A stretch of DNA of 26,977 bases from an uncultured archaeon (GTDB taxonomy: Archaea; Asgardarchaeota; Lokiarchaeia; Sigyniarchaeales; SOKP01): contig CAZBPC010000043.1 in the NCBI GenBank assembly GCA_964493715.1, positions 1-26,977 of the forward strand. The letters run 5' to 3'. The notes beneath the pieces were generated by a model. That model saw only the letters and a list, made by a program, of their open reading frames with translations, made no database searches and was not told the DNA's origin. Positions within the stretch are counted from its first letter, which is position 1. Each line of letters starts with the position of its first letter. Below, one piece after another: positions 1 through 26,977 of the stretch. The position numbers and the translations under genes were made by a program.

Positions 1-59
1 ATTTGAAATTATTTTAGATTTTCGTGTTAGTATAAGATTAGAAAAAAATTTTTTGGCGA

Positions 60-575
60 TTAAAAATAATCATAATGTACTATTTGTTCCAGAGGATGTC
101 GTTCTTGTACTGATTCTTTTTGTTTTAATGGATAACCTAATGGAGTGAGACCTAAAACTCGATAACTTTTAGGGATATTTAAAGCTTCCTTTACTTTATT
201 TTCATCAAACCAACCTATCCAACAAGTTCCCAATCCTTCTGCAGTAGCAGCTAATATTAGATGTTCAAAACATATGCCAAAATCTACAGGATAATATTTC
301 TCTCCATTTCCATTTGTACCAGATCCTTTTTCTTTAATAGCACCAACAATAAAAATAGGAGCTTCTGCGAATTTTTGCTTCTGTCCAACTGCATTCCATA
401 CAGCTTTAACATTTTGGGGATTTTTTACAACGATATAATGCATTCCTTGCATATTTGCCCAAGTAGGAGCTAATCTAGCTGCATCTAAAATTCTTTCTAT
501 TTTTTCCTGCTCAGGTACATCTGGTTTATACATTCTGAAACTTCTACGATTTTTCACTGTATCATAAAATTCCAT
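60..575 (-). CDS. Nitroreductase family protein (FMN-dependent)
   Basis: Motifs RRSFRMY, AARLAPTWANMQ and LAATAEGLGTCWIG, plus C-terminal LGYP...RHPLEQIVH. The start is placed at ATG 575, preceded by AGGTGA (SD-like), rather than the ORF-track start at 602. Confidence 0.92.
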   Translation of the reverse strand: MEFYDTVKNRRSFRMYKPDVPEQEKIERILDAARLAPTWANMQGMHYIVVKNPQNVKAVWNAVGQKQKFAEAPIFIVGAIKEKGSGTNGNGEKYYPVDFGICFEHLILAATAEGLGTCWIGWFDENKVKEALNIPKSYRVLGLTPLGYPLKQKESVQERHPLEQIVHYDYF

Positions 576-866
576 TTTTTTTTCACCTTTAAGATAATAC
601 ATATCGTAATTTAATGAATAATTAATATTTTTTTCTAAATATTACAAAATAGTGAACATTTAATCAAAAAAAGGGAAAAGAGTGGGATAAAAATCTAAAA
701 ACTTTTTAAATTTTTAATTTTTCATGGATAGATTTAAATGCATGAGAAGAGTAACATTAATTTACAGAAGTTATTAAAGAAATAATAGGACTATTTTTAA
801 ATTGATATGCCAATTTTATCCTTCTTTAATTCATTAATTGTGATTTTATAATCTAAGTGAAATATT

Positions 867-1781
867 ATGAACAATAGCTATAGAGAACTCATCAAAAATA
901 AGAATTCACCTCCTACAAGTGATTGTTGTGATCATCCCTCTATAGAGGAGAGAGGTGGTAATAAAGTCTGTTTAAATTGTGGCATCATTTCAGAAAGGAC
1001 ATTCGTTGGAAATGAAAGAAGAGCCTACACCATTGAAGAAATTCAAACAAGAAGGCGCACTGAACCAAGATGGAGGGACTTTGGGCCCCGTACAATGCTT
1101 CCGTCTACCAAAACAGATTCCAAGGGAAAGTCCATTGGTGCGAAAGAACAAGCATTATTTTCAAGATTATCGAAAATCCAGAACTCTTTGATTTCCAGTA
1201 TTGAAAGGAATTTCTGGGAAGCAAAACCTAAACTCAAAATGCTAACTTCAAAACTTAACATTCCAGAATATATTAGTGAAACAGCTTGGAAAATTTATAG
1301 CATTGTTGCTAAGAAAAAGTTAACAATGGGTAGATCCATAAATGGATTTATTGCTGGATCATTATATGCTGCAATAAGGGTTCATGACTTCCCACGATTA
1401 CTTGATGAGGTTTGTGAAGCTTCAATGACACCTCGACGTACTGTCCATCGAAGTCTTGCAATGATTATACGGGAAGTTTTACCACAGTTAGGATTAAGAT
1501 ATCAACCAATTACCGCTGAAAGTTTAGTCTTCCGTTTTGGGAATGAGTTAGACCTCCCAATGAACATACAAAAAGTTGCAATAGATATGCTTCGACAAGC
1601 ATCAAAAAATGGTTTAAAACGTACCGGTAAAGATCCTAAAGGTTTAGCAGCAGCTTGCATTTATATCGCTGCTAAGGATGGTTGTATTCGTAAAACTCAA
1701 TCAAATGTGGCTGATGTAGCAAAGATCACGGAGGTTACGCTTCGTAGCAGGGCCAAACAAATTAAAACTATCTTATCATAA
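867..1781 (+). CDS. tfb: Transcription initiation factor IIB (TFB)
   Basis: N-terminal Zn ribbon (CCDH...VCLNCG), B-reader-like ERRAY, two cyclin repeats (MGRSINGFIAGSLY; TGKDPKGLAAACIY) and C-terminal HTH (TQSNVADVAKITEVTLRSR). Confidence 0.95.
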   Translation: MNNSYRELIKNKNSPPTSDCCDHPSIEERGGNKVCLNCGIISERTFVGNERRAYTIEEIQTRRRTEPRWRDFGPRTMLPSTKTDSKGKSIGAKEQALFSRLSKIQNSLISSIERNFWEAKPKLKMLTSKLNIPEYISETAWKIYSIVAKKKLTMGRSINGFIAGSLYAAIRVHDFPRLLDEVCEASMTPRRTVHRSLAMIIREVLPQLGLRYQPITAESLVFRFGNELDLPMNIQKVAIDMLRQASKNGLKRTGKDPKGLAAACIYIAAKDGCIRKTQSNVADVAKITEVTLRSRAKQIKTILS

Positions 1782-1822
1782 TTTTGATTCTCTTTTTTTC
1801 TTATAATTAATAAAATGAGTTT
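1782..1822. terminator. Probable oligo-T terminator region between convergent genes
   Basis: T-rich tract (ttttgattctctttttttc) directly after the tfb stop codon, typical of archaeal intrinsic terminators. Confidence 0.4.
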
Positions 1823-2398
1823 TTATTCAGTTTTCTTTTGTTTATATTGAAGGATTCCCCACTGTAACCCTACGGCACTAATTATTAATGATGAAACTAA
1901 TACAGTAAGTGTTATTATTGTAAAAAGGAACCACATCCAAGTGCCTACAATGGGAGTGATTGAATCATTAAAGATCATATTCATAAATATAACAGAAAAT
2001 CCCCCAGTATCTATAAGACTCTTGTTAATTAAATAAATAAGTTCATACTTGAAGAAGCTAGCGATTATCATAAATAAACCTGTTATTAACAAAGTTTTCG
2101 CTAAATTTTGATCTTGTCGTTTTTTCCGTTTTGCAATTCTGAAAAGTGCAACTCCTAAAATCAAGAAAGCACTAGAAGTAATCCCATATAATATCCACAG
2201 TAAAGCAAGCTGTACATCGACATAACCTGAATTAAATAATAAATGGGATAAAGTCATCTGTTCGCTATCAATTGAAAGGATAATTAAATTACTAAAAAGA
2301 ATTAGATTAAGTAATTCTATAATAAAAATAATAATATATCCAATGCTGAATATTTTTAACCACTTTAATATAATGTTTCGCTCCATGGTTTCGTTCAC
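1823..2398 (-). CDS. Hypothetical membrane protein (about 4 TM helices)
   Basis: 191-aa ORF with four long hydrophobic segments and a basic cytoplasmic loop (KRKKR). No recognisable family. The start could be ATG 2386. Confidence 0.75.
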   Translation of the reverse strand: MNETMERNIILKWLKIFSIGYIIIFIIELLNLILFSNLIILSIDSEQMTLSHLLFNSGYVDVQLALLWILYGITSSAFLILGVALFRIAKRKKRQDQNLAKTLLITGLFMIIASFFKYELIYLINKSLIDTGGFSVIFMNMIFNDSITPIVGTWMWFLFTIITLTVLVSSLIISAVGLQWGILQYKQKKTE

Positions 2399-2530
2399 GT
2401 TGAGATTAAAAGTTTATCAAGAATAATTAATTAATATTGGTTGACTTTTTATAAAAATTTAAATGTATATTTATCATTTTTTATTTTTTATAATGTTGTT
2501 AATAAAAAAAAAAAATAGGGATTGTTATAA

Positions 2531-3499
2531 TTGAGTCGAGAAAAGCAACACGATACGGATTCAGCTATTTGCACTCATCAGAATCTAATGCAAGATGGTC
2601 CATTCATTGTATGTCAGGATTGTGGATTAATTGTTGATGAGGGGTTAGAATTTGAAACGTCTTCTTCTTCAGGATATTATTCAGATAGTCAATTTGATTA
2701 TGAAAGGAAAATTCGAGCGAGTAATTCGAAAGCAATACAAGATCCCGCTATAAAACAAAAATATGAAAAACTTAAAAACTTAAATATTTGGTTTAGAGAT
2801 TATCATACTAGTTTTACAGAACAAAAAAAAACTATTGAATTATTAAAAAGTTATGGAATCGGTTTAAATATAGATGATACTAAGTATAAGACAATTAAAG
2901 ATAGTTATCTCAGATACAATAAGTATCACCGAGAGACTTATCAGAATATGATAATTATCTTTCTTGCTGTTGTATGGATGGAAATAAAAGATAAAACTAA
3001 CATAAGAATTGAAGAATTCATAAGGGTTTCTCGTGAATTGGGGCATAAAATTAATAAGAAAATGTTAAATAATGCTATGGAGAAAATAATAAGAACTGAA
3101 GTAAGGCTTAAAAAAAAGAAGCTAAAAACTCCACAAGAATTAGAAACGGAAATTAAAGAACAAATAAAGATTCTTATTCAAAAAGATATAAATCATATTC
3201 CCTTTGAGCTAATCAAAGACAATTTTCAAGATAAAAATGAGTTTGAAAAGCTAAAAATTGACATGCAGTTGATCGCAAATAAGATTCTTAAACGTATATC
3301 TTATTCATTCCTTCAAAATCTAAATTACAAGGCTTTTGCAGCAGGATTAATCTATTATATTGGACAGACTCTTGAAAACCCGAAAATATTCACTCAAAGT
3401 TTAATTGAACAAACAAGCAGATTTTCAAGTACAACAATAAGAAAGAAATTTCATATTTTGAAAGAAATTTTGGGAGATCCCGCAGAATTATCAATATAA
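2531..3499 (+). CDS. Divergent TFIIB/TFB-like protein (Zn ribbon plus degenerate cyclin folds)
   Basis: CTH...IVCQDCGLIV Zn ribbon; C-terminal KAFAAGLIYY...FTQSLIEQTSRFSSTTIRKK matches the second cyclin repeat and HTH of TFB; TFB-like length (322 aa); TTG start. Confidence 0.75.
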   Translation: MSREKQHDTDSAICTHQNLMQDGPFIVCQDCGLIVDEGLEFETSSSSGYYSDSQFDYERKIRASNSKAIQDPAIKQKYEKLKNLNIWFRDYHTSFTEQKKTIELLKSYGIGLNIDDTKYKTIKDSYLRYNKYHRETYQNMIIIFLAVVWMEIKDKTNIRIEEFIRVSRELGHKINKKMLNNAMEKIIRTEVRLKKKKLKTPQELETEIKEQIKILIQKDINHIPFELIKDNFQDKNEFEKLKIDMQLIANKILKRISYSFLQNLNYKAFAAGLIYYIGQTLENPKIFTQSLIEQTSRFSSTTIRKKFHILKEILGDPAELSI

Positions 3500-3613
3500 C
3501 TCAAATAGTTACAATATTGTAACTTATTAATGTTGTACAATTAATAAGCTTTGAATCCTAATTTATTATTACTTATTGAATGTTAAATTATACTTGAGAT
3601 TAAGATAATTAAT

Positions 3614-6493
3614 ATGGTGGAATCCATTTCTTCACGAAAAGATTATTATATTTTGACAATTGAACAAGTAGCATCTGAATTTGAGACTGATCTCACTACT
3701 GGGTTAAGTTCTTCAATAATAGATAATAGATATCTAAAGTATGGTTATAATGAATTACCAAAGATAAAGAAGTCTCTCTGGAAAATTTATTTAGCTCCAA
3801 TTTTCAATTTTCTAATTGTTATTTTAATATTTACTGGAATTTTTGTAATTATACTTGGCGAATTTACATCTGCTATATTCACATTTACTATTGTTATTAT
3901 TAATTCGATTACAGTAATTATTCAACAGTTTAGAGCTCAGAAAGCTATGGATTCTTTATTTAAAATTGCTGCTTTAAAAGCAACAGTATTTCGAGATGGC
4001 ATTCAGTTTGAAATTCCTACTAAAGAAATAGTGCCCGGTGATATTGTACTACTTAAACAAGGTGACAAAATTCCAGCTGATGGAAGGATTATAGAAGCCG
4101 TTAACTTGACAGTAGATGAGGCCCCCCTCACTGGAGAATCAGAGGCAGTAGAAAAACAAGAAGATCTTCTTGATGTAATCCCTCTCCCAATTCAGAAACA
4201 ATCTAATATCGTCTTTATGGGTACTTATGTAAATACTGGTCGGGGAAAAATAATAATTTATGGAACAGGCACTAATACAGAGATAGGAAAAATATCAACT
4301 CAGCTTAATGAAATGGGAAGTATCGAAGACATTCCCTTAACCCGGAAATTAAATAAATTGGGTTATATCCTTGGTAGTCTTCTTATTTCTATTTTGATAA
4401 TTTTAATAGTTTATAAATTTATTATTTTAGCACTTGAAGGGAATTTTTACGGACACTATATTAGTGAAGCATTGGTCAGTTCAATTTTACGATCTATGAA
4501 TGTAATGCCAATAAACTTACCTTTATTATCAACCTTAGTATTAATAACTGGTGTTTTGAATATGGCTCAAAGTGGTGTTATTGTTAAGAATATAGCTGCA
4601 ATAGAATCATTAGGTCGTGTCTCCATCATATGCGCTGATAAAACAGGTACAATTACTCGTAATGAGATGTGTGTGAAAAAATTCTGGTTAAATGAATTAG
4701 AATATGATGTAACAGGTTCTGGATACGAATCGGATGGAACTATTACATTGAAAGGTGAAGAAATTAATTTAAGTAATGACCCAACATTTCAAAGATTTCT
4801 TGATTCAAGTATATTAAATAATACAGCTAAGTTAATTTTTGAAGACGTAAAAGTTAGAATGAGAGATCAAAAAGAAATTGCTGTACGAAGAGCAATAGGT
4901 TCTCCCACCGAGGCGGCTCTATTAGTACTAGCAGAAAAAGCAGATTTCGTAACTTATGATGTTAAGAATAAATATAATGTTATTAAAGAATTTTCTTTCA
5001 CTTCAGAATTGAAAAGAATGTCAACTGTCTGTGAATCAAAGGATAAAAAAAGTGGACATTTTGTATTCACTAAAGGAGCTCCTGAAAAAATTTTACAATT
5101 ATCCTCTCAAATTGAATTCAATGGATTAATCAAACCAATTTCAGAAGCAGTTCTGAAAGAACTTCAAAATTTAATAGACAAAAGAGCAAACCAAGGGTAT
5201 AGAACTCTTGCTATTGCTTATAAACCAATAGATAAAGCTAACATTCAAATTAGAGAAAATGCTGAATCAAATTTAATTTTTTTAGGCTTTTTTTCAATAC
5301 TTGATCCCGTAAGACCTGGAGTTAAAGATTCTGTTTCTAAATGTGAAGCGGGTGGAATTAAAGTTAAAATGATTACAGGAGATCATCCTAAAACTGCTCA
5401 AACTATTGCTGCTCAAAGTAGAATATATAAAAAAGGAGATTTGGTAGTAGAAGGGGCGGAAATTAAAAATCTTTCAGATGAGAATTTTGAAAAAGTCAGT
5501 GTTTTTGCTAGAGTAGCTCCAACAGACAAAGAAATTATAGTTAAGAGATATCAAGGACAAGATGGCAAAAAAAAGCACATTGTGGCGATGACCGGTGATG
5601 GAATTAATGATACTCTTGCCTTAAAGTTAGCGGATGCTGGAATTGCGATGGGAATAACTGGAACTGATGTGGCAAAAGAAGTTGCAGATCTCGTCATTTC
5701 AGATGATAATTTTGTTTCTATTGAGAAAGGAGTTAGAATTGGGCGAGGGTTATTTGCAAAAATTCGAAATATCATATTTTTTTTCATTTGTTTGAACATC
5801 GTGGAAGCAGCTGTTTTTTTCACATATGAATTCATTCCCACATTTCAATTATTTTCATCAGAATGGCAACATATTTATATCTATGTAATTGTCCATTCCC
5901 TTCCTTCCATAGCACTAGTAATTGACTCACATCCTAAAGATGTAATGCTTGAACCCCCGAGAGATGAACAACAATTATTAAATCGTAACATGTGGATCAT
6001 GTTAGTTACTCAAGCCTTTTTAATTGGATTAGGTTTAGTTCTAATACTCCAACTTACTATAGGGGGCTTATTTCCACTAAATGAATGGAATCTTAATCCA
6101 ACCTTAAGTTATATTCCAACGGGATCGACTCCCCAAGAAATTCTAAACCAAAAGGCAAGAACGATGTTAATCACTACAATTTATATCGTAGAAACAACCT
6201 TTATATGGACTTTTAGAAGACCAAATAAGTCGTTATTGAAAAGCATAAAAGGAGAATTCAATATAGCGTTATTTCTAATATGTACTTTTACACTCGGAAT
6301 CCAAATATTACATATCAATTTCTCACATACAGTGAATACTTATATAAATGATATTTGGGGCTTAAATTTTCAAATTAATTTCTTATTCCTTAGTGGATTC
6401 GATTGGTTAGCATGTATCTTATTTGCATTACCGGGAATAATCGGAATTGAAATTTTCAAATATATCGCAAGAACTAAAAATATGATATTTTAA
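3614..6493 (+). CDS. P-type ATPase, P2A-like scaffold with non-canonical transport site (copy 1)
   Basis: Motifs LTGES, DKTGT (D342), KGAPE, DPVR, MITGD, FARV and TGDGIND, with about 10 TM helices. M4 reads PINLP and M6 reads VHSLP. Confidence 0.95.
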   Translation: MVESISSRKDYYILTIEQVASEFETDLTTGLSSSIIDNRYLKYGYNELPKIKKSLWKIYLAPIFNFLIVILIFTGIFVIILGEFTSAIFTFTIVIINSITVIIQQFRAQKAMDSLFKIAALKATVFRDGIQFEIPTKEIVPGDIVLLKQGDKIPADGRIIEAVNLTVDEAPLTGESEAVEKQEDLLDVIPLPIQKQSNIVFMGTYVNTGRGKIIIYGTGTNTEIGKISTQLNEMGSIEDIPLTRKLNKLGYILGSLLISILIILIVYKFIILALEGNFYGHYISEALVSSILRSMNVMPINLPLLSTLVLITGVLNMAQSGVIVKNIAAIESLGRVSIICADKTGTITRNEMCVKKFWLNELEYDVTGSGYESDGTITLKGEEINLSNDPTFQRFLDSSILNNTAKLIFEDVKVRMRDQKEIAVRRAIGSPTEAALLVLAEKADFVTYDVKNKYNVIKEFSFTSELKRMSTVCESKDKKSGHFVFTKGAPEKILQLSSQIEFNGLIKPISEAVLKELQNLIDKRANQGYRTLAIAYKPIDKANIQIRENAESNLIFLGFFSILDPVRPGVKDSVSKCEAGGIKVKMITGDHPKTAQTIAAQSRIYKKGDLVVEGAEIKNLSDENFEKVSVFARVAPTDKEIIVKRYQGQDGKKKHIVAMTGDGINDTLALKLADAGIAMGITGTDVAKEVADLVISDDNFVSIEKGVRIGRGLFAKIRNIIFFFICLNIVEAAVFFTYEFIPTFQLFSSEWQHIYIYVIVHSLPSIALVIDSHPKDVMLEPPRDEQQLLNRNMWIMLVTQAFLIGLGLVLILQLTIGGLFPLNEWNLNPTLSYIPTGSTPQEILNQKARTMLITTIYIVETTFIWTFRRPNKSLLKSIKGEFNIALFLICTFTLGIQILHINFSHTVNTYINDIWGLNFQINFLFLSGFDWLACILFALPGIIGIEIFKYIARTKNMIF

Positions 6494-6672
6494 TTTTTTC
6501 TTTTAAATCCTATTTCTATATGATATCTTAATAAAAAGTATTAAAAAACTCTTTTTTATCTTTGAAAAAGAAATAAATTAAAAATAATTACTGTTATAGA
6601 CTATTTATTATTATTAATTACGTTACAAAATAATTATTAAGTTTAAAGTAATGTGTCACGGGAGAATTTCAA

Positions 6673-9561
6673 ATGAATGAAACCTATTACACTCAAGACT
6701 TAGATCAGATTTATGAAAAATTTAAAACAAATTCTACAGATGGATTACCTCGAGAAGAAGCTCAAAATAGAATCCTAAAATATGGATATAATGAATTCCC
6801 TAAAGCATCAAAGGGATTTATTAAAATCTATTTGGCACCTTTGTTTAATTGGTTAATCGTCATCTATTTAGTGGGCGCACTTATTTTATATTTAGCAGCA
6901 GTTTTTGGAAATGAAGGAAATCTAAACTTTGTTTTATTAACACTTGGGATAGTTGCATTAAATTGCATTGTAGCAATTATTCAACAGTATAGAGCCACAA
7001 AAAAGCTCAATGCTTTGCGTGAGATGACTGCCCCAACAACTACTGTCATTCGAGGAGGGCGAAAATTAGAAATACCAACAAAAGAAGTTGTTAAGGGAGA
7101 TCTTTTGGTTTTAAAACAAGGTGATAGAATTCCTGCAGATGGGCGAATTATCCAATCATCAAATTTAGAAGTAAATGAATCAAGTTTAACGGGTGAATCG
7201 GAACCTGTTAAAAAACTTAATGCTGGAAGAGCTTTAACCAAACCAGATCTTTCGATTGGAGAACGAAATAACATGGTGTTTTATGGAACCTACATAACGA
7301 CTGGAAACGGTACTGCAATAACTGTAAAAACCGGAAGAGATACTGAGATTGGGAAAATATCTCAAGGATTAGAAGACGCAGGAACTTCGGAAATTCCAAT
7401 TCGAGAAAAAATGAACAATTTTGGTAAATGGCTTGGTCTAATCGTTATCGGTTTTTGGCTGGTAATTTTATTTATCAGATGGATAGCAAGTGGATTCACC
7501 AATATTGAAATTGTTGGAAGCTTAAATGCTGCTCTTGATTTATTACCAATAAATATTCCCTTATTAGTTACCATAATTTTACTTACTGGTGTTGTTTCAA
7601 TGGCGCATCAAGGCGTGATAATAAGAAATCTTGCTTCAGTTGATAGTTTAGGCCGTGTGAGTGTTGTCTGTAGTGATAAAACTGGCACATTAACCAAGAA
7701 TCAGATGTCAATTCAACACGTATGGACTAATGGAGTGGAATATAAAGTTAGTGGCAGTGGTTATGATCCTGAAGGAAGTATAATCCTTGTTGAAGATCCT
7801 AAAAATCCAGAATATGTTCGACATATTGAAGATCATCAACAATTAAAGCTACTATTAATATCAGGATTTCTAAATAATAATTCAGCTCTTGTCAAAAATG
7901 AACTCGAAATCTCGGGTAAATTAATTAATAATTGGAGCGTGATTGGAAGCCCAACAGAAGGAGCCTTGATGGTTTTGTATCAAAAAGGGATGGGAGATCA
8001 CATGCTTGATGATTTTGAATACAGGCGTGAGTATCCTTTTGATTCAAAAGTAAAAAGAATGACCAAAATATATAAAAAGGAAGGGAAATATTACTCTTTC
8101 ACGAAAGGAGCAAATGAAATCTTATTACCTCTTTGTAGCAAGGTACTATATAAAAATACTGAACTAAATTTTACTGATGAAATTAGGGAGAAAATCAATG
8201 CAATCTCGCAATCTTATGAAAATCAAGGGTATCGAATCTTATCTTTATGTTATAAAAAACTTGATGCTATTCCTCCAGATGAAGAATATCAATCTGGGAG
8301 AAAAATTTGTGAATCGGATATGATATATATTGGTTTCGTGACTATTTTAGATCCACCGAGAGATGGAGTGAAAGATAGTGTCAAAGAATGTCATGATGCT
8401 GGCGTAAACGTGGTAATGATTACTGGTGACTCACCAATAACAGCGAGTGCTATTGCCAAAAAAATTTCAATAATTACTGATGAGGCTAATGATTTAGTTA
8501 TTGAAGGGAAGGATATAAAAAATATCAACTCTTTCTATGATTTCGGCCGGATTAAGGTATTTGCTAGAGTCTCTCCAGAACATAAGCAAGATATTGTAGA
8601 GCGATATCAAGATGCTGATAAAGTAGTAGCCATGACTGGGGATGGTGTTAATGATGCTCTTGCACTCAACATGGCTGATGCAGGTATTGCGATGGGCATT
8701 CAAGGTACTGATGTTGCAAAAGAAGCATCTGATATGGTGATTAGCGATGATTCTTTTAATTCCATAGTTACGGGAATCGAGGAAGGAAGAGGAATATTTT
8801 CACGTGTTCGCGCTGTTGTATTCTTTTATATATGCATTAATGTATTCGAAGGAATCGTACAGTTTATTCTTGCAATAATTTTAGGACTGCCTTACTTTTT
8901 AAATGAACCTTTCACAATGCAATGGATTTTTCTTTCCATAACAGTTCACTTGTTTCCGGGGTTAATCTTAACCTTTGATACTACATCGAAAGATGTCATG
9001 AAACAGAAACCAAGAGATGAGGAGGAAATCCTAAGTAAAAATACAATCTTATTATTATTCATATTTGGAATACTCTTTGCATTAAGCATGATTGTAGTTT
9101 ATTTTATCACAATTACTGGATTATACCCCGTTTTTCCTGAAAATTCGAATTTTGGAGTGTTTAATGATGCATATCTCTATTCACCAGTTACAGAACCACT
9201 ATATTCCCCTGGTATAAACCTTTCTGTTGCTAAAACGTTAACAATGCTCATGACAACTATATTTTTCTGTGAGTCCTTTCTAATATATCAGATTCGGAGA
9301 CCAAACAAGTCATTAATTAAAAGTATAAAAGAAGATAGCACTAAAACGATGTACCTTCTAATTGGTCTGCTATTTGGGTTATTCTTGCTTTTAATGTATT
9401 TACCAGGGGTTCAAGTAAAATTAGCAGAATGGGGTATTAATTTCTTTTTCATGTATCTTACAGCTTTAGATTGGTTAATCTGCTTCTTAATATCGTTAAT
9501 CTGTATAGCCTCTTTTGAGATAGTAAAATATTTTTCTCGTAGATCTGGAATATTTTTCTAA
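6673..9561 (+). CDS. P-type ATPase, P2A-like scaffold with non-canonical transport site (copy 2)
   Basis: Motifs LTGES, DKTGT (D335), KGANE, DPPR, MITGD, FARVSPEHK and TGDGVND, with about 10 TM helices. M4 reads PINIP and M6 reads VHLFP. GGAG lies upstream of the ATG. Confidence 0.95.
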   Translation: MNETYYTQDLDQIYEKFKTNSTDGLPREEAQNRILKYGYNEFPKASKGFIKIYLAPLFNWLIVIYLVGALILYLAAVFGNEGNLNFVLLTLGIVALNCIVAIIQQYRATKKLNALREMTAPTTTVIRGGRKLEIPTKEVVKGDLLVLKQGDRIPADGRIIQSSNLEVNESSLTGESEPVKKLNAGRALTKPDLSIGERNNMVFYGTYITTGNGTAITVKTGRDTEIGKISQGLEDAGTSEIPIREKMNNFGKWLGLIVIGFWLVILFIRWIASGFTNIEIVGSLNAALDLLPINIPLLVTIILLTGVVSMAHQGVIIRNLASVDSLGRVSVVCSDKTGTLTKNQMSIQHVWTNGVEYKVSGSGYDPEGSIILVEDPKNPEYVRHIEDHQQLKLLLISGFLNNNSALVKNELEISGKLINNWSVIGSPTEGALMVLYQKGMGDHMLDDFEYRREYPFDSKVKRMTKIYKKEGKYYSFTKGANEILLPLCSKVLYKNTELNFTDEIREKINAISQSYENQGYRILSLCYKKLDAIPPDEEYQSGRKICESDMIYIGFVTILDPPRDGVKDSVKECHDAGVNVVMITGDSPITASAIAKKISIITDEANDLVIEGKDIKNINSFYDFGRIKVFARVSPEHKQDIVERYQDADKVVAMTGDGVNDALALNMADAGIAMGIQGTDVAKEASDMVISDDSFNSIVTGIEEGRGIFSRVRAVVFFYICINVFEGIVQFILAIILGLPYFLNEPFTMQWIFLSITVHLFPGLILTFDTTSKDVMKQKPRDEEEILSKNTILLLFIFGILFALSMIVVYFITITGLYPVFPENSNFGVFNDAYLYSPVTEPLYSPGINLSVAKTLTMLMTTIFFCESFLIYQIRRPNKSLIKSIKEDSTKTMYLLIGLLFGLFLLLMYLPGVQVKLAEWGINFFFMYLTALDWLICFLISLICIASFEIVKYFSRRSGIFF

Positions 9562-9637
9562 TCTCACTTTTAGTTTATTTCATCCAAACTTATTTTTATT
9601 CGTTAATTTTTTAAAATTTGTTGAAATCTTATTATTT

Positions 9638-10183
9638 ATGATAAAAGGAAAGCGAATTAAATTTGCACCTCTTACAAGGGATCACATTGATATTTTTTTA
9701 AAATGGTTTAACGATCCTGAAATTACGCAATACTTAATAATGTATAAACCATTAACCAGAGATTTCGAAGAAGAATGGTTTGACGCGCTTAAAAATAAAG
9801 AGGATAGCGTCTATTTCTCAATTCTTTTATTAGATCAGGAAGATCCTGAAAAAATCATAGGAAATTGTGCCATTCAGAATATTAACTCCAAAAATCGAAC
9901 TTGTTCTTGTGGTATTACTATTGGAGAGAAAGAATATCAAAACAAAGGATATGGAACAGAAGCAATGGAATTGTTGATAGAATATGGGTTTAACACATTA
10001 AACATGAATAGGATCGAATTAATTCTTTACGAATTTAATATCCGCGCTTATAAATCATATCAAAAAGTTGGTTTTATAGAAGAAGGAAAAAAACGGCAAG
10101 CAAGGTATCATAATGGTAAATATTACGATGAAATTATAATGGCTATCCTAAGAGAAGACTGGGAAAAAAAAATAAGAGAGTAA
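9638..10183 (+). CDS. GNAT N-acetyltransferase, RimJ/RimL family
   Basis: WFNDPEI, acetyl-CoA motif YQNKGYGTEA, LNMNRIEL...NIRA...YQKVGFIEEG, and GKYYDEIIMAILREDW. Confidence 0.92.
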   Translation: MIKGKRIKFAPLTRDHIDIFLKWFNDPEITQYLIMYKPLTRDFEEEWFDALKNKEDSVYFSILLLDQEDPEKIIGNCAIQNINSKNRTCSCGITIGEKEYQNKGYGTEAMELLIEYGFNTLNMNRIELILYEFNIRAYKSYQKVGFIEEGKKRQARYHNGKYYDEIIMAILREDWEKKIRE

Positions 10184-10279
10184 AGTCATCTTTCGACTTA
10201 TTTCTAAAACAATTGAATTTTTAAAATAGTTAATATTCAATTCACTAGTAATTTTTAATAAAAAAGAAGGTATATATAC

Positions 10280-11602
10280 ATGAGTAAATCAATTGTATCC
10301 ATTGTAAAATATGAAAAAGAAAAGGATTCTGTTCGGAAAGCTGTCGAACTAGCAAATGGGTTCGAAAAGCTAGATCCTAACGCAAAAGTTTTTATAAAGC
10401 CTAATTTAGTATATTGGAATCGGCATTGCGATTTTCCTAAATGGGGCATGCTCACGACTTCAAGCGTAATGGAAGAAATTTTAATATTATTGAAAGAACA
10501 TGGTGTTAGTGACATAACAATTGGGGAAGGAGTAATAACGGAAGATCCTAAAGATAGAGAAACATCTAAAGATGCTTTCGAAAAGCTTGGATATAATATC
10601 TTCAAGGAACGATATGGAGTCAGAGTATACGATATTTTTGATCGCCCTTTCGAAAAAGTGGAATTAGCAGAGGGAGTAACGGCAAAAATGAATGCAGATA
10701 TGCTACATTCAGATTTTTTGATCGATGTTCCTGTTCTCAAAACTCACGCACAGTGTGTTGTTAGTTTAGGATTGAAAAATTTGAAAGGTTTAATATCCAT
10801 TCCATCGCGAAAAAAGTTTCATGGTGACGATCCTAAATATACACTTCATTATAATGTATCAAAGTTAGCAAATAAAGCACCACCTAGTCTTACTATTATT
10901 GATGGGATCTATACTCTTGAACGAGGACCAACTTTTGATGGTAAAGCCAAGAGAAGTAACATTTTAGTTGCATCAACTGACCTTCTTTCAGCAGATTTAG
11001 TTGGTTCGAGTTTATTAGGCATTGATCCTATAACCGTTCCTCATTTAGTTCAAGCAACGAAAGACAGAAATCGCCCAATTGATTTATCAGATATTGAAGT
11101 AAAAGGAGAAACAATAGAAGATCTTGCTGTTCCTCACGAATGGGAATTCATCTATAAAAATAATAATACCTTACCTCTCTCTTATGCTAAAGCTGGCATT
11201 GGGGGAATAAGTTATCGTAGATACGATGAAACAATGTGTACATATTGTAGTTTTTTTAATGGCGTTATTTTAATGGCAATTAAAGAAGCTTGGAAAGGTA
11301 AGGATTTTGATAATATTGAAATTCTTACTGGTAAAATAATGGAACCGACTCCTGGAATGAACAAAACAATTTTACTTGGTCAATGTCAATACAATAGAAA
11401 TAAAGACCATCCAGATATAAATGAACTCATAGCGATTAAAGGATGCCCCCCTGAAGTCGAAAACATCCAAGAAGCACTGAAGAAAGCAGGGATTCACGCT
11501 CCATCTTATATCTTTAAAAATATAAAAATGGCTCCACTACTATTTTTAGGTAAATATAAGGGAAAGCCTGAATTTCAAGAAGAATTTTATCAAGTAAGTT
11601 AA
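10280..11602 (+). CDS. DUF362 domain protein with C-terminal putative Fe-S module
   Basis: DUF362 motifs IKPNLV, IGEG, VPVLKTH, SLGLKNLKG and IIDG...GP; C-terminal CTYC...GQC...GCPP. Confidence 0.8.
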   Translation: MSKSIVSIVKYEKEKDSVRKAVELANGFEKLDPNAKVFIKPNLVYWNRHCDFPKWGMLTTSSVMEEILILLKEHGVSDITIGEGVITEDPKDRETSKDAFEKLGYNIFKERYGVRVYDIFDRPFEKVELAEGVTAKMNADMLHSDFLIDVPVLKTHAQCVVSLGLKNLKGLISIPSRKKFHGDDPKYTLHYNVSKLANKAPPSLTIIDGIYTLERGPTFDGKAKRSNILVASTDLLSADLVGSSLLGIDPITVPHLVQATKDRNRPIDLSDIEVKGETIEDLAVPHEWEFIYKNNNTLPLSYAKAGIGGISYRRYDETMCTYCSFFNGVILMAIKEAWKGKDFDNIEILTGKIMEPTPGMNKTILLGQCQYNRNKDHPDINELIAIKGCPPEVENIQEALKKAGIHAPSYIFKNIKMAPLLFLGKYKGKPEFQEEFYQVS

Positions 11603-11610
11603 TATTTTTA

Positions 11611-11832
11611 CAAATAACAGGGAATATCGATCAAACCGAATGGGATAAAATTGGTAATGGAACGATTTATCTTAAGTTCTTTGCGAATGATACTTATGGA
11701 TTAGAAAATTTTGCAGAAGTTTTTATATACAAAGATATACAAGAACCAATTATTACAATTAATTCACCTCAACAAAATGATGGTTTTTCTTCTAAAGCAC
11801 CTGATTATGATATAAATTTTATCGATTCCTGA
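11611..11832 (+). pseudogene. Start-less remnant of an Ig-like repeat from a large surface protein
   Basis: Manual translation gives QITGNIDQTEWDKIGNGTIYLKFFANDTYGLENFAEVFIYKDIQEPIITINSPQQNDGFSSKAPDYDINFIDS*. No in-frame ATG/GTG/TTG occurs after the upstream TGA at 11569-11571. The pattern resembles, from recall, the Ig-like repeats of Lokiarchaeia extracellular proteins. Confidence 0.65.
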
Positions 11833-11940
11833 TTTTCTATATTTTTTTTAGTCTTTTTAAGCAGAAATAAATTATGGAATAATGATTTCAAATTAGCTGT
11901 TGCTTCAAATAACGCCATTTGGCAAAGCGTTTGGGTAGAC

Positions 11941-11956
11941 AAAAAGCCCGCTTTTT
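11941..11956 (-). terminator. Possible terminator-like inverted repeat after the deacetylase stop
   Basis: aaaaagc-cc-gcttttt inverted repeat abutting the minus-strand stop at 11956. Confidence 0.3.
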
Positions 11957-12726
11957 TATTTAAAGCCTTGGCAGAATGAATTCACATTTATAGGTAGTAC
12001 CTCGTGATTATATCCTCCCTCTAACAAGGCATATCTTCGCCCTTTGCACAGCTTTTCAGAATATTCTTTCATTAATTTTCCAATCGTATTATAATCTTCC
12101 GGAGTCAGTAATCCACCCCAATCATCTATACCTTGATCAAAACCAGCACTTGCAGCAATGATATCAATATTATCTAGTTTTTCCATGTACTTTTCGACTT
12201 CAATTAGGTATTCTTTATTTGTTCTGGCATCAGGATTTTGGATTTCTACTCTAAATCCATCATCTCGATATTTTAATATATTTAAATTACCATCACCGGT
12301 ATGTAGATCAAAATCAAGCACGAAAGCTGATTTAATTTTGCCTTCCGAGAATAATTTTAATAGACTAATACTTATGTTGTTAAAATAACAAAATCCCCAA
12401 CATGAATTTGAAGATGCGTGATGACCAGGTGGTCTGATTACTGCAAATGAGGGTTCTCCTTCAAAAGCTTTTTTAGCTGCTAATATTGCCCCTCCTGCCG
12501 CTAACGATGATAACTCAAAAAGAGAATAATCTCGTTTAATGGAATCATAATGTCTTCTTGAATGAGCTCTTAATATATCTTCTTTAGTAGCAGGTTCAGG
12601 AGTGATGAATTCAAATTCATTATTTTTTGAGAGGATCTCGACGATGCCATCCAATCTTCCTGGTGAAGCAGCAGGATCATTGGCATAACTTGAATTATAA
12701 TATTTATTATGAAAAACAATTTTCAT
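11956..12726 (-). CDS. Histone deacetylase (HDAC/AcuC/APAH) family Zn-dependent deacetylase, compact form
   Basis: RPPGHHA, GFCYFNN, DFDLHTGDG, SAGFD and LEGGY are all present. A GAGG SD overlaps the upstream tdh stop. Confidence 0.93.
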   Translation of the reverse strand: MKIVFHNKYYNSSYANDPAASPGRLDGIVEILSKNNEFEFITPEPATKEDILRAHSRRHYDSIKRDYSLFELSSLAAGGAILAAKKAFEGEPSFAVIRPPGHHASSNSCWGFCYFNNISISLLKLFSEGKIKSAFVLDFDLHTGDGNLNILKYRDDGFRVEIQNPDARTNKEYLIEVEKYMEKLDNIDIIAASAGFDQGIDDWGGLLTPEDYNTIGKLMKEYSEKLCKGRRYALLEGGYNHEVLPINVNSFCQGFK

Positions 12727-12738
12727 TAGAAATACCTC

Positions 12739-13692
12739 TCAATTAGTAAATAATCTCTTACTCAAGACATCAATCATATCTTTAGTCATCTTTGAAAGAT
12801 CAAATTCCGGATTCCAACCCCATTCTGTCCGAGCGAAGGAGTCATCAATTGACATTGGCCAAGAATCTGCGATAGCTTGTCTAAAATCTGGTTTGTAATC
12901 GATCTTAAACTCTGGAACGTGTTTCTTTATTTCCATTGCCAATTCTCCAGCGGAAAAACTCATTCCAGTTACATTATAAACGTGTCTTTTTAATTTTGAA
13001 GGATTTGCTTCTAATAAATCAACCATGCATTTAGAGCAATCAGGCATGTACATCATTGGAAGACGGGTATTTTCCTTGAGAAAACAAGTATATTTCTTAT
13101 GTTTTATTGCTTCATAAAAGATTTCAACCGAGTAATCAGTAGTTCCTCCTCCTGGAAGGGTTTCACTACTAATAATTCCCGGTAATCGCATTGAACGAGT
13201 ATCAAGACCATATTTTTGATAATAATATTCAATGAGGAGTTCTCCAGACACTTTAGATATTCCATACATCGTTGACGGTTGCAAAATAGTTTCATTTGGA
13301 GTATTTTCTCTAGGAGTTGAGGGACCAAAAGCAGCGATAGAACTCGGCCAAATTATTCTATCAATGCTATAAGATCTCCCTACTTCTAAAACATTTAAAA
13401 GACCATTAATATTGATATTCCAAGCTGCTTGGGGCATTTTTTCGCCGGTTGCAGATAAAAGTGATGCCATGTGAAAAATAGTATCAATGTCTCGCTCATA
13501 AATGACTTTAGACAGCGAACTTTTCTCGAGAGCATCTAAATAAATTACCGGTCCTCCTTTAGTTATAATTTCTGGCAAGGGAGTCTTTCTACCAGTTGCA
13601 ATTACGTTTTCAGAACCGTAAATCTCTCTTAATGCAGGAACAAGTTCTGAGCCAATTTGACCAGCGGCTCCAATTATTAAAATTCTTCTCAT
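12739..13692 (-). CDS. tdh: L-threonine 3-dehydrogenase, SDR/GalE-like type
   Basis: GAAGQIG NAD motif, LLSATGE, PSSIAAFG, YGISK catalytic motif, diagnostic PGGGTTDY, RQAIADSWP. Divergently paired with kbl. Confidence 0.88.
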   Translation of the reverse strand: MRRILIIGAAGQIGSELVPALREIYGSENVIATGRKTPLPEIITKGGPVIYLDALEKSSLSKVIYERDIDTIFHMASLLSATGEKMPQAAWNININGLLNVLEVGRSYSIDRIIWPSSIAAFGPSTPRENTPNETILQPSTMYGISKVSGELLIEYYYQKYGLDTRSMRLPGIISSETLPGGGTTDYSVEIFYEAIKHKKYTCFLKENTRLPMMYMPDCSKCMVDLLEANPSKLKRHVYNVTGMSFSAGELAMEIKKHVPEFKIDYKPDFRQAIADSWPMSIDDSFARTEWGWNPEFDLSKMTKDMIDVLSKRLFTN

Positions 13693-13875
13693 TTAGATCA
13701 TTTTTTATAGTAAAAGTTAGTGTAAAATCATAATTTTATCAGTTAAAAAAGGTTTATTACTTGCATTCCCACCATTTTCCCTAATGAATTTGATAAGAAA
13801 AACTAAAATACTTTTCAAAATACCTTAAGATTATATCGAATTAGCGATAATATTTTAAATTTCAAGGTGAATAAT
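13693..13875. promoter_or_regulatory. Divergent promoter region for tdh-deacetylase and kbl
   Basis: AT-rich spacer between head-to-head genes, with TATA-like elements (e.g. ttttata, tttatta) and a GGTGA SD before the kbl ATG. Exact promoter positions are not resolvable. Confidence 0.45.
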
Positions 13876-15063
13876 ATGAAAAAAGATCCGGTAGCATTTC
13901 TAAAAGAAGAAATGACCGAATTAAGGCACAACAATTTAGAATGGATAATAAGACATCTCGAAACAGGTTCCAAACCACATTCAGTTGTAGATGGAAGGGA
14001 TGTATTGATGCTCAACACCAATAACTATCTAGGGTTAGCAACCCATCCAAAGATTGTTCAAGCAAGCATCAATGCTACTAAAAAATACGGTGCAGGAGCC
14101 GGAGCTGTTCCTGTCATTGCGGGAACATTTGACTTGACAAGAGAATTTCAAGAAAAATTCGCTAAATTTAAAGAAGTGGAATCTTCTTTATTATGTCAAA
14201 CTGGTTTTGCGGTTAATTCAGGATTAATTCCAATGCTAGTGGGAAAACAAGATATAGTAGTATCTGATGAATTAAATCATGGATCAATCATCGATGGTGT
14301 AAGATTATCCGGTGCGAAACGAGTTATTTACAAGCATAATGATGTGGGAGATTTAGAAAGGCAATTGAAAGAAGCAGAAAAAGAAGGAGCAAGAAGAATC
14401 TGCATTATTACTGATGGCGTATTCAGCATGGATGGTGATATAGCTCCACTACCAGGAATTGCTAAAGTTGCTGAAGAATTCGGAGCAATGATATTCGTGG
14501 ATGACTGTCATGGGGAGGGTGTACTAGGAGAAGGTCGTGGTATTGTTGCTCATTTCAATTTACAAGGGAAAGTTCACGTTGAAGGAGGATCAATGTCAAA
14601 AGGTTTCGGAGTCTTTGGTGGAACAGTTGCAGGCTCCAAAGATCTTACCGAGTTTTGCGCAAATAAGAGTCGGACATACTTATTAAGTACAGCTCATCCA
14701 CCAGGGGTTGTAGCAGCGAATATTGCTGCCATCGAAGTTGTTGAAAGTGAACCACAACACGTAAAAAACGTCTGGGATAACACGAATTATTTCAAGAAGG
14801 AAGTTCAGAGTTTGGGATATAATACTGGAAACTCTCAAACACCAATCATTCCATTAATTATTGGAGATCCAGGAAAAGCACAAGAACTAGCACGCATTTT
14901 GTTTGAAGAGGAAAATATTTATGGCACACCAATAGTATTCCCAATGGTCGCTCGAGAACTTTCAAGAATTCGAGTTCAAATGAATGCATTGCTCACAAAA
15001 GATGATTTAAACTTGGCTTTAGGAGCCATTGAAAAAGTAGGAAAGAAATTAAACATTATTTAA
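13876..15063 (+). CDS. kbl: 2-amino-3-ketobutyrate CoA ligase (glycine C-acetyltransferase), PLP-dependent
   Basis: NNYLGLATHP, SDELNHGSIIDG, ITDGVFSMDGD, VDDCHG, SMSKGFG (PLP Lys) and RIRVQ, next to tdh. ATG 13876 is preferred because the GTG at 13867 lies within the GGTGA SD. Confidence 0.88.
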   Translation: MKKDPVAFLKEEMTELRHNNLEWIIRHLETGSKPHSVVDGRDVLMLNTNNYLGLATHPKIVQASINATKKYGAGAGAVPVIAGTFDLTREFQEKFAKFKEVESSLLCQTGFAVNSGLIPMLVGKQDIVVSDELNHGSIIDGVRLSGAKRVIYKHNDVGDLERQLKEAEKEGARRICIITDGVFSMDGDIAPLPGIAKVAEEFGAMIFVDDCHGEGVLGEGRGIVAHFNLQGKVHVEGGSMSKGFGVFGGTVAGSKDLTEFCANKSRTYLLSTAHPPGVVAANIAAIEVVESEPQHVKNVWDNTNYFKKEVQSLGYNTGNSQTPIIPLIIGDPGKAQELARILFEEENIYGTPIVFPMVARELSRIRVQMNALLTKDDLNLALGAIEKVGKKLNII

Positions 15064-15112
15064 ACTTTTTTCTCTCATTTTTTAAACTTTTTTATCAAAA
15101 ATTCGATAAAAA

Positions 15113-15150
15113 ATTATTACTGATGATGTATTCAGTATGGATGGTGATAT
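15113..15150 (+). repeat. 38-nt imperfect direct copy of kbl internal segment 14404-14441
   Basis: attattactgatgatgtattcagtatggatggtgatat versus attattactgatggcgtattcagcatggatggtgatat: 35/38 identical, no gaps. Confidence 0.9.
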
Positions 15151-15203
15151 GGATATATGGCCTTTTTATTATAAAATTAAAAAAAATAGAATTATGTAGT
15201 AAT

Positions 15204-16601
15204 TCAGGATTCTTTTTGGACGAAACTTAAGATAAAGATTCCTATTGCCATTACAATACCTACAGAGAGCATTGCCCAACCATACGCTGCTTTACCGATT
15301 ACGTCGTAAGTTAACATGACAGTGCCCCAAATAAATGGACCTAATGCTGACGAGAGTTTTCCCGTCAATTTAGAGAAGCCCAAAAACTCTCCGAACTTTT
15401 CTTTAGGTGCAAGTTCTACTACCATGATTCGTTGTGCTGTCCAAGTTCCGCCTAGAGCTGGGCCCGCTACTACTCCCATTAAAATACTAAATATGAAAGG
15501 GATATTTGCACCAACATCGATTTGCGTTGTTGTAAAAACTAATATAATTCCAATCGTTAATGCTACACCCCATAACACGCCTACAAGGTAAAAAGTTTTC
15601 TTTGCCCCGTGTTTTCCACCAAACTTTCCAACAAAGTAAGTAAAGGCAACTGCTGAAAATGTGGCAATTATTATAAAAAGTATAGCCCAAGTAGTTGTTC
15701 CTCCTCCAATTTTTAATCCATCAGTAACAATGGGAGTCATATATAGAACTATAACATTAGCAATGTCAGCAACAAAGAAATAACCTATAATAAAGATAAA
15801 CATGGATTTATGTTTTCTGATGTCTTTAAATGTACTACGCACCTGCTTAAAAGTATTACCGATTAATGTACCTAAAGGAGGTCTTTTACCTTTTTTCTGC
15901 TTCTCACGAACGTAAAGGAATGGTATTGCACAAACTAAAAATAGAATCATTGGGATAACAAATGTGAGCCAATTACCACTATATCCATATGTTACATCCG
16001 GATCTCCTGGTAATTTCGGTGGATTTGATACCATATCACCCAATAAGCTTATTAAAGGCAACATGATAAAGAGAGAGAGAATCGTACCAAGATAACCCCA
16101 AGCAACACCAAATCCAGCAACCTTCTCGTAATCCTCCCTTTTAGCGATAAATGGAAGCATTGCATCATAAAACATTAAACTAAATTGATAGGCAACATTT
16201 GCTATGATGTAAAACAAGAAGACTGTTGTAAGATCATGAAAAAATCCAAGTAAACTCGAGAAAAGAAGGATTATCCCTGTTAAACTTATAACAAATGGTT
16301 TACGCTTTCCTATATTATCACTTAGTGCTCCTAAAAAAGGTATACAGATAGCTATTCCTATCTGCATAGTAAAAGCCATAAACCCAAAAAGAAAGCTTAC
16401 TTCACCATAAGACATTCCATTTTCTAGTTGACCAATAACCAGCACGTAACGATTAATGATTAGACTGACAATTATCATCGAATAAATCGTATTAGCCAGG
16501 TCGTACATGGCCCAAAAAAATACATTGCGCTTAGACGTTGTAGTTTCAAATTCTACTTCTTCGTTATTTGTATCTAATTTTTCTAACGACATTTTAATCA
16601 T
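15204..16601 (-). CDS. MFS transporter, UMF1/Atg22-like family
   Basis: N-terminal WAMYDLANTIYS, LGALSDNIGKRK MFS loop, FYDAMLP, GWGYLG-like segment, EFLGFSKLTGKLSSALGP, about 12 TM. The start could be ATG 16592. Confidence 0.85.
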   Translation of the reverse strand: MIKMSLEKLDTNNEEVEFETTTSKRNVFFWAMYDLANTIYSMIIVSLIINRYVLVIGQLENGMSYGEVSFLFGFMAFTMQIGIAICIPFLGALSDNIGKRKPFVISLTGIILLFSSLLGFFHDLTTVFLFYIIANVAYQFSLMFYDAMLPFIAKREDYEKVAGFGVAWGYLGTILSLFIMLPLISLLGDMVSNPPKLPGDPDVTYGYSGNWLTFVIPMILFLVCAIPFLYVREKQKKGKRPPLGTLIGNTFKQVRSTFKDIRKHKSMFIFIIGYFFVADIANVIVLYMTPIVTDGLKIGGGTTTWAILFIIIATFSAVAFTYFVGKFGGKHGAKKTFYLVGVLWGVALTIGIILVFTTTQIDVGANIPFIFSILMGVVAGPALGGTWTAQRIMVVELAPKEKFGEFLGFSKLTGKLSSALGPFIWGTVMLTYDVIGKAAYGWAMLSVGIVMAIGIFILSFVQKES

Positions 16602-16724
16602 TTTTACATAGAAAATTTTAATTAATGGATTTTATTATCCATTTTCTTATAAATCTTGTGTCAAATGAATTAGAATTCTTCAAAACCTTCAAAATTAAAA
16701 AAAAGAAATTAAGACTCAGATTTT

Positions 16725-17309
16725 TTAAAGAGGTTTAGCTAATATTGCTTTAATTCTCAGTTTATCGAATATGCTCGTGGGCATGGGTTTTATCAAACAC
16801 ACCGTATCAGCACCGCGTCCTGTTCCAGCAATGCAAATTACATCATTAAGTATGTCTGATATCAAACCAGCATCTGCAGCCATGGATGCAATTTCCATGC
16901 ATACTTTTACTCCTTGGCTAAAGTTTTCCCTGAGGAATTTAGCCATTATCTCCACGGGCATCCATTGTTTTAGTGAAATTCGAAAGCTTCGAGATACTGC
17001 AGCTAAGGCATGAGTGGTTGTGAATATCTTTAATCCTTTAGCAGTTAGTTCTTCTCTAAGATCCTCTGGAAATTCTTGTTTTTTATCTAATCCAGCGAAG
17101 TAACAAGAATGCGTAATAATGATCGTATTGTATTTACTTGGAGGAAAAACTTTAAGAGCTTTTTCTGCGGTCATTCCAGTCGTACTTGCTATAATAATGT
17201 CTTTTATAGAAAATTTATCGACATATTTTTTAGCTATCTCTAATGCTTTATCTGTATTATGTGGACCCCCTTTTTCAAAATAAGTTACATCTAAATTCAA
17301 ATCAGTCAC
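16725..17309 (-). CDS. Pyruvate kinase C-terminal-like alpha/beta domain protein (DUF1867/COG1751)
   Basis: YFEKGGPHNT, IASTTG, THAL, QGVKVCMEIASMAADAG and GTGRGADT; GTG start with GGTGG SD. Confidence 0.85.
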   Translation of the reverse strand: MTDLNLDVTYFEKGGPHNTDKALEIAKKYVDKFSIKDIIIASTTGMTAEKALKVFPPSKYNTIIITHSCYFAGLDKKQEFPEDLREELTAKGLKIFTTTHALAAVSRSFRISLKQWMPVEIMAKFLRENFSQGVKVCMEIASMAADAGLISDILNDVICIAGTGRGADTVCLIKPMPTSIFDKLRIKAILAKPL

Positions 17310-17407
17310 GTTAAGTAACCACCTAAAATCATGATTTGTTCAAATTTAATTTATTTTTCATTAGTAATAAAATACTTGTTAAAAAACAGTAAGACCGCGG
17401 TTTTTAT

Positions 17408-17962
17408 TTATTTTAACAAATCGACATATCGATTTGCAAAACCTCTGATTTGATCCCAATCTCGGTAATCATAGAGTTTTCCATCAGGATCCTCGATTCC
17501 TTCTTCCTCCTTCATAATGCCAATTACAATTTTTCTCATCATTCCTGATACCATAGATCCTTCCCTTAAATCATATGCTCCTCCAAAAGCATCGATTAAT
17601 GCAAATTGAATTCCAATTTTCTCCAATTTAGCATTTATATACTTATCTATGGCTTTATTAATATCATTTTTCGCTTCTCCACAGCAAACAAAGAAACCTA
17701 ATGTGGCTTGCTTTTTCTTTAGTTCAGATTTTCTCTTTTGAACAAAACTTTTTATTGACTTCGTCCACATACCCATTTTAATTCCTGTACCTATTATTAT
17801 ACCATCATAATGCTCCAAAGGTGGAATATTTTTAGGATTAACTTCTTTCAAGTTAAAACTTTCAGCGATCATTCCATTATCTATGATAACTTTTTGAATT
17901 TCATCTGAAATTTCTTTTGTAGTACCATATCTCGTCCCGTATAAGATTAAAACTTTACTCAT
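17408..17962 (-). CDS. Flavodoxin domain protein, HemG-like (Flavodoxin_5)
   Basis: LILYGTRYGTTKEI FMN loop, YDGIIIG, FFVC, AFGG and C-terminal DYRDWDQI. The start is placed at ATG 17962 after GAGG (ORF track gives TTG 17977). Confidence 0.85.
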   Translation of the reverse strand: MSKVLILYGTRYGTTKEISDEIQKVIIDNGMIAESFNLKEVNPKNIPPLEHYDGIIIGTGIKMGMWTKSIKSFVQKRKSELKKKQATLGFFVCCGEAKNDINKAIDKYINAKLEKIGIQFALIDAFGGAYDLREGSMVSGMMRKIVIGIMKEEEGIEDPDGKLYDYRDWDQIRGFANRYVDLLK

Positions 17963-18271
17963 CAAATAACCTCTCAATAATTTAGGTTTTAAAGTATGAG
18001 ATCGATAATAATTTTAAATATTTAAATAAAATTAAGCCCATTAATCCTCTTATTAAAGCGAGATAAAAATCATAAGCCTAATTCATATTTTTGGAGCAAT
18101 GGATCATAATTAATAACCGATCAACTTTTTTTATTAAGCTTACATGGTTATTCAATTGATTTGTTAGTGTATAATTAGATTGAACTATTGAAATCGTATG
18201 ATTTTAAAAAGATCAAAATCTATTACCTTTATCAATATATTTATTGAATTTAAAAAAAAAGGATATCAAAA

Positions 18272-19678
18272 ATGAGTGAAGAAAAATTACCCTTTAAAAA
18301 AAAAATATTTTTTGCTCTTTCAGCAATCCCAGACCAGATGGTATATCAATTTTTCAATCTCTTCGTATTTACTTATTACTTCGCTGTTGTAAATTTGGGC
18401 ACGGTTCCGGTAATGATTGGATTCATTGTTTGGAGCTTATGGAATAGTATTAATGATCCATTGCTTGGAGGTCTCTCTGAAAGAACAAGACATAGGGGAA
18501 AATTAGGTAAACGAAAATTCTATTTAGTAATAACAATCATTCCATTATCACTAATGATGATCTTTTTATTTACCGTTCCTTTTGTAGAGAGTGAAAAACT
18601 TCTACAATATATTTATTTCCTTTTCATAATAATGTTATTTGAATTTTTCTACACCTTATGGGACGTGAATGTAAATGCATTATTCCCGGAAATGTTTCCA
18701 ACGGAGCATCAACGAGCGCAAACAAATGTTTTTGTTAAGGCTTTAACTGTCATTGGTATCATTTTTGCAAGCCTTCCTTCTCTCCTATTTTCTCCATTAG
18801 TACCAACTGAAACAACTACTCCTGCTGAACTTGTTATAATTAAAAATAACTATATTCTAGGCGGATTAATGGTTGCCGTGATAACTATTATTACGGCAGT
18901 ACCTTTCATATTAAAGGGAATTCATGAAAAAGAAGAAGGACAAGAAATATTTGAAAAAAGGCCTTCATTTTCCGAGTCTCTTAAAATAACCATTAAAAAT
19001 AAGACATTTCTTAAATTTACATTCAGTAATATGCTTGTTTGGTATGTTTTTAACACGTTAATAATGATTCTACCATTGTATGCGTCCTATATCCTTGGTG
19101 TAGATCAAGGGTTCATAATTACTATATCTTTAGCTTCAGCATTAATTGTTGCTGCATTATTACTCCCATTGCATATGAGACTTGGAAAAAAACTGGGTAT
19201 GCGAAATGCTTTTATGCTTACTTTAGGAATATGGATCATCTTATTGTTTTTCTTTGTCCTAATGAGACCCGGTGACATAATCCCAGGGATTATAGTAACT
19301 GCTATTCAAGGAATATCATTATCAGGTGCTCTTTTTTATGTTGATATATTACATGGTGATGTGATTGATGAAGATGCTATAAAATTTGGTGTAAAACGAT
19401 CTGCAAGCTTTTATGGTGTTAACGCGTTTATTCATAGATTTTCTACCATATTTGCTATCTTGACTATCGGAATTGTTTTCCAAGGAACATCATGGGCTAA
19501 TAATTATGTACCTAATATACCTCCTAACCAAGTGGAAATTGCAATTAAAACAATAATGTTCGTTTTTCCTGCAATCGGATGTTTTATAGCAATTTTAATT
19601 TTATCCCGATACCCATTACACGGCGAGAAACTTCAAAGAATGCGTGAGGAATTAAAAGAACATCCATATCTACAATAA
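18272..19678 (+). CDS. MFS transporter, GPH/MelB-like (glycoside-pentoside-hexuronide) family
   Basis: WNSINDPLLGGLSERT...GKRK, ALFPEMF...R, GDVIDED...GVKRSASFYG and RYPL; about 12 TM. Confidence 0.88.
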   Translation: MSEEKLPFKKKIFFALSAIPDQMVYQFFNLFVFTYYFAVVNLGTVPVMIGFIVWSLWNSINDPLLGGLSERTRHRGKLGKRKFYLVITIIPLSLMMIFLFTVPFVESEKLLQYIYFLFIIMLFEFFYTLWDVNVNALFPEMFPTEHQRAQTNVFVKALTVIGIIFASLPSLLFSPLVPTETTTPAELVIIKNNYILGGLMVAVITIITAVPFILKGIHEKEEGQEIFEKRPSFSESLKITIKNKTFLKFTFSNMLVWYVFNTLIMILPLYASYILGVDQGFIITISLASALIVAALLLPLHMRLGKKLGMRNAFMLTLGIWIILLFFFVLMRPGDIIPGIIVTAIQGISLSGALFYVDILHGDVIDEDAIKFGVKRSASFYGVNAFIHRFSTIFAILTIGIVFQGTSWANNYVPNIPPNQVEIAIKTIMFVFPAIGCFIAILILSRYPLHGEKLQRMREELKEHPYLQ

Positions 19679-20154
19679 ATTAACTCTTTTTTCCTTTATC
19701 TTTTTTCTACTTTAGTTTTAAAAAAAATTTCTAAATTTGAACTAAACCTTAATTTTCTTCTTTCCGACAATAGCACTTGTTGTTTCAATTCTTTGCTTTA
19801 AATTCCATGACTTATATTGCGAAAAACTCGAGAATATGAGAAAATTATTAAAAAAGACCCTAATCTATCATTGAATTAATTATAATATTTTTCTTTTTTT
19901 TATTTTCATATTTTAACCATTCACAATTTCAAAAAAACATGCATTTACCATTCAAATTCTTCTTAACATTATCTTTCTGCTAAAATTCATCTGATTATTA
20001 AATTATAAATTATCTACTAAGAACTCTTTTTTTCTTTTCTTCAAGATTATTAAATTTTAATAATTCATAGAAAAAATTTTTATATAACATCTCAAACTGT
20101 ATCTCTTTGATCCAAATCATATTTTTAAAAAAACAAATTATAACGGTTTTAAAT

Positions 20155-20934
20155 ATGGAAAGAAATAAAAAAATAGTACTACAAATTTTAAATCTTGTTA
20201 CCTTCATAGCAGTTGTAATTATTAATTTTTTAGCTGTTGCATTACCTCTTGGTAATGGTACCACTCAGGAATTATCTGATGCCATTCCTAACTTATTTGT
20301 ACCCGCGGGACTTACATTTTCAATCTGGGGAATTATTTATATACTTTTAGGTATATTTTCAGTTTACCAAGCAAGGGATATCTTTAAATCGGAAAAAATT
20401 GAAATGCCATATTTGGAGAAAGTGAGTTATTTCTTTATTATTAGTAATCTAGGTAATTTTTTTTGGATTCTATTATGGCAATATCAAATCATATCATTTT
20501 CCTTAATAGCCATGCTTGTAATATTAGTATCTTTGCTTTTAATATATTTAAGATTAGGTATTGGAAAAGCCGACGTGTCCAGAACTGAAAAAGGAGTTGT
20601 TCATGCACCATTTAGTGTATATTTAGGCTGGATAACGGTTGCAACAATTGCAAATGTTACTGCGGTATTAGTAGCTAGTTTTGGTGTTCCAAGTTATGGA
20701 TTACTACCCGAGATATTAACCATTCTTGTCATTATTGTTGCGGTTTTAATAACCTATTTAATGTTGTTTTTAAGAAAAGATTGGGTATATAGTTTAGTAA
20801 TAATTTGGGCCTTGTTCGGCATTTATTTAAAGCAAAGCACGTTAAATTTTACGATAGGTACAACAGCTCTAATTGCTACAATTGTAGTGGCTTTAGGAGT
20901 TATTTATACTGGTTTTAAATTAATCAAAAAATAA
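20155..20934 (+). CDS. TspO/MBR-related (tryptophan-rich sensory) membrane protein
   Basis: NLFVPAGLTFSIWGIIY, PFSVYLGWITVATIAN and VIIWALFGI; about 8 TM. ATG 20155 is preferred over TTG 20107. Confidence 0.75.
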   Translation: MERNKKIVLQILNLVTFIAVVIINFLAVALPLGNGTTQELSDAIPNLFVPAGLTFSIWGIIYILLGIFSVYQARDIFKSEKIEMPYLEKVSYFFIISNLGNFFWILLWQYQIISFSLIAMLVILVSLLLIYLRLGIGKADVSRTEKGVVHAPFSVYLGWITVATIANVTAVLVASFGVPSYGLLPEILTILVIIVAVLITYLMLFLRKDWVYSLVIIWALFGIYLKQSTLNFTIGTTALIATIVVALGVIYTGFKLIKK

Positions 20935-20959
20935 TTTTTTCCTTTTTTTTTTTGAATTT
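20935..20959. terminator. Oligo-T terminator between convergent genes
   Basis: Long T tracts (ttttttccttttttttttt) immediately after the stop at 20934. Confidence 0.45.
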
Positions 20960-23296
20960 TTAGCAAGAGTTTATATTATTATAACAAAATCTCGATATGA
21001 TATCATTTTGGACTGCTTTGGGGAGATCTATAAATCTTGCACTATAACCTGAGACTCGAACCATTAAATCTCTGAATAATTCTGGAGAATTTTGTGCTTT
21101 AATCAATGTTTCAGCAGATATAGAATTAAATTGAATATGTAATCCTCCTCTCTTAAAATATGTTTTTAATAAGGCGATAAAGATATCTCCATCATCAATT
21201 TCGGCTATTTTAGGATCGATGTTTAATGTACAAGCTAATCCATTGGAAAATAATGAGTGATCAAGTTTCGTAACACTTTTAATCGTAGCAGTTAATCCTT
21301 CTCCTCTACTACTCCCTGGGGCAACATCTTTAATGAGTGGAGTACCTTTCTTCCTTCCAGATGGTAATGCCCCTGTGAACATGCCAAATCCGATGTTTGT
21401 TGTCATGGCATGAACTCCTACTCGGTATTCTCCTCCCCGAGTACACTTGAATCCTTGTATTGCTTCACGAATGATATCTGCTAATTTCTCTGCTAACAGA
21501 TCTGCTTCATCGTCATCAGATCCATATTTTGGACATTTATTCAGCAAATAAGATCTCAATTCCTTGTTTCCCCTGAAATTATTTTTAAGAGCTGAAATTA
21601 ACGTTTTCAAAGAGACAATCTTTTTATCAAAAATAGCATGATTGATAGCTGCTAAAGAATCTGCTACATCTGAAAAGCCAGTCAAGTGAATACCTGAGAA
21701 ATTATATTTTGCAGAACCTTTATTAACGTCAATTCCTTTCTCAAAACTTCCTCTAACACATAGAGTCATCAAAGGAGTCGGTTTAAGTTCAATATGAGCT
21801 TGTTGATATGCATTAGCAGCGGTAATTGCCATTTCCATGACTTTTCTAAGTTTATTTTTATAACTAGTTAAAATGTCATTAATCGTGGTAAATTTTTCAA
21901 TTTCTGTCTCAAGGGGTATCGAATCCTTCAAAATTGTGTCTTCTGTACCTAATGTAAGTTCCAAGGCTTTTGGTAAATTTAGAAATATAGCACCGGTATT
22001 ATCAAATGATAACCCTGAAGTAGAAAGTCCCACGCATCCGACAATCCCATAATTGCGTGCGTCTTCAAGCGGAATTCCATCATTTGTTAATGCTTGAATT
22101 GCGGTTTTATCATTATATAATCCAATTATATTTTTTCCATTAGCTATTATATTTGAAATATTTCGATATAGTTTATCTGGAGTATTTTCATGACATCTTA
22201 TCACAACATTCGGACTTGGAACGGCTGTTAATTCATGAGCTTTTAAAAATAAATAAGTGAGGTCATTAGTAGCATCATTGCCATTCACATCGACCCCTCC
22301 TATAACCACTCCTTGAGTCGTAGCCATTCCTCCGAAATATTGAGTTGCTACAGTGTCATATAGAGCAACAATCTCATTTGTTTTCAAAAGTAAGTTTATA
22401 AAGAGTTTTAAAGCTTCTGTCTCGTCTCCTTTATAATATTTTAATAAATATTGGTCTAATCTCCCAAAAGATATTCCATGCTCGAAATTTTCCAAGTGTA
22501 GTGCCAGATGAATAAACCAAATAAATTGGAGCGCCTCAAGCATGCTTCTAGGGGGATTTTCAGGCACATGCTTGCATGTATTAGCAATTTTAATCAATTC
22601 TGCCTTTCTTATAGGATCAGATTCTTCTAGTGAAAGTTTAATCGCTTGTTCACTAAATTTGTTGGCGTATTGGATGATTGCTTTAATTAGGATTTTTACT
22701 GACTTGTAAAAAGCTATTTTTTCATCAACACGTGTTTTGATTCCAATTTGCTTAGATAATTCTTCTAAATGTTTATTAGATGCATCCAAATAGAACCTCA
22801 ATCCATTTTCGAGCAAACGTTCATAATCTATGACAGCGTGAGCAATACCTCCTCCTTCTGTAGAAACATAAGCTACCCCTCTATATAAGACATCAAAAAT
22901 ATTTTTAGGAGCCACTTCATCAGCATAAACTTGTACACAATTGTTATTAAAAAAGGGAGCGATTTTTTCTTTCATTAATTTTATATCTTCTTCTGTTATA
23001 TTTATTGGATTAACCTCTCTTTTTGAAAGGAAATCTAATTCTCTCATTATCCTAAGTCCAGTTGCCTCAGGTCTAGGGATTGCAACAGGTACCATCTCAT
23101 CGAAAGTTCCAACAATCATTTCATCAGGTCTAATAACGATAGGCAGGCTCTCTAATGCATATCTTAACCCCTTAGCTTGCTTGATCAAAATCGGTAAACT
23201 GGGCATTTCTTCTAGTGCTTTCATGTAAGATAAAGGCACGGACAAAGAAATGGATGGATCTTTCCGAACTAAATTATTTAGAAGATTAGTAGTCAA
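20960..23296 (-). CDS. Glycyl radical enzyme (PFL2/PflD-like family), function unknown
   Basis: C-terminal VRVSGYS radical Gly (codon 21047-21049), HIQFN, SFGRLDQYL, GALPSGR and a single-Cys loop IVGCVG (Cys codon 22034-22036); TTG start. Confidence 0.92.
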   Translation of the reverse strand: MTTNLLNNLVRKDPSISLSVPLSYMKALEEMPSLPILIKQAKGLRYALESLPIVIRPDEMIVGTFDEMVPVAIPRPEATGLRIMRELDFLSKREVNPINITEEDIKLMKEKIAPFFNNNCVQVYADEVAPKNIFDVLYRGVAYVSTEGGGIAHAVIDYERLLENGLRFYLDASNKHLEELSKQIGIKTRVDEKIAFYKSVKILIKAIIQYANKFSEQAIKLSLEESDPIRKAELIKIANTCKHVPENPPRSMLEALQFIWFIHLALHLENFEHGISFGRLDQYLLKYYKGDETEALKLFINLLLKTNEIVALYDTVATQYFGGMATTQGVVIGGVDVNGNDATNDLTYLFLKAHELTAVPSPNVVIRCHENTPDKLYRNISNIIANGKNIIGLYNDKTAIQALTNDGIPLEDARNYGIVGCVGLSTSGLSFDNTGAIFLNLPKALELTLGTEDTILKDSIPLETEIEKFTTINDILTSYKNKLRKVMEMAITAANAYQQAHIELKPTPLMTLCVRGSFEKGIDVNKGSAKYNFSGIHLTGFSDVADSLAAINHAIFDKKIVSLKTLISALKNNFRGNKELRSYLLNKCPKYGSDDDEADLLAEKLADIIREAIQGFKCTRGGEYRVGVHAMTTNIGFGMFTGALPSGRKKGTPLIKDVAPGSSRGEGLTATIKSVTKLDHSLFSNGLACTLNIDPKIAEIDDGDIFIALLKTYFKRGGLHIQFNSISAETLIKAQNSPELFRDLMVRVSGYSARFIDLPKAVQNDIISRFCYNNINSC

Positions 23297-23431
23297 TTGT
23301 ATCTCTTAAAATAAGTAAGTATTAAGGAAAGAAGAAATTGAGAATATAAAAATCTTTATACTATTTTACAAAATAAGGTATCAAACAAAATCAGATAATA
23401 ATAAGATTATGAATGTATAAGATAAAAAATA

Positions 23432-23908
23432 TTAGATTAATTCATATCCACAATTTGTACAAAATTGATGAGATTCCCCGTGTCTAGCACCGCAATTTGG
23501 ACAAAACAACGTATTGTTATAAATTGGATTCACTTTAGGAAATTTTTGTGGCTGTACTCTTGGAACTTGAATTTGATTTTGAGGTTGATTTTGAGAAAAA
23601 TTTTTCTGCTTTTGATAATATTTTGCAGTCTTTCTACAGCAAGACATAGTATAGCAACATATAATAAAGATTATAAAGAAAAAGATCAAAGGAATTAATT
23701 GGCTAATCAACATATATGTATAGTAGGGATCTTCTACAATGTAATATGGGTCATTAGTATAGTAATAAAAATTTATGTAGAATGAGACACCAGACATAAT
23801 AAATACGAAAATACAAATAAGAACCCCGAATAAAGCTAGTACGAAAAGGGATATTGCTTGTTTTGGAGTTAATGTAAACCCAAACCACGTTGGAGGGCTT
23901 CTTGTCAT
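23432..23908 (-). CDS. Membrane protein with 2 TM helices, Q/P-rich linker and C-terminal zinc ribbon
   Basis: Two hydrophobic helices, a QNQPQNQIQVPRVQPQ linker, and FCPNCG...FCTNCG. Confidence 0.8.
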   Translation of the reverse strand: MTRSPPTWFGFTLTPKQAISLFVLALFGVLICIFVFIMSGVSFYINFYYYTNDPYYIVEDPYYTYMLISQLIPLIFFFIIFIICCYTMSCCRKTAKYYQKQKNFSQNQPQNQIQVPRVQPQKFPKVNPIYNNTLFCPNCGARHGESHQFCTNCGYELI

Positions 23909-24045
23909 TATTTTACCCTAATAAATATTTTTTATTATTATGGATCAATGGTAAAACGAGCTTTATAAATCTTTTTACATGGATGTAAATTGTATTAATT
24001 AATTCTGATATATCATAATAATAACTAAAATAAAAAAAGAAGATT

Positions 24046-24840
24046 TTACATTTTCTTGGATTGGTCTATCCAATTTTTTATATCTACTAATGTAGGTAGA
24101 TTTCTGATAACATTTGGCTTATTTTTATCTAATTCTACTATCTTATCGAGAATTGCTTGAGGGGTTCTTCTAGCAAATTCTTTTACGGAATCGACTCCAA
24201 TTTGATTTAGAGCATCAGCATATTCTGGACCAATTCCTTCAATTTTCATTAAATTTGCGTGTTCTTGCCATTTATCAATCAGAGCTGCTGATAATTTGGT
24301 TTTTAACGCTACCTCTTTTATATTCGCTTTTGTCAATGCCATTAAATCTTCCAATTTTTCGATTCCTGCTTTTATTTTTAATATTTTCGCATATTTCGGA
24401 CCAATACCTTCAATATCGATAATGTTCATTTTGGGAGTTTTCTTCTGTTTCTTCACTTCATAAAGATCTTTTGCATCTTTTATCCAGGACTCTATTTGAG
24501 CATTAGTAGGAGGCTTTCTTATCACGTTTGGTCTTTTTTTGTCAAAAGCTTTTATTTTCTCTAGCGTGCTTTGCGCATTTCTTTTTGATAATTCTTTAAC
24601 AGAATCGATCCCGATTTTATTTAATACTTCTGCAAATTCAGGACCTATTCCTTTTAGAGAAATCAAATCTGCTTGCTCTTGCCACTTATCAATCAATTTA
24701 GAAGAGATTCTTGTTTTTTTTGCTAATTCATTGATTTCTTCCCAAGTAAGTTTTGATAAATCTTTCACCTCAGCATATCCTGCTCGTGCTAATTTTCCAG
24801 CATATTTTTTACCAATTCCTTCAATTTCTATAACTTTCAT
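24046..24840 (-). CDS. Tandem DUF4332 (helix-hairpin-helix) protein
   Basis: Two ~125-aa repeats, each with IEGIG(K/P)KYA...KWQE.A.L...GIGPE(F/Y)A..LN.IG.DSVKE...PNVIR..PT...WI. Confidence 0.85.
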   Translation of the reverse strand: MKVIEIEGIGKKYAGKLARAGYAEVKDLSKLTWEEINELAKKTRISSKLIDKWQEQADLISLKGIGPEFAEVLNKIGIDSVKELSKRNAQSTLEKIKAFDKKRPNVIRKPPTNAQIESWIKDAKDLYEVKKQKKTPKMNIIDIEGIGPKYAKILKIKAGIEKLEDLMALTKANIKEVALKTKLSAALIDKWQEHANLMKIEGIGPEYADALNQIGVDSVKEFARRTPQAILDKIVELDKNKPNVIRNLPTLVDIKNWIDQSKKM

Positions 24841-24982
24841 GATTAATCGCCTATAATTTGAATATAGTATAACAGTAGTAAATTAAGAATAGATAAATGT
24901 TTTTAAATAAATTTCGATGATATTTTATAAAATTCTGGAGATCGTTCTAATCTAGAAATAAGTAATAGAATTAGTTGTTATT

Positions 24983-25897
24983 TTAATTCAGACCTAGCAT
25001 TTGTTTTGCTTCATCTACTGAAGCCACATCTCTCCCAATTTCATTAGCTATACGAACCATCCTTTTCACTAATTGGGCATTACCTTCAGCAAGCTCTCCT
25101 TTTTGATAATAAATCGTATCTTCTAATCCTGTTCTTACATTAGCACCCATGCACATCGCTGCTACTGTAGTTCTTAAATTATATTTGCCAACTGTAACAA
25201 CTTGCCATGTAGAACTTTCTGGAATTTGATTAACCATGTGCATGAGGTTTTCCATTGTTGCAGGAGCACCTCCTTTAATACCTAAAACAATGGAAAAATG
25301 TAATGGTGGTTTTAATAATCCTGTTTCGACAAATTCTAAAACATTAGAAATATGACTCGAATCATAGACCTCAATTTCTAACCCAAATCCCTTTTTATTG
25401 CATCTTTTGATATATTTACGGTTGAACTCTTGAGGGTTCTTGAACAATGATCCTCCGTATGGTGTCCTAAATTCGAATGAACCTGAATTAATGGTGTGCA
25501 TTTCAGGTTCAGGATCAATATTAAGGAGATTTAAACGCTCTTCTAAGCCCGGTTGTATGATTTCTGTAGTCATCCGTTTTTTTCCAGATTTAGTAGTAAA
25601 ATGATGTTCAAGCACACGAGCTCCAATACCATTTCCTATCTGTCTTATGATTGGACACTTTTCACCAATCAATTTCATGGTTTTATTATAATATTTCAGA
25701 TCTGGAGTATTTTGTCCATCATCTGAGCGAACATGGATGTGAACAATAGATGCTCCTGTTTCATAACATTCGAATGCAGCTTGAGCTTGTTCTTCAGCCG
25801 TGATTGGTAAAGATGGATTTGCCCATTTTCCGTGAATACCTCCTGTAATCGCTGCTGTAATTATCAGTTTTTTATCCGTAAGAAAATCCACTATCAT
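24983..25897 (-). CDS. Beta-keto acid cleavage enzyme (BKACE/DUF849, Kce-like)
   Basis: IITAAITG, LPITAEEQA, GASIVHIHVR (Zn His-x-His), EIEVYD, VRTGLED (Zn Glu) and NAQLVKR. Confidence 0.92.
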   Translation of the reverse strand: MIVDFLTDKKLIITAAITGGIHGKWANPSLPITAEEQAQAAFECYETGASIVHIHVRSDDGQNTPDLKYYNKTMKLIGEKCPIIRQIGNGIGARVLEHHFTTKSGKKRMTTEIIQPGLEERLNLLNIDPEPEMHTINSGSFEFRTPYGGSLFKNPQEFNRKYIKRCNKKGFGLEIEVYDSSHISNVLEFVETGLLKPPLHFSIVLGIKGGAPATMENLMHMVNQIPESSTWQVVTVGKYNLRTTVAAMCMGANVRTGLEDTIYYQKGELAEGNAQLVKRMVRIANEIGRDVASVDEAKQMLGLN

Positions 25898-26061
25898 TTT
25901 ATACGCCTAAATAAATATTGTTTCTTTTTTTAGTAATCAATAATTAATGATTCATTTATTTATATTTTTAATAAAAAAAAAGAAGCTCATTTGGAAAGGA
26001 ATAAATTTCTTTATTTATTTATAAATGTATTTTTGGTAAAGAGAGAAAGGATATTTAAAAC

Positions 26062-26977
26062 ATGGCAGATGTTAATACCGTTTTTCTGATTTCTCTAACG
26101 ATCATTGCAATTGGATATTTTTTAAAAAGAACAAAAGTTTTAACCGAAGAAAATGGGGATGTTATTGCTAAAATTATTTTTAACCTGACGTTGCCAGCAG
26201 TTATCCTCAAGGTTACAAGTGCGATTCAATTCGAGTTAACGTTGATTTTATTACCATTAATCAATATTCTTTTTGGTATCTTTATGGTATTTATTGGATT
26301 AATTTTTTTTAAAAAATATCCAAGGAACGCAAAAGGAATCCTTTTAATGTCAATCATAGGATTTAATATAGCAAATTTTTCATTCCCTTTAATTGAAGGA
26401 ATTTGGGGCGAAGTTGGTCTTCAATTAATCGCCATGATAGATGCTGGAAACGCGGTATCGATATTTATCACGTGCTTTACAATGGGAAGGATTTATTCCT
26501 CAAAAAATAATGATGAAAAAACCGCAATTACTTTTAAGAATACGTTTTCGAGTTTATTAAAATCAGTGCCCTTAATTAGCTACGTCTTGGCAATTATAAT
26601 TAACTTTTCGGGCTTGACATTACCATTCTTTTTGATTAATTTGATTGATATTGTGAGTAGAGCAAATTCTCCCTTGGCATTATTAATATTAGGTGTTTTT
26701 TTAAACTTTAAATTTCAAAAGGATCAGTGGATGATGATTGGAAAATCCTTGTTAATTCGCTACAGTCTAGGATTATCTTGTGGCTTAATATTATATTTCC
26801 TCTTACCGGCAACATTTTTTAGTCAATTATTTAGAATAATCATTGCAATTTCACTAATTTTGCCCGTGGGTCTTGCAGTAATTCCATTTTCAGTAGAATT
26901 AGAATATGAAAAAAAAGTTATCACTATAATTGTAAATCTGTCAATCCTCATTAGTTTTGGTTTAATGTGGATTTTAA
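26062..26977 (+). CDS. AEC (auxin efflux carrier/malate permease-like) family transporter, 3' end truncated by the window
   Basis: Not in the ORF track because it has no stop. Manual translation gives MADVNTVFLISLTIIAIGYFLKRTK...IIFNLTLPAVIL...GFNIANFSFPLIEGIWG...ANSPLALLILG...LPVG. The frame is open to the window end. Confidence 0.88.
   Translation, partial: MADVNTVFLISLTIIAIGYFLKRTKVLTEENGDVIAKIIFNLTLPAVILKVTSAIQFELTLILLPLINILFGIFMVFIGLIFFKKYPRNAKGILLMSIIGFNIANFSFPLIEGIWGEVGLQLIAMIDAGNAVSIFITCFTMGRIYSSKNNDEKTAITFKNTFSSLLKSVPLISYVLAIIINFSGLTLPFFLINLIDIVSRANSPLALLILGVFLNFKFQKDQWMMIGKSLLIRYSLGLSCGLILYFLLPATFFSQLFRIIIAISLILPVGLAVIPFSVELEYEKKVITIIVNLSILISFGLMWIL

Follow-up and report, generated by a model that had tools for sequence, protein, structure and literature searches.

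Two tandem P2-like P-type ATPases from an Asgard archaeon belong to a clade with Asn and His at the transport site

P-type ATPase subfamilies are defined by the residues of their transport sites, and new sites have repeatedly led to new substrates, such as the lipids of P4 pumps and the polyamines or helices of P5 pumps. Within the P2A Ca2+ pumps, SERCA residues E309 and D800 are essential for Ca2+ binding, the M4 Glu capping site II and the M6 Asp being common to both Ca2+ sites. P4 flippases carry P-I-S-L in M4, DGET in the A domain, and a Lys in M5. The M4 motif of P5A pumps is given as PP[D/E]LPxE, also PP[D/E/A]LP (PMC10654040). A published transporter survey took Ca2+-ATPase-type assignments as an argument that Asgard archaea use Ca2+ signalling (PMC7997004). 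Here we describe two genes from a large clade in which two acidic Ca2+-pump residues are swapped for Ile/Asn and His and the rest of the machine is kept.

Two tandem paralogs with intact catalytic motifs

The window, the whole stretch of DNA analyzed, is 26,977 nt of contig CAZBPC010000043.1 (GCA_964493715.1) from an Asgard archaeon (Lokiarchaeia; Sigyniarchaeales; SOKP01). It contains two P-type ATPase genes in tandem, with the following features.

3614..6493, + strand: gene 1 (P0001), a 959-aa P2-like P-type ATPase of the Asn/His clade (uninterrupted ORF, translation, five Pfam P-type ATPase domains, tree)
4130..4141, + strand: TGES, A-domain dephosphorylation loop, gene 1
4508..4522, + strand: M4 PINLP, gene 1; by alignment, Ile is at the SERCA E309 position and Asn at the G310 position
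4637..4651, + strand: DKTGT phosphorylation site, gene 1
5369..5383, + strand: (MI)TGD, gene 1
5594..5611, + strand: GDGIND, gene 1
5792..5806, + strand: M5 LNIVE, gene 1, N..E kept
5894..5896, + strand: M6 His codon CAT, gene 1, at the SERCA D800 position
6185..6196, + strand: M8 IVET, gene 1, Glu kept
6673..9561, + strand: gene 2 (P0002), a 962-aa P-type ATPase, tandem paralog of gene 1 (uninterrupted ORF, Pfam, tree, AlphaFold2)
7189..7200, + strand: TGES, gene 2
7546..7560, + strand: M4 PINIP, gene 2; in the model, the M4 helix has a break at residues 289-293
7675..7689, + strand: DKTGT, gene 2
8416..8430, + strand: (MI)TGD, gene 2
8638..8655, + strand: GDGVND, gene 2
8836..8850, + strand: M5 INVFE, gene 2, N..E kept
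8947..8949, + strand: M6 His codon CAC, gene 2, opposite the Asp in alignments with pumps of known structure
9265..9276, + strand: M8 FCES, gene 2, Glu kept

The two products share 40% identity over their full length and are anciently diverged paralogs of a distinct type II (P2-like) P-type ATPase clade. Their codons at the signature positions differ, with AAC in gene 1 versus AAT in gene 2 for the M4 Asn, and CAT versus CAC for the M6 His. Both proteins score above the cut-off of the superfamily model TIGR01494 (263 and 294 bits; cut-off, 62.3), and their Pfam domains include Cation_ATPase_N, Cation_ATPase_C, E1-E2_ATPase, and Hydrolase. A pseudogene or decayed pump is rejected on the grounds of the open frames, the complete catalytic motifs, and the retention of the site residues in 342 relatives.

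The first-pass annotation had placed intact TGES, DKTGT, TGD, and GDGxND motifs in both ATPases, PIN[L/I]P in M4, a His in place of the Asp in M6, and a retained M5 NxxE and M8 Glu. All of these are found at the coordinates given there: a script located every motif exactly once per protein, and HMMER alignments agree on M4 and M6. Across the family, the phosphorylated Asp, the M4 Pro, and the Gly and Glu of TGES are each present in 342/342 members. At the sequence level, then, the machinery for ATP-driven phosphorylation and dephosphorylation is intact.

An AlphaFold2 model of the gene 2 product (mean pLDDT, 82.5; pTM, 0.75) has M4 unwound at residues 289 to 293. The 50 best PDB matches to this model are all P2 pumps, with TM scores of 0.60 to 0.77 and no P4 or P5 structure among them; as modelled, the protein folds like SERCA, SPCA, and Na,K-type pumps.

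Upstream of gene 1, the ORF at 2531-3499 is free of membrane segments and resembles a TFB-type factor. When the window was compared with 15 loci of six Asgard families, neighbors (subtilase, panB, and MFS) were shared within one family only, and these conserved neighbors are uninformative on substrate. As sharing is confined to one family and the upstream ORF lacks a membrane segment, no partner subunit is proposed.

An Asn/His signature across a clade of Asgard pumps

In the HMMER alignment to the Listeria Ca2+-ATPase, PINIP falls on PEALS and the M6 His on the Asp of NDSLP. In the nongastric H,K-ATPase, the second of the two Asp residues in DLGTD is the counterpart of the M6 His, and the M5 N..E matches N..E. 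The clade has a hydrophobic residue, mostly Ile, for the E309-equivalent Glu, an Asn for the Gly that follows it, and a His for the M6 Asp, and it keeps the equivalents of SERCA N768, E771, and E908, the site I residues of M5 (Asn and Glu) and M8 (Glu).

Among 342 family proteins, the M4 Asn is found in 338 and the M6 His in 340; 338 proteins combine the two. Conservation is similarly high for the M5 Asn (333/342), the M5 Glu (342/342), and the M8 Glu (339/342), and no clade member has Glu at the E309 or Asp at the D800 equivalent (0/342). In the sole double exception, P0145 and P0391, which fall in one 90% cluster, Asn and His are both changed, to Ser and Gln. Of the best 150 representatives at 50% identity, 43 show the signature and the remaining 107 are of the PEGLP/..TD.. 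type, with the Gly and Asp of those motifs present in 87 to 88% of the 107. Only four positions separate the clade from these canonical P2A representatives, and Asn294 and His759 are among them. Judged from the alignments, the Asn/His pattern is far beyond chance, the 342 rows being relatives and not independent events.

In a 72-row tree, the Asn/His clade is monophyletic (SH-aLRT, 100; stem, 0.34) and lies inside a 65-row type II clade with a support of 97 versus P3 and P1B. Gene 1 groups with P0135, P0134, and P0141, and gene 2 with P0123 and P0132, as representatives of their respective subclades. The comparison with the eukaryotic P2B, P2D, P4, and P5 families was made by NCBIfam profile scores and fold matches. 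The Cation_ATPase_N and _C domains, the type II grouping, and the top 50 PDB fold matches all place the clade within P2.

Occurrence was assessed with a clade profile calibrated such that full-length members score at least 1,038 bits and canonical P2A pumps at most 908; gene 1 scores 1,263 bits. By this measure, with the three to five best candidates scored per genome, the clade is present in 165/249 Asgard genomes and 12/28 families, often in two or three copies per genome. Four further phyla, each represented by a sample of genomes, gave none in the same profile search (0/201, 0/201, 0/201, and 0/151). Organism names attached to homologs are all of Asgard lineages, except for one "Nanopelagicaceae" and one "subsurface metagenome." The clade is therefore Asgard-only so far in everything searched and named, which covers the four other phyla sampled and the few names on database proteins. 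A pattern scan of genome contigs with DKTGT plus GDGxND recovered 80 loci, all with one or more P-type ATPase ORFs, which are generic P2A pumps with no PIN motif.

These data bear out the proposal of a candidate new subfamily, given a monophyletic clade, a near-invariant signature, and Asn294 and His759 among the four discriminating positions. The near-invariance within a monophyletic clade also upholds the view that the rebuilt site is kept by selection. The identical changes in the two paralogs, which the first-pass annotation had read as arguing for selection over decay, count one ancestral event twice, as the tree indicates that both were inherited from the clade ancestor. The tree thus presents the Asn/His signature as one that defines a clade and arose once, not separately in two paralogs. 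The reading of these sequences that we favor is a P2 subfamily of Asgard archaea, so far undescribed, with a single, rebuilt site for cations.

Candidate substrates of the rebuilt site

The genome of the window encodes 10 P-type ATPases in all, including a canonical P2A pump (PEGL, N..E, NIATD), an MgtA, four P3A pumps, and two CPC P1B pumps; none of the 10 has DGET. The P3A pumps have PVALP or PAALP in M4, LLND in M6, and open frames of 794 to 831 residues, and one of them scores 993 bits on the P3A model (cut-off, 615.5). The earlier suggestion that genes 1 and 2 do not encode ordinary Ca2+ pumps is strengthened by the almost invariant signature and by the canonical PEGL/..TD.. pump in the same genome, and sequence comparison indicates that the clade probably has a substrate other than calcium. 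We think it more likely than not that it represents a new Asgard-specific subfamily whose substrate is none of Ca2+, Na+, or K+, comprising His-liganded transition-metal pumps or His-based proton pumps that use a P2 scaffold; each genome would have two or three specialized paralogs.

In the explanation we prefer, site II would be lost, and the one remaining site would be lined by the M4 Asn, the M5 Asn and Glu, the M6 His, and the M8 Glu. A Post-Albers cycle would still operate: in E1 the pump would take a cation from the cytoplasm, and in E2P it would let the ion go on the outer side, with counter-transport, probably of protons, through uptake by the two Glu residues and the His. Because an imidazole, two carboxylates, and carboxamides form a ligand set of the transition-metal type, ligand chemistry alone weakly suggests a borderline divalent metal (Mn2+, Fe2+, Co2+, Ni2+, or Zn2+) over Ca2+, Na+, or K+. 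As the paralogs differ in second-shell residues, their selectivity may differ. Taken whole, a P2-like Asgard clade with a single rebuilt cation site and most likely a divalent-metal substrate is an explanation we hold tentatively, judging it a little short of probable. Against a metal, the genome is already equipped with two heavy-metal pumps of the P1B type, a Pfam domain search finds no metal-binding N-terminal domain in either product, and there is no informative conserved neighbor. Moreover, His is a good proton carrier and the Ile after the M4 Pro is P3A-like, which makes a proton nearly as good a candidate, and with the Ca2+ site I residues of SERCA kept, a low-affinity single Ca2+ site is conceivable.

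The main rival, which we consider somewhat unlikely, is a proton or proton/monovalent-cation pump in which the M6 His replaces the proton-carrying Asp of P3A and pairs with the M4 Asn, and the two Glu residues form a release or counter-ion path. The Asp684/Asn106 pair of plant AHA2 offers an analogue for such His-Asn pairing, and the residue after the M4 Pro is hydrophobic, as in the genome's own P3A pumps, where the Asp of LLND occupies the position of the His. That Asn and His change together in the sole double exception also fits. However, four bona fide P3A pumps are already present in the genome; genes 1 and 2 reach just 320 and 336 bits on the P3A model (TIGR01647), on which one of those pumps is well above the cut-off; the tree groups the clade with type II and not with P3; and the invariant M5 and M8 Glu residues have the look of a site for a metal or other cation. 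A pump for alkaline-earth ions (Ca2+ or Mg2+) with a single site I-like pocket, which is distinctly unlikely, would agree with the retained N768, E771, and E908 equivalents, with the PMR1 and SERCA types as the best family models, and with the database name of the relatives, "Ca2+-transporting ATPase." In the transporter survey, Asgard orthologs are likewise placed under a putative Ca2+-ATPase, TC 3.A.3.2.21 (PMC7997004). Such a pump is hard to reconcile with the loss of the E309 and D800 equivalents in all 342 proteins, with His as an unusual ligand for Ca2+ or Mg2+, with the coexisting canonical P2A pump and MgtA, and with P2A-model scores 140 to 240 bits under those of canonical controls.

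By analogy with P5B pumps, which likewise have no M4 acid directly after the Pro, the clade might transport an organic cation (a polyamine or other amphipathic substrate), though we regard this as very unlikely. A polar residue is present at M4 P+2, where P5A has Asp/Glu (PMC10654040), and for several members of the clade the P5 model gives slightly higher scores, reaching 285 bits. These scores (198 to 285 bits across the clade; 241 and 257 for genes 1 and 2) overlap those of P2A controls (213 to 274) and lie below the cut-off (TIGR01657; 618.25). In addition, M4 is [ML]-P-I-N in both genes, with no PP of the P5 motif, the 50 best fold matches are without a P5 structure, and 0/199 Asgard genomes match the P5 model at E values of ≤1e-80 or exceed its cut-off. 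Highly unlikely, and near to refutation already, is the initial idea that the clade is a lipid flippase or an evolutionary P2-P4 intermediate. In its favor are the resemblance of M4 P-I-N to the P4 P-I-S-L and an organism from the archaeal group closest to eukaryotes. The likeness to P4 (ATP8A1/Drs2) is limited to the Pro-Ile at the M4 kink and the small polar residue next to it. The PI(N/S) resemblance comes down to a single hydrophobic residue behind the M4 Pro, and the P3A pumps of the genome share that feature. P4 pumps have DGET and an M5 Lys, whereas the clade has TGES and N..E. On the P4 model (TIGR01652; cut-off, 431.25), the genes score 109.7 and 108.2 bits, hardly above P2A controls (90 and 96), with MgtA at 56 and P3A at 50; 0/199 Asgard genomes exceed the cut-off, the best match being 84 bits. 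The clade also lies within type II, and no P4 structure is among the 50 best fold matches. A search for CDC50 (PF03381; E value, ≤0.01) gave no match in the window's genome and none in 14 control genomes either, and so lacks a positive control. A bolder view, in which this clade would be the archaeal stem from which the eukaryote-only families P4 or P5 arose, is highly improbable, the comparison with those families being one of profile scores and fold matches. The clade gives no positive information on how eukaryotic flippases arose.

If these pumps do not move Ca2+, the survey's inference of Ca2+ signalling in Asgard archaea (PMC7997004) has to be reconsidered. As an orphan, the family lends itself to easy testing, each pump being one polypeptide for which no partner subunit was seen, and it could reveal the workings of a His-based site in a type II pump.

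Relation to described P-type ATPase families

Among NCBIfam models, the P2D (ENA-type) model TIGR01523 ranks second both for gene 2 (436 bits) and for the clade representative P0131 (445 bits), and gene 1 scores 392 bits on it, all below the cut-off of 645.05. Since canonical P2A controls score 444 and 553 bits on the same model, the clade has no specific P2D affinity. P3A H+-ATPases resemble the clade in the hydrophobic residue that directly follows the M4 Pro and in having one key ionizable residue at the same position of M6. In P3A, however, that residue is Asp and not His, and the genes 1 and 2 products are about 130 aa longer than the P3A pumps of the window's genome, with Cation_ATPase_N and _C domains.

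The closest likeness is to P2A pumps (Listeria LMCA1 and the SERCA/PMR1 types), which share with the clade the domain set, the ten-helix type II architecture, the catalytic motifs, the M5 N..E, and the M8 Glu. They also provide the best sequence and fold matches, with an E value of 1.5e-118 for LMCA1 and TM scores of 0.6 to 0.77 for SERCA and SPCA1. Genes 1 and 2 score 425 to 429 bits on TIGR01116 (cut-off, 703.4) and 447 to 477 bits on TIGR01522 (cut-off, 798.3), below both cut-offs. Canonical prokaryotic P2A controls also fall under these cut-offs, at 588 to 670 and 616 to 684 bits, respectively, so that the cut-off alone does not discriminate, whereas the deficit of 140 to 240 bits does; on P2A models, the clade ranges from 447 to 514 bits versus 616 to 684 for the controls. 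The site I residues are those of a P2A pump, and at the E309 and D800 positions both genes have Ile and His. Unlike P2A, the clade has P-I-N-[LI]-P in place of the M4 PEGLP and His in place of the M6 Asp throughout, and it forms a clade of its own on a long stem.

Two adjacent pump genes and their genomic setting

Two same-strand open reading frames of 959 and 962 codons lie within 3614-9561, separated by a gap of 179 bases, and their products, P0001 and P0002, are 40% identical over their full length. Pfam assigns each protein the five-domain set of a type II P-type ATPase (Cation_ATPase_N, E1-E2_ATPase, Cation_ATPase, Hydrolase, and Cation_ATPase_C). A scripted scan of both proteins recovered every catalytic motif once only in each, and the motifs reported in the first-pass annotation were all found at the positions it gave. 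Those of M4 and M6 are as follows.

4508-4522, + strand: M4 motif PINLP of gene 1
5894, + strand: M6 His codon CAT of gene 1
7546-7560, + strand: M4 motif PINIP of gene 2
8947, + strand: M6 His codon CAC of gene 2

The M4 Asn codons of the paralogs are unlike (AAC versus AAT). In HMMER alignments to solved pumps, PINIP aligns with PEALS of the Listeria Ca2+-ATPase, and the M6 His with the M6 Asp of the same pump; in the non-gastric H,K-ATPase, this His aligns with the second Asp of DLGTD, and the M5 N..E with its N..E counterpart. The intact motifs of the A, P, and N domains argue for a Post-Albers cycle, predicted to be normal.

Upstream of the pumps, on the + strand, are two TFB/TFIIB-like genes, one at 867-1781 with two Pfam TFIIB repeats and one just upstream at 2531-3499 (322 amino acids, TTG start, Cys-rich N-terminus), whose product has no Pfam match at E<=0.01. 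On the 3' side, at 9638-11602 (+) and 11956-12726 (-), are genes for a GNAT acetyltransferase, a DUF362 protein, and a histone-deacetylase-family protein, none of which is kept beside the pumps in other Asgard families among the loci compared. Elsewhere in the window are a glycyl-radical enzyme of the pyruvate formate-lyase type (20960-23296, -; PFL-like, 513 bits, plus Gly_radical) and a DUF4332/helix-hairpin-helix protein (24046-24840, -) adjoining a small protein with a C-terminal zinc ribbon (23432-23908, -).

The window's genome encodes ten P-type ATPases.

Two CPC-type P1B pumps
Four P3A-type pumps, one scoring 993 bits (cut-off 615.5)
C33:17233-19815 (locus L092): MgtA, TIGR01524 at 777 bits (cut-off 610.75)
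One canonical P2A pump, single copy, with PEGL, N..E, and NIATD
P0001 and P0002, in the window: Asn/His clade

As a canonical P2A pump occurs in the same genome, the Asn/His clade is an addition to the Ca2+-type pump and not its replacement. The MgtA-type pump has PQLLP in M4, with Gln directly after Pro and no acidic residue there. The P3A H+-ATPase paralogs lie on contigs C49, C3, and C2, and C49 holds a tandem pair (4655-7150 and 7247-9709); in the C2 paralog, the TGES motif was not found in a regex scan.

The Asn/His signature as a family trait

A set of 1.84 billion cluster representatives was searched exhaustively with phmmer, and the best 150 were aligned; 43 are signature carriers or fragments of such, and 107 are PEGLP/..TD.. 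pumps. On a clade profile made from alignment A1 (31 full-length members), scores are >=1038 bits for full-length members, <=908 bits for canonical P2A pumps, and 760 bits for the genome's own canonical P2A.

A family set of 342 proteins was assembled, each of >=950 bits and >=880 residues; these are related rows, biased toward query-like homologs, and within them the M4 Pro is invariant (342/342) and is followed by Ile in 304, Leu in 14, Phe in 11, Val in 10, and Trp in 3. The M4 Asn occurs in 338 and the M6 His in 340, while M5 Asn (333/342), M5 Glu (342/342), and M8 Glu (339/342) are also conserved. The first-pass annotation had made conservation in orthologs decisive for its proposal, and we find Asn and His in the same protein in 338 of the 342 relatives. 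Four proteins depart from this: P0133 (Met and His), P0158 (Ser and His), and the pair P0145 and P0391, which belong to a single 90% cluster and are altered at both positions (Ser with Gln).

Only four columns discriminate the clade from canonical pumps (>=85% conserved across 33 clade rows, <=10% shared by 107 canonical rows): Asn294 (canonical Gly), Arg328 (Ser), Asn401 (Cys), and His759 (Asp). Given the near-invariance of the signature and the presence of Asn294 and His759 among these four, the clade is defined by its rebuilt transport site. A non-canonical M4 is also seen outside the clade, in a P2-like pump of a Nanoarchaeota MAG (locus L059) with IPNALP, where Asn directly follows Pro.

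Phylogeny and distribution

A maximum-likelihood tree of 72 rows was inferred under LG+C20 PMSF in the quick-search mode of IQ-TREE, with the two P1B pumps as root. It comprises 31 clade members, P0001 and P0002 included, the remaining 8 P-type ATPases encoded in the window's genome, and 33 of the 107 canonical representatives, picked to be full-length and diverse. Omitted were P0144, P0150, 12 fragments, and the other 74 canonical representatives. The Asn/His clade is monophyletic (SH-aLRT 100, stem 0.34) and nested in a 65-row type II clade (support 97), with the MgtA and P3A pumps outside. Because the type II backbone is a near-polytomy, in which P0229 appears as sister of the clade (90, not starred), we place the clade within type II and claim no position deep within P2A.

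The basal clade branches have IP[FW]NFP or PWSFP in M4, with the M6 His already there. P0001 and P0002 sit in separate starred subclades, so their duplication is old and the site changes they share represent a single inherited event. The identical changes in two diverged paralogs, previously taken as a sign of selection, are thus not separate events. Clade-gene pairs <=3 kb apart on one contig occur in at least 31 of 165 positive genomes, 30 from the window's own family and 1 from another, pairs being counted irrespective of gene type.

Those 165 genomes are the ones with a clade-profile match at E<=1e-285 among 249 of the window's phylum, scored on the three best candidates per genome; they include 68 of 89 high-quality genomes and span 12 of 28 families. 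At a looser E<=1e-150, 235 of 249 match, with canonical P2A pumps now added. With the 165/249 result as positive control, samples from four other phyla gave no match at E<=1e-285: those of a Bathyarchaeia-titled genome (0/201), a Methanobacterium-titled genome (0/201), an Anaerolinea-titled genome (0/151), and a Methanosarcinales-titled MAG (0/201), the last being the same set, from one phylum, as that of a Nanoarchaeota genome (0/151). As the genome behind the record titled "uncultured Methanosarcinales archaeon" (1.5 Mb) shares the Nanoarchaeota sample (loci L024 and L035), its title and GTDB placement seem at odds.

Named homologs come from Lokiarchaeota, Promethearchaeota, Hermod-, Hod-, Hel-, Thor-, Odin-, and Heimdallarchaeota, and Harpocratesius, and the ESM Atlas neighbor cluster is mostly Promethearchaeota. 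Only two names are non-Asgard, "subsurface metagenome" and "Nanopelagicaceae bacterium". P0351, labeled "Candidatus Nanopelagicaceae bacterium" by NCBI, is 67% identical to P0001, and its contig is probably mis-binned.

Flippase likeness, substrate, and known pumps

The M4 motif had also suggested a flippase-like P2-P4 intermediate, a reading that is not supported. The best NCBIfam models for P0001/P0002 are PMR1-type (447/477 bits) and SERCA-type (429/425), followed by P2D (392/436), PMCA (403/369), Na,K-type (336/394), P3A (320/336), and MgtA (330/303); the P5 model gives 241/257, and the P4 model is far behind at 110/108 (cut-off 431). Canonical controls, namely the genome's P2A and one representative, score 90 and 96 on P4 and 213 and 274 on P5, and the values for three distant clade members are 106-114 and 198-285; as clade and controls score alike, there is no specific pull to P4 or P5. 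On P2A models, the clade falls 140-240 bits below canonical pumps. P0001 and P0002 reach no curated equivalog cut-off, and the canonical controls likewise fall short of those for P2A.

An AlphaFold2 model of P0002 made with A1 (mean pLDDT 82.5, pTM 0.75) has the M4 helix broken at 289-293. Its best 50 Foldseek matches in the PDB (TM 0.60-0.77) are SERCA1a/2a/2b, SPCA1, gastric and non-gastric H,K-ATPases, Na,K-ATPases, and LMCA1, and no P4 or P5 structure is among them. Across 199 Asgard genomes, the best match to the P4 model stands at 84 bits, below the cut-off, and none to the P5 model reaches E<=1e-80; a search of the window's genome for CDC50, run without positive control, gave no match. 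A lipid substrate is, in our view, highly improbable.

Ca2+ site II of SERCA cannot do without E309 and D800, and site I needs D800 as well. Their equivalents here are Ile and His, the equivalents of N768, E771, and E908 are retained, and a new Asn lies beside the M4 kink. Loss of the two acidic residues would leave a single pocket of two carboxylates, one imidazole, and two carboxamides, a ligand set that may favor borderline divalent metals. We tentatively suggest that P0001 and P0002 are single-site cation pumps, most likely transition-metal exporters. A His-based proton carrier, comparable to the Asp in P3A pumps, would fit the same ligands equally well, and the gene neighborhood at the loci compared is uninformative on metal versus proton; we hold proton transport to be the less likely of the two. 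Residual Ca2+/Mg2+ transport appears improbable, and an organic cation slightly more so.

The Asn/His clade is not described by title or abstract in the openly accessible literature that mentions both Asgard archaea and P-type ATPases, and the possibility raised earlier that it was already characterized found no backing there. Excerpted text of PMC7997004 assigns Asgard orthologs to the putative Ca2+-ATPase TC 3.A.3.2.21 and takes them as backing Ca2+ signaling, and that of PMC10456885 relates that Spf1 motifs were sought in Asgard sequences without result. In excerpts, PMC7016017 derives SERCA and PMCA from bacteria, the 2023 Palmgren review (PMC10654040) treats P4 and P5 as unique to eukaryotes with Asgard archaea unmentioned, and PMC7911474 adds nothing further on M4 motifs. 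The Asn/His transport-site observation is real and robust, and an orphan type II pump family bearing this site, Asgard-restricted within the sampled phyla, is well supported. Also well supported is the original proposal of a new subfamily and not an ordinary Ca2+ pump, given the defining Asn/His site, the monophyly of the clade, and its coexistence with a canonical P2A pump in one genome.
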